From the NCBI GenBank assembly GCA_041675085.1, contig JBAYUN010000005.1, positions 1 to 56,060 on the forward strand: DNA of 56,060 bases. The letters run 5' to 3'. Source of the stretch: Minisyncoccota bacterium (GTDB lineage Bacteria > Patescibacteriota > Minisyncoccia > Phycocordibacterales > UBA9973). The notes under the pieces were generated by a model. It did not search any database and had not been told where the DNA came from. It saw only the letters and a program-made list of their open reading frames with translations. Shown in pieces: positions 1 through 56,060 of this stretch. The position numbers were made by a program, and so were the translations under genes. Positions within the stretch are counted from its first letter, which is position 1; every line of letters begins with the position of its first letter.

Positions 1-552
<552 letters not shown>

Positions 553-855
553 AAAAGTTAAGAACGAAACAAAATAAAAAACAGCATTTTACAAAATCAT
601 TTTTTATGTGTTCGTTAGAATTTGATCTTTGCTCTAAAAATTATTTAAAAACAAATATCAGAGACTTGCTTCCCGACTGAAAAATCGGGGTTCTCTTTTT
701 TATCAAGCCACAGCGGAACGCTATGACTTGATACACCTATTCACTTGTCAAAGTAAAACGCTCTATCCATAAAGAATAAAGACGTAAAGAGAGTATATAT
801 CATAGATAAATCAAAGTCAACCCCATTTAATATAATCAAAATATATAACTATAAA

Positions 856-890
856 AACAAAAAAACCCTTGCTTAAAAAGGGTTTTTTTG
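856..890 (-). terminator. intrinsic terminator after CDS 914..2065
   Basis: Hairpin AACCCTT/AAGGGTT (864-884) flanked by an A-run and a T-run. Confidence 0.7.
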
Positions 891-913
891 TTTAAGCTTA
901 GAATAAATTAAAA

Positions 914-2065
914 TTAATTATTTTGACAGTAAGTTTGGAACAATGAATTTAATTTAATTCTAGTATTTGCATCTACTTTTCCTGTTTGAGCTAACTTATA
1001 TCTCTTTTGAAAATTCGCTAGTGCTGTACGAGTCTGCGCGTAGAATTTACCTGTAGCAGCAGAACTAGGCAATAACTTTTCATCCACTAAAACAGATTGC
1101 AGATAAGATACATCTTTACTAGTCTTAGTATCAACATTTCCATAAGCTAAATTCTTAGCAAAAGTAAATGAACAGAAATTCTCTACTTTATAAGAAGAAG
1201 GTAAGACAGAATTTGTACCCGTAGTAGTTGGTTTACTACTTTCAACTACTATCTTATCATTAAGCTTACAATCTAAAATCATTCCGCAATTTGTAGCAGG
1301 ATTATAATTTGGTCCTTTGATATAAGAACAATCTTTTTTAGGGGTTGGATAATAACACCAATTAGCAGTATCTTTTACATGCACCGTCACAGAACTTGTT
1401 GCTGACATTACAGGCAAGTATCCAGTGCAAGTTAAAGTAAAGACAGTAGTTTGAGTTATATTATTAATCACAACACTTCCTCCATTGGCCTGATTTCCAG
1501 ACCAACCACCAGAAGCAATACAAGGATAAGTAGTATTTCTAGTCGTCCATGACAATTTAGTACTACCTCCATAATTAACAACAATAGGATCTGCTGTCAA
1601 TTCAACTGTTGGAATTCTTGTTTCTACATTAACTATAGCTTCAGCTTGTACCCCCTCTCCAGTATAATCAAAACACCAAATATAAAAACGAGTACTAACC
1701 TTTAAATTGCTAATAGTTTGACTACCACTTGTCCCCTTTTCATAAGGTGTCATCCAAGCTTCACCTTCAGGATATCCAACTGGTGTTCCATAGCCACCAG
1801 CAGCACAACGTGCTGCATTAGTGCTAGTCCAAGTCAAAGTCACACTACCGTTGTATGGTATTGATGAAGGAGTTGGGGTGAATGCAACTGTCGCAGATGA
1901 AGTTGCACCTAAAACCTCACCCCTTACATCAGAAGAAAAATTAGCAATCTGATTACTAATATATTCTAGTTGCGCTTTTAGACTTGTGAATGTCGAAGCA
2001 TTAGTTGTTAATGGACCGACGAGCATACCGACTAAAAACAAACTAAAAACAAATTTTTTAAACAT
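914..2065 (-). CDS. secreted surface protein with Ig-like repeats and a C-terminal peptidoglycan-binding domain
   Basis: N-terminal signal peptide (MFKKFVFSLFLVGMLVGPLTTNAS). Repeated beta-rich modules (SVTLTWTSTNAARC, STKLSWTTRNTTYPC). C-terminus LQSVLVDEKLL...GKFYAQTRTALANFQKRYKL resembles the PG_binding_1 fold. Confidence 0.6.
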   Translation of the reverse strand: MFKKFVFSLFLVGMLVGPLTTNASTFTSLKAQLEYISNQIANFSSDVRGEVLGATSSATVAFTPTPSSIPYNGSVTLTWTSTNAARCAAGGYGTPVGYPEGEAWMTPYEKGTSGSQTISNLKVSTRFYIWCFDYTGEGVQAEAIVNVETRIPTVELTADPIVVNYGGSTKLSWTTRNTTYPCIASGGWSGNQANGGSVVINNITQTTVFTLTCTGYLPVMSATSSVTVHVKDTANWCYYPTPKKDCSYIKGPNYNPATNCGMILDCKLNDKIVVESSKPTTTGTNSVLPSSYKVENFCSFTFAKNLAYGNVDTKTSKDVSYLQSVLVDEKLLPSSAATGKFYAQTRTALANFQKRYKLAQTGKVDANTRIKLNSLFQTYCQNN

Positions 2066-2247
2066 ATTTTTTTTAAAATAATTAATAATAAAATTCCTAA
2101 ATACTAACTATATAAATTATAGCTTTTATTAAATTAATAATCAAAAGAGTACTTAATTTAAAACCATATAACAGCACATAATACTTGCATTTCTGCAAAT
2201 TCATGATATTGTTTAAAAAATATTTTGTAACTTTAAAATTTAATAAA

Positions 2248-3651
2248 ATGAGCACTCAAACAAAAACAATTAGTGATTTTTTGAATCGAACACAAGAGGT
2301 TGTAGAGCAAATTCTAGGCAGTGATAATCTAAAAACAATAATAGAAATAAGCCAAAAAGCACACGAAGACCCCTCTTTATTGACTGAAGATTTAAATAAG
2401 ATATGGAGAACCCAAACAGAAAGATTACTCTTTATTGTATTGAGCAGAGAAGAAATAAAACAAATCATAAAAGACTATAATTCTCTTCGTCATGCAAATT
2501 ATTGGTATTTAGGTATGAATAATGATTTTACTAAAACTATAATTCATAGATTTAAAGATCTTTGCTTTAGTAAAACTCAAAAAGACCTAATTGAAATTAA
2601 AAAAGAATTTTATTCTACAAACTACAGTATCAAATCTTCTATATTTATTTCTATTTTAGATTCAATCATTGCTGATAAAATTAAAATTAATAAAAACGAA
2701 GAAACTCTCGATTCTTTGATGGAGTATAGATTGATCATGAACAATGTAATGGATTCTTATGCAATAAAAACAATAGATACTTGCATTGCAGAAAAAGTTG
2801 AAACTTCAACAGACATTCTTAAATTAAAAAAATTTAGCCAAGAACTTCATGATATTCAGGCTAAGCTCAGTAGCTCTCTTGAATCAGGGTATTACAATAA
2901 TGATAAGATTATTAGAATAATGAGAAATAGGATTGATACACTTTCTTCAATTATAATCAAAGACATGAATTATTCTTCAATTGAAGAAGTTTTAGAAAAT
3001 GCATCAAACCTTACAAAGAATCAACTGGTATCTGCAGAATCTATTGCACACGAAATCAAAAGAATTTTAGAAGAAAATCTAAAAAATGAAAGCCTTCAAG
3101 TAGTTTTTAAAACATTTCAAAGTATAAACAAAAAGCCTGCTAATGTATGGCAATATACAGACGAATCTGAAGATTATTTAAAAGAGCTTATGGCTTCGAA
3201 ACAATTTGATAGCACAGAAGGTTATAGTCTTGAGCAAATGATAGTAATTTTTAAGTTTTTGAGTAAAAATAAAATCTATAATAAAGATTTTGAGTCAAAA
3301 TTTAAAAAAGAATATCGTAAGGAAGAAAATACAAATATTCACAGATACACCACTATCTACTTTTTAAGAAAAAAATATCATTGTGAAGACAAAGAACTTA
3401 ATGATGTATATAAAACACTTATAAGCACAGAGACAAGTTTTGATGTTTTAAACAAAATCATACAAATCAGTGGAATCTTTGGGTATTTAGATTATTCTAT
3501 TCAACGACTTTGCGAAAAAAGAGTCTTGGAATTAATTGATCAAAAATCACAACAAGACTTTGAAGAAATTTTTGCAAAATGTATAGAAAAAAAATATTTT
3601 TACGGTAATCAGAATTTCTTTATAGAAAAAGCTAAGAGTTTTGGTTTGTAA
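2248..3651 (+). CDS. hypothetical protein (Lys/Glu/Ile-rich, helical)
   Basis: Long ORF; the track start at 2185 is TTG. First ATG with a plausible N-terminus is 2248 (MSTQTK). No motif recognised. A convergent hairpin terminator follows. Confidence 0.5.
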   Translation: MSTQTKTISDFLNRTQEVVEQILGSDNLKTIIEISQKAHEDPSLLTEDLNKIWRTQTERLLFIVLSREEIKQIIKDYNSLRHANYWYLGMNNDFTKTIIHRFKDLCFSKTQKDLIEIKKEFYSTNYSIKSSIFISILDSIIADKIKINKNEETLDSLMEYRLIMNNVMDSYAIKTIDTCIAEKVETSTDILKLKKFSQELHDIQAKLSSSLESGYYNNDKIIRIMRNRIDTLSSIIIKDMNYSSIEEVLENASNLTKNQLVSAESIAHEIKRILEENLKNESLQVVFKTFQSINKKPANVWQYTDESEDYLKELMASKQFDSTEGYSLEQMIVIFKFLSKNKIYNKDFESKFKKEYRKEENTNIHRYTTIYFLRKKYHCEDKELNDVYKTLISTETSFDVLNKIIQISGIFGYLDYSIQRLCEKRVLELIDQKSQQDFEEIFAKCIEKKYFYGNQNFFIEKAKSFGL

Positions 3652-3661
3652 ACACAACAGC

Positions 3662-3703
3662 AAACGGCCTTCAAATTAATTAAAATTTGAAGGCCGTTTT
3701 TAA
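3662..3703. terminator. bidirectional hairpin terminator between convergent genes
   Basis: AACGGCCTTCAAATT / AATTTGAAGGCCGTT 15-bp stem, T-run on the plus strand. Confidence 0.75.
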
Positions 3704-3712
3704 TTTCCAATT

Positions 3713-4696
3713 TTATTTATCACTAATATTATATCTATCCAAAACAGCTTCGAAGATTAACGGAGCTACTATTGTCGCGTCGGATTCTATGACGAACATT
3801 GGCGTATCTTTGGTAAGTTTATCCCAAGTGATTTTCTCATTTGGAGTCGCACCTGAATATGAACCGTATGAAGTAGTCGAATCAGAAATCTGACAGAAAT
3901 ATCCCCAAGGACGAACTTCTTGTTTCAGATCGTATTTAATACTAGGCACTACACATATCGGAAAGTCTCCTGAGATGCCTCCACCTATTTGAAAGAATCC
4001 TAAACCTGGACCATTCTCTGCGAGCTTTGGATACCAGTCGTAAAGTTGAGTCATGTATTCGATACCGCTTTTTACGATACTAGGATCAAGTTCGCCAGCT
4101 TTACAGTATCCCGCAAAAATATTTCCCAAAGTAGAATCTTCCCAACCTGGGACAACTATCGGTAAATTCATTTTAGCAGCTTCCAGTAACCAACAAGCTT
4201 CTGCGTCTCCGTCATGATGAGCGTCAACACTACCGTCTAATAGTATTTGATAAAAATATTCATGAGGGAAATATCTCTCACCTTTTTCTTGTGCTTCCTT
4301 CCACTTTTTAAATATGATAGGTTCGATAACACGAAAAGCTTCTTCTTCTGGGATAGAAGTATCTGTAACTCTTCTCTCACCTTGTTCTAAGATTCTTGAA
4401 TCGTCTTCTTTGGTAAAATATCTGTAGTCTGGATAATCTTTATAATGACTATGAGCTACTAGGCGGAAAACTGATTCTTCCAAGTTTGCCCCAGTGCAAG
4501 AGATAGCGTGAATCTTGCCGTGCTTGATCATAGGAGCTAGAGTTACTCCCATTTGAGCCGAAGACATAGCGCCACCCATAGCGAGCATCATCTTGCCTCC
4601 CTTATCTAAATGCTCTCGATAAGCGATAGTCGCATCCTTCATAGAGCGAGCATTAAAGTTGTGAAATAATTTTTTAAATAAATCTAATGTGTTCAT
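3713..4696 (-). CDS. deoxyhypusine synthase-like / homospermidine synthase-like protein
   Basis: Family-typical blocks GGAMSSAQMG, SCTGANLEES and GGGISGDFPIC over 327 aa. Confidence 0.7.
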   Translation of the reverse strand: MNTLDLFKKLFHNFNARSMKDATIAYREHLDKGGKMMLAMGGAMSSAQMGVTLAPMIKHGKIHAISCTGANLEESVFRLVAHSHYKDYPDYRYFTKEDDSRILEQGERRVTDTSIPEEEAFRVIEPIIFKKWKEAQEKGERYFPHEYFYQILLDGSVDAHHDGDAEACWLLEAAKMNLPIVVPGWEDSTLGNIFAGYCKAGELDPSIVKSGIEYMTQLYDWYPKLAENGPGLGFFQIGGGISGDFPICVVPSIKYDLKQEVRPWGYFCQISDSTTSYGSYSGATPNEKITWDKLTKDTPMFVIESDATIVAPLIFEAVLDRYNISDK

Positions 4697-4760
4697 ACGG
4701 TTAAATGTTTAATTAATAATCTTGTTCTAATTATATAGCAATTTAAAATAAAAATACAAT

Positions 4761-4789
4761 AAAAAAATCGTGCCTACACTGAGACACGA
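4761..4789 (-). terminator. intrinsic terminator (or attenuator) upstream of the DHS-like gene
   Basis: Minus strand reads TCGTGTCT-CAGTGT-AGGCACGA, an 8-bp stem with one G.U pair, followed by TTTTTTTATTG. Confidence 0.65.
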
Positions 4790-4830
4790 CTTAAATAATT
4801 CTATCTACATGATTTTAAAGTTTACAGACG

Positions 4831-4903
4831 TTGGTCTGTGACTAGTGAGCTGTTACGCACTCTTTAAATGAACGCCTGCTTCCAAGGCGGCATGCTAGAC
4901 CAA
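4831..4903 (-). ncRNA. unclassified GC-rich three-stem structured element (candidate cis-regulatory RNA or small RNA)
   Basis: P1 is TTGGTCT/AGACCAA (4897-4903 with 4831-4837). It encloses hairpins at 4868-4893 (CGCCU/AGGCG plus AUG/CAU) and 4844-4861 (AGUG/CACU). The element is much more GC-rich than other intergenic DNA in the window. Confidence 0.3.
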
Positions 4904-4956
4904 TAAAGCCAAAGAACTATTTAAATCAAAGTACAGGAAAAATAAAATTAAGTCAA

Positions 4957-5658
4957 TTACTTCCCTAAAAAGTATTTTCGTTCTTTTTCGCTAAATTTTT
5001 CTATCGCGTAGCGGAGCATGGTGCGAGGCATTTTACTTTTATTTTTCTCTAGGAATACTTTTAATCTTTTTTCATCTCTTTTCCCTGCTTCTCTCAACAT
5101 CCAACCGAGACTCTTATGAATAAGGTCGTGCTTATGATTTAAAAAATATTCTCCAAAATAAAAAATCAAATCAAAATCATTATTCTTGATAACAGCAAAA
5201 GTCGATATAATAGCAACGCGTTCACTCCAAAGTTTACCCGACTTTGAAAGTTTTATTAAAATATTTCTGTCTTCTTTGTCTTTCAAATACGCACCTAAAA
5301 TATTAGAAGCAGAAACGTCTACCAAGTCCCAGTTATTAACAGATTCTAAATTCTTGAGATAAAATTTTACAAACTGCTCCCGCTCTTTTTCTGTCTTCGC
5401 TTTTTTATATTTTGTATTTAAAATTATTAGAGTTATGAGTCTGATTTCATGGACCTTGTTTTGAATTAAATTTTCTAAATCTTTTAAATCAATATCAATA
5501 TATTTATTCGCAATTTTTCTTGAAGTCGGTACAGTCAATCCATAAAAAATATCCCCGTAACCATACTCACCTTTACCTGTCTTAAAAAACCGAGTCAAAA
5601 AAGCCCCTTTGTCTTTATTCCGCAAACTAGTGACTTCTTTTACGATAAGTTTATCCAT
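4957..5658 (-). CDS. DNA alkylation repair protein (AlkD/AlkC-like HEAT-repeat family)
   Basis: Blocks FFKTGKGEYGYGD, NNWDLVD and SLGWMLREAGK. The track ORF begins at a TTG inside the -10 box; the ATG at 5658 (MDKLIV) lies 6 nt after TGTATAAT. Confidence 0.7.
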   Translation of the reverse strand: MDKLIVKEVTSLRNKDKGAFLTRFFKTGKGEYGYGDIFYGLTVPTSRKIANKYIDIDLKDLENLIQNKVHEIRLITLIILNTKYKKAKTEKEREQFVKFYLKNLESVNNWDLVDVSASNILGAYLKDKEDRNILIKLSKSGKLWSERVAIISTFAVIKNNDFDLIFYFGEYFLNHKHDLIHKSLGWMLREAGKRDEKRLKVFLEKNKSKMPRTMLRYAIEKFSEKERKYFLGK

Positions 5659-5673
5659 TAAATGATTATACAA

Positions 5674-5706
5674 TAAAAAAGAGCTTCCATAAAAGAAAGC
5701 TCTTTG
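5674..5706 (-). terminator. intrinsic terminator after the M20 peptidase gene
   Basis: AGAGCTT/AAGCTCT stem; the minus strand ends in TTTTTTATTG. Confidence 0.65.
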
Positions 5707-5730
5707 TAATACTTATTCAGAAATCAAATT

Positions 5731-7062
5731 TTACTTTTGAAAAAATGACCTACTAAATTTTAAACCTTTTTTGATTAAATCTAATTCAAAATTTTCGTTG
5801 GCGCCATGCATATTACAGTCCTCGTTACCTAACGAAACAAGTAAAGTGTCTTTTCCTAAAGTATCTTTGAAATCCAATACAATAGGTATTCCGCCACCAA
5901 CATATTTAATAATTGGGTATTTACCATAAGAATCTGACAAAAGATTCAAGGTATTTTTTGCAATCACAGAATCACTATTTACAACAACTGGTCCATAAGG
6001 TTTGGTGGCCTCTACAATATACTCAAAATAACTTGGTATTAAGGATCTTAATCTAACCAAAAAATTATTATAAATTCTTTGGATATTTTGACCTGCTACA
6101 AACCTAAAATTAATTCTAACTTCAGCTTTACCAGGAATAATATTTTGAAAACCTTCTCCTGTATATCCTGATCCAAAGCCAGTAAATTCAATCGTCGGTC
6201 TTAGTCCAACCTGTGAATAAAATGTTTGACCAAGTTCAGAAGATAAATTTTTAACACCAAGCATTCTAATAACCTCAGAGTCAGAAGGCATTCTTTCTAA
6301 ATTTTCTAATTGCTCTGCAGTCATATCACTAACTCCATCATAAAAATCGGTTATTAATACTTCTCCGGTCTCTGTATTTTTGAGTTTAGAAACAAAGTCA
6401 GCTAAAAATAAAATAGGATTAGGAACTGCCCCTCCACAAAGACCAGAATGGAAATCATTTTTAGCAATCTGTATTGAGAGTTTAACATTCATACCTCCTC
6501 TCAAAGAAACTTCAAGTGTAGGTATATCAGCCACTATTTCTCCATCAGAAACAAGATAATAATCAGCTTTCAGTAACTCAGCGTTTTGTCTCACTAAATC
6601 AGACATATCTTGGTTACCAGTCTCTTCATTCCCTTCAAGCATAAATTTAATATTATACTTAAGTTCTCCTTTTTCAATAAGATCAAAAATAGTAACTAAG
6701 TGAATAAGGTTCTGACCCTTATTATCCACAACCCCTCTACCATACAATCGGTCGTCTCTTTCAGTTAAAGTAAATGGGTCAGAAATCCAACCATCATTAT
6801 CCGCAGGTTGAACATCATAATGCCCATAAACTAGTACAGTCTCAAGGTCATCTGGCTGATAATATTCAGCCAACAAAACTGGATTTGTATTTGGCCCTTG
6901 AATAAATTGAACACTAAACTTATTTTTAATAAATAAAGTTTTCAGCCAATTAACTGTTTTTTGGATTTCACCCTTGTAAGCTGGGTCTGTAGAAATGCTT
7001 TTAAAAGCAATGTAATCAGAAAGCAGAGCTTCATATTGCTCAAAAATAGAATCATGTTTCAT
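5731..7062 (-). CDS. M20-family metallopeptidase (dipeptidase, ArgE/DapE/CPG2-like)
   Basis: VYGHYDVQPA, RGVVDNKGQ and EGNEETG metal-binding blocks. Confidence 0.8.
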   Translation of the reverse strand: MKHDSIFEQYEALLSDYIAFKSISTDPAYKGEIQKTVNWLKTLFIKNKFSVQFIQGPNTNPVLLAEYYQPDDLETVLVYGHYDVQPADNDGWISDPFTLTERDDRLYGRGVVDNKGQNLIHLVTIFDLIEKGELKYNIKFMLEGNEETGNQDMSDLVRQNAELLKADYYLVSDGEIVADIPTLEVSLRGGMNVKLSIQIAKNDFHSGLCGGAVPNPILFLADFVSKLKNTETGEVLITDFYDGVSDMTAEQLENLERMPSDSEVIRMLGVKNLSSELGQTFYSQVGLRPTIEFTGFGSGYTGEGFQNIIPGKAEVRINFRFVAGQNIQRIYNNFLVRLRSLIPSYFEYIVEATKPYGPVVVNSDSVIAKNTLNLLSDSYGKYPIIKYVGGGIPIVLDFKDTLGKDTLLVSLGNEDCNMHGANENFELDLIKKGLKFSRSFFQK

Positions 7063-7160
7063 TATTTAATGATTTAGATTGTGAAAAAAAATTGTGAAAA
7101 ACTAATATCTTTTTTTAGACTACAATATATACTATATAAAGTCAAATAAATTAACAAAAT

Positions 7161-7190
7161 AAAAAACCCTCTAAATTTAGAGGGTTTTTT
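7161..7190 (-). terminator. intrinsic terminator
   Basis: AAAAAACCCTCTAAATTTAGAGGGTTTTTT. Confidence 0.75.
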
Positions 7191-7203
7191 ATTTGAGGCA
7201 ATA

Positions 7204-7323
7204 TTACATTGCTTCTTCTTCTGTAGCTTCAGAAGGCATTTCTCCTTCAGGAGTTACTTCTTCTTCGCCCATAGGCATTTCTACAGGAGTTTCTTCTCCT
7301 TCTACTTTTGTTTCTTCTTCCAT
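7204..7323 (-). CDS. small highly acidic protein (39 aa from the first ATG)
   Basis: MEEETKVEGEETPVEMPMGEEEVTPEGEMPSEATEEEAM, followed directly by a strong terminator. The track start at 7413 is TTG. Confidence 0.3.
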   Translation of the reverse strand: MEEETKVEGEETPVEMPMGEEEVTPEGEMPSEATEEEAM

Positions 7324-7523
7324 AATATTTATATAAGTTAATTTAGATACTAAAAATTCGACTAAGCTCAGTCTAGCACTATTAACAAGATTATACAAAC
7401 TTCTCTTTGTCAAAAATTTTTATAGAGCTCTAGCAAATAAACAGATTCACCAAATAAGCCTTTAAAATAAAGAAAAGTGCAAAATAAATTGCAATTATTG
7501 CCAAAATATGCGAGAATATTCCC

Positions 7524-7763
7524 ATGAGTTTAGTAATCAAAATTTTACCTTATATCGAAATAATTCTTGGAGTAGTCCTGATACTTGCAATCCTACTTCA
7601 ACAAACTGGATCCAATGTTGGCGGTGCTCTAGGAGGAGACGGAACAAGCTTTCACACTACAAGACGTGGTTTTGAAAAGTTCCTTTTTATATTGTCTATT
7701 GTTTGTGCAATATTGTTTGCATTGTCTGCTCTTCTAGCTATCGTACTAAAAGCTCAAGTTTAA
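7524..7763 (+). CDS. secG: preprotein translocase subunit SecG
   Basis: Two TM helices and LLQQTGSNVGGALGG, typical of SecG. Confidence 0.75.
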   Translation: MSLVIKILPYIEIILGVVLILAILLQQTGSNVGGALGGDGTSFHTTRRGFEKFLFILSIVCAILFALSALLAIVLKAQV

Positions 7764-7796
7764 TCCGACTCTTTTTAAAGTTTACAATTTTTAAAT

Positions 7797-9542
7797 ATGA
7801 AAAAATTCTATAGTAATATACGTGATTTAGAGTTGTTAAAAAAAGTAAAACAAGCTATTTTTGCTTTCACAAAAACTGAATGGAATATCTTTTTATTCTT
7901 ATTGGTTTTACTTTTGGGTAGTACCGTAGCAATTCTACAAAACATAAATACTTCATTTATGGTATCTGTACCTGCTCGTGGTGGTAGTATCAATGAAGGT
8001 ATAATAGGTTCGGCTCGTTTTATAAATCCAGTCTTGGCTTCGACTGACGCCGACAAAGATATGGTCTCTCTGGTTTATAGCGGACTAATGAGGAAAGATA
8101 GTAATGGAGAAATGGTACCAGACTTAGCAGAATATGTAGATATCGATCCCAATGGTCTGACTTATACTTTCAAATTAAAAGATAAAATATATTTCCATGA
8201 CGGAGAGATAATAGACACAGACGATATAGTATTTACTATCAATGAGATCAAAGACCCAATCATCAAAAGTCCAAAGAAAGCCAATTGGGACGGAGTGACT
8301 GTAAATAAAATAGACGACAGAACTATCGAATTCAAATTAGCTCAACCATATGCTTCATTTCTAGAGAATGCATCTGTGGGAATATTGCCTATGCATTTAT
8401 GGGATGAATCCCCTGTTGAATTAAACACCAGAAACGAAAACCCTGTAGGATCTGGTCCATACAAAATCAAAAAAATCAACAAAGCTTCTTCTGGTGTAGT
8501 AAATAGCTATGAACTAACTTCATTTTCTAAATTTATTTTAGGTGAACCATATATCAAAAACATAACTCTAAAATTCTACAACAACGAAACTGAATTAATC
8601 TCTGCTCTAAATAAAGGTCAAGTAGACCAGATAAGTTCTATCTCTCCAGAAAATGCATTACCTTTAAAAGAAGAAGGTTATAGAATAGAGACTAGAGTAT
8701 TACCTAGAATCTTTGGTATGTTCTTCAACCAAAACCAGAACCAAATTTTTACAGATAAAAATGTGCTAAAAGCTATGGATTTAGCTATTAATAAAGACCG
8801 CATTGTAAACGAAGTATTATTGGGCTACGGTATAGCAATAGAGGACCCAGTCTTGCCTAGTATGCTTGCATATGATAAATTAGAAAATAAGAAAGAAATT
8901 TCTCATGAGGAAAATATCCAAAAAGCTACAGAGTTATTGGGAAAAAACAATTGGACTAAAAACAGTGAAGGATTTTTAGAAAAGAAAATAACAACCAATA
9001 ATAAGACTACCCTGACTCCTTTGGAATTTTCTATATCAACCAGTAATGCACCTGAATTAGCAAAAACAGCTGAGTTAATAAAACAAGATTTAGAACTCAT
9101 CGGGATGAAAGTTGAAATCAAAACTTTCGATGTTGGTAATCTAAATCAAATAGTTATCAGGCCTAGAAAATACGACGCTCTTTTATTTGGACAAATCATA
9201 AACAATGAAGGAGATTTATTTGCCTTTTGGCACTCATCACAAAGAACAGACCCAGGACTAAATATAGCAATGTATACAAATCCAAAAGTCGACAAGATTT
9301 TAGAGGATGCGTCAAAAACAATTGATGAGAATGAGAGAGTGAAGAAATACGCACAGTTCGGAGAAGAAATCAAAAAAGACTTACCTGCTGTATTTATATA
9401 TAGTCCAAATTTTATATATATTGTCTCAAAAGATTTAGATGGTTTTAATCTTAATAACATTATAAACTTAGAAGAAAGATTTAAGAATGTCTATACTTGG
9501 TCTGTAAAAAAAGAAAAAGTTTGGGAAATATTTGCTAAATAA
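7797..9542 (+). CDS. ABC transporter substrate-binding protein, family 5 (peptide/nickel type), membrane-anchored
   Basis: N-terminal TM anchor, about 580 aa. Family-5 SBP-like blocks LVYSGLMR, GPYKIKK and LLFGQI. Confidence 0.7.
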   Translation: MKKFYSNIRDLELLKKVKQAIFAFTKTEWNIFLFLLVLLLGSTVAILQNINTSFMVSVPARGGSINEGIIGSARFINPVLASTDADKDMVSLVYSGLMRKDSNGEMVPDLAEYVDIDPNGLTYTFKLKDKIYFHDGEIIDTDDIVFTINEIKDPIIKSPKKANWDGVTVNKIDDRTIEFKLAQPYASFLENASVGILPMHLWDESPVELNTRNENPVGSGPYKIKKINKASSGVVNSYELTSFSKFILGEPYIKNITLKFYNNETELISALNKGQVDQISSISPENALPLKEEGYRIETRVLPRIFGMFFNQNQNQIFTDKNVLKAMDLAINKDRIVNEVLLGYGIAIEDPVLPSMLAYDKLENKKEISHEENIQKATELLGKNNWTKNSEGFLEKKITTNNKTTLTPLEFSISTSNAPELAKTAELIKQDLELIGMKVEIKTFDVGNLNQIVIRPRKYDALLFGQIINNEGDLFAFWHSSQRTDPGLNIAMYTNPKVDKILEDASKTIDENERVKKYAQFGEEIKKDLPAVFIYSPNFIYIVSKDLDGFNLNNIINLEERFKNVYTWSVKKEKVWEIFAK

Positions 9543-9567
9543 AAAATTATAAATTATAAAACATAAC

Positions 9568-11526
9568 ATGATAAAGAAAAATAGGGTTCCTTTTAGTACC
9601 TTCAGTATTGAAAAACAAAAAGAAGAAAATAATAAAATGGATAAAAACAACACAAACACAAACACAAACACAAATACAAACACAAGTACAAACAAAACTG
9701 GGGACAAAAAGAAAATGATAAAAAGCTCTACGTACCAATACTCTAAAAAAAGATTTGGACCGCCAAGTAAAGGAGGTAAAAGACCTTTCGCTTCAAAAAA
9801 TGATAACAACAATATCCCCTCACCCGAGGAGGGCGTAGTACGTATTATCCCTCTTGGAGGAGTAGAAGAAATCGGCAAGAACATGACTGCTATCGAAATC
9901 GGCAACGATATCGTAGTGATAGATGCTGGTATGTATTTCTCAAACGAAGATACTCCAGGAGTAGACTATGTTATCCCAAATACTACTTATCTAGAAGAAA
10001 GAAAAGATAAAATACGTGCTCTAATAATAACTCACGGTCACTTAGATCATATCGGAGGTGTGCCGATAGTATTGTCACGTATTGGCAATCCGCCAGTATA
10101 TTCTCGTAACTTGTCTATTCTATTAATGAGAAAGAGGCAAGCTGAATTCCCTCAACTAGCTCCAATGAAAGAAAATATCGTAGAGAGAGACTCTGTGATA
10201 ACTTGTGGAGACATGAAGATTAAATTCTTTGGTGTTACTCACACTATCCCCGACTCTATGGGAATAATTATCGAAACTCCTCATGGAGATATCGTAACTC
10301 CAGGAGACTACAAGCTTGATCATATGGACGGTGTAGTATCGAAAGAAGAAGAACGCGAGTATGCTATTTTTGATAAATCAAAAACTCTTTTATTGATGAC
10401 GGACTCTACAAATATCGAGAACGAAGGTTTCTCTCTGCCTGAAGTAAAAGTGCACCAAGGGTTAGAAAATCTATTGAAAAAAGTAAATGGCAGAATGATT
10501 ATAGCTGCTTTCGCTTCTCACATTACTCGTCTTGCACATATAGTAAAAACTGCAGAAGCTATGGGTAAAAAAGTAGCGCTCGACGGACGTAGTATGAAGA
10601 CCAACATCGAAGTAGCCATAGAAGCTGAATATTTCCAACCTAAAAAAGGAACTATTATCCCAATAGAAGACGCTGATAAATATCCACCAAACAAAGTAGT
10701 TATACTTATGACTGGAGCTCAAGGTGAAGAATTCGCTTCATTAAACCGCGCTGCAAACAAAACTCACACCAAATTTACATTACATAAAGGTGACACTATT
10801 ATCCTATCTGCTTCTGTGGTACCAGGTAATGAACGTGCGGTAGAACGCATGAAAGACGGTATCGCTCGCCAAGGAGTGAAAGTTATCAGTTACCGTACTG
10901 CTGGAGAAGATTTCGTGCACGCTACAGGTCACGGCAACAAAGAAGACGTACGTTGGTTGCACAGAAAAATCAAAGCTAAATTCTTTATTCCAATACACGG
11001 AAATCATTACAGACTACAAGCTCACAAAGATCTTGCTGTCGAATTAGGCATGCCAGAAGAAAACGTTATCGTTCCTGACAACGGATCAATAATAGAAATC
11101 TCTGCTGATGGACAAAAAATCATCAAAAGAAAAGAACGTGCTCCGAGCGGACTTATGCTTGTGGACGGATTAGCTGTATCAGACGTACAAGACGTAGTTA
11201 TTCGTGACCGTCAAATGCTAGCACAAGATGGTATGTTTGTTATTATGGCACTGGTAGATCAAAAGACAGGTAAATTAAAGAAATCTCCAGATCTTATATC
11301 TCGTGGTTTCGTCTATCTAAAAGAAAACCAAGAATTATTGAGACAAGTACGTATCCTAATCAAAAAAGGAGTAGAAGAATCTATCGAACGCATGGTAGCT
11401 ATGGATAATGTAAACGGTGTAGACTTTGATGCTATCAAGGCACATATCGGAGAAAACATTTCTAAATTCTTATTCCAAAAAACAGGTAAACGCCCTCTTG
11501 TTATACCAGTCATCTTGAGCGTATAA
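9568..11526 (+). CDS. rnj: ribonuclease J with an N-terminal low-complexity basic extension
   Basis: RIIPLGGVEEIGKNM and HGHLDHIGG metallo-beta-lactamase motifs, with beta-CASP-like remainder. The true start may be 9637 or 9715. Confidence 0.85.
   Translation: MIKKNRVPFSTFSIEKQKEENNKMDKNNTNTNTNTNTNTSTNKTGDKKKMIKSSTYQYSKKRFGPPSKGGKRPFASKNDNNNIPSPEEGVVRIIPLGGVEEIGKNMTAIEIGNDIVVIDAGMYFSNEDTPGVDYVIPNTTYLEERKDKIRALIITHGHLDHIGGVPIVLSRIGNPPVYSRNLSILLMRKRQAEFPQLAPMKENIVERDSVITCGDMKIKFFGVTHTIPDSMGIIIETPHGDIVTPGDYKLDHMDGVVSKEEEREYAIFDKSKTLLLMTDSTNIENEGFSLPEVKVHQGLENLLKKVNGRMIIAAFASHITRLAHIVKTAEAMGKKVALDGRSMKTNIEVAIEAEYFQPKKGTIIPIEDADKYPPNKVVILMTGAQGEEFASLNRAANKTHTKFTLHKGDTIILSASVVPGNERAVERMKDGIARQGVKVISYRTAGEDFVHATGHGNKEDVRWLHRKIKAKFFIPIHGNHYRLQAHKDLAVELGMPEENVIVPDNGSIIEISADGQKIIKRKERAPSGLMLVDGLAVSDVQDVVIRDRQMLAQDGMFVIMALVDQKTGKLKKSPDLISRGFVYLKENQELLRQVRILIKKGVEESIERMVAMDNVNGVDFDAIKAHIGENISKFLFQKTGKRPLVIPVILSV
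9647..9697 (+). repeat. imperfect hexanucleotide (AACACA)n tract encoding (TN)n
   Basis: acaacacaaacacaaacacaaacacaaatacaaacacaagtacaaac, inside the RNase J N-terminal extension. Confidence 0.8.
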
Positions 11527-11534
11527 TATAGTAA

Positions 11535-12683
11535 ATGAAAAAATATATAAGAATAATTTATCTAGCTGGTTTTTTGTTTACAATACCGCTAGCACTCACC
11601 TCTTATATTAATTCAAGTCTATTAGAACAATACATACACCAAGACTATGTTGGCTTGTTGTATGTATCTGGCTCTATAGTAGCTATACTAGGCATGCTCA
11701 GAATGCCAAATATCTTGAATCGTTTTGGATTGAGAAAATCTGCTATTATTTTTAGTAGCATATCTTTTCTATCTTTAATTTTTCTATCTTTTAGTAAAAT
11801 CGCAATACTAGTAGTCCCCGCTTTTTTAATTTATTTTATTGTTAACTTTTTTTTGACGGCTATTATCGATATCTTTATTGAAGACTTGTCTTCAAAGCAT
11901 GATATTGGCACCTTTAGAGGATTGTATTTATCACTAGTTAGTATTTCTTGGGTATTGTCCCAAGTTATTTCTGGTAGCATTATAGCTAAAAGCTCATTCT
12001 TAGGTATTTATCTATTCTCTGGTTTATTCATACTTTTAGTTTTAGTATTATTTATCACAAATTTACATAACTTTGTCGATCTGAAATACAAAAAAGTAGC
12101 AGTTAAAAATACTCTAATTAGAGTCTGGAAAAATAAAGACATTTTAAAAATATATTTAATAAATTTAAATCTAAGATTATTTTATTCTTGGATGATTATT
12201 TATATGACTCTATACTTGCACGAAAATATCGGTTTCTCTTTCTCTGAAATAGGTACAATATACGCAATAATGCTCACGCCTTTCGTTTTCTTGTCTTACC
12301 CCTTGGGACATCTGTCTGACAAAATGGGAGAGAAAAAGATGTTGATTTATGGTTTTGTATTTATCACTTTTGCGACTTTGGTTATACCTTTTATAGAGAG
12401 TAAAACGATCTGGTTATTTGCTCTTGTCTTATTTATTTCTCGTATAGGAGCAGCGACAATAGAGGTCATGAGTGAAAGTTATTTTTTCAAAAATATTACT
12501 GAAGAAGACGTAGACGAGATAGCCTTCTTTCGTAATACAGGACCAATGTCTTTCATTATCGGTCCTGCCTTGGCAACTATCTCAATAATATACATACCAG
12601 ACTTCTCATATATTTTCTTTCTCCTAGGAGTGATTCTACTCGTAGGCATGCTGATAGCTTTTAGATTGCGAGATATTAAATAA
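11535..12683 (+). CDS. MFS-type transporter
   Basis: About 12 predicted TM helices over 382 aa, with a central loop. Confidence 0.6.
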   Translation: MKKYIRIIYLAGFLFTIPLALTSYINSSLLEQYIHQDYVGLLYVSGSIVAILGMLRMPNILNRFGLRKSAIIFSSISFLSLIFLSFSKIAILVVPAFLIYFIVNFFLTAIIDIFIEDLSSKHDIGTFRGLYLSLVSISWVLSQVISGSIIAKSSFLGIYLFSGLFILLVLVLFITNLHNFVDLKYKKVAVKNTLIRVWKNKDILKIYLINLNLRLFYSWMIIYMTLYLHENIGFSFSEIGTIYAIMLTPFVFLSYPLGHLSDKMGEKKMLIYGFVFITFATLVIPFIESKTIWLFALVLFISRIGAATIEVMSESYFFKNITEEDVDEIAFFRNTGPMSFIIGPALATISIIYIPDFSYIFFLLGVILLVGMLIAFRLRDIK

Positions 12684-12755
12684 TTGACAAGAATATTCTA
12701 TTAAGATAGATTGAGATAGAAGCACCTTTTATTTCAAATTAAAATTAAATAACAA

Positions 12756-13139
12756 ATGACACTCCATAACATATCTGCTGATTTGGAAAAGAATACAGAG
12801 TATCCAGAGTCAGCCATTATTTTAGAATTACTTCCGATTTACAAAAACTATCACAAAAATACAAATGACGATAATTTAAAATCATTAAAAGAAAAAGTAT
12901 TGGAAGTTTTAAAGGAAGAAAATATTAGTAATCTTAAAACAATCAGAAAGAAGGATGGATATTGTGTGAATTTGAACTTTAGATTGTTTATAACAGCAAT
13001 CATTGGCATACTTATAGAAGAATACCCTTCTAGTGAAAAAATTGAGGTTGATTATCTAAAAACAACAGGAGGATATTGCGACCATAGCAAGACAATAAAT
13101 GATTTTGTTGCACCATCGATTAGTTTTGAATCAAATTAA
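12756..13139 (+). CDS. hypothetical protein
   Basis: 127-aa ORF followed by a strong convergent terminator. No motif recognised. Confidence 0.45.
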   Translation: MTLHNISADLEKNTEYPESAIILELLPIYKNYHKNTNDDNLKSLKEKVLEVLKEENISNLKTIRKKDGYCVNLNFRLFITAIIGILIEEYPSSEKIEVDYLKTTGGYCDHSKTINDFVAPSISFESN

Positions 13140-13154
13140 ATAGTTTTCAATTTT

Positions 13155-13193
13155 AAAAAAGCCCTTAGAAATTCTAAATTTCTAAGGGCTTTA
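13155..13193. terminator. bidirectional hairpin terminator
   Basis: GCCCTTAGAAAT/ATTTCTAAGGGC stem with an A-run before it. Confidence 0.7.
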
Positions 13194-13199
13194 ACATTT

Positions 13200-13619
13200 C
13201 TATTTTTTATTCAACAAACTATTTTTATAAATATTTTCTTTATAAGGTTTTAGTCGGTGGATTTTGGGATTAAGACCTAAGTTTTTTAAATCTTTTTTAA
13301 GGTTTTCTGTATAGTGAACCTGATCATAGCCGAGAGCTATATAGTCCGGAGATTCTTTGACTATATGTTCTAGATAATTTTTCAAACTTCCCAATATTAC
13401 TTTATCGGGAATCCCAGTATCTTCTACTATTTTTTTTCTTTTGTTTTCTTTATTAAAGGGTAATTTATTTTTAATCCTTAAGACGTTTTTATCCCTAGCA
13501 ATAGAGACTATCAGGTATGGATTTTTAGAAAGTCTTCTAGCTTGTTTAAACATATTTAAATGACCTTGATGGACTCCATCAAAAGTACCAAACACTAGTA
13601 TTTTTTCTAACTTGTTCAC
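13200..13619 (-). CDS. FMN adenylyltransferase-like nucleotidyltransferase (RibF N-terminal type)
   Basis: GTFDGVHQGH (G-x-F-D-G-x-H-x-G-H) motif. An in-frame GTG at 13619 avoids overlap with the upstream gene. The track ORF extends to 13724 through a TM-like artefact. Confidence 0.6.
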   Translation of the reverse strand: MNKLEKILVFGTFDGVHQGHLNMFKQARRLSKNPYLIVSIARDKNVLRIKNKLPFNKENKRKKIVEDTGIPDKVILGSLKNYLEHIVKESPDYIALGYDQVHYTENLKKDLKNLGLNPKIHRLKPYKENIYKNSLLNKK

Positions 13620-13629
13620 TATTTTAATA

Positions 13630-13833
13630 TTACAGACCCAAAGTACTGATATCAGAATAATTTGAAAGGAAAGATGGTATAGCAAATAATAAACCGATAA
13701 GAGGCAATACCACAGCAATAACACTTACCCAAATAATCATCAGAAAATATTTACGGGTCTTTTCTACGGATTTATATATAGCGTCTATTTTTATACTTTG
13801 TTCTTCTAATTTATTTTTTAGTTCTTGATCCAT
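13630..13833 (-). CDS. small membrane protein
   Basis: 67 aa with one C-terminal TM helix, tightly packed in the operon. Confidence 0.4.
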   Translation of the reverse strand: MDQELKNKLEEQSIKIDAIYKSVEKTRKYFLMIIWVSVIAVVLPLIGLLFAIPSFLSNYSDISTLGL

Positions 13834-13838
13834 AAGTT

Positions 13839-14396
13839 TTAATCCTTTTTACCATAAAAATGAGCTACTGCTACGATAACAACTAGGGCAAAAAAGTTAG
13901 TCAAAGCGAACATTGGGATAGAAATATATCCATTAAACACTGAGACGAGTTGTTGGTAACAAGATACTCCAGAAGCATCACAAGGCAAATTTGAAGTCTC
14001 GGCAAAATAGTACATCAGATTGTGATACACAGTTAATAGAAATCCTAAAAACAAGAGAGGTAAAATATATTTGATAACTTTTCTATCTTTGTTCCACAAA
14101 GCTACACCAAAAAGTATTACTTGAGGATACAAGAAAATTCTCGCCCACCAACATAGGTAACATGGAGCAAAATTAATGATTTCAGAATAGACTAAAGAGA
14201 ATATTGTACCGATAAGAGAGAAAATAAATCCTAAAATCAAAAAATGTTTATCGATAAAATCTAATAAAATATTTTTTCTGAATAAAGTTCTACTTCCAAA
14301 AAAAAGAGTAAATAAAGCAACAACAGAAACTATCTGCAACATGATAGATCCAGTTCCTAAAAATATATTTAAGTTATTTATAGCTTCAAAGTTCAT
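13839..14396 (-). CDS. disulfide bond formation protein B (DsbB/BdbC family)
   Basis: Four TM helices, CYLC pair (APCYLCWWARIF) and a second Cys pair CDASGVSC. Confidence 0.7.
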   Translation of the reverse strand: MNFEAINNLNIFLGTGSIMLQIVSVVALFTLFFGSRTLFRKNILLDFIDKHFLILGFIFSLIGTIFSLVYSEIINFAPCYLCWWARIFLYPQVILFGVALWNKDRKVIKYILPLLFLGFLLTVYHNLMYYFAETSNLPCDASGVSCYQQLVSVFNGYISIPMFALTNFFALVVIVAVAHFYGKKD

Positions 14397-14402
14397 ATAC
14401 TA

Positions 14403-14864
14403 TTATTCAGTTACTTCTAGATTATTTGTTACCTCTTCAGTCACAACAGGCTCAACTGTAATTGTATTTTCAGCACCATCTGTCGGTAATACACAAGTAG
14501 TTTTTTCAGCTAATTTTTCTAAGGTTTGTTCTCCTTTTTCAATAGAGCCGTCAGCGAAAGTCCAAGTAGGATAACTTGAGATATTATTATCAATACAGAT
14601 TTGAGTTTGAGCGTTACCGTCTGGAGTAGAACACTCTACATAAGGCAATAAACTCTTAGAAGAGCCGAAAGTTTTCTTTTGATCTGCACAGTGAGGACAC
14701 CAAAAAGCTCCATAGAAAGTCGCACCTTTTTCAGTTAAACATTGAGCGAATTCATCGTATTTACCTGGTTCATCTGATTTTTCTTCAGCAAAAACAGCCA
14801 CAAATACCAATATGATTACTAATAAACCTATAACTCCTATAAAAATTTTTTGTCTTTTTTCCAT
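14403..14864 (-). CDS. membrane-anchored thioredoxin-fold thiol-disulfide oxidoreductase
   Basis: FYGAFWCPHCADQKKTFG, the CxxC block typical of the Trx-like domain found with bacterial VKOR/DsbB systems. N-terminal TM anchor. Confidence 0.7.
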   Translation of the reverse strand: MEKRQKIFIGVIGLLVIILVFVAVFAEEKSDEPGKYDEFAQCLTEKGATFYGAFWCPHCADQKKTFGSSKSLLPYVECSTPDGNAQTQICIDNNISSYPTWTFADGSIEKGEQTLEKLAEKTTCVLPTDGAENTITVEPVVTEEVTNNLEVTE

Positions 14865-14884
14865 GTGAATATTATATCATAAGA

Positions 14885-15271
14885 TTAACTTAATAAAATA
14901 GCGTAAATTTTAGGCAAGAAAATGATAGATCCGACAACTATTGCCAATACAACTGCCAATAATACAGCCCCTGCGGCTATGTCTTTGGTATCTCTTGCAT
15001 AAGGATGATATTCGGGACTTGTTAAGTCTATATCTACTTCTATGGCTGTATTTATAGTTTCTGTTATCAAGACTATAAAAATAGCAAAGACTAAAGCTAT
15101 CCATTCGAAATGAGAAATATTTAAAATACAACCCAAATAAAGAGCTAGGATACCAAAAAATATTTGAAGCCAAGCATTGTGAGTGGTTTTTAAAACAATA
15201 CCCAAACCTCTAAAAGCGTGGGTCGCACTTTTGATTCGAGCAACGATACTAAATCTTTTATTTTCTTTCAT
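14885..15271 (-). CDS. dgkA: diacylglycerol / undecaprenol kinase (DgkA family)
   Basis: Three TM helices over 128 aa; AFRGL, ETINTAIE and DIAAGAVL blocks. Confidence 0.85.
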   Translation of the reverse strand: MKENKRFSIVARIKSATHAFRGLGIVLKTTHNAWLQIFFGILALYLGCILNISHFEWIALVFAIFIVLITETINTAIEVDIDLTSPEYHPYARDTKDIAAGAVLLAVVLAIVVGSIIFLPKIYAILLS

Positions 15272-15392
15272 CCCGTTAAATATTTTTAATTAATTTATAA
15301 TTATATTGCAAATTCTTTTACTCTGATTACGTAAATTTATATATGCCCGCTATTTAAAATATTTAACGGGATTCATAAATAAATTATAACAT
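15272..15392 (-). promoter_or_regulatory. conserved uORF leader module, copy 1 (upstream of dgkA)
   Basis: Extended -10 TGTTATAAT (15391-15383), uORF 15376-15350, a 78-nt spacer, then TTAACGGG abutting the dgkA ATG. Same module as at 27961-28099 and 37245-37365. Confidence 0.55.
15350..15376 (-). CDS. 8-codon upstream ORF MNPVKYFK
   Basis: ATG AAT CCC GTT AAA TAT TTT AAA TAG. The ATG lies 6 nt after TATAAT. An identical copy is at 27997-28023 and a frame-preserving variant at 37261-37287. Confidence 0.4.
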   Translation of the reverse strand: MNPVKYFK

Positions 15393-15393
15393 A

Positions 15394-15424
15394 AAAGCCC
15401 CGACGCGTAGCGTCGGGGCTTTTA
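15394..15424. terminator. GC-rich hairpin terminator
   Basis: AAAAGCCCCGACGCGTAGCGTCGGGGCTTTT. Confidence 0.8.
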
Positions 15425-15436
15425 ATGAATTCCAAA

Positions 15437-15787
15437 TTATTTATGATAAAACTTCTCGTGAACGATTTTGCCACCTTCCCAGGTTTGCACTGCAACTTGA
15501 GACATTTTCATAACACCCCAATCTTTATGAGTAGCGTCCATAGAAGATTCTATAGTTGAATAATTATCTCCGATAGCAATACCTAGAGTCTTCATTTCAC
15601 GCACTTCCACAATACCATTCACAAAACTCTCTTCATAAGCTCTGTTTGCATCTTTACCTACACGTGGAGCATCACCTACTTCTTCCATAACTACATTATC
15701 AGCATAATACATCTCGAAAGCTTCTAAGATTTTTCCTTCTTCAATCATTTTTGCTAAACTCTCTACATTGTTTTTTACATCTTCCAT
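15437..15787 (-). CDS. SnoaL/NTF2-like fold protein
   Basis: 116 aa with an alpha+beta cone-like pattern (AFEMYYADNVVMEE ... VQTWEGGKIVHEKFYH). Confidence 0.45.
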   Translation of the reverse strand: MEDVKNNVESLAKMIEEGKILEAFEMYYADNVVMEEVGDAPRVGKDANRAYEESFVNGIVEVREMKTLGIAIGDNYSTIESSMDATHKDWGVMKMSQVAVQTWEGGKIVHEKFYHK

Positions 15788-15839
15788 ATTTTTATATTAT
15801 AAATTATTAATAATAATCATGACCTGATATAATACTAAC

Positions 15840-16469
15840 ATGAACAAAGAAGAAATACTAAAAGCCTTAAATTGGCGTTATGCGGTCAAGATATTTGATA
15901 AAGATAAAAAAATAAGTGAAGAAGATTTAAATACTATCTTAGAATCTGGAATACTATCCCCTAGTTCTCTGGGACTAGAACCTTGGAAATTCATCGTAGT
16001 CAAAGATCCTACGACTCGTGCCAAATTATTCGAAGTCAGCAATCAACCTAAAGTCACCGACGCTTCACATCTAATAGTCTTAACTTATAAAACAGATATC
16101 AAAGAGATTATAGAAGACAGACTAGAACGCACAGCAAAAATTCAGAATCAAAAGATAGAAGAACTTGCAACTTATAAAGATTTCTTAGAAGGCGCTACTA
16201 AAAATAAAAAAGACACAGAATTAGATTCCTGGCTTAAAGCCCAATCTTATATAGCTTTGGGCACAATGATTTATACAGCTTCACTACTAGATATAGACAA
16301 CTGCCCCATGGAAGGTTTCGAAAAAGACAAAGTAGACGAAATATTAAATCTCAAATCTCAAAATCTCAAATCTGTCACCATGCTCGCACTAGGTTATAGA
16401 GGTATTGACCCCACTTCAAGCAAAGCAAAAATAAGAAAAGATTTCATTTCTGCTGTAGAATTTATTTAA
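15840..16469 (+). CDS. NAD(P)H nitroreductase family oxidoreductase
   Basis: RYAVKIFD, LEPWKFIVV and PMEGF blocks. Confidence 0.8.
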   Translation: MNKEEILKALNWRYAVKIFDKDKKISEEDLNTILESGILSPSSLGLEPWKFIVVKDPTTRAKLFEVSNQPKVTDASHLIVLTYKTDIKEIIEDRLERTAKIQNQKIEELATYKDFLEGATKNKKDTELDSWLKAQSYIALGTMIYTASLLDIDNCPMEGFEKDKVDEILNLKSQNLKSVTMLALGYRGIDPTSSKAKIRKDFISAVEFI

Positions 16470-16477
16470 TTGCAAAA

Positions 16478-18622
16478 TTAATTACAAGAAGTGTTGATCA
16501 ACCCTCGAGTAATAGGTCCTACTAGTCCGTCTTGTTTAGTGCCTAAATAGGCTTGCATTCTCTTAATAGCTCCATCTGTAATTGGTCCTAAAACACCGTC
16601 AACTTTACCTGAATTAAAACCTAGTCTATTCATATGAGTTTGAAGAATTTTAACTTCTTTTACAATTGCATTTGTATAAGAATGGTAAATACCATCTCTA
16701 GCACCAGCTTTCAGATTTTGAGTTAAGATTAGGTTGGATTGACATTGCTGCTGATTGAATATTGGCAAGGTTGGAGTAATTGGAATTTGTGGAACTTCTA
16801 TTTCTGTGGGTTGTGCAACGGGTGCAGGTACTTGAACTGGATTTGGTGTATTAGCATTTTGTACACTTGCACCTCCACCACTATGCACAACAAGACTGAA
16901 AGGTGTTACAGACAAAATATTACTTATATTATCCTCTGAATCTGTGAGAGTAATAGTACAATTTGAATAATATCCTGGAGTTAGATTATTAAAATTTATT
17001 GTATTATTTCCTACTGTTGCTAGAGTAGTAGTACTACTACAAGCACCTCCATAAGTAATATCACCTATGCTATTGGAATTAAATGTATACGATGGAGCAT
17101 TATTATTTACGACTACACCTATTGGCGTAACTTCATATATTACCGGAGCACTTAGTGCCTTTTCTAATTTTAGTAAAAACACAGACCCATTATTAGTATC
17201 TTCTCCTGATATATAACCATCACCCTCTGCATCAAAATCTACAAGTCCATAAAACTCACCGGCAACATAAACATTACCTTCAGAGTCCAAAGAGATAGAT
17301 TTACCTAAATCAGAATAATCTCCACCTAATCCTTTTACCCACACAAAATCTCCATCTACGTCAAGTTTTAGGATAAAAACATCTGCATCGGTATTTGAAG
17401 CCAGACTAGATACACCTACCCCAGGATCGAAATCCACAATTACAGCATCATATGTCTCAAAATAACCAGTAATATAGAGTCCATCAGAACCAGCCACAAG
17501 ATAATGACCAGCCTCATCATAATCAGCTCCAATATGCTTTACCCAGGCAAAATCTCCGTCTGCGTCAAGTTTTAGAATAAAAATATCATCTCCTCCATTT
17601 GAAGTCAGATTTGATACACCTACCCCAGGATCGAAATCTGCAGTACTGGTAAATGAGCCTGTTACGTAGGTATTTTGATTTTCATCTACAGTAATAGAAT
17701 TAGACTGATCTGTGTCAGTTCCTCCTACACGACGCGCCCAGGCAAAATCTCCGTCTGCGTCAAGTTTTAGAATAAAAATATCATCTCCTCCATTTGAAGT
17801 CAGATTTGATACACCTACCCCAGGATCGAAATCTCTAGTACTCGCAAATGTCCCTGTGATATAGGAGCTCTCTAAGCTATCAACATTAATAGAAAAAGCA
17901 GTAAGGCTAGGTAAACTACGACCCCAAATAAAAGCTCCGTCTGCATCAAGTTTTAATATAAAAAGTGAAGATTTTGCAATTGAATCCAAATTTGTTACAC
18001 CAACACCAGGATCAAAGTCAACAGTATCATAAAACTCTCCTACAATATGAATATTGTCATTAGAATCTACAACAAGAGACTGTCCATAATCTGCTTCATC
18101 TGGAGACCCGAAACTATGTGCCCAAACAAAATCTCCGTCTGCATTAAGTTTTAGAATAAATATATCTGTATTACCTTCTGAAGTAAGGTTCGCAACACCT
18201 ACTCCAGGATCGAAATCCACAGTATCAGTAAAACCTCCAGTTAAGTAAGGATTACCAGAAGAATCTAGAGACATTGAGTATGGTATCGAGCCATTTCCAG
18301 CAATTGTTTTTACCCACACAAAATCTCCATCTGCATCAAGTTTTAAGATAAAGATATCTCCAAGACCAGTACTCGTTAGCTCTACAGCGCCCACTCCAGT
18401 ATCAAAAATCACCGCACCGCTAAAAGTACCAGCTAAGTATGAATTTTTAGAATCATCTACTTTACTTGAATATAAGTTTATAGCACTATCGCTATTCACA
18501 TATTGAGCCCAAACAAAATCTCCGTCTGCCGCTTGTGCTTTATTAAAACTAAAAAAAGAAAATAATAAAAGCACAATTAAAAAACTAAAAAGAAATCTTG
18601 GTTTTATTACGAAATTAATCAT
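16478..18622 (-). CDS. secreted beta-propeller repeat (SBBP-like) protein with an Ig-like module and a C-terminal peptidoglycan-binding domain
   Basis: Signal peptide. About 10 repeats of FDPGVGV.NLTS.G..DIFILKLDADGDF.W. C-terminus VKILQTHMNRLGF..GKVDGVLGPIT is PG-binding-like. Confidence 0.65.
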   Translation of the reverse strand: MINFVIKPRFLFSFLIVLLLFSFFSFNKAQAADGDFVWAQYVNSDSAINLYSSKVDDSKNSYLAGTFSGAVIFDTGVGAVELTSTGLGDIFILKLDADGDFVWVKTIAGNGSIPYSMSLDSSGNPYLTGGFTDTVDFDPGVGVANLTSEGNTDIFILKLNADGDFVWAHSFGSPDEADYGQSLVVDSNDNIHIVGEFYDTVDFDPGVGVTNLDSIAKSSLFILKLDADGAFIWGRSLPSLTAFSINVDSLESSYITGTFASTRDFDPGVGVSNLTSNGGDDIFILKLDADGDFAWARRVGGTDTDQSNSITVDENQNTYVTGSFTSTADFDPGVGVSNLTSNGGDDIFILKLDADGDFAWVKHIGADYDEAGHYLVAGSDGLYITGYFETYDAVIVDFDPGVGVSSLASNTDADVFILKLDVDGDFVWVKGLGGDYSDLGKSISLDSEGNVYVAGEFYGLVDFDAEGDGYISGEDTNNGSVFLLKLEKALSAPVIYEVTPIGVVVNNNAPSYTFNSNSIGDITYGGACSSTTTLATVGNNTINFNNLTPGYYSNCTITLTDSEDNISNILSVTPFSLVVHSGGGASVQNANTPNPVQVPAPVAQPTEIEVPQIPITPTLPIFNQQQCQSNLILTQNLKAGARDGIYHSYTNAIVKEVKILQTHMNRLGFNSGKVDGVLGPITDGAIKRMQAYLGTKQDGLVGPITRGLINTSCN
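17542..17834 (-). repeat. 98-nt perfect intragenic direct repeat (17542-17639 and 17737-17834), period 195 nt
   Basis: The two stretches are identical by eye and encode two identical propeller repeat cores. Confidence 0.8.
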
Positions 18623-18658
18623 AACAATATTATAGCAAAAAAAATCAATTATAAGAAA

Positions 18659-19786
18659 TTATTGATACTGAATATAACTCGGTTGAGGGCTAAGTTTTAA
18701 GAGCTCAGAGGGTTCAAAGATGGTCGTACCAGGTTGCTTGATATCATTTTTATAAAATATTTTGAAACCAGAAAATTGCACCGGTTCAGGGTAAATATAA
18801 AGTTTATGAGTACTTATTTTGTGTTGCTTTCCTCCCCAACCGTCCATATGTATAACGACTTGTGTCTCTGGAGTTGGTTTAATCTTTTGGGAATTTGTTA
18901 GCATATTTCTAGTGTATCTATGTACCACTAAAACTTTAGGCGGTAAATTAAATTCCCTCACTATTTCAGATAAATAATTAATCGCAAAATTCACGTCTGT
19001 CTCTCCGTCCATTGTCCCAACAACCTTGCCGGGCTTGGCTCCCGTCTTCATGGAGAATTCTGGGTCTATACCTAAATGAACATTTGGTAATTCTAAATAT
19101 TTTCTCAAGTATGGTAATTCAGTTTGTATATCAGAGAGAGCTACCTGAATATCCAAGAAAACAATCGCATCGATTTTCTCTGCCATTTTTAAAACTTTAT
19201 CTATCTCCGCATAAGGCATTCTCGCGCGGTATTTACCGTCACGCCCAGCGTCCATCTGAGCTACAGTAGTAATATAATGAAGAGCTGGAATTACAGGAGT
19301 ACTCGGGTCAGCTAGCTCCCATTTCTTTACTTCAGCATCCAACTTCGCAAGCATCACAGATTCTTCATATTCACCCAAAACACCCATCTTCTTAGAGTAT
19401 AAATTGCCATAATAAGACACAATACGGTTGAAAGGTAGTATCGCTCCAGGGTTAGGATATACAGTCTTTTTAGGCCAGAGGGTAGGCTTGGGAGTCGGAG
19501 AAGGGATTAGCTCACCTGTCTTTGGATCGTATTTAGGTTCGGGTACAGGCAACACGGGATTATTAGCAAGAGCAAGAATTTTTGCATTATAAGCGTCGAT
19601 ATCTAACGGAGGTAATTCTACTTTCTTTTCTTCTCCCAAAACTTTTTCACCATTTTCTTTATTTTCTATTTTTTCTCCATTTTTATAAGAAATATTGCCT
19701 ACAGTCTTCGGCGCAAAAAATACCAAGAAAACACCGACGCAAACTAAAACAATAATAATCCAGATATAAACATTTTTATTTTTCAT
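18659..19786 (-). CDS. membrane-anchored extracytoplasmic protein, function unknown
   Basis: N-terminal TM helix over 375 aa. The ATG lies 7 nt after TGGTATAAT. Confidence 0.5.
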   Translation of the reverse strand: MKNKNVYIWIIIVLVCVGVFLVFFAPKTVGNISYKNGEKIENKENGEKVLGEEKKVELPPLDIDAYNAKILALANNPVLPVPEPKYDPKTGELIPSPTPKPTLWPKKTVYPNPGAILPFNRIVSYYGNLYSKKMGVLGEYEESVMLAKLDAEVKKWELADPSTPVIPALHYITTVAQMDAGRDGKYRARMPYAEIDKVLKMAEKIDAIVFLDIQVALSDIQTELPYLRKYLELPNVHLGIDPEFSMKTGAKPGKVVGTMDGETDVNFAINYLSEIVREFNLPPKVLVVHRYTRNMLTNSQKIKPTPETQVVIHMDGWGGKQHKISTHKLYIYPEPVQFSGFKIFYKNDIKQPGTTIFEPSELLKLSPQPSYIQYQ

Positions 19787-19824
19787 TACCCTGATTATAC
19801 CATTTTTAACTTAAAAAGATTTAT

Positions 19825-22050
19825 TTAAATATTATTTAAAAGCATTTCATTTATCTTGGCACGAGTTTTTTCATACACCCAACCAGTCCCCTTTGTGGTC
19901 CCAAGATAAGATAAAACTTGATCTTGATATTTTTCTTGAAAACGAACTACAGCATTATGAGTCAAAGGTCCAAAATATCCAGTAATTCTTTTCTCTGGAT
20001 ATATATCTCCACCTTGATTTGCTAGAAATTCTTGCAGGCGACGCACATCTGATATACGACTACCTTGTTTCATATTTATTAAAAATAAAGGTATAGAGTT
20101 TTCAGACTTTGTTTCTGAAATTATATTATTTGGAGTAGGTATTTCTTTTACAGTATTAGTATTTAGGACAATATTATTTACAGTATTATTTTTTGCATTT
20201 AAATTATTACTTATCATTTGCAGAAAAGCTACAGATACAGATCCTGGAGAAGAGATACTGAAAGGTCCTATTTGCAAGTTATTGGATACATTCCCTGCTA
20301 AATCAGTCAGGTAAAAAACACAAGAATAAGTTTTGTTATTTTGTAGGTTGTATAGATTCACCGATACACCAGTATTCACTGTAGTAGAAGACCCATGACC
20401 ACAACTCTCTATAGTATATTCTCCTGTTTCGCTGGCAGTAAAAGAATAAGTGGCAGAAGTAACATTAACTAGATTGTTTTGGACTTGAGCAGATTGTACC
20501 AAAACTGGAGCTGTTGTATCTATCACAATATTTTTAAGAGAAGCCAATCCTGATACAGGAGAGAAATCTACCATAAGATTAGTAGCTTGGTCTCTAATCA
20601 CTCCAGAAATAGTTGCACTCAAATCTTCACTATTATCTCCTGCTTGCACAGTATAGTTACAAGTCCCGGTAGTACTATTTGTAATAGCAAATGTACAAGT
20701 CCTATCTACATCCCCTGTCTCCAAAGTCACCGTAACGTTCCCAGTACTAGTCACAGCTTCTGAGAAAGTAACATCAATATCTATTACTTCACCTTCTTTA
20801 TAAGAATTATTATCTACAGAAGAAGACACGCTAGATACGACAGGAGGAGTAAAATCGCCAGTAGTAAAATTCCAAGTAGTAATACCAGAAATCCCTGCAT
20901 AATATACATCTGAAATATTCTTAAAAGCAGTATTACCTATCAATATATAATAAGAAGTACTTTCTTCTAGATCATCTGTCGGATTTACTACTATAGTATT
21001 CGTACCACTACCTGAAACATTAGGGCCAGTAACATCTATCGCCTCAACAGTAGAATCATCTATAGTTTTCTTAATAGTAATGTTTCCAGAATCTACAAAT
21101 ACAGAAGAACTAAAAACTAAAGTTAGATTTGTATCCACAGTTCTATTTGTCGCATTGTCTGTTGGGGTTAAAGTTGAAACAACTGGAGCGTTTAGAGTAG
21201 TGATAGAGATATTTTTTGAAGTAACAGAAGGCATATTCCCCGAAGATCCAAACTCAACAACATAACCAGGCAGAGTAAAGCCACTACAAGGCAAATCGTT
21301 CCATTTACCTGAACTTCCAGCTAAAAACTGTCCGCAGTCTTCATTGCCAGAATTGTTAGGTTCACCTGTTCCCCAATTGGCATAAGTTTGCACTGTACCA
21401 TTTGATAGTCCTTGCCAGAAATATGTACCTGTTTCTGGTCCTGTCGCCCAGATCCATCGGTCTTCTTGTGCAGAATCACTAGCTCCCATCCATCCTGCAT
21501 TCAAAAGCCTAGCAGCAACGAAATCATTTTCATTTTGTGAAGTAATAGTTGTCAGATATCCAGTAGCGCCATATCTAGTCAAAAGAGCAGCTTGATCTCG
21601 TGCCTGTTCCCAAGTTGTAAGACTAGAAATATATTCATACAAATGCCCATTGTCTGCAAAAAATACTTCACCTGGATTAACTAGTGAGACTTCAAGAGTA
21701 TCGCTCCCTGCACTACCTCGAGTATAAGTCAGAGTCGCTAAAGCATTATTCACATTCGCTAAAGTTCCAGTAAAATACAGAGTGCTTCCCGTAGAAGGCC
21801 CGGTAAAAGTTAGTCCCGTAGTTGTCGACATAGCCAAAGTCCCACTTGAGACAAATAATTTTACAGGCACATTAGACCCGTCCCCGTCAGTCACTTGTAA
21901 ATCCGTAATAGGCATAGCTACACCTACACCACCAGTAAAACTATTACTACCAGCGAGATTCCAACCAGCTGCATTCGCAGAATTAGAACTACTTAAAATT
22001 AGTGAAAAAATAAAAGTTAAAGATAATGCAAATTTAAAAAATGTTTTCAT
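19825..22050 (-). CDS. secreted surface protein: C-type lectin-like domain, Ig-like modules and a C-terminal peptidoglycan-binding domain
   Basis: Signal peptide. CTLD block WMGASD...RWIWATGPE...ANWGTGEPNNSGNEDCGQF...GKWNDLPC. C-terminus VRRLQEFLANQG...GYFGPLTHNAVVRFQEKY. Confidence 0.7.
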   Translation of the reverse strand: MKTFFKFALSLTFIFSLILSSSNSANAAGWNLAGSNSFTGGVGVAMPITDLQVTDGDGSNVPVKLFVSSGTLAMSTTTGLTFTGPSTGSTLYFTGTLANVNNALATLTYTRGSAGSDTLEVSLVNPGEVFFADNGHLYEYISSLTTWEQARDQAALLTRYGATGYLTTITSQNENDFVAARLLNAGWMGASDSAQEDRWIWATGPETGTYFWQGLSNGTVQTYANWGTGEPNNSGNEDCGQFLAGSSGKWNDLPCSGFTLPGYVVEFGSSGNMPSVTSKNISITTLNAPVVSTLTPTDNATNRTVDTNLTLVFSSSVFVDSGNITIKKTIDDSTVEAIDVTGPNVSGSGTNTIVVNPTDDLEESTSYYILIGNTAFKNISDVYYAGISGITTWNFTTGDFTPPVVSSVSSSVDNNSYKEGEVIDIDVTFSEAVTSTGNVTVTLETGDVDRTCTFAITNSTTGTCNYTVQAGDNSEDLSATISGVIRDQATNLMVDFSPVSGLASLKNIVIDTTAPVLVQSAQVQNNLVNVTSATYSFTASETGEYTIESCGHGSSTTVNTGVSVNLYNLQNNKTYSCVFYLTDLAGNVSNNLQIGPFSISSPGSVSVAFLQMISNNLNAKNNTVNNIVLNTNTVKEIPTPNNIISETKSENSIPLFLINMKQGSRISDVRRLQEFLANQGGDIYPEKRITGYFGPLTHNAVVRFQEKYQDQVLSYLGTTKGTGWVYEKTRAKINEMLLNNI

Positions 22051-22164
22051 TTATAAAAATAATTATAACAAAATCTATAGCCTGCGCACAAGGAATTTTG
22101 CTAATTTGATAAAAAAGTAATTTTGTACTATTGTTTAAAAGTATTTATATTTTAAATACAACCT

Positions 22165-22425
22165 TGCTAGATCGTCTAATGGTGGGAATAAAAATGAAAC
22201 TACTTTCATTTTTATCTGGTTCTTTAGAAATTACATATATTTTATATATAAAGCTGGGAGATCGTCTAATGGTAGGACAACAGTTTCTGGAACTGTTTAT
22301 CTAGGTTCGAATCCTAGTCTCCCAGCTTTGTATAGAAAATTTGTAATAAGGGCTCTCTGAGATCCTAAATTTTGGTTCGCCTGCCCGAAATGAATTTCAT
22401 TCAGGCGGGAATCCAAGTCTAGCAA
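22165..22425 (+). pseudogene. split or disrupted tRNA-Gln-like gene whose halves flank the intact tRNA-Gln
   Basis: 5' part 22165-22189 is TGCTAGA TC GTC TAATGGTGG GAA. 3' part 22350-22425 is GGGCT CTCTGAG ATCCT AAAT TTTGG TTCG[30 nt]AAT CCAAG TCTAGCA A. The acceptor strands pair perfectly over 7 bp. Confidence 0.5.
22255..22325 (+). tRNA. tRNA-Gln (anticodon CUG)
   Basis: TGGGAGA TC GTC TAATGGTAG GAC A ACAGT TTCTGGA ACTGT TTAT CTAGG TTCGAAT CCTAG TCTCCCA G. Has U1-A72 and G73 as in bacterial tRNA-Gln; no encoded CCA. Confidence 0.88.
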
Positions 22426-22430
22426 CATGA

Positions 22431-22470
22431 AAATAAAAAACACTGAAACCCATATTTATAGATTTCAGTG
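22431..22470 (-). terminator. intrinsic terminator after CDS 22479..22871
   Basis: CACTGAAA/TTTCAGTG stem; T-run on the minus strand. Confidence 0.6.
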
Positions 22471-22478
22471 TTAAGTAC

Positions 22479-22871
22479 TTAATTAAACAAAACAGATCGT
22501 TTTAATGGCTTAAATAAGCTTACATTAAAAGAAAAGCCACCATCCCACCAAAAATTACCAAAATTCATTCTCTCTTCTAGAGAGACTATTTCATTAAACC
22601 TAACAAGATAAACATCACAAAAAATATCGTAAAGATTATCGTGTATTTTTTTTAATGATTCGAAGTCACAATTCTTAGGATCTACACACAAGACTTTATT
22701 TATTAAATATCTTATCTCTAAATAAATATCAAAATCAAAATACTTACTTATACTTAAAACATATTCATTAAGTCCAATTTTAAAATCGGGCTTTTTGCCA
22801 AATTTTAATTCATACATATTTTTATATTTTAAAAGATATGTATTTGTATCAATTTCTATCTGATTTTTCAT
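22479..22871 (-). CDS. hypothetical small protein (paralog of the next gene)
   Basis: 130 aa; C-terminal FWWDGGFS resembles GWDGPPNS in the neighbour. Confidence 0.45.
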   Translation of the reverse strand: MKNQIEIDTNTYLLKYKNMYELKFGKKPDFKIGLNEYVLSISKYFDFDIYLEIRYLINKVLCVDPKNCDFESLKKIHDNLYDIFCDVYLVRFNEIVSLEERMNFGNFWWDGGFSFNVSLFKPLKRSVLFN

Positions 22872-22887
22872 TTTTTATTTTTTAAAA

Positions 22888-23238
22888 TTATGAAAAAAGA
22901 ATTGAATTAGGTGGGCCGTCCCAACCAGAAAAGTCATAACTATAACCTTCTGGTATTATTTGTTTCATTAGAGAGACCTTGATAGCTGGCATACTTTCCC
23001 TCTTGTTTTCTTCTACTTCTATAAGACTGTTTAAATTAGTCTTTATTTGAAGAAAACTATCATCAGTCTTGTCTTTAGTATAAAAAAGCATGTCTTTAAT
23101 AAAATAATAATCATAATGGCGTTCAATAACTCTAGTATAATTATCCAAATTTAGACTAAGCTCTATACCAACCGAGCGGAAATATGCTTTTGCATAAAAA
23201 TTAAAAAAGTCATAAGTTGAATTTATAACAATTGCCAT
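22888..23238 (-). CDS. hypothetical small protein (paralog of the previous gene)
   Basis: 116 aa, of similar length, composition and C-terminal W-D-G motif. Confidence 0.45.
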   Translation of the reverse strand: MAIVINSTYDFFNFYAKAYFRSVGIELSLNLDNYTRVIERHYDYYFIKDMLFYTKDKTDDSFLQIKTNLNSLIEVEENKRESMPAIKVSLMKQIIPEGYSYDFSGWDGPPNSILFS

Positions 23239-23399
23239 GTTTATATATTTTAATGTGTATCAAAAAACTAAATTTCTAGTGTATTAAACCATATTTAGCA
23301 TAGAAAAACAAATCTTAAAAATAACCCAAATATATTTACAAAATCATGCTTTAATGTTATTCTGTCTTTGGATTTATTTGTAAATTTTTAAAGATTTAA

Positions 23400-24398
23400 C
23401 TAATCACTATTCACTAAAAATTTAAAACTCGCTATCATGTTTCCAAATTCATTTTCTATTTTAGTTTTATCAAATTCTTTTATATTTTGTTCTGGGCTAT
23501 AGTTACCAATATTCGTAGAATGGATTGTATATTCTAAAGCATAACAGTCTCCGTCGAGTAATCCTCTATAACTCGTAGTCTCATAATAATTCCCTGCTCC
23601 CGCATCTGTAGAGAAGAATTTTGTAAATGGATAACCGCTAATATTTGTAGTACCTTTTAATACTTCTCCATTCAAAGGAGTAGCAGTCGTACAAGTAGAT
23701 ATTTCTTTTATATCAGTCGAAGCTCCAATACTCAAAGATGCGCTAGAGAAATTTGTATTGGGCATATAGGCTTTTGGTATGTAGATTTTAGCTAAAGTAA
23801 AACCTTTGGCTTTTGCATTTATCCTCCATTCATTTGAAAGTGTATCTTCATTCGGTTCATAGATTTTAAAAAAAGAATTGTAATTCATTATAAATTTATC
23901 ATTTTTTTCTTGGAAGGCTGTAGTACAATCTTCATCTTTTACAAAGACAACATTAGTATCATAAGAAATACTAGATAAATCTTTAAACAGAACTTTATCT
24001 CCTTCGTTTTTCACATCTCCATATCCTCTCACAAAAGTATCTCCAACTTTTTTAAATATCACCTGCATATCTGAGTCCATACCTTCAGAATTAAAAGCAT
24101 AATTACCAAATAATATTCCATCTAAGTAAGTCCCCTTGAAAGATCCAGAAGAACTATCTTTTTCATAATTATTAAAAGCGAGCCTGCCGGAGATATTCCC
24201 CTTATCTTCTTCAAGTAGAGTTATTGCATAAATATCTTTACCTAGAGTTGCGACATAGCATCCCAAAATAGAGTCCTCTACTACGACAGGAGTCGGGATA
24301 GGTCCTTCTATAACTTTGGGAGAATTAAAATAATAAATAAAAAAGCCGATCAGTATAACGATAAATAACCCTATAAAAATTCTAAAATTGTTTTGCAT
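23400..24398 (-). CDS. membrane-anchored hypothetical protein
   Basis: The ATG at 24398 (MQNNFRIFIGLFIVILIGFFIYYF) gives a TM anchor and removes the overlap with msrB. Confidence 0.5.
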   Translation of the reverse strand: MQNNFRIFIGLFIVILIGFFIYYFNSPKVIEGPIPTPVVVEDSILGCYVATLGKDIYAITLLEEDKGNISGRLAFNNYEKDSSSGSFKGTYLDGILFGNYAFNSEGMDSDMQVIFKKVGDTFVRGYGDVKNEGDKVLFKDLSSISYDTNVVFVKDEDCTTAFQEKNDKFIMNYNSFFKIYEPNEDTLSNEWRINAKAKGFTLAKIYIPKAYMPNTNFSSASLSIGASTDIKEISTCTTATPLNGEVLKGTTNISGYPFTKFFSTDAGAGNYYETTSYRGLLDGDCYALEYTIHSTNIGNYSPEQNIKEFDKTKIENEFGNMIASFKFLVNSD

Positions 24399-24450
24399 AT
24401 ATAATAATGACGAATGAACTGTTGTAATATTACAACAGAAAGAAAATAAA

Positions 24451-24837
24451 TTATTTCTTCTCCAGGTCAAGACAAATAGAATTCAAGCAATAATGTTTAC
24501 CAGTTACAGACTGAGCATCATCAAAAATATGACCCAAGTGTGACTTACATTTTGAACAAACAATTTCAGTACGATTCATTTCATAACTATCGTCAGGTAC
24601 ATATTCAATACTGCCAGGTATGGCTTCATTAAAACTTGGCCAGCCTGCAAGCCCAGGAACATCAGAGTGATATTTTGTATCAGAGGAAAATAGAGGATTC
24701 CCGCAAACTTTACAGTTATAGGTCCCTGTACTTTTCTCATGCAAATAAGAACCCGTAAAAGGAGCTTCAGTTCCCTTTTCTCTCAAAACTCGATACTCTT
24801 CTTCACTTAGTTTATTTTTTATTTCTTCTTCGTTCAT
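24451..24837 (-). CDS. msrB: peptide-methionine (R)-S-oxide reductase
   Basis: Two CxxC pairs (CKVCGNPLF, CSKCKSHLGHIF) and a SelR-type C-terminus. Confidence 0.9.
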   Translation of the reverse strand: MNEEEIKNKLSEEEYRVLREKGTEAPFTGSYLHEKSTGTYNCKVCGNPLFSSDTKYHSDVPGLAGWPSFNEAIPGSIEYVPDDSYEMNRTEIVCSKCKSHLGHIFDDAQSVTGKHYCLNSICLDLEKK

Positions 24838-24845
24838 ATTTTTTT

Positions 24846-24874
24846 ACTTGTCCTGTCGGTCGTGACTGACGGGA
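24846..24874 (+). repeat. short dispersed palindromic element, copy 1
   Basis: ACTTGTCCTGTCGGTCGTGACTGACGGGA. 24 nt are identical (inverted) to 36299-36322. The stem TCCTGTC/GACGGGA is shared with 46917-46940. Confidence 0.6.
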
Positions 24875-24875
24875 T

Positions 24876-25373
24876 TTATTTTTTAAAACTCTCGTCGAAA
24901 TACAATTCGTGGCAAGTATATCCTCCTTGATTTTTGACTAAATAATCTTGATGATAATCTTCGGCATCATAAAATTTTTTAAATTCTTCTAAAGTAGTCG
25001 CGACAGGATCTATCCATTTCCCGCTCTTATTTACTACGTCTATCATATTTTCTGCGTCAGTTTTTTCTTCTTGATTTTGATAGAAAATAACCGAACGATA
25101 CGAAGTCCCTACGTCGTTACCTTGCCTGTTCTTTGTGGTTGGATTATGAACTCTAAAAAAGTAATCTAGTATTTGAGAATAAGAAATTATACTTTCATCA
25201 AAAGTTATTTTTAAAGCTTCAGCGTTACCTTCGTGATTCTGGTATGTCGGATTCTCTACCTCTCCTCCAGAATACCCGATTTCTGTATCGACGACGCCAG
25301 TCAAAGTCCGGAACATCTCTTCAAGTCCCCAAAAGCAACCTCCGCCTAGATATATAGTTCGTAATTTTTGCAT
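24876..25373 (-). CDS. msrA: peptide-methionine (S)-S-oxide reductase
   Basis: GGGCFWG active-site block and GYSGG. Confidence 0.9.
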   Translation of the reverse strand: MQKLRTIYLGGGCFWGLEEMFRTLTGVVDTEIGYSGGEVENPTYQNHEGNAEALKITFDESIISYSQILDYFFRVHNPTTKNRQGNDVGTSYRSVIFYQNQEEKTDAENMIDVVNKSGKWIDPVATTLEEFKKFYDAEDYHQDYLVKNQGGYTCHELYFDESFKK

Positions 25374-25384
25374 TTATTGATTAT

Positions 25385-26062
25385 TTATCTAGCAACAACA
25401 TCAACAGACAAATCTACTGTCTTGTCGATATTAGCTAAGAAAGGAAAATCAGGAATAGTTACTCCAAAATCTGCATAAGTTAAAACAGTTTTTACAGACA
25501 ATGCTAGAGTATTGTCTGCTGACAACAAAGCTGTACCTTCTAGGATTATAGATTTTGTAACTCCTTTGATAGTGATATTTCCAGAAATCTTTACGTCTGA
25601 AGTACTACCTACTACTAAATCACCTTGAATATTTACAGGCACAAAAGTAATAGAAGCATTGCCTTGCTTGTCTGATTCTAGGACTAGTTTCTTTACGTTT
25701 TCATCACGAGCAGGAATATCGGTAGCGAAAGAATTTGCATCAATCTCTATCTTACCTGTTAGGATTTTGTTGTTTGTTTTATTGATAGTGATAAATCCAG
25801 TGATAGCATTTGTGTTACCAGTAACCAAAGTCGGAACTCCACGCAAGTCTTCATTAATCTTATAAGTAGCTTTTGATTCTGCACCAACAACAGTTAAATT
25901 CTTTTGATTTGGATTTGTATTTTCTTCAGTAGTCAAAGTATTATTCGCTACATCATTTTCCACAACTGGAACTTCTGCAACTTTTTGAGTACTAGAATAA
26001 TAAATTCCTCCCGCTACTAACAATAAAACTAAAACTCCACCAACAATAACGTTATTTTTCAT
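25385..26062 (-). CDS. YceI-like family protein, membrane-anchored
   Basis: N-terminal TM helix; IDANSFATDIPARDENVKK and ISGNITIKGVTKSI blocks. Confidence 0.6.
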   Translation of the reverse strand: MKNNVIVGGVLVLLLVAGGIYYSSTQKVAEVPVVENDVANNTLTTEENTNPNQKNLTVVGAESKATYKINEDLRGVPTLVTGNTNAITGFITINKTNNKILTGKIEIDANSFATDIPARDENVKKLVLESDKQGNASITFVPVNIQGDLVVGSTSDVKISGNITIKGVTKSIILEGTALLSADNTLALSVKTVLTYADFGVTIPDFPFLANIDKTVDLSVDVVAR

Positions 26063-26231
26063 ATATTTTATAATTAATTAATTTTAATATTGTTCTAATA
26101 TCTATAGAACTGAACTAATATCATACCATAAATCTACAACTCAAACTATAACGTATTTCGATATAATTGACAAAAAGTTTAAATATGTTAAAGTATAATA
26201 GATAATTTGTACAAATCAATAAATTTTAAAA

Positions 26232-26402
26232 ATGATGAATCTGTTTAGTAATCAAACGAATGGCGAAATTAGTTTACCAATGATTGGTGTAATTGTTATA
26301 ATAACAATAGCTATAATAATAATCCTAGCTTTAGCACATTATTCAATCAAACTAAAAAAAGAAAACAACAATTTAAAAAACAAAAAAAAGGGAATCTTGT
26401 AA
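26232..26402 (+). CDS. small single-TM protein (56 aa, below the ORF-track cutoff)
   Basis: MMNLFSNQTNGEISLPMIGVIVIITIAIIIILALAHYSIKLKKENNNLKNKKKGIL, followed by a hairpin terminator. Confidence 0.35.
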   Translation: MMNLFSNQTNGEISLPMIGVIVIITIAIIIILALAHYSIKLKKENNNLKNKKKGIL

Positions 26403-26414
26403 TCCCAAAAATCA

Positions 26415-26455
26415 AAAGTCTCCCCTAGTACTACTAGCGGAGACTTTTTATTTTG
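26415..26455 (+). terminator. intrinsic terminator
   Basis: AGTCTCC...GGAGACT stem followed by TTTTTATTTT. Confidence 0.65.
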
Positions 26456-26493
26456 TAATTTTAATAAAAAAAATTATAACTTATATAATTAAA

Positions 26494-26931
26494 TTAATCT
26501 GCTTTTGTCCAAAGATTATTTAGTAAATCTAATCCCCTTTCATAGGGTATCATCCAAAGATATGTACTACTTGAAAATTGTCTTGCTTTTTTGGCAAAAT
26601 CATAAGACAAGTTTTTTGATTTCATGTATTTCATTTGCTCCAGAATTGCAACAATCTCTTCATTTAATCTAAATTTTTTTGAAAATAAATAAAATATATT
26701 CCATTTTAAAATTCCTAATTTTTCTTGACGATCTATATGCACCTTCTCATGAATCAAAATACTAAAATTTAAATCTTTTGGACTTTCGGATTGTAAGTCA
26801 ATAAAAATATCTTTAGGAAAATAAATATAAGGGTATATGGTCCGTGCCATATCAATACTCAAAAAAGGAAAATATTCCCACCAAAAAGGGATTTTTCTAA
26901 TAAACTTAAAATCAATATTTTTAGATTTCAC
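26494..26931 (-). CDS. hypothetical protein with an HExxH motif (possible small zinc metallopeptidase)
   Basis: LIHEKVHIDRQ preceded by ARTIYPYIYFPKDIF. Confidence 0.4.
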   Translation of the reverse strand: MKSKNIDFKFIRKIPFWWEYFPFLSIDMARTIYPYIYFPKDIFIDLQSESPKDLNFSILIHEKVHIDRQEKLGILKWNIFYLFSKKFRLNEEIVAILEQMKYMKSKNLSYDFAKKARQFSSSTYLWMIPYERGLDLLNNLWTKAD

Positions 26932-26935
26932 TGTT

Positions 26936-27730
26936 TTAATAATAAAGTTTTAGCTCGGCTTTATGCTCTTCATAGGTCTTATTGCAATGAATTTTTCTTT
27001 TTTTATCATGAAAATAAAACATACATTCCGTCTTCTCTGGATTGTAAGCTGCATAAATAGCGTCTTTACCTGGATTGGCTATCGGTGAAGGTGGTAATCC
27101 TTTGTTTAAATAAGTATTATATTCAGATTTTATTTTTTTATCCTCAGGAGAGACTTTGCCCCACCAGCCTTCCTCTTCGGTACCTTTAGCATACTGCAGA
27201 GTCGCATCTATCTGAAGCCTCATCCCCGCCCAAATACGATTCCAGATAATTCCTGAAATCAACGCCATATCATGCTTGCCAGCGGCTTCACGCTGAATCA
27301 GTGAAGCAATTTTCAGAGCCGTCTCTTCGTTCATTATCTGAACTCTCTTATTATTTTCGATTTTATCTATTTGCTTTTCATACTCTTGGAACATAAGCTC
27401 CCCGACTTCTTTGGGATTTTCGTCTTTGCCTATGAGGTAAGTCTTAGGAAAATAACGTCCTTCTTGATAATCCGTCTCAGGAATAATATTAATATTAAGA
27501 AACTCCTCTTTTTCTAAATCATTCCAGAAAAGTTTATCTCCTACTATTTCGGCTATTTGTTCTTTACGAAGGCCAGGCTCAACTCGAACTACTTTTACAG
27601 AAGGATTAGCTAAATCTAAATAAAAAGACAAACGAGTTAAAAGAGATTGATCAAACTTATAATAAAAAATTACAACTAACAATAAAATGATGACTGAAAA
27701 GAATAAGCCAAAAATGTATTTCTGTTTCAT
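26936..27730 (-). CDS. mltG: endolytic murein transglycosylase MltG (YceG-like)
   Basis: N-terminal TM helix; LQIDATLQYA and YNTYLNKGLPPSPIANPG blocks. Confidence 0.85.
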   Translation of the reverse strand: MKQKYIFGLFFSVIILLLVVIFYYKFDQSLLTRLSFYLDLANPSVKVVRVEPGLRKEQIAEIVGDKLFWNDLEKEEFLNINIIPETDYQEGRYFPKTYLIGKDENPKEVGELMFQEYEKQIDKIENNKRVQIMNEETALKIASLIQREAAGKHDMALISGIIWNRIWAGMRLQIDATLQYAKGTEEEGWWGKVSPEDKKIKSEYNTYLNKGLPPSPIANPGKDAIYAAYNPEKTECMFYFHDKKRKIHCNKTYEEHKAELKLYY

Positions 27731-27754
27731 CTGTATATCTTAACATAAAAACAA

Positions 27755-27790
27755 AAACCACTCTATTTAGATGAGTGGTTTTTGTTTTAG
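27755..27790 (-). terminator. intrinsic terminator
   Basis: CCACTC/GAGTGG stem flanked by A/T runs. Confidence 0.55.
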
Positions 27791-27960
27791 ATTATTTAGC
27801 TTTTACTTTTTTTGGTTTCTTTACTTCTTTTCTTTGACTATTGTTTCCTTTTGCCATAAATTTAAATTAAAATTTTATTTATGATTAATATTCGACTATT
27901 TCTATAAATATATAATATTATATTTAATAAATAATACAAGCTTAGAATATAATAAAAAGG

Positions 27961-28099
27961 TGTATAATAATAGTATTACAAATAAATGAAAATTTTATGA
28001 ATCCCGTTAAATATTTTAAATAGCGTGGTTACATAATATAATGTTATTAGGTCAATAATATTTAATAAAATTAAAAATTAATCAAAAATAATTAACGGG
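27961..28099 (+). promoter_or_regulatory. conserved uORF leader module, copy 2 (upstream of the 2-TM protein and pgl-gnd-zwf)
   Basis: TGTATAAT 27961-27968, uORF 27997-28023, a 76-nt spacer, then TTAACGGG 28092-28099 abutting the ATG at 28100. Confidence 0.55.
27997..28023 (+). CDS. 8-codon upstream ORF MNPVKYFK
   Basis: The 27 nt are identical to the copy at 15376-15350. Confidence 0.4.
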   Translation: MNPVKYFK

Positions 28100-28579
28100 A
28101 TGAAAAATAAATTAAAGATTGTAGGAATGACTAGCGGTATTATAGGATTTGCATTAGTGATAATCGGGATCTGGGCTATGGTTTTTACTTATAGTAACGT
28201 AAGTAGAGAAAATATAATTACTGGAGAGGATGCGTCTATTCCAAACACAAAAGTTGCCGGACCATTAACTCTAAAATCTCAAGCGGACATAATCCGTGAA
28301 CATACACTAAAAATCACACAAGGTAAGACTTATGCAGAAATGCCAAGACAAATACCAAAATTGGATACAGATGGCAAAGAAATTTTAAATGAAAAAGGAG
28401 AAGTAGTATTAGTCGATAACGTGGCTCGTAATACTTGGATAACTGCTACTACGCTCACCACATCTATAAATCTCGCTTTACTGGCATATGGATTATCTCT
28501 ACTAACTATTCTTTTTGGCATATTGTCTATTTCAAACGGCTATATTTTCTGTGAGTTATCTAAGAAAGAAAATAATTAA
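28100..28579 (+). CDS. two-TM membrane protein, function unknown
   Basis: TM helices at both ends with an extracytoplasmic middle (GPLTLKSQADIIREHTL). Confidence 0.55.
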   Translation: MKNKLKIVGMTSGIIGFALVIIGIWAMVFTYSNVSRENIITGEDASIPNTKVAGPLTLKSQADIIREHTLKITQGKTYAEMPRQIPKLDTDGKEILNEKGEVVLVDNVARNTWITATTLTTSINLALLAYGLSLLTILFGILSISNGYIFCELSKKENN

Positions 28580-28583
28580 TTTT

Positions 28584-29246
28584 ATGGAAATTAAAAATAC
28601 TATTGAGATAGAAAAAGTTGCAGAATTTATCTCAGGAAAAATTCTAAACAAGCTAGAAAATAATATCAAAGTCTTGTGGTTTGTTACCGGTGGATCAGGT
28701 ATCGAAGTAGCGTCGAAAGTTTCTCAAATCATCACAAAGAGACCTCATGCAAATCTTACGATAATGCTGACCGATGAAAGATATGGTGATGTTGACTCGG
28801 CTCAATCAAATTGGCATCAATTATTAGAATTAGGCTTTGTATTACCAGAAGCAAAATTGATACCAATATTAAATAATAAAAACAGAAAAGACACTACTAT
28901 AGAATTTCAAGAAAATTTAGAAAAATATTTAAATAGCACAGTCTATAAGATTGGTCTTTTTGGAGTTGGAGCTGATGGTCATACTGCAGGAATACTACCT
29001 GAGAGTGAAGCTACAAATTCTACAAACTTAGCTTATGAATATGATACTCCCCAATTTGAAAGAATCACAATGACGCCTAGAGCCATAAAGATGCTAGATG
29101 AAATAATCGTCTTTATGAAAGGTGAAGCAAAATGGATAGTGGTGAACGATTTATTAAATAAAGAAATCGATATTAAAAAACAACCAGCCCAGATATTAAA
29201 ACAAATTCCATTATTAACAATATTTACTGATTATCAAAATAAATAA
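28584..29246 (+). CDS. pgl: 6-phosphogluconolactonase
   Basis: GGSG, LTDERYG and FGVGADGHTAGILP blocks. ATG at 28584 (MEIKNT). Confidence 0.75.
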   Translation: MEIKNTIEIEKVAEFISGKILNKLENNIKVLWFVTGGSGIEVASKVSQIITKRPHANLTIMLTDERYGDVDSAQSNWHQLLELGFVLPEAKLIPILNNKNRKDTTIEFQENLEKYLNSTVYKIGLFGVGADGHTAGILPESEATNSTNLAYEYDTPQFERITMTPRAIKMLDEIIVFMKGEAKWIVVNDLLNKEIDIKKQPAQILKQIPLLTIFTDYQNK

Positions 29247-29256
29247 AAATAAATAT

Positions 29257-30159
29257 ATGAAAATAGCAATAATAGGTTTAGGGAAAATGGGAGGACAAAT
29301 AGCTCGGAAATTACATGAAGCAAATTTTACCGTCATAGCTCACAATAGTAGCGTTGAACCAATAGAAGAAATGAAAGCTTTAGGTATGGTTCCTGCTTAT
29401 ACTAAAGAAGAAGTTGCAAGTTCTTTTATGAGTGAGCAAGTCGTATTATGGCTTATGATACCTTCAGATATAGTAGATACAGAATTAGATCTTTGGCTAT
29501 CACTAGTTCCAAAAGGTAGCATTATTATAGATGGTGGTAATTCTGATTTTAGACTCACTCGGGAAAGAGCAAAGAAAGTTCTAAGTGCAGGCTCAATACT
29601 ATTAGATGTTGGTACTAGTGGAGGTATTTGGGGATATAAAAATGGTTTTGCTATGATGGCCGGAGGAGATAAAGATGCTTTTCTAAAAGTAGAAGAAGTT
29701 TTAAAGACCCTAGCACTTCCAGAAGGGGGATATCATCATTTTGGAGAAAGTGGTGGGGGCCATTACGTGAAGATGGTACACAACGCTATAGAATACGGAA
29801 TGATGCAAAGTCTAGCTGAAGGCTATCGTATGTTAAAAGAAGGACCATACAAAAATTTAGATTTAGCTAGTGCAGGAGAAGTCTGGCAACATCATAGTGT
29901 TATTACTTCTTGGCTAAATGAACTCTGTAGAGATGCCCTGAAAGAAAATCCAGAATTAAATGGGATAGATGGATTCGTGGCTGAATCGGGTGAAGCACGC
30001 TGGGCTTTAGAATCGGCTAAAGAATCAGGCATCCCTACCCCAGCGATACAATCTGCTTTTGATGTAAGACTAGCTTCTCAAAAAGGTGAAGTTAACTTTG
30101 CTACTAAATTACTAGCTGCAATGCGTAATGCTTTTGGTGGACACAAAATCAATAAATAA
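29257..30159 (+). CDS. gnd: 6-phosphogluconate dehydrogenase (decarboxylating), short ~300-aa form
   Basis: MKIAIIGLGKMGGQIA Rossmann start, GGNS and HYVKMVHNAIEYGMMQ blocks. Confidence 0.85.
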   Translation: MKIAIIGLGKMGGQIARKLHEANFTVIAHNSSVEPIEEMKALGMVPAYTKEEVASSFMSEQVVLWLMIPSDIVDTELDLWLSLVPKGSIIIDGGNSDFRLTRERAKKVLSAGSILLDVGTSGGIWGYKNGFAMMAGGDKDAFLKVEEVLKTLALPEGGYHHFGESGGGHYVKMVHNAIEYGMMQSLAEGYRMLKEGPYKNLDLASAGEVWQHHSVITSWLNELCRDALKENPELNGIDGFVAESGEARWALESAKESGIPTPAIQSAFDVRLASQKGEVNFATKLLAAMRNAFGGHKINK

Positions 30160-31338
30160 ATGAAACAAAATCCCCTAATCCTAATAATCTTTGGTGTATC
30201 CGGCGATCTCATTCGACGATATGTCTTGCCTGCGGTTATAGAATTGGATAATAAGAAAAAATTACCAAATAAATTTAAGGTTCTAGGTATCACTCGTAAA
30301 ATAAATTTAAATATTGAAGAAATATTAAATAAAGACATTCCAAAAAAATATAAAAAAAATCATGAAGAAATATATTCTATGGATGTAAATGATATCAAGT
30401 CATATCCTGGATTAAATCAAAAAATAGAAGATATAGAAAATAACTGGGGAGAGAAAGCGGAGATCATATTTTATCTTTCCCTACCACCTCAAATTTCTAC
30501 ACAAATACTAAAAAATTTAGGTCAAAATGATTTTCTTAAAAAAAGAAAAATAAAACTTCTGATTGAAAAACCTTTCGGCATAGATTTACAAAGTGCAAAA
30601 AAACAAATATCCTTCACTTTAAAATATTTCAAAGAAAGTCAGATATATCGAGTAGATCATTATCTTTTTAAGAAGATAGTTTCAAAAATTACTTCTTTTA
30701 CAGAAAAAAATCAGTTAAACAATAATACTATAGAAAGTATTGAAATAAATGCACTCGAAGAAATAGATATTGGAAAAAGAATTGATTTTTATGAAAAAGT
30801 AGGTGCAATAAAAGACATGATACAAAGTCACCTTTTAGAATTAACAGCTCTTGTTCTAAAAGATTCTAAAGATAGTAAAAATCTAAATCAAGCCCGATAC
30901 AATGCATTAAAAAATCTAGAATTAATAAAAGAAAACACCAAAAAAGGTCAGTATGAAGGATACATAAATAAAGACATAAATCCAAATAGTCAGACCGAAA
31001 CTTTGGCCTCAATAACTCTCAAATCGAAAAACAAAAATCTAAACAAAATAAATATTATTCTAAATACAGGTAAAGCCTTAGCTAAAAAAGAAACTTTCAT
31101 AAAAATAAAATACCAAAACAAAAAAGTATTTTTTATAAAAGAAAAAATAGACAAAAAACATAATTCTTATGAAGATGTGATATTAAATGCTATTAATTCC
31201 AAAAAAGATTATTTTGTTTCTCAGAAAGAAGTATTAGAAACATGGAGAATAATAGACCCAATCATAAAACCTTCAAGAAAACACAATAAAGATTTAATTA
31301 TTTACAAAAAAGATAGCAAATTAGAAGAGATATTGTAA
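30160..31338 (+). CDS. zwf: glucose-6-phosphate dehydrogenase homolog (short, divergent)
   Basis: IFGVSGDLIRRYVLPA, EKPFG and RVDHYLFK signature blocks. Only 392 aa; starts immediately after the gnd stop. Confidence 0.7.
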   Translation: MKQNPLILIIFGVSGDLIRRYVLPAVIELDNKKKLPNKFKVLGITRKINLNIEEILNKDIPKKYKKNHEEIYSMDVNDIKSYPGLNQKIEDIENNWGEKAEIIFYLSLPPQISTQILKNLGQNDFLKKRKIKLLIEKPFGIDLQSAKKQISFTLKYFKESQIYRVDHYLFKKIVSKITSFTEKNQLNNNTIESIEINALEEIDIGKRIDFYEKVGAIKDMIQSHLLELTALVLKDSKDSKNLNQARYNALKNLELIKENTKKGQYEGYINKDINPNSQTETLASITLKSKNKNLNKINIILNTGKALAKKETFIKIKYQNKKVFFIKEKIDKKHNSYEDVILNAINSKKDYFVSQKEVLETWRIIDPIIKPSRKHNKDLIIYKKDSKLEEIL

Positions 31339-31399
31339 TTATTTTTTTATTAAAACATAGTATAATTACTATATTAATAGGTAAGATAATTTCATATTT

Positions 31400-32620
31400 A
31401 TGCAAAACCCATTTCAAAATGCTATGTCTCAATTAGACAAGGTAGTAAGTATCAAGAACTTTAATACTGAATTCATATCGAGTTTAAGGCAACCAAATCG
31501 AGATATTAGGATATCTATCCCGGTATCTATGGACGACGGCTCTGTGCGTATTTTTGAAGGTTATAGAGTGCAATACAATGACGTCTTGGGACCATATAAA
31601 GGTGGAATTCGTTATCACGCTGAGACTGAGATAAATGAAGTTAAGGCTTTAGCTTTTTGGATGACTATCAAATGTGCCGTCGCTGGGATACCTATGGGCG
31701 GAGGTAAAGGAGGTATCACCGTGAGCCCAAAAGAATTATCTAAAAATGAACTCGAGAGACTTTCTCGAGGTTGGGTTCGTAGAATGTATGAAGTCATCGG
31801 ACCGCAAAAAGACGTCCCTGCTCCAGATGTGAATACTACCGGGGAAATCATGAATTGGATGAATGATGAATATCAAAAATTAAGTGGCGAGAAAACTTCT
31901 GCTACTTTTACAGGTAAACCTCTCACAGAAGGCGGTTCAGAAGGACGCGAGAGTGCTACGGGTTTGGGAGGATTTTATGTATTCAAAACTCTACAAGAGA
32001 AATTGAATCTACCCGAAAAATGCACTGTCGCTATTCAAGGATTTGGCAACGTAGGATCTTTTGCTATGAAAAGTTTTATCGAAGACGGCCATAAGGTTAT
32101 AGCTATTTCAGATTCTAAAGGCGGACTCTATAAACAAGAAGGTTTTACCCTAGAGGAAATAGAGAATCATAAAAAGACAAATGGTCGTCTTGCTGACTAC
32201 CCTACTGCACAAAATATTAGTAATGAAGAATTATTAGAATTAGAATGCGACGTACTTGTACCGGCTGCTTTCGAGAATCAGATCACTGACAAAAACGCTC
32301 ACAATATAAAAGCTAAAGTTGTTTTAGAATTAGCTAACGGTCCGACTACTCCAGAAGCAGATGAGATTCTGAATAGTAAAAATATTCCTGTGGTGCCCGA
32401 CGTGCTTGCGAACTCTGGCGGAGTGACAGTATCTTCTTTTGAATGGGAGCAGAACCTCAAAAATGAGCATTGGACCGAAATAGAAGTAAATGAAAAATTA
32501 AATAATATCCTAAAAGACTCTGCAAATAAAATATTTGATATTTCTGTTGAAAATAAAACCACCCTCAGAAACAGTGCCTTCATCTTAGCACTCCTAAGAA
32601 TACAAGAAAAAATTAAATAA
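31400..32620 (+). CDS. gdhA: glutamate dehydrogenase
   Basis: GPYKGGIRYH, KCAVAGIPMGGGKGG and GFGNVG blocks. Confidence 0.9.
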   Translation: MQNPFQNAMSQLDKVVSIKNFNTEFISSLRQPNRDIRISIPVSMDDGSVRIFEGYRVQYNDVLGPYKGGIRYHAETEINEVKALAFWMTIKCAVAGIPMGGGKGGITVSPKELSKNELERLSRGWVRRMYEVIGPQKDVPAPDVNTTGEIMNWMNDEYQKLSGEKTSATFTGKPLTEGGSEGRESATGLGGFYVFKTLQEKLNLPEKCTVAIQGFGNVGSFAMKSFIEDGHKVIAISDSKGGLYKQEGFTLEEIENHKKTNGRLADYPTAQNISNEELLELECDVLVPAAFENQITDKNAHNIKAKVVLELANGPTTPEADEILNSKNIPVVPDVLANSGGVTVSSFEWEQNLKNEHWTEIEVNEKLNNILKDSANKIFDISVENKTTLRNSAFILALLRIQEKIK

Positions 32621-32640
32621 AATAAATGTAATTAAAATTA

Positions 32641-32669
32641 AAAAACCCCTCAACAATGAGAGGTTTTTT
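32641..32669. terminator. hairpin terminator between convergent gdh and pyrG
   Basis: AAAAACCCCTC...GAGAGGTTTTTT. Confidence 0.6.
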
Positions 32670-32675
32670 AATTAT

Positions 32676-34322
32676 TTATTTCTTAATACAAGCCTTAATA
32701 AAAGCGTTGAATAGTGGATGAGGTTTTAATGGATGAGCTAGGAATTCTGGGTGGAATTGTGCTCCTAGGAAAAACGGATGCACTTCTTTTGGTAATTCTG
32801 CTATTTCCATCAAAATTCCGTCTTTAGATTTACCTGAGAAAACTAATCCTTTCTCTTCTAATTTTTCTATATACAAAGGAGAAACTTCGTATCTATGACG
32901 ATGACGCTCTAGGACTTCTTTGACTCCATAAGCAGATCTAGCGATGGTTCCCTCTTTCAACATGGCTTTATATTCTCCAAGTCTCATAGTCCCTCCATAA
33001 GAATTATTCTTAAGAATTTCTTTTTGAGATTCCATGATATCTATCACGATATTTTTAGAATGTGGATTCACTTCACGAGTATTGGCGTCTTTCAAGCCCA
33101 AGATATTACGAGCGTATTCGATAACTATCATTTGCATACCATAACAAAGTCCAAAATAAGGAATCTTGTTTTCGCGAGCGTATTTTACTACAGCTAATTT
33201 CCCTTCTACACCTCTAGCTCCAAAACCTCCCGGCACAAGTACACCATCATAATTCTTTAGTTCTTTTAATTTGGCAGGATTTTTCTCAAAGTCTACAGCC
33301 GATAACCAAGTCAGTATGGGCTTACGTCCTTCTTTGTATGCAGAATATTTCAAAGCTTCAATAACAGAAAGATATGAATCAGAAAGCACAAAGTCCCCTG
33401 TCTCAAAGTATTTACCTATCACAGCAATCTTTACTACTTCTTTTCCATTGTGAGCATGTTTAGCAAAGTTTTTCCATTTATTCCATAAAGCCGTAGAAGG
33501 TTTGGTATTTTTAATACCTAAAACTTCACAAATTTTTTCTGATAATTTTTCTTTTTCGAAATTTATAGGAATATCATAGATACTATCTACGTCTGGAGCA
33601 GATATTATCCTATCAGCTGGTACACTACAAGACCAAGCTATCTTCTCTTTTCTTTTCTCATCGAGAGACGTATCAGCACGAGCAATAAGAAAATCTGGAG
33701 AAATACCTGAACCGTTTAGCATGCGGACTGCGGTCTGAGTTGGTTTAGTTTTCATCTCACCTACCTTATTTGGAGTTGGTAAATACGAGACCATAACAAA
33801 AGCCACATCACTCATAGCTTGTATTTTCATCATACGAGCAGCTTCCAAGAAAATCATATTTTGATATTCTCCGACTGTTCCTCCTATCTCTATTATGACG
33901 ACGTCGGCGTGAGCGAGTTCTCCTGCATGCTTGATACGTCCGATAACTTCGAGCGGTATATGAGGTACAACTTCAACGCATTTACCTTTGTATTCTAGAT
34001 TACGTTCACGTTCGATAACACTTTGATAAACACGACCAGTAGTCATGTAATTAATACGAGTAAGTTTTGTTTCTAGAAATCTCTCGTAGTTACCCATATC
34101 TTGATCTGTCTCATCTCCATCAGAAAGGACAAAAACCTCACCATGTTCGGTAGGGTTCATTGTGCCGGCATCGACGTTAATATATGGATCAATTTTTAAA
34201 GCTGTGACATTAAGACCTCTGTTCTTGAGAGTGAGCCCAAGAGATGAAGCAGTGATACCTTTTCCTACTCCAGAAATAACTCCTCCTATAACAAAAATAT
34301 ATTTGCGACTCTCTTTTTTCAT
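32676..34322 (-). CDS. pyrG: CTP synthase
   Basis: KYIFVIGGVISGVGKG N-terminus and GLCYGMQ glutamine amidotransferase block. Confidence 0.95.
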   Translation of the reverse strand: MKKESRKYIFVIGGVISGVGKGITASSLGLTLKNRGLNVTALKIDPYINVDAGTMNPTEHGEVFVLSDGDETDQDMGNYERFLETKLTRINYMTTGRVYQSVIERERNLEYKGKCVEVVPHIPLEVIGRIKHAGELAHADVVIIEIGGTVGEYQNMIFLEAARMMKIQAMSDVAFVMVSYLPTPNKVGEMKTKPTQTAVRMLNGSGISPDFLIARADTSLDEKRKEKIAWSCSVPADRIISAPDVDSIYDIPINFEKEKLSEKICEVLGIKNTKPSTALWNKWKNFAKHAHNGKEVVKIAVIGKYFETGDFVLSDSYLSVIEALKYSAYKEGRKPILTWLSAVDFEKNPAKLKELKNYDGVLVPGGFGARGVEGKLAVVKYARENKIPYFGLCYGMQMIVIEYARNILGLKDANTREVNPHSKNIVIDIMESQKEILKNNSYGGTMRLGEYKAMLKEGTIARSAYGVKEVLERHRHRYEVSPLYIEKLEEKGLVFSGKSKDGILMEIAELPKEVHPFFLGAQFHPEFLAHPLKPHPLFNAFIKACIKK

Positions 34323-34326
34323 AAAT

Positions 34327-35247
34327 TTACTTATTTAAATATTTTCTAACTGCAAGCAGACTAGATACAACACCTAATAATATTCCAGATCCTAAGATTA
34401 TACCAAAAATTTCTAAGAGGTTAGAAGTATAATAATCATAAACATTCATACCTAAAAACGGAGTCATATTTTGCCCGATCCAATACGTCGCTGGCAAAAA
34501 TAGCAATAAAGTCACTACTGCAGATATAGTCCCGTAAATCACCCCTTCTATCATAAAAGGCCCTTGTATACGCATTTTTGAAGCTCCTACGAGACGCATA
34601 ATACCTATCTCTTCTTTGGCGATAAAGATAGTGAGTCTAATAGTATTAAAGGTAATAATAATAGAAATAATCACGAGTAAAAGAGTGATAATAAAACCAA
34701 GTCTCTCAGAGCCGTTGATAATAGAATTCAATCTCTCTATGACGTCTTTGTTTTGATAATAATTAATCTTATCAATAATATTCAAAGATCCAATAACCAA
34801 AGCGTCGTCAGATTTTAAGAAATTCGCAATACTTTCATACTGAGAAACCTCACGGGCCTTTACGTTCAGATACGCACCCAAGGGATTTTCTCTGATTTCG
34901 TCTAGTGCTTGGATAGTAGGATAATCATCCTTGTGGCGCTCACGAAAATCCACCAAAGCTTCCGCTGCTGATGTATAAGTTATAGAAGCTACTTCGGGTA
35001 ATTGTTCTAGAGAGCTTTTTAAAGCTAATATTTTTTCTTCATTTGCTCCAGTTGTAAAATAAATACTAACGTCTACTTTATCTCTAATCTGATCAAGCGA
35101 AGAATGCAATACTGCTTGCAATAACAATAAAGTAGTAATCACAGACAGAGTGATAGTGACTACCAAGACAGAAGCAAAAGACACGAGTCCTCCTCTTTTA
35201 AAGTTTAAAAATCCTGATTTTACAATTCTATTAAATAATACGCTCAT
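34327..35247 (-). CDS. ftsX: cell division permease FtsX
   Basis: Four TM helices with a large first periplasmic loop, adjacent to ftsE; GIMRLVGA block. Confidence 0.85.
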   Translation of the reverse strand: MSVLFNRIVKSGFLNFKRGGLVSFASVLVVTITLSVITTLLLLQAVLHSSLDQIRDKVDVSIYFTTGANEEKILALKSSLEQLPEVASITYTSAAEALVDFRERHKDDYPTIQALDEIRENPLGAYLNVKAREVSQYESIANFLKSDDALVIGSLNIIDKINYYQNKDVIERLNSIINGSERLGFIITLLLVIISIIITFNTIRLTIFIAKEEIGIMRLVGASKMRIQGPFMIEGVIYGTISAVVTLLLFLPATYWIGQNMTPFLGMNVYDYYTSNLLEIFGIILGSGILLGVVSSLLAVRKYLNK

Positions 35248-35266
35248 AAATTTTTATATTAAATTA

Positions 35267-35947
35267 CTAAATCATGTACTTGCCATGTTTGTCATCACGG
35301 ACGACTTTACCTTTTTCCATAGTGATAACTCTTTTCCCAACAGCTTCGACGACTCCTCTATTGTGAGTAGTTAGTATTACAGTAGTACCGAGATCATTTA
35401 TCTTTTTAAAGATTTGCAGGATTTCATATGTACTAACTGGGTCTAGGTTGCCTGTAGGCTCGTCGGCAATGATGAGTTCGGGTTGATTAATAATAGCTCG
35501 GGCTATAGCGAGTCTTTGCTTTTCTCCTCCGGACATTTGATGTGGGAAATGGGACATTTTATGACTCAAATCTACTAGTTCTAAAACATGAGGAATATCA
35601 GAAGCTATTTCTTCGTTGGATTTACCTACAGCTTCCATAGCAAAAGCTATATTTTCATAAGCCGTTTTGTTGTTAAGTAATTTGTAATCTTGAAAAACTA
35701 CTCCGATGCGTCGGCGTAGCTTGGTGAGGTCATCTCCTGGCAATTTGTGAATATCTAAAGACTCAAAAAAGACTGTGCCTTCAGTAGGATTCTCTTCAGC
35801 GAGTATCATTTTTATCAAAGTAGTCTTACCTGCGCCAGAATGCCCGACCACAGATACAAATTCACCAGAAGTGACTGTTAGAGAAACTTCACTAATACCA
35901 ATAGATTCTTTATTGTAAACTTTTGAAACGTTGTTAAAATAAATCAC
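35267..35947 (-). CDS. ftsE: cell division ATP-binding protein FtsE
   Basis: Walker A GHSGAGKTT, signature MSGGEKQR and Walker B LIIADEPTG. GTG start. Confidence 0.9.
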   Translation of the reverse strand: MIYFNNVSKVYNKESIGISEVSLTVTSGEFVSVVGHSGAGKTTLIKMILAEENPTEGTVFFESLDIHKLPGDDLTKLRRRIGVVFQDYKLLNNKTAYENIAFAMEAVGKSNEEIASDIPHVLELVDLSHKMSHFPHQMSGGEKQRLAIARAIINQPELIIADEPTGNLDPVSTYEILQIFKKINDLGTTVILTTHNRGVVEAVGKRVITMEKGKVVRDDKHGKYMI

Positions 35948-36041
35948 TCTCTTATTTTATCATAAAAAGCACATTCACACCAAATAAAAAAGTATTGCCA
36001 AATCTCTCTGGCAATACTCTAATTTTTAAAATAGTTAATTT

Positions 36042-36212
36042 TTAGTTTTTTATACAGTAACCACTCATTTGAGTAGTTACTCTACTATTTCTATTTGCAG
36101 GGCAATCAACTTGCCCTTTTTCATTAAAAGACTGACCTCTTCTTGGTCCTCTTTTTTTGATTTTTGAAGGTTTTTTATCATCTACTTTTTTACTAACAAT
36201 TTCTTTTCCCAT
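36042..36212 (-). CDS. small basic protein (56 aa, below the ORF-track cutoff)
   Basis: MGKEIVSKKVDDKKPSKIKKRGPRRGQSFNEKGQVDCPANRNSRVTTQMSGYCIKN. Lies between the prfB terminator and ftsE. Confidence 0.3.
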   Translation of the reverse strand: MGKEIVSKKVDDKKPSKIKKRGPRRGQSFNEKGQVDCPANRNSRVTTQMSGYCIKN

Positions 36213-36227
36213 TTTATTTATTTTTTA

Positions 36228-36260
36228 ATTTAAAAAACAAAAACTCCAAAATTGGAGTTA
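36228..36260 (-). terminator. intrinsic terminator after prfB
   Basis: AACTCC/GGAGTT stem followed by TTTTGTTTTTT on the minus strand. Confidence 0.55.
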
Positions 36261-36298
36261 CTTCATTCAAACTATAACAGAATATATGGAAAAATCAA

Positions 36299-36322
36299 TC
36301 AGTCACGACCGACAGGACAAGT
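36299..36322 (-). repeat. short dispersed element, copy 2 (inverted relative to copy 1)
   Basis: The reverse complement ACTTGTCCTGTCGGTCGTGACTGA is identical to 24846-24869. Confidence 0.6.
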
Positions 36323-36334
36323 CCCCTAAAGAAT

Positions 36335-37210
36335 TTAATCTTTTTTCATGAAAATATCCAATTCCCCTTCTAACACATCTTCTATCTGTGAAGTCTCGAC
36401 GTCAGTCCTATGATCTTTGACCATCTTGTACGGATGCATTACATACGAGCGGATTTGATTCCCCCATTCTATACTAGTACCTTTACTTATTTTCATACTT
36501 TCCTCAAAAGTCTTTTTCTCATTTTGAGCTTTTTGGAAAATCTTGGCTCTCAAGATATTCATAGCTCTTTCTCTGTTTGCTTCTTGAGAACGCTCGCCGG
36601 TCGCATGGACCGAGATATTCGTCGGGATATGTATTATCCGCACAGCTGTCTCTCTCTTGTTCACGTTCTGACCACCAGGACCACCAGACTTTGCGAATTC
36701 TACTTTAAGATCAGCAAGAGGTATCTCAAAATCACGCTCATCAAGTTTTGAAAATTTAGGAAGTACTTCGACTAGAGAGAAAGAGGTGTGGCGTAATTTC
36801 TTGGCATTAAATGGAGAGATGCGTACTAATCTATGCACGCCACCTTCATTTTTTAAAAGTCCGTACGCTCGCGGACCTTCAACTTCAAAAGAAATATTAC
36901 GATAGCCGCCGTGCTCATTTTTATTCTCATGAATTAGAAAAATATTCCAACCTTTTTTATTAGCGTATTTCAAGTACATAGAAAATAAAATACTAGAGAA
37001 ATCCTCGGCGTCGTCGCCTCCCGCTCCAGATATGATAGATACTATAGCCGAACCTTTATCCCATTTATTAGACCCTTCGCGTTTGTCTTTCAAGTCTTGT
37101 ATTTCTTTTATGACGCGTTGAGCTTCATTTTTATCAAGCCAAAAGTCAGGCAATAGTATTAAAGCTTCAAGCCTTTCTATTTCTTGGTTTATATTTTCAT
37201 TATCTTCCAT
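36335..37210 (-). CDS. prfB: peptide chain release factor 2 (short form, no frameshift site)
   Basis: SPF motif (RISPFNAKK) and GGQ motif (SGGPGGQNVNK); PDFW near the N-terminus. Only 291 aa. Confidence 0.85.
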   Translation of the reverse strand: MEDNENINQEIERLEALILLPDFWLDKNEAQRVIKEIQDLKDKREGSNKWDKGSAIVSIISGAGGDDAEDFSSILFSMYLKYANKKGWNIFLIHENKNEHGGYRNISFEVEGPRAYGLLKNEGGVHRLVRISPFNAKKLRHTSFSLVEVLPKFSKLDERDFEIPLADLKVEFAKSGGPGGQNVNKRETAVRIIHIPTNISVHATGERSQEANRERAMNILRAKIFQKAQNEKKTFEESMKISKGTSIEWGNQIRSYVMHPYKMVKDHRTDVETSQIEDVLEGELDIFMKKD

Positions 37211-37244
37211 AACTATAATTACTGTAACAAAAAAATACTTAATT

Positions 37245-37365
37245 TGCTATAATATATATTATGAATCCCGTTAAGTCTTTTAAATAACGGGAATGAGTAA
37301 ATACAAGTAATTAGCAAATAATAACATGTAGTATAATTATCAATTAATCAAAAATATTTAACGGG
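37245..37365 (+). promoter_or_regulatory. conserved uORF leader module, copy 3 (upstream of the VIT1-family gene)
   Basis: TGCTATAAT 37245-37253, uORF 37261-37287, a 78-nt spacer, then TTAACGGG 37358-37365 abutting the ATG at 37366. Confidence 0.55.
37261..37287 (+). CDS. 8-codon upstream ORF MNPVKSFK
   Basis: ATG AAT CCC GTT AAG TCT TTT AAA TAA. The ATG lies 7 nt after TATAAT. Confidence 0.4.
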   Translation: MNPVKSFK

Positions 37366-37875
37366 ATGAAAAAAAGAGTAGCAAAATATATTGGGGATTT
37401 AGTTTATGGAGCAAATGACGGCATTATAACGACTTTCGCTATCGTAGCTGGAGTCGCGGGAGCGAATTTGTCTCCTGCGGTGGTTATCATTTTAGGTATT
37501 TCAAACGTACTCGCTGACGGTTTCTCTATGGCCTCGTCAAACTACCTCGCTCGTAAATCTGAAAAAGATTATCTAGATAATATCGGCAAAGAAGGCGGAG
37601 AAATAAACAATCCACTTAAAAATGCAGTAGTCACCTTTGTCGCGTTTATTCTCGCTGGATCTATCCCCCTCGTACCATACGTATTTGGAGTTAAAGAAAA
37701 TGTATTTAATTATGCTATCTTAGCAACCACAGTAGCATTATTTACCGTCGGGAGTTTAAGAGCGAGAGTCACAGGAATGAATTGGATCAAAGCTGGACTG
37801 GAAATGCTTTTCGTTGGAGCCTTAGCTGCAGGAGTCGCCTACTTTATCGGCCGCGCATTGAGTTATTTAATTTAA
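37366..37875 (+). CDS. VIT1/CCC1-family iron/manganese transporter
   Basis: YGANDGIITTFAIVAGVAGA and LADGFSMA blocks over five TM helices. Confidence 0.8.
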   Translation: MKKRVAKYIGDLVYGANDGIITTFAIVAGVAGANLSPAVVIILGISNVLADGFSMASSNYLARKSEKDYLDNIGKEGGEINNPLKNAVVTFVAFILAGSIPLVPYVFGVKENVFNYAILATTVALFTVGSLRARVTGMNWIKAGLEMLFVGALAAGVAYFIGRALSYLI

Positions 37876-37883
37876 ATTCTTTG

Positions 37884-37955
37884 AGCCGTTGGTGAGGATT
37901 GAACTCACGCTCTCCATATTACCAATATGGTGCTTTACCACTAAGCTACAACGGC
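37884..37955 (-). tRNA. tRNA-Thr (anticodon GGU)
   Basis: GCCGTTG TA GCTT AGTGGTA AAGC A CCATA TTGGTAA TATGG AGAGC GTGAG TTCAATC CTCAC CAACGGC T. Confidence 0.9.
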
Positions 37956-38021
37956 ATACGTACTTGCAGACTAACTATTCAAGATTACTACAAATCAGAC
38001 TTTATTTCAATTATTACAATT

Positions 38022-38056
38022 AAAAAACTCTCCGCCTAAGGCGGAGAGTTTTTTAA
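38022..38056 (-). terminator. intrinsic terminator after the SPFH gene
   Basis: CTCTCCGCC-TAA-GGCGGAGAG stem with flanking A/T runs. Confidence 0.8.
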
Positions 38057-38062
38057 TTTATT

Positions 38063-38797
38063 TTATTTTTTAAATCCTTCTAATGCTTTCAAGACTTCCA
38101 TCGGTATCATATAAACTACTGTGTTTGACTGATCAGAAGACATATCGTTAATAGATTGCAAAGTTCTCAGATGCAAAGCTCCCGGAGTAGCAGATAGCAT
38201 CTCAGCTGCACGAGCGATATTTTGAGAGGCAGCAAGTTCACCTTCAGAATTGATGATCACAGCCCTCTTTTCTCTCTCAGCTTCAGCTTGTTTACCGATA
38301 GTTCTCTCTAGGTCAGGAGGTAGAGAAATATCTTTCAATTCTACATTCTGCACCTTGAGTCCCCAAGCGTCAGTCTCAGCGTCGACAATCTCACGGATTC
38401 TATCTGCAATCTTGTCGCGACTAGAAAGTAATTCATCAAGAGTTACTTCTCCAACAATATTCCTCATAGTGGTCTGAGCGTATTGAGAGATAGCGTGACG
38501 AAAATCTTCGACTTCTATAATAGCTTTTGGAGCATCACTGACTTTATAATAAATAACAGCATTCACACGGACAGATACGTTGTCACGAGTGATAGCGTTC
38601 TGATCAGGCACATCGACGGCTTTAGTACGCACGTCGACTTTGTGATAACCTTGAATTATCGGGAAAACAAGTCTCCACCCTGGCTCCATAACTCCAGTGA
38701 ATTTACCCAAAGTAAAACGCACACCTTTTTGATATTGATTAATCTGACGAATACTAGATAGAACAATCAACAATACGATACCAAGAAATATATACAT
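38063..38797 (-). CDS. SPFH/band-7 (stomatin/prohibitin-like) membrane protein
   Basis: N-terminal TM helix, then an SPFH core (VDVRTKAVDVPDQNAITRDNV...VELKDISLP). Confidence 0.85.
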   Translation of the reverse strand: MYIFLGIVLLIVLSSIRQINQYQKGVRFTLGKFTGVMEPGWRLVFPIIQGYHKVDVRTKAVDVPDQNAITRDNVSVRVNAVIYYKVSDAPKAIIEVEDFRHAISQYAQTTMRNIVGEVTLDELLSSRDKIADRIREIVDAETDAWGLKVQNVELKDISLPPDLERTIGKQAEAEREKRAVIINSEGELAASQNIARAAEMLSATPGALHLRTLQSINDMSSDQSNTVVYMIPMEVLKALEGFKK

Positions 38798-38838
38798 AGT
38801 TTTTTAAAATTAAGGATTAATAAACTTATTATAACATT

Positions 38839-38864
38839 AAAACACCTATTTTGATAGGTGTTTT
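38839..38864 (-). terminator. intrinsic terminator after the tRNA-Met/tRNA-Asp unit
   Basis: CACCTAT/ATAGGTG stem followed by TTTTAAT on the minus strand. Confidence 0.6.
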
Positions 38865-38868
38865 AATT

Positions 38869-38945
38869 TGGCGCAAACGACGGGACTCGAACCCGCAACC
38901 TCCCGCGTGACAGGCGGGTGCTCTAACCAGTTGAGCTACGTCTGC
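38869..38945 (-). tRNA. tRNA-Asp (anticodon GUC), CCA encoded
   Basis: GCAGACG TA GCTC AACTGGTTA GAGC A CCCGC CTGTCAC GCGGG AGGTT GCGGG TTCGAGT CCCGT CGTTTGC G CCA. Confidence 0.9.
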
Positions 38946-38994
38946 ATTATTTATTTAACTTAACTCATATCGACTACTCCTAAAATCGCCTTAA

Positions 38995-39048
38995 GGCGGG
39001 TGCTCACTATAGTCTAATTTGAGTTGAGCTACGTCTGCATTATTTATT
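38995..39048 (-). pseudogene. 5' fragment of tRNA-Asp plus its leader (partial duplicate)
   Basis: 26 nt (39023-39048) are identical to 38930-38955 and 11 nt (38995-39005) to 38913-38923. A 17-nt filler replaces the D loop. No T arm or 3' acceptor strand. Confidence 0.6.
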
Positions 39049-39124
39049 AGGTCTGCTTATATTCACTTTTCAAACCAACTTTAAAACTTTAACACAAAAC
39101 AGTAAAAAAATCTATTTTGTATTG

Positions 39125-39198
39125 TGTCGACGGGTGGAATCGAACCACCGACCTTGGCTTTATGAGTGCCACGCTCTAACCGTCTGAGCTACGCCGAC
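39125..39198 (-). tRNA. tRNA with CAU anticodon, elongator type (Met or lysidine-modified Ile2)
   Basis: GTCGGCG TA GCTC AGACGGTTA GAGC G TGGCA CTCATAA AGCCA AGGTC GGTGG TTCGATT CCACC CGTCGAC A. G1-C72 is paired. Confidence 0.85.
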
Positions 39199-39410
39199 AT
39201 GAAGCAAACTGCTTTGCTTCATGTCGATGGCATTACCACCTAGTGAAGCATGATGACGATGTTATGCGTAGCATAACCGTCATTTCTATTACTGACTTAT
39301 TTTGTTTGCAAACTGCTTTATATCTTAACACATTTCAGCTTTTTTTCAAATTATTTGCATTAATACTTTATTTGTAGTATTATGTAAACAACTTAGTCTA
39401 CTAAGTATAT

Positions 39411-39481
39411 AGCGGGATAGAGAAGAGGCATCTCGCAAGGCTCATAACCTTGAGACTCTGGTTCGATTCCAGATCCCGCAA
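39411..39481 (+). tRNA. initiator-like tRNA-fMet (CAU)
   Basis: AGCGGGA TA GAGA AGAGGCA TCTC G CAAGG CTCATAA CCTTG AGAC TCTGG TTCGATT CCAGA TCCCGCA A. Has a 1-72 mismatch, A11:U24 and a GCAA 3' end as in bacterial initiators. Confidence 0.75.
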
Positions 39482-39497
39482 CATTTTTTAAAACAAC

Positions 39498-40214
39498 TTA
39501 TATAAAAGCATAATCTCTAAAGATTTGCTCGTATATTGATATGACTCTTTTAGCTTCATAATGAGAAATACCAAATTCTGTACCTTCGTGAGCTATTCTA
39601 TTTCTCACATTATGAGCATCCCAGAGAGCACTAAGACTTTTAAATTTATTAGGATCGATAGACTTTAATTTCTCTCCAAAGGTATCACCCTTAAACCCTA
39701 AATTATCTACGAGAGATTCGAGCATAGAGTCTGCTTCGATAATAGCTAGACGCCAATCATTTTGATTCTCAGAATTTATATATTCAGTCACAGCGAGCCA
39801 TCTTGGATTTTTAGGAGCGCCAGCATTTTGGATTTTTTGTTCTCTAGCTTTTTGTTTTTCGGCATACAGTCTGATCTGCTCATTCATATATTCCCCTTCT
39901 TTATCACGAATTTCAAAAACTCTGATAATACAGTAAAAAAGAACAGTAGTAAAAAGTAATATTAGTAGATACAAGAAATTAGTAAAAAGATCTAAATAAA
40001 AAGTCCCTGAAGACGAACCAGCGACCGAACCCGAAACCTCTCCTGACCCGTCGAGACCAACAGGTGCATTACCAGAACCTGAACCCAAACCAAAGAATTT
40101 ATACAAAAATACATATATCTGATAAAAAAGATACTCCAAGTTGAGAAATTTTGTCTCATACAAAGAGCCAGCTTGAGCTAAATTATTTGAATTTATTATT
40201 TTATCTAAGTCCAT
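39498..40214 (-). CDS. membrane protein with a C-terminal HEPN-like (Rx4H) domain
   Basis: Gly/Ser-rich linker and a TM helix, then WRLAIIEADSMLE...ALWDAHNVRNRIAHEG. Confidence 0.5.
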   Translation of the reverse strand: MDLDKIINSNNLAQAGSLYETKFLNLEYLFYQIYVFLYKFFGLGSGSGNAPVGLDGSGEVSGSVAGSSSGTFYLDLFTNFLYLLILLFTTVLFYCIIRVFEIRDKEGEYMNEQIRLYAEKQKAREQKIQNAGAPKNPRWLAVTEYINSENQNDWRLAIIEADSMLESLVDNLGFKGDTFGEKLKSIDPNKFKSLSALWDAHNVRNRIAHEGTEFGISHYEAKRVISIYEQIFRDYAFI

Positions 40215-40256
40215 ATTTAAATATCACTATAATAAAATTATAACATATTCAAAAAA

Positions 40257-41678
40257 TTATTTATTCAATGCTTCTACTTTTTTACCAATAACGAAAAGAT
40301 TGTCTTCACAAAAGTGAGGTGCCATAAATTGCACAGACATAGGAAGCCCTTCGGAGGTCATACCTGAAGGTATAGCAATAGCAGGAATACCTACCAAGTT
40401 TGCTGGAGCAGAGAAAATATCACAAAGATACATAGATACAGGGTCAGATAATTTCTCACCCAATTTAAAAGGCAATACTGGCACAGTCGGAGTCATAATA
40501 AAAGCTACACTCTTAAAAGCTTCGTTGATCTCAGCCTCCATAGCTCTACGAACCTTCCAAGCTTTGTTGTAATAAGCGTCATAATATCCATGAGACAATA
40601 CATAAGTCCCCAAAATAATACGTCTACGAGCTTCAGCTCCAAAACCGTGATGTCTGCTTTTTTTGAAACTCTCCCAGATATTCTCTCCCTCAACACGAGT
40701 CCCATAACGCACTCCATCAAAACGAGAAAGGTTAGTCGAGACTTCCGCTGGCATTATTATATAATACGCAGCTAGAGAGTATTTTGAATAAGGTAATTTG
40801 ATATCGACTATCTCGTAGCCCTCTGCCTTCATCTTCTCTACCATATTATTAAAATTCTCCATGATAAGTGGATCTACTCCAGTTTTAAATAAATCATACG
40901 GTACGCCTATTTTCTTGAGATTGTTATTCTTGATGTCAGATTTTCTATCTTCCTCTAGGATAGAAGTGTTGTCATTTTTATCATATTTAGACAAAGTGTT
41001 AAAAACTATTTCTACGTCAGCGACATTTTTACCAAAAGGACTAACTTGATCTAAAGAATTACCCATAGCGATGATACCGTGCCTCGAGACTGTACCGTAG
41101 GTAGGCTTCAATCCAACAAGTCCACAAAAAGCAGAAGGTTCACGCACCGATCCACAAGTCTCAGTACCTAGAGTAAACAAAGCCATATCAGAAGCCAAAG
41201 CCGCTGCAGATCCTCCACTCGAGCCTCCTGGGACACGAGTCGTATCGATAGGATTACGAGTCACCCCAAAAGCACTAGTCTCAGTCGAAGAGCCCATAGC
41301 GAATTCATCCATATTTGTCCTACCTAGAATCACGGCACCTTGTTCTTTGAGATAAGAGACCACAGTAGAATCATAGCTCGCTGTGTAGTTTTCTAAAATC
41401 TTAGAAGAGGCAGAAGCTATATGACCCTTAAACAAGATATTATCTTTAATCGCTACAGGAATACCAGTCAACATAGTCATGGTACCATTCTTAAATTTCT
41501 CTTCTGCATTCTTAACTTGGATTTCTATATCATTAAAAACTTCCAAATAAGCATTAATTTCAGAATTTTTTTCTTTTATATTTTTTAAATATTCTTCTAC
41601 TAAAACACCAACAGTAAAATCCCCTCTTTTCAGAGCCTCATGAGCTTTGGTGATATCTAAATTTTTTAAATCAATCAT
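40257..41678 (-). CDS. gatA: Asp/Glu-tRNA(Asn/Gln) amidotransferase subunit A
   Basis: Amidase signature GGSSGGSAAALA and KDNI block. Confidence 0.93.
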   Translation of the reverse strand: MIDLKNLDITKAHEALKRGDFTVGVLVEEYLKNIKEKNSEINAYLEVFNDIEIQVKNAEEKFKNGTMTMLTGIPVAIKDNILFKGHIASASSKILENYTASYDSTVVSYLKEQGAVILGRTNMDEFAMGSSTETSAFGVTRNPIDTTRVPGGSSGGSAAALASDMALFTLGTETCGSVREPSAFCGLVGLKPTYGTVSRHGIIAMGNSLDQVSPFGKNVADVEIVFNTLSKYDKNDNTSILEEDRKSDIKNNNLKKIGVPYDLFKTGVDPLIMENFNNMVEKMKAEGYEIVDIKLPYSKYSLAAYYIIMPAEVSTNLSRFDGVRYGTRVEGENIWESFKKSRHHGFGAEARRRIILGTYVLSHGYYDAYYNKAWKVRRAMEAEINEAFKSVAFIMTPTVPVLPFKLGEKLSDPVSMYLCDIFSAPANLVGIPAIAIPSGMTSEGLPMSVQFMAPHFCEDNLFVIGKKVEALNK

Positions 41679-41702
41679 ATTATTAATATTAAAATCACGT
41701 TA

Positions 41703-41978
41703 CTATAAAATTTTCTTAACTTTTACAAAATTATCATGTGAGTCTGGGAATTGTACCAATATCGAATCTCTCGTATCGCTATCTTTTTCGGATAATACGT
41801 CTTCTCTCCATTGGTTTTTATGCAAATATTCTACCCCAATATCAGGAACTTCGACTTCTTCTATCTGCTTTACATAGGCCAAAATCCCTTCCATATCTTT
41901 AAGGATTTGTTCTTTCTCAGCCTGATTTAATTCAATTTTAGCGAGCTCCGCTAAATGCTCAACATCTTTGATTTCCAT
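41703..41978 (-). CDS. gatC: Asp/Glu-tRNA(Asn/Gln) amidotransferase subunit C
   Basis: VEHLAELAKIELNQAEKE...ILAYVKQIEEV pattern. ATG at 41978; the track start at 42005 is TTG. Confidence 0.8.
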   Translation of the reverse strand: MEIKDVEHLAELAKIELNQAEKEQILKDMEGILAYVKQIEEVEVPDIGVEYLHKNQWREDVLSEKDSDTRDSILVQFPDSHDNFVKVKKIL

Positions 41979-42016
41979 AAAAACAGTATAGCAAAAACTA
42001 GCCAAATATAAAAATA

Positions 42017-45000
42017 TTACTTGTTTACAAAATTACGGAACCCATTGCCTACAATACCGTCAACTATTAGATTGTTTTCTTTTTGGAGTTTTAGCACAGC
42101 ATCGCGAGTCTTCCCTCCAAAGAAAGTTGTCTCTTTACCTGGACTACCTGCTCCAGAATCAGAGATAATATAACCTTTACAATTTAATATTTGTTGCAAC
42201 AATTTTACAGAAGAATCGTTCATATTCAAACGCAATAATCTCGGAGCAGAAGGTAGCACAGGGCAATTTGAAGAGACAGGCATCGTCGCATTGTTTGTTG
42301 TATTCGTACATTTCTTGCCTGTTGTTGTGCTAAAAATATTACCTATACTGCAACCAGTATCTATCAGATTAGATTCTCTACGTAAACGGTCTGATAATGT
42401 TTGAAGGAACGCAACAGAAACAGAACCAGCAGAAACAGTATCTGCCACTGGAGTAATTGGAGGAGTTGTAATTGTAAAAGCAGTAATAAATAAAGTATTT
42501 GAATTATTCAAAGTAGCATCAGTGATAACAATAGTACAATCAGCATAATCACCGACAGCTAAAATATTGAAAGAGATAGTGTTAGTTCCTACGGTAGCAG
42601 TATTAGTATCAGCAGTACAAGATCCTCCATAGGTAATATCTCCAGCCTCATTTGTTGTAAAAGAATAACTTGGTGTGGTATCACTAGAAGGAGTTACAAC
42701 AGGAGTCACTTCTGAAATCACCGGATCTGTAGTATCTATCACAAAAGTATTAATAGCTAATTCATTTGAATCATTACCTGCAGAATCAGTGACAAGAATT
42801 GTACAATCATTATAAGTACCGTCTAGAAGCGCGCTAAAATTAATTGTATTATTCCCTACTGTGGTTGTAGCTGTAGCCGAAGCACAAGATCCTCCATAGG
42901 TAATATCTCCTATTTCTGTAGAAGAGAAAGTGTAGCTTGGAGTAGTGTCGTCATCTGGAGTTACAACTACTGTCACCTCGTCTAAAATTGGAGCTGTTGT
43001 ATCTATAACTATAGCTTTATTAGTAGCTAGATTAGTATCAGGCACAAAGTCAGTCATTGTATTTGAGTATTGATCATTTATCGTACCTGAGATTGATTGC
43101 ACTGTTAGGTCAGAACTTTCATCCCCTGCCACAACTGTATAGTTACAAGTTCCTGTTGTAGAGTTTGTAATAGTGAATGTACAAGTTCTATCTGTGGTAC
43201 CAGTCTCTAAAGTCACAGTAACATTTCCAGTACTGGTAACTGCTTCAGAAAAAGTCACATCAATATCTATCACCTCTCCAACAGTATAAATGCCATTTGT
43301 CTTATTTGAATTTATATTTGTGATTGTTGGAGATTCTGCATCTACTTCACCTGTGTAAATATATCCATTTTCTCCTACAGCAACAACACTCAAACCATCA
43401 TCTGACATATCAATACTTTTCCAAGACCACACTGCAGTTTCTGTTGTCCAATCAACACCACCATTTGTAGAAAGCAAAACTGAATCAGCAGAAGCTAGTA
43501 AGATGCTTCCATCAAGGGAGCTAGAAATATCAGTCCAGTTTCTTTGTCCCGAATTTGTCTGCTCAACAAAATTTTCAGCATTGTCATTTGAAGTATAAAT
43601 ATAGCTACCATTAGTAGCTCCAAAAACTTTGACACCATCACCAGACACAGCCATACCAGTCCAAGCTTTAGAAGTAACTAAATTAATATTATTTAAAAAA
43701 TTTACACCAGCATTAATAGATTTACTAACATAAGAACCAGTTGGAAGTACATAAACTATACTACCATTAGAAGAAGAAGCTACAGCTTTCCAATCCAAAG
43801 AACCAGCAACAGACAAACTCCAATCAACACCACTATTTGTCGAGTAGTAAATAGTATTTGAATCATTGGTAGCTACTAAGTAAACACCATCAGAAGAAGA
43901 AGTTATATCATTCCAAGTTCTTTGACCTGAATTTGTTCTCTGTGTCCAAGTTGCCCCACTGTTACTTGAAGTATATATATAACCTCCATAATTAGCAGCG
44001 ACGAGTTTGACTCCATCAGAAGAAGAAGCTACCGAATCCCAATTTCTTACACCAGAAGAAGTTTGTTCCGTCCAAGTTGCTCCACTGTTATTTGAAGTAT
44101 ATATATAACCACTATTTACTACAGCAACAAGTTTGGTTCCATCTGACGATGAAGCTACATCCCTCCAATCTCTCTGCCCAGAGTTTGTTTGCTCAGTCCA
44201 GTTAATCTTACTCACAGGGAAAGCTTGTGGTGAAATAGAATTAGAAGCTGGAGAATTAATACTTGTACCCACTCCATTAGTCGCCGATACAGTAAAATTA
44301 TAAGAAGTCCCACTAGTTAGTCCAGTTACAAGAATGGGACTGCTAGAACCAGTGGCAACAATAGAACCAGGATTAGAAGTAACTGTATAAGAAGTTATAG
44401 CAGAACCATTTGAAGAAGGAGCAGAAAAAGATACTGAGGCCTTGTCACCATTTAAAGACAATACAACAGAAGCTGTCGGAGCCGAAGGAGTACTAGGCGC
44501 AGTCGGGGCTAATACAGTCACAGAAGCAATATTTGAATCAAGAGCTGTGCCAATAGCATTCACAGCCCTTACTCTAAATTGATAAGTAACTCCATTGGTA
44601 AGTCCCGTCACAGTCGCTCCCGTAGACGCAGACACACCATCATTAAAACTAATCCAAGGCAAATCTCCGGAAATTCTATAATCCACAAGATAGTCTGTAA
44701 TAGTACTACCACCATTTGAAGGTGCGGTCCAAGTAAGGTTGGTTGTAGTATTCCCCCATTCTGAAGCGGCTAAATTTGAAATAGGGTCAGGTATAGTACT
44801 AGGAGGCAGAGCTGCATCATTAACAACTAAAGCATTATCAAAAATCGAAGCAGTCGAACTACCTTGCAAAGCAAAAGCATGACTAGTCATAACAGGAGCT
44901 GTACCATCTACAGCTACAGTACACTGTAAAACATCATTTTTTAAAACCTGAAAAGAAGTTGCCGTAATCCTCATTGAGACTTTCGCTGCTGCTGTATAAC

Positions 45001-45439
45001 TTCCACAAGAAGTATTACTAGAATATTGACTTTCACCTCTTATAATATAAGCCTGGTAAGTAGTATTAGAGATTCTAATAAAATAGTAATCACCACTAGG
45101 AAAATCTCCATAAATCAAAAAAGCAAGTCCACCAGGGTTCGTAACGTTAGCAGACAAGGTCAGATTGTCCCCTTTTGCAAAAGAACTACTACTACGCAAA
45201 GAAGTCAGACCAAGAGGATTAGTACCATCTGTACCACTATTCCTAACATTCATAGTATTATTTTGTATATAGTCAACTCCCGATACACCTCCAACCAAAG
45301 TCCATTTTGAAGTATCTATCGTAGTACCAGTAAAGCTATCGGTCAATAAAGTCACACCGTGAGAAATATTTGGAAATAGTAAAATCCCAAATACCAAAAA
45401 TGGTACAAATTTAATTATGATTTTTTTATACAAAGACAT
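42017..45439 (-). CDS. giant secreted surface protein: ConA/LamG-like domain, 2 x FN3, BNR-type beta-propeller, Ig-like modules and a C-terminal peptidoglycan-binding domain
   Basis: Signal peptide. FN3 blocks (LTWTAPSNGGSTITDY...YQFRVRAVN). About 7 repeats of S.NSGATWT(E)QT.SG.R.W..V(A)SSSDG. C-terminus VKLLQQILNCKGY...GKTRDAVLKLQKEN. Confidence 0.7.
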   Translation of the reverse strand: MSLYKKIIIKFVPFLVFGILLFPNISHGVTLLTDSFTGTTIDTSKWTLVGGVSGVDYIQNNTMNVRNSGTDGTNPLGLTSLRSSSSFAKGDNLTLSANVTNPGGLAFLIYGDFPSGDYYFIRISNTTYQAYIIRGESQYSSNTSCGSYTAAAKVSMRITATSFQVLKNDVLQCTVAVDGTAPVMTSHAFALQGSSTASIFDNALVVNDAALPPSTIPDPISNLAASEWGNTTTNLTWTAPSNGGSTITDYLVDYRISGDLPWISFNDGVSASTGATVTGLTNGVTYQFRVRAVNAIGTALDSNIASVTVLAPTAPSTPSAPTASVVLSLNGDKASVSFSAPSSNGSAITSYTVTSNPGSIVATGSSSPILVTGLTSGTSYNFTVSATNGVGTSINSPASNSISPQAFPVSKINWTEQTNSGQRDWRDVASSSDGTKLVAVVNSGYIYTSNNSGATWTEQTSSGVRNWDSVASSSDGVKLVAANYGGYIYTSSNSGATWTQRTNSGQRTWNDITSSSDGVYLVATNDSNTIYYSTNSGVDWSLSVAGSLDWKAVASSSNGSIVYVLPTGSYVSKSINAGVNFLNNINLVTSKAWTGMAVSGDGVKVFGATNGSYIYTSNDNAENFVEQTNSGQRNWTDISSSLDGSILLASADSVLLSTNGGVDWTTETAVWSWKSIDMSDDGLSVVAVGENGYIYTGEVDAESPTITNINSNKTNGIYTVGEVIDIDVTFSEAVTSTGNVTVTLETGTTDRTCTFTITNSTTGTCNYTVVAGDESSDLTVQSISGTINDQYSNTMTDFVPDTNLATNKAIVIDTTAPILDEVTVVVTPDDDTTPSYTFSSTEIGDITYGGSCASATATTTVGNNTINFSALLDGTYNDCTILVTDSAGNDSNELAINTFVIDTTDPVISEVTPVVTPSSDTTPSYSFTTNEAGDITYGGSCTADTNTATVGTNTISFNILAVGDYADCTIVITDATLNNSNTLFITAFTITTPPITPVADTVSAGSVSVAFLQTLSDRLRRESNLIDTGCSIGNIFSTTTGKKCTNTTNNATMPVSSNCPVLPSAPRLLRLNMNDSSVKLLQQILNCKGYIISDSGAGSPGKETTFFGGKTRDAVLKLQKENNLIVDGIVGNGFRNFVNK

Positions 45440-45495
45440 TATGTTTATTATACCTCAAAAATAGGATTTAAGAGAATTTATTTGAGTGGAAAACT

Positions 45496-46404
45496 TTATT
45501 TTTGTTTACCTATGAGCGCATTTATTCTATCCTCTACGTTTGGATGAGTTGCAAAAAGTCCGCTGATTTTTTTACCGATTTGACTACCCTTTGTCCCCTT
45601 CGGATCAGCTAAATACATATGAGCTATCGCTCCAGATTGTCTTTGCATAGGACGACTGTGTTGTGAAATTTTACGTAGAGCACTCGCCAACCCTTCAGGA
45701 TAACGAGTGAGCATTGCTCCCGTAGCATCAGCCAAGAATTCCCTCTTGCGTGAGATAGCAAGCTGAATCAGAGTAGAAAAAATAGGAGCTAAAATAGCAA
45801 AGATTATTCCTACAATAATGAGTACACCACCCGCTTTACTATCACTATCATTATCTCTACCTCCTCCCCAAAGTAAATTCCTTAAAAACATATCAGCTAC
45901 GATAGATACGAAGCCAACCAAGACAACAACAGTAGTAGAGAGTAACATATCACGATTTCCAATATGACTCATCTCGTGAGCCATAACTCCTTCGAGTTCA
46001 TTTTTATCTAAGATAGCGAGAAGCCCAGTAGTCGCAGCCACGACTGCATGATTCTTGTCGCGACCTGTCGCGAAAGCATTCGGAGCAGGGTCATTGACCA
46101 CATAAACTTTAGGCATAGGTAAACCTGCAGTAATAGACAGATTCTCAACGATAGTATATAAATCAAAATACTCTTCCCTTTTGGCAAGCTTAGCTCCTGA
46201 GAGTTTAATAACAACTTTATCAGAATACCAATAAGAAACGATATTCATACCAATACTAAACAAAACAAAGAAATATAAAATGCTAGGATTCTGGTAGTAG
46301 TAAGAAAAGAACCAACCGAGCCCAATAACAATCACAAAAAACATAGACATAAGTAGCCATGTTTTTGTGATATTTTTTGATTGTTGTGTGTATAGTGTCG
46401 CCAT
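45496..46404 (-). CDS. htpX: M48 zinc metalloprotease HtpX
   Basis: HEMSHIGNRD motif, four TM helices and an ATHPNVEDRI C-terminus. Confidence 0.9.
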   Translation of the reverse strand: MATLYTQQSKNITKTWLLMSMFFVIVIGLGWFFSYYYQNPSILYFFVLFSIGMNIVSYWYSDKVVIKLSGAKLAKREEYFDLYTIVENLSITAGLPMPKVYVVNDPAPNAFATGRDKNHAVVAATTGLLAILDKNELEGVMAHEMSHIGNRDMLLSTTVVVLVGFVSIVADMFLRNLLWGGGRDNDSDSKAGGVLIIVGIIFAILAPIFSTLIQLAISRKREFLADATGAMLTRYPEGLASALRKISQHSRPMQRQSGAIAHMYLADPKGTKGSQIGKKISGLFATHPNVEDRINALIGKQK

Positions 46405-46418
46405 TTTTATCTACAATT

Positions 46419-46904
46419 TTATTCTATGATTATAGGTAGAAGAATATTCTTGTTTATACCTTCGTCTGGTCCTGCTGGATTATCATTTCTGATTTCCAAA
46501 TAGGCCGGACCAGTAGGTAGACCAGAAAGGTCGATAGTACCAGAGAAGGCTACCGGCTCGACTGTCATCCAGTCGCTAGTAGCTGTCGCGTTTCCTGCTT
46601 TTAATAAAGTCTCTTCAGTGTCTAAAATATTTATTAAAATATTCGCTTCAAAAAACCAAGCACCTTTTATAACACCATCAAAAGCTAGAATGCTTTTAGG
46701 TAATTTTGTACCAGGAAGTATTGAGAAGGCTACTAAGTCTTCTTTTTTACCCAAGATTTGATTTTCTAATATCAAGTTTGGATTATTTTCTACTGCACCA
46801 ATAGTATTTTCTTCTACGACTGGAGTCTTGGTCAAAAAATATACTGCTACTCCTAGAGCAAGTAATACCAAAATAATAATTATTGTTTTTCCGATTTTTG
46901 TCAT
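46419..46904 (-). CDS. Gmad2 immunoglobulin-like domain protein, membrane-anchored
   Basis: GAWFFEANILINILD and ATSDWMTVEPVAFSGTIDL blocks. Confidence 0.55.
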   Translation of the reverse strand: MTKIGKTIIIILVLLALGVAVYFLTKTPVVEENTIGAVENNPNLILENQILGKKEDLVAFSILPGTKLPKSILAFDGVIKGAWFFEANILINILDTEETLLKAGNATATSDWMTVEPVAFSGTIDLSGLPTGPAYLEIRNDNPAGPDEGINKNILLPIIIE

Positions 46905-46916
46905 ATATTTAATTTA

Positions 46917-46940
46917 TCCTGTCACTCGCGAGCGACGGGA
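46917..46940 (+). repeat. short dispersed palindromic element, copy 3
   Basis: TCCTGTC ACTCGCGAGC GACGGGA; same stem as copy 1, in the lemA-Gmad2 spacer. Confidence 0.5.
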
Positions 46941-46951
46941 CGAGTTAGCTA

Positions 46952-47512
46952 TTAAAATTTAACTTCAACATTTTGTTGAGCCACATCGTCATCTGCTAGA
47001 TCAAAGAATTCCATTTTAGCAAATCTAAAAATATTCGCGATTATGTTACCTGGGAATTGTTCGATGCGAGTATTCAAATCTCTCACATTAGTATTATAAA
47101 ATCTGCGTGAAGCTTGGATTTTATTTTCTGTATCAGATAGTTCTCTTTGTAATTCCAAAAAGTTAGTATTAGCTTTCAAGTCTGGGTACGCTTCTGCTAG
47201 TGCGAAGACGGACTTTAATGCACCTGTGAGCATATTCTCAGCCATAGCATGATCCTTGTTAGTACCTTGAGAATTCATCGCATTAGTTCTCGCTTCAGTA
47301 ACCTTTTCAAAAGTAGAAGACTCATGAGTAGCATAACCTTTCACAGTATTTACTAAATTCGGGATAAGGTCATATCTCCTTTTTAATTGAACTTCGATAT
47401 CAGCCCAAGCTTCTTTAGCACGATTGACTAGTGCAACTAGAGAGTTGTAAGCAGTCACTATCCAAATAATCAACAAAGCACCGATTCCTAAAAACACAAA
47501 AAAAGTATTCAT
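46952..47512 (-). CDS. lemA: LemA family protein
   Basis: N-terminal TM helix; YNSLV, WADIEVQLKRRYDLIPNLV and RRFYN blocks. Confidence 0.9.
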   Translation of the reverse strand: MNTFFVFLGIGALLIIWIVTAYNSLVALVNRAKEAWADIEVQLKRRYDLIPNLVNTVKGYATHESSTFEKVTEARTNAMNSQGTNKDHAMAENMLTGALKSVFALAEAYPDLKANTNFLELQRELSDTENKIQASRRFYNTNVRDLNTRIEQFPGNIIANIFRFAKMEFFDLADDDVAQQNVEVKF

Positions 47513-47572
47513 AATAAATTTAAAATTAAAATAATAAAATAACCTAACTATTTAATTATAGCACAAAATATG

Positions 47573-48472
47573 CTATTTAGACTTGAAAGTAGAAACCAAT
47601 ACCAATAAAGGTGAAGCTAAGAAAATAGAAGAATATGTTCCAAAGAACATTCCAGTTATTAATACAAGAGCAAAGTATTTTGTACTCTCAGGACCAAAGA
47701 AGAATAGCGCTACTAAAACAAGTATAGTACTTAGAGAAGTAGAAAGAGATCTAACAAATGATTGACTTAAACTCTTGCCTACAATGTTTCCAAAATCAGC
47801 TTTCGTGATATTTGGTTCAGTACTTAGGTTTTCTCTAATTCTATCAAAGATAACAATAGTATCAGACACAGACAGACCTAAAACTGTCAGAATAGCTACA
47901 ACAAACAAAGTATCAACTTCAGCTCCAAAGTAATAAGACAATAGAGAGAATATACCAATAGGGATTATAATATCATGCAACAATGAAACGATAGCGATAA
48001 ATCCATATCTCCATGAAGACACAGGTTTAGAGACTTTTCTGAATGCGTAAGCTATAAAACAAATAATAGCGAGACTCACTAGTACTATAGCGATAATAGC
48101 TTTTCTTGTAAGTTCACGTCCTACAGACGGTCCGATGGAGTTGAAAGCTGTTTCTTTCAAGGTATGTGCTCCATCAAGAGATAAAGTCTCTAAAAGTAAA
48201 TCGTGCTCAGGGTCTGTAAGATCACGAGACTTTATTAAATATCCGTTATCCCCTGCTGGTTGTATTAGAACAGAACCAAAATCAAGAGTAGCTATTTCTG
48301 CATTTAAAATATCTTGAGAAGGACGCGCTTCATCATACACAACTTCAGTCAAAGCTCCTCCTTTGAAATCAATACCGATTCTCAATCCGAAAACTGAAAC
48401 AGATATTATAGACAATAATACTAAAACTAATGAGATACCGATGAATATTTTTTTGTTTTTAATTATAAACAT
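47573..48472 (-). CDS. secF: protein translocase subunit SecF
   Basis: GIDFKGG and FDRIREN blocks with six TM helices, adjacent to secD. Confidence 0.9.
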   Translation of the reverse strand: MFIIKNKKIFIGISLVLVLLSIISVSVFGLRIGIDFKGGALTEVVYDEARPSQDILNAEIATLDFGSVLIQPAGDNGYLIKSRDLTDPEHDLLLETLSLDGAHTLKETAFNSIGPSVGRELTRKAIIAIVLVSLAIICFIAYAFRKVSKPVSSWRYGFIAIVSLLHDIIIPIGIFSLLSYYFGAEVDTLFVVAILTVLGLSVSDTIVIFDRIRENLSTEPNITKADFGNIVGKSLSQSFVRSLSTSLSTILVLVALFFFGPESTKYFALVLITGMFFGTYSSIFLASPLLVLVSTFKSK

Positions 48473-48485
48473 ATTTTTATTTAAA

Positions 48486-49868
48486 TTATTTTTTTACACT
48501 ACCACTCGTGATTCCACTTGAAAACAAGAATCTTGAAACCTTGCCTTCTTTTACCATAGCAAATGTTTTCATGAAAATACGAGTAATGACAATAGATGAG
48601 AATAAAGATACCAAAACCCCGAGGCCTAGAGTCAGAGCAAAACCTTTAATAAGAGAAGTACCAAACCAGAACAAAATAGTAGCTGTGATAAGACTAGAGA
48701 TATTAGAATCACGGATAGAAGTCCATGCTCTGTCAAAACCAGCTGTAACAGAATCTGCTATAGTTCTACCAGAACGCAACTCTTCTTTAACCCTTTCAAA
48801 AATCAAGATATTTGCATCCACTGCAATACCAAGTGAGATAATGAATCCAGCAATACCGGCTGCTGTTAGAGTCACAGGAATGAGTTTAAAGAAAGTAAGT
48901 ATAATAGCTACGAAGATACCGAGAGAGACAACAGCCAAAAGACCAGGAAGTCTGTACCAAAGTATTAAGAAAAGAGCTATCATTAAGAAACCGATAATGG
49001 CAGCTTTGACTCCAGCATCGATAGCACTATCACCTAAAGTCGCGCCGATAGTTTGTTTTGATATTAGTTCGATAGGTACAGGCAATGCTCCTGAATTCAA
49101 ACGTCCTACTAGTTGTTTTGCTTCTTCTGGATTAAAATTACCAGATATAACAGCTTCACCGTTTAGGATCTCTTCACGAACAACAGGAGTAGATATAGGC
49201 GCTCCGTCTAAGTATATAGCTACCATCTTGCCTACGTTAGCTTTTGTGATTTCAGCAAAAAGCTTTGTACCTTCTTCGTTGAATTGTAGGCTGACTCTAG
49301 GTTCACGAGTATTGATATCGAAATCCAAAACTGCTCTCTCTAAGTATCTACCAGTAAGGTCGGTAGAAGTAAATGCATTTGATAAATCTAAGTTTACTTG
49401 ACCATCTTCTCCAACTACTGCGTCTTGTATCGCTTGACTGTTTTCGATTTTGAATTCAAGTAATGGAGTTTGTCCGATCATTCTGACAGCTTCATCTACA
49501 TCAGTAACACCTGGAAGATCTACAATAAGCTTCTCTTCTCCTCCAGTAATAAATGAAGATTTTTGAATTTGAACTAGTGGCTCAGAAACTCCAAAAAGAT
49601 TGACTCGGCGTTCAATAACGTCTCTCAGAGCGTCCATAGAATTATCTACTTCCCCGTCAGCTACTAGAGACACATCCGCCTTGTAAACTAAATGACTTCC
49701 ACCTGAAAGATCCAAACCTAGACGGAAAGGATTATTTTTAAAGAAAGATTTTTCTGTTTCAAAAGATGGATTGAGTCTTGGTTCTGATTTGTAGATAAAT
49801 AGACCTAAAGCAACAGTTGCTAATAAGATTAGTAATACTAGTATTATTTTTTTCATTATTCTCCACAT
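48486..49868 (-). CDS. secD: protein translocase subunit SecD
   Basis: LGLDLSGG, GQTPLLEF and ANILIFERVKEE blocks. An alternative ATG is at 49856. Confidence 0.9.
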   Translation of the reverse strand: MWRIMKKIILVLLILLATVALGLFIYKSEPRLNPSFETEKSFFKNNPFRLGLDLSGGSHLVYKADVSLVADGEVDNSMDALRDVIERRVNLFGVSEPLVQIQKSSFITGGEEKLIVDLPGVTDVDEAVRMIGQTPLLEFKIENSQAIQDAVVGEDGQVNLDLSNAFTSTDLTGRYLERAVLDFDINTREPRVSLQFNEEGTKLFAEITKANVGKMVAIYLDGAPISTPVVREEILNGEAVISGNFNPEEAKQLVGRLNSGALPVPIELISKQTIGATLGDSAIDAGVKAAIIGFLMIALFLILWYRLPGLLAVVSLGIFVAIILTFFKLIPVTLTAAGIAGFIISLGIAVDANILIFERVKEELRSGRTIADSVTAGFDRAWTSIRDSNISSLITATILFWFGTSLIKGFALTLGLGVLVSLFSSIVITRIFMKTFAMVKEGKVSRFLFSSGITSGSVKK

Positions 49869-49944
49869 AAGATAGCCATATTCTATACGCTTTCAACAAA
49901 ATATGCAAATTGCTAATAAGTCAAAAATAAGATATAATATATAG

Positions 49945-50667
49945 ATGGAAAACAACAAAAATTATTTAGTGTTCGGAGCAATCTTAGGATTATCTCTCAT
50001 TATTAGTGCTGGTATAGGAGCTGCGACTTTTTACCAACTACGTTCGACAGACTATATCTCTTCGACTGGTAGTGCTAAAAAACCAGTATTAGCCGACAAG
50101 GTAAAGTGGACTGCAAATTTTAGCCGTCAAACAACTCTATCGACTCTCAAGGCTGGTTATACAAAAATGGATACAGACTTAAAAGAAGTTAAAGCTTTCC
50201 TATTAGCTAACGGTATTGCTGAGACTGCTATCACAATCTCCCCTGTCTATATGAATGAAGTATATGAGCAATACCCAAGTACTGACAAAAAATACACACT
50301 CATGCAAAATATTGAGATTAACGAAACTGATGTAAACAAGATTGATAATCTTTCTAAAAACACTACTCCGTTAATAGTAGATAAAGGAGTATTATTTGCT
50401 ACTAATTCTGTTGAATACTATTATTCTAAATTACCAGAAGCTCGCGTAGAATTACTAGCAAATGCTGTAGCAGATGCTAAGGCTCGCGCTGAACAACTAG
50501 CTATCGCTGGAGGCAAGAAGATCGGAGTATTACAATCTGCTTCAAGTGGTGTAGTGCAAGTCATGTCAGAAAACTCAGTAGAAGTATCTGATTATGGTAT
50601 GTATGATACTTCAAAAATCAATAAAGAAATCATGGTTACGGTCAAAGCTACTTTTGAAATAAAGTAA
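49945..50667 (+). CDS. SIMPL (DUF541) domain protein
   Basis: N-terminal TM helix; AVADAKARAEQLAIAGGKKIGVLQS block. Confidence 0.6.
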   Translation: MENNKNYLVFGAILGLSLIISAGIGAATFYQLRSTDYISSTGSAKKPVLADKVKWTANFSRQTTLSTLKAGYTKMDTDLKEVKAFLLANGIAETAITISPVYMNEVYEQYPSTDKKYTLMQNIEINETDVNKIDNLSKNTTPLIVDKGVLFATNSVEYYYSKLPEARVELLANAVADAKARAEQLAIAGGKKIGVLQSASSGVVQVMSENSVEVSDYGMYDTSKINKEIMVTVKATFEIK

Positions 50668-50688
50668 AAAGTTATAAATACAAAAATT

Positions 50689-50730
50689 AAAAAGAGGCGA
50701 AATTCATTAAATGAATTTCGCCTCTTTTTA
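50689..50730. terminator. bidirectional hairpin terminator
   Basis: AGAGGCGAAATTCATT/AATGAATTTCGCCTCT stem with flanking A/T runs. Confidence 0.8.
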
Positions 50731-51531
50731 ATAAAAAACAAAAAATAGCAACAAAAATATACCTAAAATTATTCTATAATAACCAAAAACAATAAAAGAA
50801 TTTTTCTGAATATAAGAGATAAGCCATTTGATAACAAAAAAAGCTACAACAAAAGATACAACGAAACCAACAAATAACGCCGTCCAATCGTCACGAGAAA
50901 AATCAAAACCTGTTTTATAAAGATCATAAATAGTCGCAGAGAGCATCGTGGGTATAGCTAAAAGAAAAGAAAATTCTGCTACCAAAGACCTAGAAATTCC
51001 CATCATTCTACCAGAGATAATCACAGAAAGAGATCTAGATACTCCCGGCACAACAGCCAAGGCTTGAGTCGTACCCATTATCAATAATTCTCTCATGCTT
51101 AGTGATTCTATGTTTTGTTTGTTACTTTCTACTATTTGCTTTTCTTGTTTTTTCTCAAAAAATATAATAAATACGCCACCTAAAATCAGAGTTATGGCCA
51201 TGAGCATAGTATTCCCTAATAAATGGTCTTTGATTAATTGATATAAAACAAAACCAATAATACCGGTAGGCAAAAAAGCAATTATAATATTTCTCCAGAA
51301 TACAGGTATGCCATATTTTGTATTAGAGAAATTAAAAATCTTTTTTTGATACAGAAATACAACTGCTAGTATCGCTCCTAGCTGGATAGTAATCTCGAAA
51401 CTTTTAACAAAATCCGTAGCCGGAATATTTAAAAACAATCGAGTGATATCTAAATGCGCAGTCGAAGATATCGGCAAGAATTCTGTAATCCCTTCAATGA
51501 TACCAAAAATTGTAGCTTGTATGATATTCAT
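50728..51531 (-). CDS. uppP: undecaprenyl-diphosphatase
   Basis: GIIEGITEFLPISSTAHL and PGVSRS blocks with eight TM helices. Confidence 0.9.
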   Translation of the reverse strand: MNIIQATIFGIIEGITEFLPISSTAHLDITRLFLNIPATDFVKSFEITIQLGAILAVVFLYQKKIFNFSNTKYGIPVFWRNIIIAFLPTGIIGFVLYQLIKDHLLGNTMLMAITLILGGVFIIFFEKKQEKQIVESNKQNIESLSMRELLIMGTTQALAVVPGVSRSLSVIISGRMMGISRSLVAEFSFLLAIPTMLSATIYDLYKTGFDFSRDDWTALFVGFVVSFVVAFFVIKWLISYIQKNSFIVFGYYRIILGIFLLLFFVFY

Positions 51532-52073
51532 TATTTATTTTCTCTCTTATAGAGATAGTTGAAAAAAGTAGCAATAATAATACCTAAAACATAGCCCCCT
51601 AAAATATCTACTGGATAATGCACCCCTGCCATAACTCGAGCTGTGCCGATAAGGATAGCACAAAATATCAAGAGCATTCCTACCTTTTTATGTAAAAAGT
51701 ATATAGAGAAAGCTAAAGCCATAAAGAAAGTCGCATGCCCCGAAGGAAAAGCATAGCCAGTAGCATAAAATAAATTTGAGACTTCAGGATAATTATTAAA
51801 AGGTCTTAATATAAAAAAAATGCTTTTTAGTATTTCCGAAGCGACTAATGCACTAAGTCCGATAATGAAAGCAAAAAAAGTTTCTTTAAATTTGTTAACA
51901 ACTTGCATAAAACCAGCATAGCGCAAAGACACATCATGATGCACTATCAGAAAAATCAAAGTAAAAAGCAAGACCAAATAAGGTAGCATATTAGCCAAAA
52001 ATATTATCACAGAATCAAACAAACTATTCTGGTTGGCTAAATTATGTAAACTGAAAAAGATAAAATTATTCAT
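51531..52073 (-). CDS. PAP2-family phosphatase
   Basis: PSGHATF and GVHYPVDILGG motifs. The ATG at 52073 avoids overlap with folD. The stop overlaps the uppP ATG (TAATG). Confidence 0.8.
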   Translation of the reverse strand: MNNFIFFSLHNLANQNSLFDSVIIFLANMLPYLVLLFTLIFLIVHHDVSLRYAGFMQVVNKFKETFFAFIIGLSALVASEILKSIFFILRPFNNYPEVSNLFYATGYAFPSGHATFFMALAFSIYFLHKKVGMLLIFCAILIGTARVMAGVHYPVDILGGYVLGIIIATFFNYLYKRENK

Positions 52074-52077
52074 ATAT

Positions 52078-52911
52078 TTATTTATGTTTATTTTTAGCAA
52101 CTTCTAAAACGTTTTTAAAAAGCATAGCAATAGTCACAGGACCTACTCCTCCAGGCACAGGTGATACAATACTAGCTACTTCTTTTACAGACTCCAAATC
52201 CACATCTCCAGACAGACTACCATTGGACTCTGAAGTGCCTGCATCAATTAGGATTACATCTTTTTTAAGCATTGAACCTTTAATATAAGAAGCCTGACCT
52301 ATACCTGAAATAATAACATCAGCATTTTTAATCACCTCTTCTTTATTCTTACTCATACTGTTTAAACAAATATGTTTAAGATTTCTAAGCTCTAGCATTT
52401 TGGAAACAGGTCGGCCCACCAACTCTCCAGTCCCTAGAACTACTATATTTTTAAGACTTAAATCTATATTTAAACTATCTAAAATATGCATACAAGCCAA
52501 AGCTGTAGGTAAACCTAAAACATTTTCACCATTGTAAAATTTAGAATTAGATACAGCACCCAAACAATCCACGTCCAAATCGCTCTCAATAGCATCAAGA
52601 ACTAAACGCGTATCGACAGATGAAGGCAAAGGCAACTGCACAATAACACCAGACATATTCTCTATCTTATTTATCAATTTAATATGATCTATTAGCTCTG
52701 ATGTAGAAATATTTTTATTAAAAAATGCTTTATGAAAAACTAGACCCAAAGACTCGGCTGTTTTCATTTTCATATTAACGTATTGCAAAGAAGCCGGATC
52801 CTCTCCGACCACTACGTCACAAAAAATAGGCTTGAATTCCAAAGCCTGGATTTCTTTTTTTAAATCCATCAAGATACTATCTCTAATTTTTCTTCCGTTA
52901 ATGATTTGCAT
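52078..52911 (-). CDS. folD: bifunctional methylenetetrahydrofolate dehydrogenase/cyclohydrolase
   Basis: YVNMKMK, VQLPLP and PVPGGVGPVT blocks. Confidence 0.9.
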   Translation of the reverse strand: MQIINGRKIRDSILMDLKKEIQALEFKPIFCDVVVGEDPASLQYVNMKMKTAESLGLVFHKAFFNKNISTSELIDHIKLINKIENMSGVIVQLPLPSSVDTRLVLDAIESDLDVDCLGAVSNSKFYNGENVLGLPTALACMHILDSLNIDLSLKNIVVLGTGELVGRPVSKMLELRNLKHICLNSMSKNKEEVIKNADVIISGIGQASYIKGSMLKKDVILIDAGTSESNGSLSGDVDLESVKEVASIVSPVPGGVGPVTIAMLFKNVLEVAKNKHK

Positions 52912-52919
52912 ATTTGTAA

Positions 52920-54050
52920 TTATAATCCTAAAAATTCATTTTTAATATCATCTCTGTGAGCTATTCTTCTGTAGCGATGCATACTCACCAATATCCCCAG
53001 AGCAGCAAATTCAGTCAAAAGATGACTACCTCCATAGCTCATCAAAGGCAGAGGAATACCAGTAACAGGCATAACGCCGATATTCATACCAATATTTATC
53101 AATATATGAGTAATAAAATAAATCGCAATACCTAGAGCAAAAAGAGTTTCAAAATTCGAGGCTCCATAGGAAGCAAAGTACAATATACGCCAAATAATCA
53201 AGCCAAACAAAATCAATAAAGTCGTCGCGCCAAGGAAACCCCATTCTTCACTAAAAGCCGCAAAAATAAAATCGGTTTGAGATTCAGGTAAAAACTTTAA
53301 GCGAGACTGAGTCCCAAAACCTACCCCCTTACCTAGTATTTGCCCACTGCCGACGGCTACAGTGGATTGGAATACATTATAACCTGAACCTTGAATGTCG
53401 GACAAAGGATTGATAAAAGTCGAAATACGCTTCTTTTGGTAGGGAGCAAAAACAGAAGTCCAGAGCACTAAAAATATAAGAGCCGCTCCACCAAAGACTA
53501 CCAATAAATGTTTTTTAGAAATACCAGAAACGAGGACCATACCGAGCCAAATAAAAAAGATAACCATAGCTGAACCGAAGTCAGGTTGCAAGAAGACCAA
53601 GATAAAAGGTACTAAGGCGTATAATCCTGAGATAAAAATGTGTTTAAAATCTTTGATCTCTACGTGACGTCGAGAAAAATATTTTGCTAAAATCAAAATC
53701 AAAACTAGTTTCATCATATCCACCGGCTGAAACGAGACTCCCCCAAAGTCAAACCAGCTCTTGGCCCCTTTGGCGACATTACCTAAAACAAACAATGCGA
53801 GTAAGACAAAAGCAAAGAATAAAAACAAACTCACCAATACTCCGGTCTGTTTCAAGAAACTAAAATCAATAAATGAAAAAATAAAAAATACCACAAAAGA
53901 CAATCCCACCCAGATTAATTGTTTTGAGAAAAAGTCTCCTCCACTCTCAGTCGATGAAAAAGACCTCATAGTAATAAGCCCAAAAGATACTACAGGTAAT
54001 ACTAAAAAAACCAAAATCCAATCTATTTTTTTAAAAATTTGATTCCACAT
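52920..54050 (-). CDS. SEDS-family peptidoglycan glycosyltransferase (FtsW/RodA)
   Basis: About 10 TM helices; QPDFGSA, ESQTDFIFA and PLPLMSYGGS blocks. Confidence 0.9.
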   Translation of the reverse strand: MWNQIFKKIDWILVFLVLPVVSFGLITMRSFSSTESGGDFFSKQLIWVGLSFVVFFIFSFIDFSFLKQTGVLVSLFLFFAFVLLALFVLGNVAKGAKSWFDFGGVSFQPVDMMKLVLILILAKYFSRRHVEIKDFKHIFISGLYALVPFILVFLQPDFGSAMVIFFIWLGMVLVSGISKKHLLVVFGGAALIFLVLWTSVFAPYQKKRISTFINPLSDIQGSGYNVFQSTVAVGSGQILGKGVGFGTQSRLKFLPESQTDFIFAAFSEEWGFLGATTLLILFGLIIWRILYFASYGASNFETLFALGIAIYFITHILINIGMNIGVMPVTGIPLPLMSYGGSHLLTEFAALGILVSMHRYRRIAHRDDIKNEFLGL

Positions 54051-54833
54051 TTACTTTAATCTAATATTTTGAATATTGAACATCGGGATTATCTCTTTGG
54101 TCAATACTTTTTTGGACATAGGTGCTCTCCAAGTAAAATTCACATCAACTCGACTCTCTCTATTCAAAACCGGTACATAAGTACTACTCACAGACAGAGC
54201 ATTATTTAAATCATCATAAAGAATAGCTACAGCATTCAGATCAGGAATCACAAACAAAGAATCGTTCCTAATCACGGCAGACAATTTCGGAGTAGAATCT
54301 TCGTTTGTCAGATTGATATCATAGACTACAAGATTCAGCTGATCTACTACAGACGGATCGACGTTCTCCCACAGAGGGGCTTCGGTGAATTCAAAAGTAG
54401 TATAGACAGGTATAGAATTACCTAGATTGATAGCTGGTTCAAATACAGCAAATTTACCCGCTGGTGGCACAAATGTCTCACCTTCACGTTGACCTATGTA
54501 TAGATTATCTTTATCAGCAAAACGAAATCTGTATTTAATTTTGCGAATTATTTTATTTGGGTTTTGATTTTCTATATAAGAAACTGCATTATATCGGCCG
54601 GGTACCACTTCAAAACTTCTAGACCAGAAAATAGACAATTTATCTACTTCAAAAGAACACGCTCTCACGCAACCACCACCACAGTCGACACCTAACTCAG
54701 TCCCATTTTGCTTGCCATCAAAACATGTAGGAGGCTTGTTAATATAAGGCCATAAAAAATAAAGAGCAATAGCTCCAAAAAAGATTAAAAGTCCTAATAT
54801 GTATAAAATCTGCCGTTTTAAAGCCCAAGTCAT
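54051..54833 (-). CDS. membrane-anchored hypothetical protein with an N-terminal Cys-rich motif
   Basis: TM helix, then CFDGKQNGTELGVDCGGGCVRAC. The ATG lies 6 nt after TGTTATAAT. Confidence 0.5.
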   Translation of the reverse strand: MTWALKRQILYILGLLIFFGAIALYFLWPYINKPPTCFDGKQNGTELGVDCGGGCVRACSFEVDKLSIFWSRSFEVVPGRYNAVSYIENQNPNKIIRKIKYRFRFADKDNLYIGQREGETFVPPAGKFAVFEPAINLGNSIPVYTTFEFTEAPLWENVDPSVVDQLNLVVYDINLTNEDSTPKLSAVIRNDSLFVIPDLNAVAILYDDLNNALSVSSTYVPVLNRESRVDVNFTWRAPMSKKVLTKEIIPMFNIQNIRLK

Positions 54834-54863
54834 GGAATGATTATAACATAAAAATTAGGTAAA

Positions 54864-54894
54864 TAAAAAACCTTTATTTGCATAAAGGTTTTTA
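54864..54894 (-). terminator. intrinsic terminator after 5S rRNA
   Basis: AACCTTTAT-TTGC-ATAAAGGTT stem with flanking A/T runs. Confidence 0.75.
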
Positions 54895-54909
54895 TAGAAT
54901 CAAGTACTC

Positions 54910-55021
<112 letters not shown>

Positions 55022-55171
55022 TGAAAACTCGATTAGAAGAATTTTTACAAAATTTTTTAAAACTTCGCCCTCGGAGTCATAAAGACAGGGGACCCACGTT
55101 TTTTAAAATTTTATAAAAATTCTTTTTAATTTAAAGTCTTGCGACTAATATATAACAAATATATTTTGTGG

Positions 55172-56060
55172 TTTACAAATTTCTTAACAGGAATCGAAAC
55201 ATTAGTACTTCTCAGCTAATACATTACTGTATTTACACTTAAAGCCTATCAACCTGATCATCTCTCAGGGTTCTAATAACGATTCCTAATCTTGAAGCTG
55301 GCTTCCCTCTTAGATGCTTTCAGAGGTTATCCATTCCCGACATAGCTACCGAGCAGTCCAGTTGGCACTAGAGCTCGTACACCAGAGGTCAGTTCACCCC
55401 GGTCCTCTCGTACTAGGGGCAAATCTTCTCAAGAATCAACGAGTGCAGTAGATAGGAGACCAACCTGTCTCACGCAAAATGTTTTATATCAAACTCTCAT
55501 CTACAAGAGCAGAACCTTTATTACTAAAGGGATCGGACTGTGACTTTAACTTACAAAATAAGTTATCTAACATTCAGTCTCTACGGGCATCTCTTAAAGA
55601 GAATTCCCTCGGCGTTATCCTTTGTTTTCACAAATAGGATTTCTCCGATATAAGTTAGCTTCTCGTATTGTATTACTACAATACGCCGCCGTGATGTGTA
55701 TTTTTCAACACATGGTTGTTTTCAGTTTTATATGAGCACTTACGTCTCATATATTTTCTTCGCTCGGACATTATAAAAATAAATTTTTATATGCTCCTCG
55801 CTTGAAAATATAACAGTTCTAATTCATATTCGAATTTGTCTTCCTCGCGGGATTCAGACTGTGAAAAACGCAAAACGCATATCATGCAACTTGTAACAAA
55901 AAGTTATAAGTTTTGATTTATACGCTATACGACCTTCACGGTCTGAACCCAGCTCGCGTACCTTTTTAATTGGCGAACAGCCAAACGCTTGGCAGCTTCT
56001 CCACCGCCGCGCTAAGGTGAGCCGACATCGAGGTGCCGAACTCCGCCGTCGATATGAACT
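55172..56060 (-). rRNA. rrl: 23S rRNA, 3' portion (partial, continues past the right edge), interrupted by an intron
   Basis: The reverse complement contains GGTTCAGACCGT...CGTGAGACAGGTTGGTCTCCTATC, the sarcin-ricin region CTAGTACGAGAGGACCGG and the 3' end AGTACTAATG. Confidence 0.9.
55475..55937 (-). ncRNA. group-I-like intron in 23S rRNA domain V (no ORF)
   Basis: 463 nt split the conserved ...GACCGU | CGUGAGACAG... The 5' exon ends in U and the insert ends in G. R/S-like core GUAGAGACUGAA ... CACAGUCCG gives P7 GACUG/CAGUC. Several GUAA-capped hairpins. Confidence 0.6.

Follow-up and report, generated by a model that had tools for sequence, protein, structure and literature searches.

The module in front of the dgkA gene, located in a window of 56,060 nt (the whole stretch of DNA analyzed) from a Minisyncoccota bacterium, is very probably a non-autonomous, palindromic, MITE-like element that was inserted into a start codon and is accommodated by the translational route described below; the same holds for two further copies in the window. 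The element is approximately 101 bp long and has terminal inverted repeats (TIRs) of 13–17 bp; its insertion point is exactly the start codon of dgkA, where ATGAA was duplicated. The 5' ATGAA is the original dgkA start, still positioned behind its native leaderless promoter (TGTTATAAT-N6), and the recreated 3' ATGAA is the working start. The original codon and the left terminal repeat together open an incidental short frame, MNPVKYFK*. The family is multicopy, polymorphic among close relatives, and unlinked to gene function.

The three modules, of approximately 105 nt, share a uORF, a spacer, and a junction in which TTAACGGG directly precedes the main ATG, and all the features that a sequence-only reading of this DNA had described in them were present. 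The uORF ATGAATCCCGTTAAATATTTTAAATAG occurs at 15376–15350 (minus strand) and at 27997–28023, and its variant ATGAATCCCGTTAAGTCTTTTAAATAA at 37261–37287. The spacers in copies 1, 2, and 3 are 78, 76, and 78 nt long, respectively, and the main ATGs are at 15271, 28100, and 37366. The mean identity of the aligned modules is 79%, with homology from TTATGAATCCCG to CGGGATGAAA. The number of 10-mer matches was not significant by itself (6 against 3.1 expected, with one mismatch allowed), and the significance of the modules derives instead from their similarity over the whole length. A family profile matched copies 1–3 at E = 5e-20, 2e-17, and 6e-21 and nothing else in the window. The genes located 3' of the modules encode DgkA (PF01219), a 159-aa membrane protein without a family assignment (28100–28579, plus strand), and VIT1 (PF01988; 37366–37875, plus strand). 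All three copies carry an ATGAA direct repeat at both ends, which the sequence-only reading had missed. Copy 2 thus spans 27997–28104 (plus strand), with the element at 28002–28100 between the two repeats, and copy 3 spans 37261–37370 (plus strand), with the element at 37266–37366.

In copy 1, the element proper (TCCCGTTAAAT...ATTTAACGGGA, 101 nt; 15271–15371, minus strand) lies in the dgkA start codon. The 5' target copy (15372–15376, minus strand) opens the 8-codon uORF, and the 3' target copy (15267–15271, minus strand) is the present start of dgkA (CDS 14885–15271). The native extended −10 element TGTTATAAT (15383–15391, minus strand) is located 6 nt before the 5' ATG in a leaderless arrangement, and the terminator of the upstream SnoaL-like gene (15392–15424) precedes this promoter. 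In copy 3, the native −10 element TGCTATAAT (37245–37253, plus strand) lies 7 nt ahead of the uORF ATG. The proposal that the 5' AUG sits at a leaderless or native initiation signal is thus supported. Such signals are common in the window, where a −10 element was found 5–8 nt before the ATG in 22 of 52 genes and Shine–Dalgarno (SD)-like motifs in only one.

The comparison of orthologous sites revealed that start codons may be filled or empty. No element interrupts the dgkA start in orthologues with identities of 94% (L160/L161), 85% (L162/L163), and 77% (L166), which speaks against a dedicated regulatory leader. The junction between the filled and empty states was read from the raw sequences: the empty orthologues read TGTTATAAT-N6-ATGAAAGAAAAT, the empty site itself being TGTTATAATTTACCC|ATGAAAGAAAAT, and they have the same terminator and the same promoter directly before ATGAAAGAA. 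The dgkA gene of L018 carries an element from a subfamily different from that of the window copy, indicating recurrent insertion at dgkA. Five further filled/empty pairs were found between the window and the related MAG CAYNAO01. The copy 2 site, filled in the window, is empty in the orthologue L014:4159 (...TTTTTAAATTT/ATGAAAAAAC), and the VIT1 site of copy 3 is also filled in L003. Conversely, several sites are empty in the window and filled elsewhere: 49945–49949 (plus strand; GATATAATATATAG/ATGGAAAAC), filled in the L017 orthologue of CAYNAO01 with ATGGA flanks; 4692–4696 (minus strand; …ATTTAACCGT/ATGAACACA), filled in L023; 27726–27730 (minus strand; …TAAGATATACAG/ATGAAACAG), in a yceG-like gene, filled in L014:3908; and 34318–34322 (minus strand; …AAGTAAATTT/ATGAAAAAAG), in pyrG, filled in L014:6440. 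Multiple copies with presence/absence polymorphism at orthologous sites are characteristic of MITEs.

The flanks of the elements also bear the mark of insertion. Among 34 copies from Patescibacteria, found with a pattern that left the flanks unspecified, ATGAA/ATGAA occurred in 23 and ATGGA/ATGGA in 9, with zero A/G discordance (Fisher p = 3.6e-8). Which base occupies the variable flank position does not depend on the internal subfamily (L017 versus L018, L016 versus L019). The two bases after the ATG agreed at both ends in 77 of 90 metagenome copies, the matching ATGNN dinucleotides being AA, GA, AG, AT, TA, CA, and CG, and a class with a 4-nt target duplication was also present. As in MITEs, the target-site duplication varies with the insertion site. 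The "conserved 8-codon uORF" of the sequence-only reading is therefore the original (duplicated) start codon read on into the left terminal repeat; its stop is not conserved, and its length in the family ranges from 6 to 34 codons.

At least 24 copies were present in a single MAG, among others at the starts of the genes for DnaK, RNase H, Xth, RpiB, and PyrG. All 34 Patescibacteria copies adjoin an ORF, and these ORFs (71–922 aa) have unrelated functions. Genes behind copies of the element encode DnaK, RNase H, exonuclease III (Xth), RpiB, HIT, PyrG, GlyRS, and the ribosomal proteins L15 and L36; specificity for membrane proteins was rejected, and the idea of a leader dedicated to membrane-protein genes is not supported. 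The occurrence of 34 of 34 copies at start codons has a probability of approximately 1e-8, given 25 ATGRA starts against approximately 18 non-coding ATGRA sites per 56 kb. For the sequence-only reading, a scatter of copies bearing no fixed relation to start codons would have been the sign of a MITE. This assumption proved wrong, since the present MITE-like element keeps such a relation. A restriction to start codons beyond a target preference of 4–5 bp must involve selection or a further targeting mechanism. The elements are 67–160 nt long and contain no frames other than short uORFs, so that, like MITEs, they have no capacity to encode a transposase. In the window family, the orientation relative to the gene is uniform, with A exceeding T on the sense strand in 36 of 36 copies. 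The right-hand 25–35 nt are almost invariant in this family, whereas the inner left arm is variable. The right subterminal region, which is A/U-rich and directly 5' of the main ATG in copy 1 (AATTATAAATTAATTAAAAATATTTAACGGG; 15272–15302, minus strand), shows the highest conservation within the family and is turned toward the gene in every case.

The window family is a branch of a larger superfamily, ATGNN-TCCCGTTA(G/A)A…T(C/T)TAACGGG-ATGNN. Elements with the signature ATGNN-TCCCGTTAGA…TCTAACGGG-ATGNN abound in metagenomes, where they occupy start codons of essential genes, although the metagenome sample cannot itself demonstrate exclusivity for start codons because the search pattern demanded an ATG at the 3' junction. 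The superfamily occupies start codons in Patescibacteria and in at least one Omnitrophota MAG, and its host genes include those for ribosomal proteins, aminoacyl-tRNA synthetases, SecY, and DnaK. The interiors are unrelated to one another (124 clusters among 126 copies). Loss of the uORF with retention of the boxes had been named as an outcome that would favor a DNA operator; the 5' start is indeed lost in 23 of 126 superfamily copies (~18%), with the boxes and gene retained, whereas 33 of the 34 members of the window family keep the 5' AUG. A scan of viral contigs returned mostly chance matches, with approximately 3–5 real copies, and no phage-borne enzyme was evident in it.

The complementarity between the uORF and the start-codon region proved to be real, and it extends over 17 nt rather than the 10 originally noted. 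In copy 1, the left arm ATCCCGTTAAATATTTT (15356–15372, minus strand) and the right arm AAAATATTTAACGGGAT (15270–15286, minus strand), which includes the AU of the main AUG, are perfectly complementary, and copies 2 and 3 contain one and two mismatches, respectively. This pairing dominates the predicted fold (MFE of −21 to −24 kcal/mol, z = −3.5 to −4.4). TIRs, another feature of MITEs, measure 17 bp in the window family and 13 bp in 126 of 126 metagenome copies. Stem pairs 1–10 were fixed by the search pattern, but pairs 11–13 included all four Watson–Crick types and were 90–96% paired, after which pairing dropped to 47% at position 14. When nt 1–30 were held open, the predicted probability of the main initiation region being unpaired rose from 0.21–0.29 to 0.51–0.74, in agreement with the earlier proposal that the two boxes can pair and control access to the main AUG. 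The left arm also takes part in a local hairpin of box 1 and box 2 (predicted −7.6 kcal/mol); in copy 1, box 2 (TAGCGGG; 15346–15352, minus strand) contains the uORF stop and can pair with the CCCGTTA of the left arm. The box 1:box 2 cells were 89.7% paired, and 13 of 13 one-sided changes were G·U or U·G. The long-range helix and the local hairpin are thus alternative pairings with the structural potential to mask or unmask the start. Covariation in the window family was weak (2 compensated and 16 uncompensated cells at arm positions 11–13), which is partly attributable to the fixing of the outer 10 bp by the search pattern. The terminal stem, with too few mismatches, showed no bias toward G·U over A·C of the kind expected from selection at the RNA level. 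Masking of the start codon by the hairpin, relieved by translation of the uORF, is a plausible consequence for expression according to these predictions.

These structural features are also what would be expected of a dedicated cis-regulatory leader, that is, a uORF-controlled RNA switch or attenuator for particular membrane-protein genes. The stable long-range helix covering the AU of the main AUG, the competing hairpin preserved through G·U changes, the near-universal retention of the 5' AUG in the family, and the strongly conserved right end are all compatible with such a leader. Nevertheless, we consider it unlikely, because the module is present or absent between near-identical orthologues together with its target duplication, the host genes have unrelated functions and include many cytoplasmic housekeeping genes, the uORF varies in length and stop, and the interiors diverge freely with no conserved core resembling a ligand-binding site and no Rfam match. 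A regulatory role may have been acquired secondarily by some copies.

A strong indication of how the elements are tolerated came from the reading frame in the superfamily. The uORF frame was open across the whole element in 51 of 90 copies (57%), compared with approximately 15% expected from shuffled interiors and 18–23% in the reverse frames (p < 1e-11), and these counts are independent observations because the interiors are unrelated. Openness fell to 6 of 23 in copies without the 5' start (p = 0.008). The frames ended in 30 cases at a UAA located 7 nt ahead of the recreated AUG and in 18 cases at an AUGA overlap, and in-frame fusions accounted for 7 (of 103 superfamily copies). Stops at UAA(−7) or at the AUGA overlap indicate, as far as can be judged from sequence, probable translational coupling, and the open frames are strong evidence that the uORF is translated in the wider superfamily. 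The proposal that the uORF is translated is thus supported for the relatives; in the window family itself, the frame closes early (at codon 9 in most copies), and the evidence for read-through is not directly transferable to it because it comes from those relatives. The same observations bear on an RNA-level explanation, in which RNase III or another nuclease cuts the helix, or splicing removes the element, leaving an mRNA that begins at the recreated AUG. The sharply delimited 13-bp terminal helix, conserved in sequence in 126 of 126 copies, the use of leaderless mRNAs by the host, and the documented cleavage of Correia TIRs by RNase III (PMC10969869) speak for it. However, cleavage or excision would not select open frames or stops at −7/+1 of the main AUG, and 13 bp is short for RNase III, making this explanation quite unlikely; a ribozyme is ruled out because the interior is unconserved.

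It is very unlikely, in turn, that an outward-facing promoter in the element re-drives the gene, with the uORF and hairpin irrelevant. Correia elements and many IS ends carry outward promoters. Here, the conserved right subterminal region always faces the gene and is AT-rich, with TATAAA and TAAATT hexamers 21–28 nt before the ATG. However, no native-like promoter was found inside the element: with the native TGnTATAAT weight matrix, no position in the right half scored above 0, and scores at leaderless spacing were −8 to −17, and a two-hexamer scan detected no promoter common to the three window copies. The GC-richer relatives have an SD motif and no promoter at the right end, and the open frames would be left unexplained. 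An SD motif supplied by the element was rejected as a general feature, since it occurred in just 20 of 126 copies and was equally frequent in native flanks. A pair of DNA operator half-sites, or a recombinase site, recognized by a DNA-binding protein with control over these promoters was likewise considered. The 10-bp palindromic core (TCCCGTTARA), conserved across phyla, points to recognition by a protein, and GTTAGA/TCTAAC resembles integron core sites. However, the boxes lie 3' of the promoter and approximately 85 bp apart, their polarity relative to the loop is opposite to that of attC, and the target duplication and empty sites show insertion rather than evolution in place. We regard this explanation as extremely unlikely; a protein that recognizes the core is more likely to be a mobilizing enzyme than an operator-binding regulator.

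In our model of a start-codon insertion, transcription would still begin at the native promoter, and ribosomes recruited to the original AUG would continue translation into the left arm, thereby melting the terminal hairpin that otherwise masks the recreated AUG. As a precedent for such recruitment, AUGs at the 5' terminus are bound by 70S ribosomes, and they can influence the cistron that follows (PMC4965119). The unstructured, conserved A/U-rich right end would then act as an initiation region that requires no SD motif. In the larger superfamily, the frame that begins at the original AUG would remain open through the whole element and end at the UAA of UCUAACGGGAUG, end at the AUGA overlap, or run into the gene, resulting in termination–reinitiation or an N-terminal extension. 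A search for an autonomous element, which covered multicopy ORFs, long-range end pairs with matching flanks, and solo arms, found no autonomous partner, multicopy protein, transposase, or long element with matching ends in approximately 1.06 Mb of loci. We tentatively propose that elements from CPR/Patescibacteria to Omnitrophota are selfish hairpins specific to start codons, transparent to translation, and moved by an enzyme that recognizes the 13-bp hairpin and an (A/G)TG-type target. With similar reserve, the element could be likened to a "translational intron" at gene starts, its stop being positioned at −7 or +1 relative to the regenerated AUG.

The apparent riboswitch-like leader is therefore recast as a mobile element that has the start codon for its niche, although insertions are not normally expected to be tolerated there. 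If this is correct, selfish DNA has a new way to limit the harm to its host, by translational coupling rather than by splicing or in-frame translation. In CPR genomes, gene callers will misplace starts or predict spurious MNPV(K/R) peptides. The element also provides a natural and portable means of linking the translation of a downstream cistron to initiation at an upstream site. An enzymological question arises as well, namely what recognizes TCCCGTTAGA hairpins and ATG targets; to our knowledge, almost no transposases are known from CPR genomes. Filled and empty start codons also serve as fine-scale strain markers for uncultivated lineages.

We found no description of such a family of start-codon elements in the literature, and searches of the window and of 12 loci yielded no Rfam family at its gathering score, with sub-threshold matches at chance level; the module therefore corresponds to no curated cis-regulatory RNA model. 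Compared with leader-peptide switches, the alternative pairings are present, but the conserved start, frame, and stop of the uORF and vertical inheritance are not. The attC sites contain RYYYAAC … GTTRRRY in that 5'-to-3' order at the 3' ends of cassettes, whereas here GTTAGA precedes TCTAAC, the opposite order, and the elements sit at the 5' start codons of ordinary genes. The IS200/IS605-derived PATEs lack a target duplication, have a subterminal hairpin at each end, and insert 3' of a fixed tetra- or pentanucleotide; the present elements have flanks that vary with the site and form a single end-to-end hairpin. The mycobacterial interspersed repetitive units (MIRU), reported by Supply et al. 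in 1997, are intergenic repeats with small ORFs whose stops and starts overlap the flanking cistrons, so that translational coupling is kept. They differ from the present elements in being direct tandem repeats in operon spacers, and they are not known to have a hairpin, TIRs, or duplication of a start codon. Bypass elements, such as the T4 gene 60 gap and the mitochondrial "byps" of Magnusiomyces, are mobile non-coding inserts that contain a stem–loop, lie between matching codons, and are tolerated by way of a translational device. Bypassing requires matched take-off and landing codons inside an ORF, with the peptidyl-tRNA sliding from one to the other, whereas here the start codon is repeated and the insert is translated, with a stop at its end.

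The remaining systems also share features with the present elements. The Rickettsia palindromic elements (RPEs) are likewise palindromic selfish DNA tolerated while translatable, and in a reduced genome they have been inserted in frame into housekeeping genes unrelated to one another. However, RPEs lie inside ORFs and are translated within the protein, whereas the present elements lie at the initiation codon, the window copies contain in-frame stops, and most superfamily frames stop near the recreated AUG. In the erm and cat leaders and with 5'-terminal uAUGs, a short upstream frame also remodels a helix that masks a downstream start (PMC4965119). Those leaders are gene-specific, vertically inherited, and responsive to signals, whereas the present module is found on dozens of unrelated genes, and its peptide is merely a translated terminal repeat. 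The Correia elements (CREE) of Neisseria are approximately 100–150 bp long, with TIRs, a short target duplication, many gene-adjacent copies, and strain-level presence/absence, and they are co-transcribed, their TIRs forming an RNA helix (PMC10969869); the term "start codon" does not occur in this 2024 review. The likeness to the present elements thus covers size, TIRs, target duplication, copy number, and polymorphism. On the other hand, CREE duplicate TA, lie at variable distances from genes, and exert their effects via promoters of their own, IHF sites, and cleavage by RNase III, whereas the present elements duplicate the start codon itself (ATGNN), adjoin the ORF in all copies, and show selection for an open frame across their length.

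The three modules of the window, whose sequence details all agreed with the sequence-only reading, lie at the starts of dgkA (15271, minus strand; copy 1), a 159-aa protein gene (28100, plus strand; copy 2), and VIT1 (37366, plus strand; copy 3); the downstream genes thus encode DgkA (PF01219), a protein without a family assignment, and VIT1 (PF01988). When aligned, the modules showed a mean identity of 79%, and their homology extended from TTATGAATCCCG to CGGGATGAAA, with unrelated flanking DNA. The family profile matched the 56-kb window exactly three times, at these copies (E = 6e-21 to 2e-17). The complementary boxes described in that reading are real but are 17 nt long rather than 10 nt (ATCCCGTTAAATATTTT / AAAATATTTAACGGGAT), and the helix that they form closes the predicted fold (-21 to -24 kcal/mol, z about -4). 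A direct repeat, ATGAA, which had gone unmentioned, was present at both ends of each module. Divergent from copy 3, at a distance of 50 nt, is a release-factor-like gene (PCRF and RF-1 domains; 36335-37210, minus strand) of only 291 aa, which lacks the N-terminal region of the Pfam profile. The window also carries the 5' part of a 16S gene (1-553, minus strand) and 23S-5S genes (54912-56060, minus strand), which are about 54 kb apart and therefore unlinked; the 23S fragment occupies 880 nt for 429 model positions, which implies an insertion of about 450 nt (intron or intervening sequence).

When 185,579 species genomes were scanned with a pattern of only two 10-mers and a 65-95-nt gap, 39 loci were recovered. 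By the labels of the MAG submitters, about 28 were in Candidatus Saccharibacteria, and the single related MAG CAYNAO01 contained at least 24 copies; other labelled carriers were an Omnitrophica MAG (gltX, repeat ATGAG) and a Planctomycetaceae-labelled contig (rpoN), and the DgkA relatives were labelled Pacebacteria, Nomurabacteria, or Patescibacteria. All of these copies began with ATG-R-A before TCCCG and ended with CGGG before ATG-R-A. The base R was concordant between the ends (23 A/A, 9 G/G, 0 discordant; p = 3.6e-8) and independent of the internal subfamily, and therefore derives from the target. The duplication length is ambiguous (4 or 5 bp) because the terminal base pair overlaps the duplication. 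In each copy, the right-hand ATG opened a real ORF of 71-922 aa. Membrane-protein genes were among the hosts, but so were DnaK, RNase H, exonuclease III, RpiB, HIT, pyrG, GlyRS, L15, and L36, so the proposed leader of membrane-protein genes was not upheld. The uORF arises where reading from the original start codon continues into the left terminal repeat; its stop is not conserved, and its length ranges from 6 to 34 codons. In orthologous copies upstream of rplO in GC-richer Saccharimonadales (L015:1442-1555 and L031:591-704), an SD precedes the left ATG, the uORF has 34 codons, and its stop is the UAA located 7 nt ahead of the L15 start; the two copies differ by a compensatory change in an internal hairpin (CAACC/GGTTG vs CAGCC/GGCTG). 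An ATCCCGT core was also common to arrays of ATCCCGT(T/C)(A/G)A units in a Clostridiales MAG (L030), to a repeated GGAAGGAATCCCGTTAATAATAAAAATA in Omnitrophota (L007), and to a 13-bp inverted repeat around a tRNA gene (L036).

Presence and absence varied between related genomes. Four window starts (49945, 4696, 27730, and 34322) were empty and their CAYNAO01 orthologues filled, and copy 2 was missing from its CAYNAO01 orthologue. In dgkA orthologues of 94%, 85%, and 77% identity, the order terminator, TGTTATAAT, N6, ATGAAAGAAAAT represents the empty site, and the window represents the filled one: terminator, TGTTATAAT, N6, ATGAA, 101 nt, ATGAAAGAAAAT. The CAYNAO01 dgkA (72% identical) was filled by a different subfamily, and the dgkA start codon was therefore hit more than once. 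Start annotation near these leaderless DgkA-homologue genes is unreliable: several database entries (P0003, P0005, P0011, and P0020) are 131-148 aa long vs 128 aa in the window, and P0003 (139 aa), from a locus without the element, was called from an over-extended start that precedes the true ATG. Five defining features of a MITE were observed: the element is small, ends in inverted repeats, duplicates its target, occurs in many copies, and is polymorphic for presence and absence. These would place the element in the broad MITE class only; for the sixth feature, an autonomous partner, 1.06 Mb of loci gave no candidate.

Of the 356 ATGRA sites in the window, 25 coincide with gene starts and about 18 fall in neither coding sequence nor RNA genes. 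If avoidance of coding sequence were the sole filter, the location of 34/34 copies at starts would have p about 1e-8. Some insertions were at leaderless starts, with TGnTATAAT at -15 to -7, and others were at starts that follow an SD or lie inside an operon (dnaK, rplO, rpmJ, pyrG, and copy 2); recognition or selection therefore acts on the start codon and not on the promoter. Two tandem elements on one start codon (L114:4818-5022 and L134 near 2400) are expected if the recreated ATGNN itself serves as a target.

In metagenomes, the pattern TCCCGTTARA-N56-86-TYTAACGGGATG, a sample conditioned on the 3' ATG, revealed a wider superfamily of at least 126 non-redundant copies with unrelated interiors (124 clusters). 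Among the matches listed, the left end was ATGNN in 82/126, a GTG or TTG start in 8/126, and a lost start in 23/126; NN was equal at both ends in 77/90 (AA, GA, AG, AT, TA, CA, and CG), and 13/126 had a 4-nt repeat. An ORF followed 113/126 of the matches listed, including L36, L22, L24, L2, L35, L9, SSB, EF-Ts, IF-3, SecY, TopA, ValRS, TrpRS, GAPDH, and HPF. Pairs 1-10 of the terminal helix were set by the search pattern; among the matches listed, pairs 11-13 included all four Watson-Crick types and were 90-96% paired, and pairing dropped to 47% at position 14 and reached background further in, a sharp edge. A sister type with C·G terminal pairs (CCCCGTTAGA…TCTAACGGGG; L071:10593-10699, L124:3525-3589, L141:1266-1331, and L186:3246-3323) had GTAAA repeats just upstream of a GGAGG Shine-Dalgarno or itself sat on a GTG start. 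In both types, the repeat begins with A where the terminal pair is T·A and with G where it is C·G, which suggests sequence-directed target choice.

Among the superfamily matches listed, the left-ATG frame ran through the entire element without a stop in 51/90 copies, vs 15% of shuffled interiors and 18-23% of reverse-strand frames (p < 1e-11). The UAA within UCUAACGGGAUG, which lies 7 nt ahead of the new AUG, ended this frame in 30 copies listed (25/30 where the register permits); the frame ended at an AUGA overlap in 18 and continued in frame into the gene in 7; where the left start was lost, openness fell to 6/23 (p = 0.008). Judged by sequence, the open frames, their placed ends, and this drop are the signature of translation through the element with termination-reinitiation, and the open frame is the strongest functional signal. 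A general supply of SDs by the element was not found, with only 20/126 among the matches listed, a rate equal to that of native flanks; in some metagenome copies, GGAGG was paired with CCUC in the stem.

In the window family, the AT-rich variant, the frame closes early: some two-thirds of the aligned copies have their stop at codon 9. Its right 25-35 nt are nearly invariant, its inner left arm varies with mostly uncompensated changes, and its orientation relative to the gene was uniform (36/36 copies). An SD-like motif preceded 1/52 window genes, and a TAnnnT hexamer (leaderless-type promoter) lay 5-8 nt from the ATG in 22/52; this genome has next to no SDs and is for the most part leaderless. 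Promoter scans of the window copies found no native-like promoter inside the element. The left arm and box 2 (in copy 1 TAGCGGG, which includes the uORF stop) can form a local hairpin, which was kept by G.U changes only, and when nt 1-30 were held open, accessibility of the main initiation region roughly doubled. From right-end conservation, orientation, the SD-less host, the promoter scans, the hairpin, and accessibility, we infer that translation from the original AUG would unmask the SD-less initiation region. As a precedent, binding of 70S ribosomes to 5'-terminal AUGs, with an influence on the cistron downstream, is documented (PMC4965119).

An Rfam search gave no match, in agreement with the earlier view that this is no named leader family, and no description of such an element was found in the literature searched; a 2024 review of prokaryotic MITEs nowhere mentions start codons (PMC10969869). 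The observation made in the sequence-only reading stands, and its interpretation as a regulatory leader is supported in part only. Although the element is not a member of the Correia-type MITEs, the Rickettsia palindromic elements, the MIRUs, or the leader-peptide switches, these are among the nearest known systems, and it has part of its behaviour in common with each.

Follow-up and report, generated by a model that had tools for sequence, protein, structure and literature searches.

Genes for tRNAs are classic integration sites, and endonuclease ORFs that insert into mitochondrial genes are known to copy part of the host gene and to leave a displaced pseudogene fragment behind, as in Allomyces atp6. 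Phage T4 carries free-standing homing endonuclease genes of the seg and mob groups, of which SegB lies in the T4 tRNA gene cluster (PMC2330249). A tRNA-Thr locus of Caldiarchaeum consists of a 5' fragment, a mobile element and a tRNA (PMC3293823). Finally, the rRNA genes of CPR bacteria are interrupted by inserts that encode LAGLIDADG or GIY-YIG proteins, by ORF-less inserts and by short hairpin-like ones; the survey that describes them mentions tRNA 0 times (PMC11270868). Here we describe a locus from a CPR bacterium at which one complete tRNA-Gln gene lies inside the remains of another, and compare it with these systems.

Results

The window, by which we mean the whole 56,060-nt stretch of DNA analysed, has a G+C content of about 33% and ends in the 5' part of a 16S gene on one side and in a 5S gene and the 3' part of a 23S gene on the other. 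It originates from a landfill metagenome, and its 23S gene bears a group-I-intron-like insert. The proteins that it encodes are most similar to those of Patescibacteria/Paceibacterota metagenome-assembled genomes (MAGs), which places it in a bacterium of the candidate phyla radiation (CPR). The nested tRNA region and its immediate surroundings, all on the + strand, are laid out as follows:

22106–22134, +: sigma-70-type promoter-like site TTGATA-N17-TATTGT, the sole nearby + strand promoter match
22165–22189, +: 5' relic of the resident tRNA-Gln(CUG), comprising the acceptor 5' strand and D arm; homology to intact genes stops at about nt 23
22188–22215, +: AT hairpin at the left end of the cassette, with a 12-bp perfect stem (22188–22199/22204–22215) and compensatory changes in L040 and L042
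22216–22254, +: cassette leader with a YYGGTTCT..AGAAATT motif and the 5' strand of a helix (22239–22254), from alignment and consensus fold
22255–22326, +: inner canonical tRNA-Gln(CUG), probably the working gene; ARAGORN, Rfam 63.8 bits; 70/72 to the L075 tRNA
22327–22349, +: cassette trailer with the 3' strand of the leader-trailer helix; the cassette's right end is at 22349
22350–22379, +: 3' relic, part 1, with the CUG anticodon arm, variable region, T-stem 5' strand and start of the T loop; identical to L002 from the T stem on
22380–22409, +: 30-nt GC-ended hairpin in the relic T loop, a strain-specific indel missing from the X3 and X4 contigs, with which a loose end in X5 agrees
22410–22425, +: 3' relic, part 2, with the rest of the T loop, T-stem 3' strand, acceptor TCTAGCA and discriminator A

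The inner tRNA is canonical

The initial annotation had described a canonical tRNA-Gln(CUG) between two outer halves, and ARAGORN and Rfam agree: 22255–22326 is the sole tRNA-Gln(CUG) that they find, at 63.8 bits against a gathering threshold of 29. It folds into a cloverleaf at −20.3 kcal/mol, with the end bases U1-A72, G2-C71, G3-C70 and G73. It thus combines a score above the Rfam threshold with a cloverleaf, as a functional bacterial tRNA should, and we infer that it is the working gene now. A scan of species-representative genomes with its 5' half placed the nearest match, identical at 70 of 72 positions, at the syntenic locus of L075; the same scan found the inner type to be the canonical bacterial tRNA-Gln of Acidobacteriota, Gammaproteobacteria, Saccharibacteria and Paceibacterota.

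The outer halves derive from the resident gene of the locus

Relatives of the locus were found through a neighbouring lectin-domain protein, which led to the metagenomic contig L002. Two further loci reached through this neighbour gene, P0004 and P0015, have no tRNA adjoining. The coding DNA of L002 is about 77% identical to the window and its intergenic DNA upstream of the tRNA about 97%. This shared upstream DNA is followed in L002 by an uninterrupted tRNA-Gln(CUG), TGCTAGATCGTCTAATGGTAGGACGTCGCTCTCTGAAAGCGAAGATTTTGGTTCGAATCCAAGTCTAGCA, which scores 64.4 bits and has the acceptor stem and T arm of the window's outer type without any insert. A contig from wastewater run X8 joins window position 22187 to 22409 through the exact L002 interior. 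Insert-free (L002, X8) and insert-bearing (window, X3, X4) alleles of one locus therefore exist. By tblastx, the window, L002, L040 and L075 have neighbours of the tRNA-Gln in common, and the syntenic locus is likewise intact in L099 and interrupted in L075 and L040. These comparisons, which recover the undisrupted state that the initial annotation had proposed to seek by synteny, show at the level of sequence that the outer halves are the remains of the resident tRNA-Gln(CUG) of a Paceibacteria-like CPR bacterium. The outer gene had earlier been called paralogous; it is instead the resident gene of the locus.

The pieces themselves are as first described. The 5' piece (22165–22189) matches the inner gene at 20 of 25 nt, and at the acceptor end TGCTAGA and TCTAGCA pair over 7 bp. 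Compared with the intact L002 gene, the 5' relic matches at 19 of the first 20 nt and at 22 of nt 1–23. When 22165–22189, 22350–22379 and 22410–22425 are joined (70–71 nt), ARAGORN calls a tRNA-Gln(CUG), and this joined sequence is identical to L002 at 60 of 70 positions. The proposal that the outer gene had evolved as a folding tRNA is borne out by its uninterrupted orthologues in L002 and X8, and a chance look-alike is ruled out, as these share the same acceptor, T arm and upstream DNA.

The promoter-like motif TTGATA-N17-TATTGT also precedes the tRNA-Gln in L002, L099, L075, L080 and L076, and this resident site probably drives the whole nested unit. A promoter-like AT stretch had been suspected inside the insert, where no + strand promoter match was found; a promoter of the insert's own was rejected, the nearest match lying upstream of the outer 5' piece. 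A direct repeat, 22138–22187/22228–22277 (78%), consists mostly of the shared tRNA 5' part and AT-rich sequence.

The 2 kb that follow the outer 3' end (22431–24450) are missing from L002, and synteny breaks there in other strains. This is what might be expected if the pieces were what is left of attachment sites after an integrase-borne island had entered the tRNA-Gln gene and been partly excised again. However, the neighbouring ORFs have no integrase or recombinase domain, which upholds the earlier remark that no integrase is nearby, and a search of the window for the 18-nt 3' end of the tRNA, with up to 3 mismatches allowed, gave a single copy. Moreover, the part duplicated upstream is the 5' part rather than the 3' part, and the insert measures merely 160 bp. 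We consider such an island extremely improbable.

The outer gene is probably a decaying pseudogene

With the outer pieces in place, no tRNA covariance-model match appears even at E≤10, and the joined sequence receives no ARAGORN call while the 30-nt T-loop insert is kept. A call thus requires the removal of 190 nt in silico, which sets the outer gene apart from a functional tRNA. The joined cloverleaf folds at −11.7 kcal/mol, compared with −17.4 kcal/mol for the L002 orthologue; its anticodon stem contains a C×U mismatch and its D stem a G×A mismatch.

Freshwater strains X3, X4 and X5, about 97% identical to the window, lack 22380–22409; the T-loop hairpin is thus present in the landfill strain and absent from these three. 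Single contigs of X3 and X4 cover the same nested layout. The freshwater strains differ from the window by substitutions at 22179 and 22368, both within the outer pieces, and none of the differences listed for the X3 and X4 contigs, the X3 list being incomplete, falls in the inner tRNA. Their outer gene keeps an intact anticodon loop and a nearly complete cloverleaf, which fits a recent event yet leaves room for constraint. With up to 3 mismatches allowed, the window has a single copy of the 30-nt hairpin, which in this differs from repeated miniature palindromes, at least as judged within the window. It has just a partial core resemblance to the terminator hairpin at 50686–50732.

The contigs of the freshwater strains also bear on the quality of the assembly. 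Contigs assembled from the source sample in Logan break inside the inner tRNA, as a chimera of two strains with different tRNA-Gln alleles might do. However, the X3 (2253 nt) and X4 (11143 nt) contigs, each a single contig from an independent freshwater sample, span the whole structure, and independent MAGs hold homologous nested loci. An assembly chimera is therefore ruled out for practical purposes.

We next consider whether the outer gene could still be functional, with the inner tRNA and hairpins cut out and its halves either joined or used as a two-piece tRNA. The region 22165–22426 folds as a nested structure (−92.3 kcal/mol, z = −8.3) in which a helix between leader and trailer draws the outer halves close to each other. 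Also in favour of a functional outer gene are its perfectly paired acceptor strands and intact CUG anticodon loop, the outer segments of L094 and L172, unmutated despite several inserts, and the many insertions for which the rRNAs of CPR bacteria are known (PMC11270868). These points are outweighed by others. The search for a bulge-helix-bulge proposed in the initial annotation turned up no such motif, the hallmark of archaeal split and intron-containing tRNAs, at the outer-gene junctions: the junction-region duplex reaches at best 4 bp (−3.6 kcal/mol), and a mini-precursor folds without one. Neither a group I intron (Intron_gpI) nor any other Rfam family was found in 22000–22600 at E≤10, nor were intron or other Rfam families found at nine related loci at E≤0.1, so that no intron or ribozyme family is in sight. 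The 160-nt insert lies between D arm and anticodon stem and not in the anticodon loop, where group I introns of tRNA genes are expected. In addition, the outer gene has stem mismatches and a strain-level 30-nt indel in its T loop, its counterpart in L040 is without an anticodon and that in L042 is nearly erased, and the intact inner gene renders it redundant. Bacteria are not known to have a tRNA-splicing endonuclease pathway, with splicing endonuclease and ligase. Two RNA-like runs, X14 and X20, contained just 15–18% of the sampled words, which we judged to be generic tRNA words.

A functional outer gene is accordingly very unlikely, and the nested, intron-like or split tRNA offered in the initial annotation finds little room beside the missing bulge-helix-bulge and intron family, the mismatched stems and the dead relics of L040 and L042. 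Still less probable, by a little, is that both tRNAs are made, the inner one being released and the AT and GC hairpins excised, with the outer halves ligated or base-paired as a two-piece tRNA. Were this so, a tRNA would serve as the 'intron' of another tRNA, for the first time in a bacterium. The stem mismatches, the strain-variable T-loop hairpin and the lack of any splicing motif or intron family make a decaying pseudogene, one that is gathering small hairpin insertions, the best reading of the outer gene.

The insert is a discrete cassette

An insert of about 160 bp (~22190–22349) splits the resident gene between D arm and anticodon stem. Its left end is the AT hairpin at 22188–22215, whose 12-bp stem is perfect, as had been reported. 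In the consensus fold, leader and trailer pair to form a 14-bp helix, supported by compensatory changes, which lengthens the acceptor stem of the inner tRNA.

The order hairpin, leader, tRNA and trailer is found again in the CPR MAGs L040 and L042, inserted at the same position of the tRNA, and the window leader aligns with the leaders of both. In L040, a Paceibacterota MAG, the 5' relic ends in TCTAATGGTGGAAAT, the window counterpart of which is TCTAATGGTGGGAAT. It is followed by the AT hairpin, CCGGTTCT..AGAAATT, a leader ending in AAAGC and an intact tRNA-Gln(CUG), after which come a trailer running from TTTG to AATAGG and the 3' relic. A GC hairpin has replaced the anticodon of the L040 relic, which ARAGORN no longer calls, and in L042 the same cassette lies between relics that are nearly erased. 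A contig from X8 is about 91% alike to the window over 22177–22349 only. These alignments show the insert to be a discrete unit. Together with the intact locus of L002 and X8, its occurrence elsewhere (L040, L042, the X8 contig) bears out the suggestion that a tRNA-Gln gene was disrupted by the insertion of a tRNA cassette.

The window and L040 also have junction-specific changes in common, GGTGGRAAT on the left and AATARGG on the right. These suggest that the cassette moves with short relic arms, in which case the outermost acceptor bases would stay those of the recipient. A viral scan for the left cassette junction gave no match.

Both the AT hairpin and the GGTTCT motif have been retained in all three genomes, a conservation for which our explanation does not account. 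The AT hairpin begins with ATG in the slot that a GIY-YIG ORF occupies in relatives (see below), and L040 has the 11-nt TGAAAAGTAAA in common with the L075 ORF. We do not claim the hairpin as a remnant of the start of a GIY-YIG gene; the ATG and TGAAAAGTAAA are too short to be more than suggestive.

Related loci carry nuclease genes in the same slot

When metagenomes were scanned with the outer 5' piece, tRNA-Gln genes of the TGCTAGA type proved common in CPR-like contigs, many of them with a 5' relic upstream of an intact tRNA-Gln. A nuclease ORF occupies the same slot in L075, L080, L115, L142, L094, L014, L163, L166, L167, L170, L171 and L172, that of L014 being a LAGLIDADG ORF. In L075, L080 and L115, the ORF between 5' relic and intact tRNA-Gln encodes a GIY-YIG protein of about 80 aa (Pfam E-values 1e-14 to 1e-16). 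The L075 locus is syntenic with the window, and its tRNA is the one that matches the window's inner tRNA at 70/72. The L115 relic has the same 18-nt GC hairpin at the same site as L040, and its tRNA is nearly the inner one of L040.

Nesting is complete in three of these loci (L142, L094 and L172), where an outer tRNA-Gln encloses both the GIY-YIG gene and an inner tRNA-Gln; L112 is nested without an ORF. When the outer genes of these four loci are joined, ARAGORN again calls a tRNA-Gln. Among 120 loci fetched by tRNA pattern, a GIY-YIG gene lies beside the tRNA-Gln in 7 (6 CPR MAGs and one labelled 'bacterium'), and none of the loci labelled with a non-CPR phylum within this set has an adjoining GIY-YIG. 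Repeats of the tRNA 3' end are seen at some non-CPR loci (L048, L143).

The association also holds when approached from the protein. A homologue search with the L075 GIY-YIG returned 47 proteins at ≥42% identity, and genomic context was looked up for 6. All six genes are placed 0–4 nt before a tRNA-Gln or overlap it, and 5 of them come after a recognisable 5' relic; in one of these five, L172, the relic is only a few nt and the rest of the outer gene lies downstream. The relics of L166, L167, L170 and L171 bear a GC hairpin of the CCCTCGGCCGTAGCC..GGCTACGGGCGAGG type, and hairpins of this type are found in L172 in the outer part downstream of the inner tRNA. The six loci differ in gene neighbourhood and include both anticodons and several acceptor types.

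A similar layout was found in phage. Contig L150 carries a 5' fragment of tRNA-Gln (nt 1–29), a 208-aa GIY-YIG-like ORF with a weak Pfam match and a different tRNA-Gln, and L151 has the same 5' fragment and ORF start before the contig ends. L156 has the flanks of L150 and L151 with an intact tRNA and without the ORF, and the phage locus thus exists as alleles with and without the nuclease gene. Break points fall within nt 15–29 of the tRNA-Gln in the window, L040, L075, L080, L115, L014, L011, L142 and L150, and outside this range in L172 (nt 7/8) and L094 (about nt 65).

The window insert itself contains no nuclease ORF, and tblastn over the 56 kb with three GIY-YIG proteins and one LAGLIDADG protein found nothing (E>0.7).

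Discussion

The explanation that we consider likely is that the resident tRNA-Gln was split by a cassette carrying its own replacement, that this cassette belongs to a nuclease-linked family, and that the window holds a late, ORF-less stage. In this family, a small GIY-YIG gene, or sometimes a LAGLIDADG gene, would sit between the 5' relic of a broken tRNA-Gln and a replacement tRNA-Gln. The nuclease would break a tRNA-Gln gene, repair from a cassette-bearing copy would follow, and the cassette would spread. An essential single-copy tRNA gene could be broken harmlessly in this way, and the cassette would be tolerated there because it brings a spare tRNA. The old resident promoter would transcribe through the 5' relic into the inner tRNA, which the usual tRNA-processing enzymes would excise. 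After fixation, the nuclease gene could be lost, as selection would keep the replacement tRNA alone.

The window copy is, by analogy with the nuclease-bearing loci, probably an ORF-less survivor of such a replacement cassette; its link to a nuclease is inferred from this analogy and from position. Several points call for care. The GIY-YIG proteins of about 80 aa have no separate DNA-binding domain and are putative nucleases, and GIY-YIG genes in the rRNA genes of CPR bacteria were judged unlikely to spread by homing (PMC11270868). Furthermore, the inner tRNA keeps the D-arm sequence of the broken gene, so that its immunity to a D-arm-specific nuclease is not obvious.

The nesting might also have arisen without a nuclease or mobile element, DNA of a relative with the other tRNA-Gln allele having been patched in through recombination, either illegitimate or guided by short homology, or a local duplication having been followed by deletions; nuclease genes elsewhere would then be unrelated neighbours. 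This fits the lack of a nuclease gene in the window and the fact that both tRNA types occur as alternative alleles at the syntenic locus, the outer type in L002 and the inner type in L075 and L099. The shared segments AGATCGTCTAATGG and GGTTCGAATCC could act as short homology, and L023 shows a plain tandem duplication of the promoter and the tRNA 5' part. However, the cassette ends and junction changes common to the window and L040 would not result from independent accidents, the breaks at many unrelated loci are concentrated in one section of the tRNA, and all 6 looked-up GIY-YIG homologues occupy exactly the slot between relic and tRNA-Gln. We therefore regard a nuclease-free origin as rather unlikely, though it is the most serious competitor that we see to the nuclease-linked replacement cassette.

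Viewed as a whole, of the readings in the initial annotation the disruption by a tRNA cassette is supported and the functional split tRNA is not; its paralogy did not stand, and the wider nuclease-linked pattern had escaped it. The window copy is a fossil that pointed to a recurrent pattern not found described in the literature, where our search covered tRNA-in-tRNA nesting in bacteria and cassettes of GIY-YIG with replacement tRNA.

A single-copy tRNA gene is essential, and insertion into it should be barred; the complete substitute tRNA suggests a way round. If the GIY-YIG protein drives the process, tRNA-Gln genes of CPR bacteria and of some phages would be repeatedly replaced by a selfish cassette, which would explain why close relatives show an odd mixture of acceptor-stem types. 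The many unexplained 80-aa genes annotated 'GIY-YIG nuclease family' would in that case gain a target and a function, and annotators would do well to treat tRNA relics, hairpin inserts and short ORFs beside tRNA-Gln as one unit. The replacement also changes C3-G70 and A73 to G3-C70 and G73, which are known glutamine identity positions, and this may affect the charging of the tRNA.

The closest parallel is with the seg and mob genes of T4. Here as there, a GIY-YIG-type nuclease gene lies beside tRNA genes and is present or absent between related genomes, and flanking tRNA DNA is co-inherited, which the phage contigs L150/L151 and L156 fit. Unlike in T4, it is the target tRNA gene that is broken, and the insert takes an entire replacement tRNA along; moreover, the putative CPR nucleases are single-domain proteins of about 80 aa, and the window copy is without a nuclease gene. 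The mitochondrial insertions are similar in that an essential gene is destroyed, a substitute is supplied and the old piece is left alongside. They differ in that the target here is a tRNA, the new gene is complete rather than a fused 3' end, and the host is a bacterium.

The disrupted tRNAs of archaea, such as the split genes of Nanoarchaeum and the Caldiarchaeum locus, also have a 5' fragment upstream of a full tRNA of the same isotype with DNA between them, and heterogeneity at the population level. However, the archaeal halves are joined by a splicing endonuclease at a bulge-helix-bulge, whereas here this motif is lacking and the broken gene is most plausibly dead. Elements that integrate at tRNA genes likewise place partial tRNA copies beside an intact tRNA. 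They duplicate the 3' part as attachment sites, while the present insert is tiny, has no integrase, breaks the gene at the D arm, leaves a 5' part and carries a whole tRNA. Finally, the inserts in the rRNA genes of CPR bacteria occur in the same group of organisms and interrupt essential RNA genes as well. Those inserts are removed from the RNA or tolerated as fragmentation, whereas the interrupted tRNA gene would be replaced, not repaired. If our explanation is true, the habit of CPR bacteria of accepting insertions in their rRNA genes reaches their tRNA genes.

Inserts within and beside tRNA-Gln genes

On one phage contig from IMG/VR, L150 (2377-3141), a tRNA-Gln is cut off after nucleotide 29 and is followed by a Seg-like GIY-YIG ORF of 208 aa and then by a different tRNA-Gln(UUG). 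The same truncation and ORF start are found on a second contig, L151, up to the contig end, and a third, L156 (4540-4613), shares the flanks of L150 and L151 around an intact tRNA without the ORF. These phage contigs thus form a pair of alleles, one carrying the ORF and one lacking it. A 1886-nt metagenome contig, L018, carries 13 tRNA genes within 1.9 kb, including two neighbouring tRNA-Gln(CUG) genes, one with the TGCTAGA acceptor, and looks like a phage-type tRNA array.

At four loci (L167, L170, L171 and L172), the 3' end of the GIY-YIG ORF extends into the downstream tRNA-Gln. The stop codon of these ORFs is the TAA within the conserved tRNA-Gln D-loop sequence GTCTAATGG, and the nuclease and tRNA genes therefore overlap by ~15 nt. 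At another locus, L142 (oriented 4817-5262), the entire GIY-YIG and tRNA insert lies in the D loop and is flanked by the inverted repeat CTTGCCCCGC..GCGGGGTGAA. This repeat is present as an 'empty' hairpin in L080 (oriented 3402-3442), at a D-loop site matching that of L142.

Relics of broken tRNA-Gln genes on many unrelated CPR contigs contain a GC-rich hairpin, CCCTCGGCCGTAGCC..loop..GGCTACGGGCGAGG, whose insertion point in the D stem is constant, between GATCGTC and CTAATGG. At the following loci, the hairpin precedes or follows the GIY-YIG ORF:

L075, 5643-5681: GC-rich hairpin
L166, L167, L171, L172: GC-rich hairpin (in L172 as two tandem copies, together with a T-loop variant)

The D-stem hairpin could represent a mini-element with site specificity, or else a scar left by repair of a nuclease cut site. 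Elsewhere, a tRNA-Gln 5' relic (nucleotides 1-18) is separated from an intact tRNA-Gln by 100-140 nt of inserted non-coding sequence that is GC-rich and strongly structured:

L134, oriented 3179-3357: GC-rich non-coding insert
L015, 2381-2524: GC-rich non-coding insert
L016, 110-239: GC-rich non-coding insert

In L015 and L016, the insert ends in a stretch complementary to the D-arm sequence of the relic, and an Rfam scan of these two loci returned no match.

Low-GC segment and terminator-like hairpin of the window

Two other features of the window are:

22431-24470: low-GC segment of ~2 kb (27% GC) between the tRNA locus and msrB
50686-50732: terminator-like hairpin of 22 bp, core GGCGAAATTCATT..AATGAATTTCGCC

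The three ORFs of the low-GC segment (130, 116 and 356 aa) had no Pfam matches. The segment is missing from the related metagenome contig L002, where msrB comes directly after the tRNA, as is msrA; in strains X2, X3, X4 and X6, synteny is lost at window positions 22431-22443. The core of the terminator-like hairpin is similar to that of the 30-nt T-loop insert, CGAAATGAATTTCATTC, and the hairpin is a possible origin of the insert.

rRNA genes of the window

The rRNA genes lie at the two ends of the window:

1-553, minus strand: 16S gene, separate from 23S-5S
54912-56060, minus strand: 23S-5S end
55181-56060, minus strand: 23S rRNA 3' part, 880 nt covering 429 model positions
55514-55703, minus strand: group-I-intron-like insert in the 23S 3' part (Rfam Intron_gpI, E = 5.6e-10; 45.5 bits, slightly below the threshold of 50 bits)

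The 16S gene is unlinked from 23S-5S, with ~54 kb from the 23S-5S end to the 16S start on the minus strand, and ordinary genes and five tRNA genes lie between them. Inserts of the group-I-intron-like kind are typical for CPR rRNA genes.

Follow-up and report, generated by a model that had tools for sequence, protein, structure and literature searches.

Free-standing homing genes of the GIY-YIG type, such as seg in T4 and their counterparts in fungal mitochondria, are small selfish nuclease genes that sit between host genes or at their edges and depend on host transcription. The mobile GIY-YIG ORFs of fungi duplicate the end of the host gene that they displace, thereby keeping that gene intact. 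Bacterial MITEs also live close to genes: the Correia, RUP and ERIC elements are ~100 bp in length, end in terminal inverted repeats, are flanked by a 2-bp duplication and occur in many gene-adjacent copies, where hairpins in the mRNA alter expression. These elements are derived from DDE insertion sequences and land anywhere between genes, and the Correia elements of Neisseria are processed by RNase III.

Other systems invite comparison with the locus described here. The UPF0213, YhbQ and SLX1 proteins are single-domain nucleases that are regarded as cellular repair or structure-specific enzymes and, to our knowledge, are neither mobile nor flanked by inverted repeats. In ermC-type leaders and in the fold-back of the IS10 transposase message, an upstream segment is complementary to the start and the passage of ribosomes decides access to it. 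In eukaryotic introners, the ends of the element and a duplicated target together recreate a host signal, namely the splice sites. RNA hairpins and coupled translation restrict the expression of the free-standing T4 endonucleases (PMC2988022), a trait that the element described below appears to share. Within the CPR, GIY-YIG ORFs occur in non-intron insertions of rRNA genes that are not homing-like (PMC11270868), and GIY-YIG genes are among those transferred out of Patescibacteria (PMC12455944).

The locus considered here lies in a 56,060-nt stretch of AT-rich DNA (the window) whose proteins are 72–89% identical to those of an uncultured Saccharibacteria MAG. The window carries three copies of a repeated 5' module, each at the start of a different gene. 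We take the second of these, with a probability of about 0.78, to be a non-autonomous, MITE-like member of a family of GIY-YIG elements that insert into start codons, and one that would also gate the start of the gene in which it lies.

Copy 2, its host gene and the empty orthologous site

Copy 2 heads a gene for a 159-aa predicted membrane protein (the 2-TM gene, 28100–28579, on the forward strand like every feature of this copy) with no match to a Pfam family. Downstream on the same strand lie pgl (28584–29246), gnd (29257–30159) and zwf (30160–31338), as an earlier, sequence-only reading of this DNA had reported, followed by gdh (31400–32620). The pgl start is most likely the ATG at 28584, 4 nt past the 2-TM stop codon and, judging by spacing alone, the 2-TM gene may be co-transcribed with pgl, gnd, zwf and gdh. 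Upstream, an extended -10 motif with a putative promoter function (TGTATAAT, 27961–27968) stands 28 nt before the ATG of a short ORF of eight codons (ATGAATCCCGTTAAATATTTTAAATAG, 27997–28023, MNPVKYFK*), which a 76-nt spacer (28024–28099) separates from the main ATG. The short-ORF stop is followed by the post-stop complement CGTGG (28024–28028), a TAAAAT hexamer ends 28 nt 5' of the main ATG, and TTAACGGGATG (28092–28102) ends in that ATG. Bases 5–21 within the short ORF (ATCCCGTTAAATATTTT) read as the reverse complement of a 17-nt stretch whose final two letters, AT, open the main ATG.

The sequence-only reading had placed the short ORF, TTAACGGGATG and TGTATAAT at these same coordinates and had given the same spacer length and post-stop complement, all of which the sequence confirms; it had taken the whole for a leader with a regulatory upstream ORF. 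The repeated 5' module, with its short ORF complementary to the region before the ATG, is real, but it is not a dedicated regulator.

An empty orthologous site points to what the module is instead. In a related Saccharibacteria MAG the promoter and leader are kept and the sequence runs ATGAAAAA, with the insert absent. At this site (locus L010 of CAYNAO01), TGGTATAAT is followed after 29 nt by ATGAAAAAAC (also given as ATGAAAAAACAA), and the gene that begins there (4159–4635) encodes a protein 67% identical over its full length to the 159-aa protein. In copy 2, TGTATAAT is followed after 28 nt by ATGA[element]ATGAAAAAT, with junctions that read ATGA[ATCCCG...CGGGAT]GAAAAATAAA. Since TGGTATAAT stands at a matching distance in the empty site, TGTATAAT can be identified as the putative native promoter of the 2-TM gene and the short leader between it and the first ATG, correctly proposed from the sequence, as native also. 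By the same comparison, the 2-TM gene originally started at the ATG of the supposed uORF (27997–27999), and 28001–28101 is an insertion accompanied by duplication of GA.

The inserted element (ATCCCGTTAA...TTAACGGGAT, arm to arm) is 101 bp in length and contains no long ORF, its sole ORF being the eight-codon relic. Codons 2–8 of that relic are the 5' end of the element; in full-length relatives, MNPVRD is read from the host ATG in the same way. The left GA of the target duplication is at 27999–28000 (or ATGA, if the preceding AT is counted) and the right GA, recognised from the flanking duplication and the empty site, at 28102–28103. The left inverted repeat, or 5' arm (28001–28017), forms the 5' strand of a 17-pair helix, and the right inverted repeat, or 3' arm (28085–28101), forms its 3' strand, with the terminal AT supplying bases 1 and 2 of the working start codon. 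A proximal competitor, TAGCGTGG (28021–28028), offers CCCGTTA in the 5' arm a local pairing partner, with one bulge in this copy. As comparison with the empty site shows, the element entered the 2-TM start codon between ATGA and the A that follows, with duplication of GA, so that the old ATG now opens an eight-codon relic ORF running across the 5' arm and the working ATG consists of the terminal AT of the element and the duplicated G.

The old start codon also looks like one. In the window, a -10-like hexamer ends 5–8 nt before the ATG in 18 of 52 genes, an architecture of the leaderless type, and the same spacing is seen ahead of the short-ORF ATG in ~20 of 36 related copies. In this respect, the ATG of the ‘uORF’ resembles an ordinary gene start of this organism. 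An SD-like tetramer precedes only 4 of the 52 genes; with Shine–Dalgarno motifs essentially absent, the idea that the 3' arm serves as a Shine–Dalgarno site in this genome was rejected.

The other two copies in the window have the same structure. Copy 1 (ATGA, element, ATGA; 15268–15376, reverse strand) lies at the start of dgkA (15271–14885), which is followed by a thioredoxin-like gene and dsbB, and copy 3 (again ATGA, element, ATGA; 37261–37369, forward strand) lies at the start of a VIT1-family gene (37366–37875). A TATAAT -10 is located 6 nt before the relic ATG in copy 1, giving a leaderless context, and 7 nt before it in copy 3. The short ORF of copy 2 had been described as nucleotide-identical to that of copy 1, and the 27-mer does recur exactly at 15350–15376 on the reverse strand, as well as with three mismatches at 37261–37287; no match was seen in any of 100 shuffled sequences, and none is expected by chance. 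TTAACGGGATG has three exact occurrences in the window, every one at the ATG of a long ORF. An nhmmer profile search of the window returned exactly three copies and no degenerate further ones; a site upstream of 4696, considered as a decayed copy, proved to be an ordinary empty site.

The comparison with CAYNAO01 works in the reverse direction too. At four genes (pyrG, yceG, a 240-aa gene and a 327-aa deoxyhypusine-synthase-like gene) the element is present in CAYNAO01 and precisely absent from the window orthologues, so that, with copy 2 included, five filled/empty pairs are available. The duplication is evident across the family as well: in 38 of 39 copies (ATGR...ATGR) the short ORF and the main ORF have the same base 4, with all A-type copies pairing with A, 10/10 G-type copies with G and a single exception (ATGT/ATGG). 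Its length is ambiguous, being 2 bp (4 with the terminal AT) in general and 1 bp (or 3) in ~8 copies. The match at base 4 is independent of the interior subfamily. Insertion of the IS200/IS605 type, guided by a fixed tetranucleotide, was rejected on these grounds, base 4 tracking the second codon of the host gene whatever the subfamily.

Distribution of the family and its GIY-YIG nuclease

A first scan, which used one genome per species and a pattern that demanded an ATG, found 30 loci, nearly all of them in Saccharibacteria, with others in a Planctomycetaceae MAG (at the rpoN start) and an Omnitrophica MAG. Because of the ATG demanded by that pattern, metagenomes were rescanned with the arms only, giving at least 120 loci, with 124 copies among the matches listed. 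These listed copies are 60–118 bp in length, lie on contigs of 29–60% GC and come in many cases from CPR-rich groundwater size fractions. Copies are also found on four viral contigs, and a single Saccharibacteria MAG, CAYNAO01, carries at least 25.

The arms read ATCCCGTTARA and TYTAACGGGAT in their short form, with ATCCCGTTAGA and TCTAACGGGAT as the general consensus and TTAAA and TTTAA in the AT-rich Saccharibacteria copies. Between the arms, the interior (36–96 nt) is variable in sequence and without a conserved core, although interior subfamilies are common to different loci: copy 2 belongs to the AT-rich Saccharibacteria subfamily, and its interior groups with those of three copies (L009b, L025 and L030) that precede different genes. 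Despite the symmetry of the arms, 39 of 39 AT-rich copies have one orientation relative to the gene; in a GC-rich subfamily, both orientations are seen.

Most of the listed copies lie at a gene start. Among the 124 listed metagenome copies, the right junction forms an ATG in 111, and an ORF of at least 60 aa follows 101 (~81%), compared with 12% of control ATGRA sites. A crude model that combines a preference for ATGRA with loss of in-gene insertions predicts that ~36% of copies should be at starts, as against the ~81% observed among those listed, an excess for which the model does not account. ATGN...GN flanks are present in 83/124, with N identical in 79 of the 83, and in many of the remaining listed copies the left ATG has decayed and the right ATG is intact. 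ATGRA is the only target common to the copies, there being no single cognate site.

No common function links the genes behind the copies, which include dnaK, pyrG, rplO, topA, rpoN, xth and genes for HIT-family and M16 peptidase proteins, among others. Targets checked against Pfam comprise M16 peptidase, a MazF-like toxin, sigma-54, DnaK, a PfkB kinase, CTP synthase, L15 and HIT-family, exonuclease III-like and deoxyhypusine-synthase-like proteins; RNase H, RpiB, an aldolase, DprA, TatD and P-type ATPases were recognised by sequence. A specific regulon is ruled out by this lack of relationship. A riboswitch or an oxidative-stress regulon, a theme suggested by the three operons in the window, was dropped in view of the unrelated targets and the empty orthologous sites. 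Integron attC core sites (GTTRRRY) were also considered and set aside as a coincidence, the order of the half-sites being reversed and the copies lying outside cassette arrays, as was splicing of the group I or bulge-helix-bulge type, for which the element is too small, lacks a conserved core and has boundaries that do not fit.

A search for arm pairs at wider spacing yielded elements of 278–280 bp (L053 and L119). Six full-length elements of 278–288 bp were recovered (these two together with L151, L154, L160 and L168), and they encode a GIY-YIG domain, with PF01541 matches at E-values of 3e-15 and 4e-14. The nuclease is 86 aa in length and sits between the same arms as those of the short copies. 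GIY-YIG genes enclosed by these arms occur in CPR metagenomes as well as in one complete Nomurabacteria genome. Extending the arm spacing to 0.5–5 kb gave no larger autonomous element, only the nuclease elements of ~280 bp. The nearest solved structures are UPF0213 BH0048 (1ZG2, E 1.4e-8) and SLX1 (7WME, E 0.007). Relatives of ~86 aa form more than 1,650 clusters, with Terry-, Taylor-, Lloyd-, Kaiser- and Nomurabacteria and Paceibacterota among the named sources; among the best 120 family members, the C-terminus is LTG in 94 and the N-terminus M(N/D)PV(R/K) in 10.

In four of the five full-length copies considered in their genomic context, the element is bounded by ATG(A)+ATCCCGTTAGAG and CTCTAACGGGATGA. 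The last nuclease codons, CTA ACG GGA TGA (LTG-stop), are the 3' arm itself, and in copies at start codons the TGA overlaps the ATG of the next gene, the two genes sharing 4 nt; the genes that follow encode a 67-aa protein, a holin-family protein and topoisomerase I. The remaining copy, L168, occupies an intergenic site with GTA on its left and a TAA stop, the host ATG being a few nucleotides downstream: the glycosyltransferase gene after it starts 3 nt past the nuclease stop, with no overlap. As read from the sequence, the nuclease has no translation signals of its own: it is read from the host start, whether fused to it as MNPVRD... or behind a very short ORF. Its LTG-TGA end shares the sequence ATGA with the regenerated host ATG, and ribosomes are therefore able to continue into the host gene.

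These full-length relatives identify MNPVK... and ...TTAACGGGATGA in the window as the two ends of the element, with the nuclease missing, and the conserved ‘peptide’ MNPVK is, as judged from the reading frame, an N-terminal remnant of a GIY-YIG nuclease element. The arms tie the short copies to the nuclease elements, their interiors being without demonstrable homology to the nuclease ORF. No GIY-YIG gene was found in the window (by tblastn with the nuclease) or in 268 kb of Saccharibacteria loci, and no nuclease-bearing partner with the TTAAA arm variant in the same sequences. The ORF-less copies were probably moved in trans by the nuclease, through a short-stagger cut at ATGRA. That copy 2 belongs to this family is, taken by itself, very probable: as in MITEs, it is short and without coding capacity, has inverted repeats and a target duplication, and exists in many copies with filled and empty sites. 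Considered as a GIY-YIG homing endonuclease, it has no domain ORF and its family has many unrelated target genes.

How much of the original interpretation, a dedicated cis-regulatory leader, can then be kept? On that interpretation a conserved leader peptide, or an RNA that senses a ligand or temperature, would control a stress regulon composed of the pentose-phosphate, dgkA/dsb and VIT1 operons. All three window copies do lie in operon 5' regions, the start of the short ORF is conserved and, by sequence and folding, the ORF overlaps a segment complementary to the start; two mutually exclusive pairings are open to the 5' arm and, at the GC/UA pairs of the local hairpin (columns 27–29), 13/13 changes on the 3' side are G-U compatible, suggesting selection at the RNA level. 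The relatives of copy 2, however, stand before functionally unrelated genes, are flanked by a duplication and are precisely absent from orthologues, the empty sites largely refuting the interpretation. The only conserved codons of the short ORF are those forced by the arm, its length varies from 6 to 34 codons with no conserved position for the stop, and the nuclease reading frame accounts for the ‘peptide’; a conserved peptide and stop, and a coherent set of genes, are both lacking. The interior varies in length as well as in sequence and has no core, only the closing helix being conserved, and searches of Rfam gave no match for the whole window (at gathering score), for 27900–28200 (even at E ≤ 10) or for five related loci. 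We therefore abandon the dedicated leader as highly improbable.

The arm helix and expression of the host gene

Several observations suggest that the ends of the copies matter to the host gene. Each of the three window copies is predicted to form the long-range helix between the arms (z-scores -3.1 to -4.0). The helix is 14–17 bp in length, with 96.4% of cells paired over 30 AT-rich copies, and is built from 11 invariant bases plus 3–6 complementary ones. At the three positions past the invariant 11, 92–97% of the 124 listed copies are paired, against 57–63% with shuffled partners, and all four Watson–Crick pair types are represented. The 5' arm has a second, weaker partner, TAACGGG (TAGCGTGG in copy 2), directly after the short-ORF stop; 89.5% of cells are paired in this local hairpin, whose predicted energy in copy 2 is -4.3 kcal/mol. 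Folding of the whole leader leaves the main start region (-12 to +3) unpaired with a predicted probability of 0.07–0.16; masking of the first 30 nt, such as a ribosome occupying the relic ORF would bring about, raises this to 0.69–0.85, in one instance from 0.15 to 0.85.

The mechanism that we propose for copy 2 follows from these predictions. The operon mRNA would begin at the native promoter, and in it the arms would form a helix of ~16 bp that buries the main ATG, in a genome without Shine–Dalgarno sites. This helix would be opened by ribosomes on the relic ORF or by formation of the weaker local hairpin, and the 2-TM gene would thereby remain dependent, for its translation, on initiation at the original start codon. 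That translation of the relic ORF is what opens the helix over the 2-TM start is a specific proposal drawn from modelled folding, and we put its chances at slightly short of even.

In hosts that use Shine–Dalgarno sites, and on three of the four viral contigs, GGAGG lies in the extension of the 3' arm, ~9 nt ahead of the main ATG, and CCTCC in that of the 5' arm. To judge from its position, GGAGG in the arm may be an adaptation that keeps the host gene translated, and we count it as support. It also bears on a different fate for the same insertion, in which a double-strand-specific RNase (RNase III) cuts the hairpin out to leave an mRNA starting near the main AUG, which a host capable of leaderless translation would use directly, the insert behaving like an intervening sequence. 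The helix is conserved and of 14–17 bp, with the main AUG at its foot; Shine–Dalgarno sites are nearly absent from the window and leaderless spacing is common there (the 18 of 52 genes noted above); and RNase III acts on Correia elements. The CPR rRNA insertions that carry GIY-YIG ORFs offer a parallel, excision without ligation being the fate of an intervening sequence (PMC11270868). This route is nevertheless proposed by analogy, RNase III substrates are typically longer than the helix, and a Shine–Dalgarno sequence within the 3' arm makes sense only if that segment stays on the translated mRNA. We consider hairpin removal unlikely.

A further possibility is that copy 2 is an inert relic, its helix having no meaningful effect because transcripts start at a promoter-like hexamer inside the element. 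In 3/3 window copies such a hexamer (TAAAAT or TATAAT) stops 28 nt short of the main ATG, as the sequence-only reading had pointed out in suggesting a second promoter or a conserved RNA segment, and consensus promoter matches are plentiful in this AT-rich DNA. Beyond the window the observation does not hold: only 7 of 30 related copies have the hexamer at that position, and promoter-like matches number 7 as against 5.0 ± 1.9 in shuffled sequence, so that an internal promoter finds no support at the level of the family, although copy 2 itself may have one. Nor do the ends behave as inert sequence. In two pairs of orthologous filled sites, the ends are 91–100% identical, compared with 53–66% for the middle and 42–56% for neighbouring fourfold sites. 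Ends so well conserved appear incompatible with neutral decay, which points to selection at the locus, repeated re-insertion or gene conversion; re-insertion or conversion is possible also because the two dgkA copies fall in different interior subfamilies. The uniform orientation of the 39 AT-rich copies, with symmetric arms, is similarly at odds with inertness, and an inert relic seems to us very unlikely.

Returning to the insertion proposed to gate its host gene, the folding, the G-U-compatible changes, the orientation and the identity of the ends indicate together that the ends are constrained and that orientation matters for expression of the host gene. The constraint and the orientation bias argue for an effect on expression; they do not prove regulation.

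Comparison with known systems

A search of the literature, extended to the arm sequences as text strings, brought up no account of such an element. Tentatively, and with somewhat less than even confidence, we suggest that the family may represent an undescribed class of mobile element specialised for start codons. Its minimal nuclease would borrow the host start and return ribosomes to the host gene via ATGA; its ORF-less derivatives would rebuild the start from their terminal AT and might gate several per cent of the genes in some Saccharibacteria, which lack Shine–Dalgarno sites and are heavily leaderless; and the family would extend across CPR lineages, other phyla and phages.

The family accounts for a repeat that mimics a regulatory leader, with practical consequences for annotation: neither the MNPV(K/R)... 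mini-ORFs of CPR genomes nor the 86–95-aa ORFs called there as ‘excinuclease ABC subunit C’ should be taken for host functions. The family also illustrates how selfish DNA can settle in a gene-dense genome, by occupying the start codon, the one position within a gene that can be rebuilt, and by using host initiation signals. A defined hairpin placed over the starts of essential genes (dnaK, pyrG, topA, rplO) amounts to a natural experiment, and is useful for studying initiation at internal AUGs in organisms without Shine–Dalgarno sites. At 86 aa and with an apparent ATGRA target, the nuclease is small enough for a direct test.

Of the known systems, the free-standing GIY-YIG genes resemble the family in being small selfish nuclease genes placed at the edges of host genes and dependent on their transcription. 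They differ in that the present nuclease consists of an 86-aa catalytic domain only, with no DNA-binding domain, and in that the elements have inverted-repeat arms, a short flanking duplication and ORF-less derivatives, and occupy the starts of hundreds of unrelated genes instead of a single cognate allele. The UPF0213, YhbQ and SLX1 proteins are nearest to the nuclease in structure, as identified by sequence, and of similar size, but are regarded as having cellular roles. Copy 2 has the length, terminal repeats, duplication and gene-adjacent multiplicity of bacterial MITEs, with an effect of its mRNA hairpin on expression that is, for copy 2, predicted only. Unlike Correia, RUP and ERIC, the present family is tied to a GIY-YIG nuclease and lands on, and rebuilds, the start codon.

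With ermC-type leaders and the IS10 fold-back, copy 2 would share an upstream segment complementary to the start and access governed by ribosome passage; unlike the ermC type, it has no evident stalling signal or inducer, precedes unrelated genes across its family and owes its complementarity to the inverted repeats, as a by-product. Introners recreate splice sites where the present elements recreate a start codon, and since the two share neither domain of life nor enzyme nor signal, the likeness is one of analogy only. On the sequences compared here, it is the combination of a minimal nuclease, inverted-repeat arms, a 2-bp duplication and systematic placement at start codons that would set this family apart from the kinds already known.

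A GC-rich subfamily and a tandem insertion

Alongside the AT-rich copies of the element, a GC-rich subfamily of 70–74 nt can be recognised at seven loci (L071, positions 8461–8533, and L138, L105, L050, L063, L146 and L056). Its interior folds as nested GC helices and the substitutions that distinguish one copy from another look compensatory when these sequences are compared. Members of the subfamily are found in both orientations and frequently lie away from start codons. Searches of three of the loci (L071, L138 and L050) against Rfam returned no family.

At a further locus, L049, two forms of the element occur in tandem (7264–7659, minus strand): a diverged GIY-YIG gene (54% identity) lies immediately upstream of a 108-nt short copy, both being located 5′ of a gene encoding an 861-aa protein.

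Copies outside CPR and on viral contigs

The element is also found beyond its CPR hosts. An AT-rich copy is positioned at the start of a sigma-54 gene in a Planctomycetaceae MAG (L004, 1244–1362, minus strand), whilst an Omnitrophica MAG carries several copies (L023, 1653–1768 and 3093–3251), one form being 159 bp in length. The presence of copies in these two non-CPR MAGs suggests either that the element has been transferred between phyla or that the contigs have been mis-binned. Short copies are present in addition on four viral contigs from IMG/VR (L170–L173), three of which have the copy on the ATG of a long ORF, with GGAGG lying within the extension of the 3′ arm.

The pgl-gnd-zwf-gdh block and its surroundings

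In the corresponding stretch of the related Saccharibacteria MAG (L010, 4636–4690), downstream of the 2-TM gene there is a terminator hairpin, with pyrG as the very next gene. The ~4 kb pgl-gnd-zwf-gdh block (window 28584–32620), encoded on the other strand from the majority of window genes, is confined to the window's lineage and is therefore an indel between that lineage and the related MAG.

Close by, at 27804–27866 on the minus strand, is a very basic 20-aa ORF (MAKGNNSQRKEVKKPKKVKA) with a hairpin after it at ~27755–27785. L010 has a conserved counterpart of this ORF, MAKGNNSQRKEVKKPKKAKVKAK, likewise 5′ of yceG.

Translation signals, rRNA genes and a release factor-like ORF

Shine-Dalgarno motifs are nearly absent from the window (4/52 genes). 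In 18 of the 52 genes, a TATAAT-like hexamer ends 5–8 nt 5′ of the ATG, suggesting that leaderless mRNAs are widespread in this Saccharibacteria lineage; example sites from this survey of Shine-Dalgarno motifs and −10 hexamers are at 11535, 14864, 15840, 18622, 19786, 45439, 49945 and 54833.

Opposite ends of the window are occupied, on the minus strand, by the 5′ portion of the 16S rRNA gene (1–553) and by the 3′ portion of the 23S gene together with the 5S gene (54912–56060); thus either the rRNA genes are unlinked, at least 54 kb apart, or the contig wraps round a small replicon.

A release factor 2-like ORF at 36335–37210 (minus strand) encodes only 291 aa. RF2 genes usually contain a programmed frameshift and, relative to the E. 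coli sequence, this ORF presumably starts past the region where it lies.

Follow-up and report, generated by a model that had tools for sequence, protein, structure and literature searches.

MIRUs are mobile repeats of mycobacteria that, in the summaries of Supply et al. 1997 given by PMC12548453 and PMC3184786, insert at start codons and carry an open reading frame (ORF) coupled to the gene. Other described repeats share parts of their build with the repeat analyzed here. The Neisseria Correia/NEMIS, ERIC, and Nezha MITEs are likewise about 100-150 bp long, lack transposase coding, end in terminal inverted repeats, duplicate their target sites, occur in many copies with empty/filled polymorphism, and are predicted to form a stable transcript hairpin able to alter the expression of neighboring genes (PMC3184786). 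Neisseria REP2 and Borrelia IR-A/IR-B are repeats of 120-150 bp that lie directly 5′ of some 14-26 unrelated genes, supply a 5′ UTR and an ATG, and contain internal stem-loops near the 5′ end (PMC3184786). Translational coupling by RNA unfolding occurs at rpmI-rplT of E. coli and at coat-lysis/replicase of phage MS2, and a stop-to-start spacing of tens of nucleotides is compatible with coupling of this type (PMC12548453).

The window analyzed here is the whole 56,060-nucleotide stretch of contig JBAYUN010000005.1. Upstream of its VIT1/CCC1-family gene is a module that a preliminary description read as a regulatory leader with an upstream ORF (uORF), the third copy of its kind in the window. 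Comparative analysis indicates that copy 3 is very probably a non-autonomous, palindromic mobile repeat of about 100 nt that resembles MITEs in structure and MIRUs in behavior, with expression of the gene most likely kept by coupling.

Organization of the module

Copy 3 lies on the plus strand. An extended -10 box, TGCTATAAT (37245..37253), is followed after 7 nt by the ATG of the eight-codon mini-ORF MNPVKSFK (37261..37287; ATG AAT CCC GTT AAG TCT TTT AAA TAA), whose stop codon is separated from the VIT1 ATG by 78 nt, and the module closes with TTAACGGG-ATG (37358..37368), which joins the right end of the repeat to the VIT1 start. Direct reading confirms this order as first described. TGCTATAAT is outside the repeat and is taken as the host promoter of an originally leaderless VIT1; GTAACA-18-TATAAT with TG is the sole plus-strand sigma-70-like site in a promoter scan.

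The upstream ATGAA of the duplicated target (37261..37265) is made up of VIT1's original start codon and the next 2 nt, and it now opens the mini-ORF, in which the old start codon reads into the left arm of a terminal inverted repeat, AUCCCGUUAAGUCUUUU (37265..37281). The right arm, AAAAUAUUUAACGGGAU (37351..37367), covers the A and U of the VIT1 start codon, and the two arms form the 5′ and 3′ strands of a long-range helix in both MFE and centroid folds. CCCGTTA (37267-37273) and a proximal TAACGGG form the perfect 7-bp local hairpin with an 11-nt loop that had been described; TAACGGG does overlap the mini-ORF stop codon as claimed, but it occupies 37285..37291 and not 37286-37292, a shift of one base. 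The repeat body, TCCCGTTAA...TTAACGGG, spans 100 nt (37266..37365) and is missing at the orthologous site in L058-L065. The VIT1 gene itself (37366..37875, plus strand, 169 aa) begins with ATGAA, the downstream copy of the duplication, and belongs to PF01988, which is recorded for all homologues and for the gene calls.

The two further copies that had been reported are present. Copy 1 (15376..15267, minus strand) precedes a DAGK_prokar (Pfam) gene and has a TATAAT box 6 nt 5′ of its upstream ATG. Copy 2 (27997..28104, plus strand) precedes a gene for a 159-aa membrane protein, the ortholog of which in L060/L061 is without the repeat. Copy 3 aligns to copies 1 and 2 with 77% column identity. 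An nhmmer profile of 30 copies recovers copies 1, 2, and 3 with E=3.2e-20, 6e-19, and 3.8e-22, values that are partly by construction because the three window copies were in the profile. The body measures 98-100 nt in the window copies and 45-150 nt elsewhere, with arms of 12-18 nt, a constant spacing of 81-83 nt, and an A/T-rich core of about 70 nt. TAACGGG occurs seven times in the window against 2.5 expected, always inside the three copies, and a 31-mer matched with at most 3 mismatches occurs twice in the window and in none of 100 shuffles.

The host appears, from the layout of its genes, to initiate translation almost without Shine-Dalgarno (SD) sequences, with about half of its genes leaderless in layout. 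The window has 41 genes that start with ATG. An SD-like 4-mer is present at 4 of them, and at 19 a -10 box lies 5-8 nt ahead of the ATG. Leaderless layouts also characterize the starts at 23 of 30 insertions.

Empty sites and target duplication

VIT1 occurs in prfB-VIT1 synteny without the module in five related lineages, represented by 8 contigs (L058-L065). In the closest relative, the VIT1 protein is 96% identical and the flank is identical over 47 nt, and the module is absent. The empty site of L058/L059 consists of an unchanged TGCTATAAT, 7 nt, and ATGAAAAAAAGAG, that is, a leaderless VIT1 with the -10 box 7 nt 5′ of its own ATG. These contigs read ...tttgctataatgtatcttATGAAAAAAAGAGTAGCA, and the window reads ...tttgctataatatatattATGAA, the 100 nt of the body, and ATGAAAAAAAGAGTAGCA. 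Four further sites, at pyrG, mltG, a 240-aa gene, and a 327-aa gene, are filled in the Saccharibacteria MAG CAYNAO01 and empty in the window, which makes five empty/filled pairs with VIT1 included. The empty sites hold a single copy of the target.

The repeat is bordered by ATGAA/ATGAA or ATGGA/ATGGA, and these borders track the bases of the gene itself in 43 of 44 copies: the flank is ATGA where the gene starts with ATGA and ATGG where it starts with ATGG, with one exception. The fifth base tracks the gene as well (ATGAG/ATGAG at gltX in L024), and a non-ATG duplication, GTTAG, borders a copy within the 5′ end of ispD. The variable base of the flank is not inherited with element subfamilies. 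Copies with close interiors carry different flanks, ATGA or ATGG (L014/L015, L013/L016, L022/L023), which argues against site-specific recombination with an inherited core and favors a target-derived duplication. The empty/filled pairs and the start-tracking direct repeat therefore point to MITE-like insertion with a 4-5 bp target duplication. At VIT1, the sequence can be read either as a 5-bp duplication of ATGAA or as a 4-bp duplication of TGAA with the element supplying the A.

Distribution and gene context

A pattern scan returned 30 loci. CAYNAO01 accounts for about 25 exact copies, and several other Saccharibacteria MAGs have 1-2 each. Once diverged copies are counted, the CAYNAO loci hold about 28 in total, and the window holds 3. 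Profile and box searches of the fetched DNA add further diverged copies, all adjoining start codons, metagenomes add 12 copies of the same type, and related copies are found on Omnitrophica, Planctomycetaceae, and further CPR-like contigs. Of about 47 copies, nearly all are exactly on a start codon, and one is 12 nt inside a coding sequence. All have the same orientation as the gene, and none has a reversed core, across many independent assemblies. The terminal ATG opens a long ORF in every copy checked. The upstream ATG is retained in 43 of 44 pattern-found copies and is replaced by ACG in one additional diverged copy. Tandem or adjacent copies are confined to non-Saccharibacteria contigs (L024, L052, L055).

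At least 30 unrelated genes elsewhere carry the module at their 5′ end. They encode, among others, M16 peptidase, MazF, P-type ATPase, Hsp70, PfkB, CTP synthase, YceG, L15, HIT, ExoIII, histidine kinase, TatD, deoxyhypusine synthase, RNase H, DprA, RpiB, aldolase, and DgkA. Copies at gene junctions lie between ftsX and pyrG, ispDF and gltX, and rpsE and rplO, and upstream of an L36-like gene (MKVRASVKK; named by eye). The membrane location that had been proposed as a shared property of the regulated genes is thus an artefact of three copies, as the module in relatives precedes cytoplasmic housekeeping genes. Nor does the idea of a leader dedicated to VIT1 survive, given the empty VIT1 loci of five lineages and the many unrelated carriers. 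The preliminary description had named non-conservation of the pairings in relatives as grounds for abandoning it, and this was found in its strongest form, with the whole module absent.

The conserved boxes ATCCCGTTAA / TTAACGGGAT occur three per copy. Interiors within one genome diverge by 10-40%, and perfect 10-nt boxes are present in nearly all copies, with imperfect boxes in only about 3 of 28 copies at the CAYNAO loci; this invariance is partly made by the search, as the scans demanded exact 10-mers. The same 10-mer is subterminal in another MITE family, which has a 7-bp duplication (L036). A conserved block, AATTATAAATTAATCAAAAATATTT, beside the right arm is without complement in the left half. 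The motif AATTAT is conserved across copies and TATAAT is not.

No copy was seen in neutral intergenic DNA, though ATGRA sites are about as frequent there as at gene starts, and the repeat had no match in plasmids and phages (blastn) or viral contigs (pattern scan). Box pairs 0.8-2.5 kb apart that enclose a transposase-like ORF were absent from 434 kb of fetched loci, and about 120 kb fetched later likewise contained no transposase or full-length parent with these ends. One locus (L046) combines nested small palindromes with a two-gene insert between 65-nt direct repeats, and has no box-bounded transposase. Literature on Saccharibacteria with leaderless transcripts or repeats yielded no description of the repeat.

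Copies of the window and CAYNAO at the same genes show little kinship. The two VIT1 copies are mutual nearest neighbors, but weakly (68%), the two dgkA copies are not nearest neighbors, and intervening relatives are empty. Shared ancestry of these copies is thus not supported; either parallel insertion or repeated precise loss fits.

RNA folding and the mini-ORF

The uORF segment had been said to pair with the start-codon box as an alternative to the local hairpin. This second pairing is real but extends over 17 bp, not 8 bp (37265-37281 with 37351-37367), and in the predicted fold it buries the VIT1 start codon. Both pairings of the segment are kept across family members, as the claim of two alternative partners would have it. 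The predicted fold of copy 3 has a free energy of -21.1 kcal/mol and is dominated by the long helix, and the local hairpin alone has -9.8; over the copies folded, the corresponding ranges are -21 to -24 and -4.3 to -9.8 kcal/mol. For each of window copies 1-3, the minimum-energy (MFE) structure is this long helix, and the fold z-scores run from -3.5 to -3.9. In copy 3, the predicted probability of pairing from -15 to +3 around the AUG falls from 0.85 in free RNA to 0.27 with the first 30 nt single-stranded. Over the copies folded, an occupied mini-ORF lowers the value for the start codon from 0.85-0.93 to 0.14-0.27.

Complementarity of the arms is maintained through sequence change. Over 37 distinct copies, pairing holds in 93% of cells; 32 cells are compensatory versus 7.1 in shuffles, a level reached by none of 500 shuffles. 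The inner positions of the helix change in compensating pairs, while the outer boxes keep one sequence. Of the mismatches in the long helix, 7 are G.U and 11 are A.C, so there is no sense-strand G.U excess. For the local hairpin, 27 TM7-type copies show pairing in 91% of cells, and each of the 12 changes on one side only gives a sense-strand G.U/U.G wobble. Selection at the RNA level is therefore indicated only for the local hairpin. RNAalifold gives the terminal helix alone, with no conserved interior structure. Copies in SD-using lineages contain an SD-like run in the right arm, which is paired with the left arm.

The mini-ORF ranges from 8 to more than 30 codons across copies, and only MNPVK, which is encoded by the inverted repeat itself, is constant. 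In the one testable orthologous pair (L012/L025), its dN/dS of 0.6-0.75 equals that of the other frames, and selection on the peptide was accordingly rejected. Alternative pairings, one of them masking the gene start, are kept in the family in predicted folds, as in leader-peptide attenuators of the erm/cat type; this candidate was rejected because the peptide is not conserved, the downstream genes are unrelated, and one copy has ACG in place of ATG. Absence from relatives, occurrence before unrelated genes, and duplication of the start bases at the borders therefore make the "uORF" a product of insertion rather than an evolved leader peptide.

Known RNA families do not account for the module. 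As the preliminary description anticipated, it differs from the yybP-ykoY Mn riboswitch and all other Rfam families, none of which gives a significant covariance-model score: at gathering thresholds no family matches any of the three copies, at E<=10 there are zero matches in 37150-37450, and permissive settings return at copy 1 only chance-level opposite-strand matches (E 0.5-4, far below gathering scores). Likeness to integron attC sites was rejected on inspection; the boxes hold GTTAAAT and ATTTAAC, but in the order opposite to attC R″/R′, and variants (GTTAGAA) break the consensus. We know of no convincing complementarity between the boxes and either the anticodon arm of the initiator tRNA or 16S rRNA, the 3′ end of which is outside the window.

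Mechanism and alternative explanations

The repeat is short and non-coding, has terminal inverted repeats and a target duplication, and occurs in dispersed copies with filled and empty sites, all of which are features of MITEs. Its co-oriented insertion at start codons or stop/start junctions with a short bridging ORF is MIRU-like. Comparison with the empty site shows that the repeat landed exactly at the start codon of a previously leaderless VIT1 and duplicated the first bases of the gene, so that the native promoter would now start the transcript at the old ATG. The old ATG would read eight codons into the left arm, and the intact gene would restart at the new ATG at the right end. The complementary 17-nt arms are predicted to form an RNA helix over the gene start, with the proximal TAACGGG as a weaker, local alternative partner of the left arm. 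We infer that ribosomes initiating at the old 5′-terminal ATG open the helix as they translate through the left arm, which makes the downstream start accessible.

On the modeled folds, translational coupling by RNA unfolding, possibly with re-initiation, is the most likely way in which VIT1 is kept expressed. Under this relay the native initiation signal would be passed on to the gene and the insertion would be of little cost, which would explain the persistence of copies on start codons and in one orientation only. The relay has a weak point, in that a helix beginning 5 nt past the 5′ end should itself hinder leaderless initiation. In addition, perfect boxes in otherwise diverged copies are unexpected for a decaying selfish repeat and suggest in-place selection or a sequence-specific partner, and with no neutral intergenic copies, survivorship alone may not explain the start-codon location.

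A tentative and somewhat doubtful extension is that the repeat actively homes to translation starts as a self-neutralizing insertion for bacteria that initiate without Shine-Dalgarno sequences. Homing would duplicate the start codon and turn the old 5′-terminal AUG into a leaderless mini-ORF, the terminal helix would set the new AUG beside the old one, and unfolding, re-initiation, or even a shunt-like transfer would carry the ribosome across about 100 nt. At the right end, all three frames would be provided for: one stops at a TAA 4 nt before the ATG, another at the TGA of ATGA, and the third enters the gene. If true, mobile DNA specific to start codons would be a widespread class, present in CPR, Omnitrophica, and other lineages and moved by an undescribed mechanism.

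The same insertion could have a different aftermath: the gene would be expressed from the repeat's own outward promoter or after cleavage of the hairpin by an enzyme such as RNase III, from a short or leaderless 5′ end in either case, and translation would involve neither the mini-ORF nor the helix. RNase III cuts rRNA intervening sequences, and an RNase specific for double strands could plausibly act on a 17-bp A/U-rich helix. Candidate internal -10 boxes are A/T-rich hexamers within or beside the right arm, such as AATATT, which ends 7 nt before the ATG, or TATAAT at 37332-37337; a TATAAT about 28 nt before the ATG is found in copies 1 and 3. The single orientation of the copies implies that the asymmetric interior matters, AATTATAAATTAATCAAAAATATTT is a conserved and uncomplemented part of it, and in a host mostly without SD sequences and often leaderless, a restored leaderless 5′ end would function. 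However, no internal site in the promoter scan has a -35 partner, the conserved motif is AATTAT and not TATAAT, and the operon copies and the SD-like right arms of SD-using lineages look built for translation from a longer transcript, which leaves this aftermath unlikely. Rated lower still, and quite unlikely, is a domesticated regulon, in which the boxes spread by mobility and now bind one trans-acting protein (a DNA-binding repressor, a transposase-derived regulator, an RNA-binding translational regulator, or a nuclease) that co-regulates some 25-30 genes. The outer boxes stay invariant while the helix interior compensates and the cores diverge, recurrence of the 10-mer in the L036 family fits a protein recognition motif, and the left box is at +5..+21 of the transcript, immediately behind the -10 box, a position in which a bound protein would block transcription; Neisseria REP2 offers a precedent for co-regulation (PMC3184786). 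Nevertheless, the box invariance derives in part from exact-10-mer scans, the carrier genes have no function in common, presence varies even among close relatives, which is unexpected of an established regulon, and no candidate binding protein came to light.

Two explanations that dispense with MITE-like insertion fare far worse. An invertible promoter, with an invertase flipping the 70-nt core, or a REPIN-type doublet moved by a RAYT would account for inverted 17-nt repeats around an A/T-rich core at a spacing of 81-83 nt and, as in REPIN populations, for genomes with many copies whose repeats are conserved and whose cores have diverged. Not one of about 47 copies has a flipped core, 70 bp is very short for inversion, both systems make no target duplications where here a 4-5 bp duplication tracks the target, and REPINs are not found on start codons, so this origin is very improbable. 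A gene-specific riboswitch or attenuator that senses metal or envelope stress by switching between the two pairings is the least probable of all and can nearly be dismissed. It would be in keeping with two mutually exclusive pairings kept in the family, with the wobble-only sense-strand variation of the local hairpin, and with the lack of a known RNA family that accounts for the module. Against it stand the VIT1 orthologs of five examined lineages, the closest (96%) included, from which the module is missing; its presence before Hsp70, L15, CTP synthase, aldolase, and other genes; the duplicate of the gene's own first bases at its border; an interior without conserved structure for a ligand pocket; and a mini-ORF peptide without selection (L012/L025). 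As far as sequence comparison can tell, the VIT1 module is not a dedicated metal or envelope-stress regulator.

Significance and comparison with known systems

Insertion of a mobile repeat would give a leaderless gene a structured leader of 105 nt. For annotation, the three "leaders" of the window and dozens in related genomes then represent one mobile repeat rather than a metal or envelope-stress regulon or a new riboswitch. To our knowledge, repeats placed precisely on start codons have hardly been documented outside mycobacterial MIRUs; with the present family, the phenomenon would reach the ultra-small CPR bacteria as well as a few other phyla, and the family would add to it clear inverted repeats and a target-tracking duplication. 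Because filled and empty alleles occur in close relatives, they provide matched natural pairs for studying the recognition of internal start codons. Perfect boxes in diverged copies, no neutral intergenic copies, and no known transposase may together signal an undescribed mechanism of targeting or maintenance.

Coupling by unfolding at VIT1 would parallel rpmI-rplT and MS2, where the gene start is locked in a helix whose other strand is inside an upstream ORF and ribosomes open the helix; at VIT1 this arrangement is predicted. The upstream ORF here differs in being an eight-codon by-product of insertion on a probably leaderless transcript, and not a real gene. Unlike the Correia/NEMIS, ERIC, and Nezha elements, which target short palindromic or TA sites anywhere in intergenic DNA and in either orientation, the present repeat is nearly always found exactly on a start codon, in a single orientation and with the non-palindromic duplication ATGRA. 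For REP2, PMC3184786 reports a lack of terminal inverted repeats and mentions no target duplications, whereas both define the repeat analyzed here; REP2 also carries a ribosome-binding site and is tied to co-regulation on host-cell contact.

MIRUs are the closest counterpart. As portrayed in PMC12548453 and PMC3184786, they too are short (40-100 bp), number tens of copies per genome, and differ as empty and filled sites between related genomes; they have short direct repeats at their borders (a tetranucleotide in MIRUs), occupy start codons and operon junctions in one orientation, and contain a small ORF through which translation upstream is linked to the gene, an arrangement read as a minimal-effect insertion. 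The comparison is with the published description, with no evident common ancestry, and the hosts contrast as an A/T-rich CPR bacterium without Shine-Dalgarno use and G+C-rich mycobacteria. In the present repeat, the terminal inverted repeats are long and near-perfect and enclose the start codon in a predicted 17-bp helix; its targets are mostly leaderless, and no tandem arrays were seen among its Saccharibacteria copies. In these descriptions, the MIRU ORF overlaps the gene by 4 nt, whereas the mini-ORF of the A/T-rich copies described here ends after eight codons, 78 nt from the gene.

Anatomy and predicted folds of the element

The 169-aa VIT1/CCC1 gene is preceded by an element whose features, as listed in the preliminary description, are all present in the sequence. 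The -10 box TGCTATAAT (37245-37253) is followed after 7 bases by the mini-ORF ATG AAT CCC GTT AAG TCT TTT AAA TAA (37261-37287), and 78 nt separate this mini-ORF from the gene ATG in TTAACGGG-ATG (37358-37368). The strands of a local hairpin, CCCGTTA (37267-37273) and TAACGGG (37285-37291), can pair perfectly; the TAACGGG word does lie next to the mini-ORF stop, one base lower than originally placed. Two further copies precede a diacylglycerol-kinase-like gene (copy 1, 15376..15267, minus strand) and the gene of a 159-aa membrane protein (copy 2, 27997..28104). TAACGGG occurs 7 times in the window against 2.5 expected, each time inside one of the three copies, and a 31-nt 5' segment is repeated in the window at no more than 3 mismatches, as in none of 100 shuffles.

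Folding predicts a 17-bp long helix between the left arm AUCCCGUUAAGUCUUUU (37265-37281) and the right arm AAAAUAUUUAACGGGAU (37351-37367), with the A and U of the VIT1 start codon inside it. In each of the three window copies this helix makes up the fold of lowest energy (between -21 and -24 kcal/mol, with z from -3.5 to -3.9). Long-range pairing with the start-codon box thus exists as proposed, but at 17 bp it is far longer than had been described. An Rfam search of the three copies matched no family, yybP-ykoY included, at a threshold as loose as E<=10, in line with the expected non-identity with the yybP-ykoY Mn riboswitch.

Insertion and target duplication

The element is an insertion with target duplication, and empty sites settle the question. 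In two independent assemblies (L058 and L059), VIT1 is 96% identical and 47 upstream bases are identical to the window; the empty site there reads ...tttgctataatgtatcttATGAAAAAAAGAGTAGCA, against ...tttgctataatatatattATGAA[100 nt]ATGAAAAAAAGAGTAGCA at the filled site. Relatives whose identity is 84%, 76% or 70%, each of which keeps the prfB-VIT1 synteny, have empty sites too, and no box (the conserved 10-nt end of the element) occurs anywhere in the 120 kb from these relatives. Relatives with the same gene order bear the label Candidatus Saccharibacteria. The reverse case is found at four genes that are filled in the Saccharibacteria MAG CAYNAO and have clean empty sites in the window: pyrG (immediately past the ftsX stop), mltG, and two genes for proteins of 240 and 327 aa. 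In L060 the copy-2 ortholog likewise has an empty site.

The base after the upstream ATG matches the gene in 43 of 44 distinct copies (A for ATGA, G for ATGG); the following base matches as well and is always A in the main family. On an Omnitrophica contig (L024), the copy at gltX has ATGAG on both flanks, and another, 12 nt inside ispD, has GTTAG on both, so an ATG is not in itself needed for the duplication. The variable flank base is independent of element subfamilies, which argues for a target-derived duplication and against an inherited recombination core. Two readings of the duplication are equally good: 5 bp (ATGRA), or 4 bp (TGRA), in which case the element has the perfect ends T-CCCG...CGGG-A. 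A mobile repeat inserted at a start codon is, with good confidence, what the element is.

Of the 7 nt that separate the -10 box from the old ATG (37254-37260), 2 differ from L058 (atatatt vs gtatctt), whereas the 47 nt upstream are identical; the difference may be chance, or a change linked to an insertion or excision event. A second ORF directly follows the 169-aa VIT1 in three of the relatives examined (L058/L059, L062/L063, L065). It is a 237-aa VIT1 paralog in L058/L059 (L058 10540-11253) and L062/L063 (L062 9819-10532), and in L065 it has 248 aa and no Pfam match on record. No second ORF follows VIT1 in L060/L061 or in the window (37876-38062), which has only tRNA-Thr there.

At its two ends the window carries, on the minus strand, the 5'-most 555 nt of a 16S rRNA gene (1-553) and, about 54 kb away, a 23S 3' end with the 5S gene (54912-56060), so that this genome has 16S and 23S-5S at unlinked sites. 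A 21-codon ORF (27792-27857, minus strand) between the copy-2 gene and mltG encodes a strongly basic peptide, MAKGNNSQRKEVKKPKKVKAK, and has a hairpin terminator behind it. The region looks conserved in L060, judged by eye from unaligned sequences, and may encode an unannotated small protein.

Distribution of the repeat family

The pattern ATCCCGTTAA-N68-95-TTAACGGGATG, scanned in one genome per species, gave 30 loci, with about 25 copies in a single Saccharibacteria MAG (CAYNAO01), 1 or 2 in each of several other Saccharibacteria MAGs, and single matches in Omnitrophica and Planctomycetaceae MAGs. At these loci the final ATG begins a long ORF with two exceptions: L020, probably a chance match, and the Omnitrophica copy whose final ATG is the original start of ispD, split by the second insertion. 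The products are unrelated and include M16 peptidase, MazF toxin, P-type ATPase, Hsp70, PfkB kinase, CTP synthase, YceG/MltG, ribosomal protein L15, HIT, exonuclease III, histidine kinase, TatD, deoxyhypusine synthase, RNase H, DprA, RpiB and class II aldolase.

A profile built from 30 copies and a search for single boxes, in the same loci, added a few diverged or shortened copies, every one adjoining a start codon. One precedes a HIT-family gene (Pfam was run only on the CAYNAO counterpart); others precede kinase, glycyl-tRNA synthetase and L36 genes, named by eye. A metagenome scan in which the final G was not required yielded 12 more copies of this type; the genes behind them include ones read as L3 and endonuclease IV. 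The same scan also picked up chance matches and palindromes unrelated to the family. No copy was found in the viral contigs, plasmids and phages searched. The element is a repeat family and not the leader of particular genes; the earlier view of a dedicated regulatory leader is largely replaced, as the same element stands before unrelated genes and its sites are empty in relatives.

Several copies are unusual. The second Omnitrophica copy (L024 1765-1880, MHFM01000042.1), with its GTTAG duplication, cuts off the ispD N-terminus MNPTVSVIIPAAG, and the disrupted gene, as read from its sequence, now seems to start from an ATG inside the element (MKERSNGVSVIIPAAG). In two GC-richer Saccharimonadales MAGs (L012 1444-1555, L025 591-702), a copy occupies the rpsE-rplO junction, which holds rpmD (L30) in most bacteria; it has an open 34-codon frame with TAA 4 nt before rplO. 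An 81-nt copy (L025 3320-3410) upstream of a gene with the product MKVRASVKK... (L36-like, by eye) has no stop codon, and its upstream ATG is therefore in frame with that gene. A different small element (L036 9942-10063) carries the same ATCCCGTTAA 10-mer in subterminal position, with 8 extra inverted-repeat bases outside it (TCACTGCT...) and a 7-bp border repeat CAATTTA, which suggests that the 10-mer is a motif common to several MITE families. In L046 (10170-11520), two small ORFs, a putative nucleotidyltransferase/HEPN-like pair recognized by eye, lie between two 65-nt direct repeats ending in TTATTAACGGGATTCCTTCCAA and adjoin nested CCCGTTA palindromes, located where a long GTPase-like ORF (possibly der) has its 3' end.

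Constraint on arms, hairpin and mini-ORF

Among 37 distinct copies, 93% of long-helix cells are paired, and 32 are compensatory against 7.1 +/- 2.2 in shuffles (0 of 500 as high). Arm positions 12-17 covary, for example as ATGTTTT/AAAACAT, ACTCCA/TGGAGT and AGATAT/ATATCT; the search pattern required the outer 10 nt, which are also intact in all except about 3 of the copies found without it. In SD-using lineages the covarying right-arm stretch resembles an SD sequence (GGAG, GAGG, AAGGA), and its pairing partner is the left arm. G.U is not favored over A.C among the long-helix mismatches, so the complementarity could serve RNA and DNA ends alike.

The local hairpin is 91% paired in 27 copies; its G's facing C are invariant, and 12 of 12 one-sided changes are wobbles on the sense strand. 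This is a modest sign of sense-RNA constraint, drawn from copies that are not independent. No conserved fold was found in the element interior and no selection was detected on the mini-ORF peptide; one copy lacks its upstream ATG.

Gene starts and expression of the interrupted genes

An SD-like 4-mer lies upstream of 4 of the 41 ATG-start genes in the window, and a TAnnnT (TATAAT-like) box ends 5-8 nt before the ATG in 19 of them. These counts suggest that SD-independent and often leaderless initiation is the rule in this organism. Leaderless-type starts carry 23 of 30 Saccharibacteria insertions, the rest lying within operons or behind a short leader. The 'uORF' is thus the original start codon of the gene, apparently still sitting at the transcription start, from which the frame now runs into the left arm.

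The insertion, its duplication, the family and the predicted structures are established; how the gene stays expressed is a proposal. With the transcript presumably still starting at the old ATG, ribosomes would translate through the left arm to the stop codon just past it, and a ribosome on the left-arm segment would free the right arm and the new AUG. In silico, the pairing probability around the AUG drops from 0.85-0.93 to 0.14-0.27 when the mini-ORF segment is occupied. Such coupling by RNA unfolding, known from rpmI-rplT and MS2 (PMC12548453), which the predicted relay resembles, would make the insertion nearly silent. That a relay of this kind keeps the gene expressed is a tentative proposal, somewhat doubtful at present, that agrees with the single orientation of the copies and with their persistence on essential genes. 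The main alternatives are an internal promoter or nuclease processing in place of the relay, and boxes that act as binding sites for a trans factor; the boxes stay perfect though interiors differ by 10-40% between copies.

The location at start codons and the intactness of the boxes are both puzzling. No copy was found in neutral intergenic DNA, where ATGRA sites are about as common as at gene starts, and every target carries R at +4 followed by A at +5, a combination present in about 57% of genes. No mobilizing enzyme for the element was found. A deletion-bias trap, in which no excision from a start codon except an exact one leaves a viable cell and old copies therefore build up there, would explain part of this pattern; true targeting of start sites could also be at work.

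Comparison with known systems

Among described kinds, the mycobacterial MIRU comes closest. MIRUs are 40-100 bp long with 40-50 copies per genome, occur at sites that may be empty or filled, have tetranucleotide direct repeats as well as imperfect inverted repeats, and contain ORFs that overlap the flanking genes (PMC3184786). A recent review describes them as mobile, inserted at start codons and bearing an internal ORF coupled to the gene (PMC12548453). Neisseria REP2 and Borrelia IR repeats also adjoin start codons but lack terminal inverted repeats; classical hairpin-forming MITEs (Correia, ERIC) share the build of the element without its start-codon location. The comparison thus points to a MITE/MIRU-like start-codon repeat of CPR bacteria.
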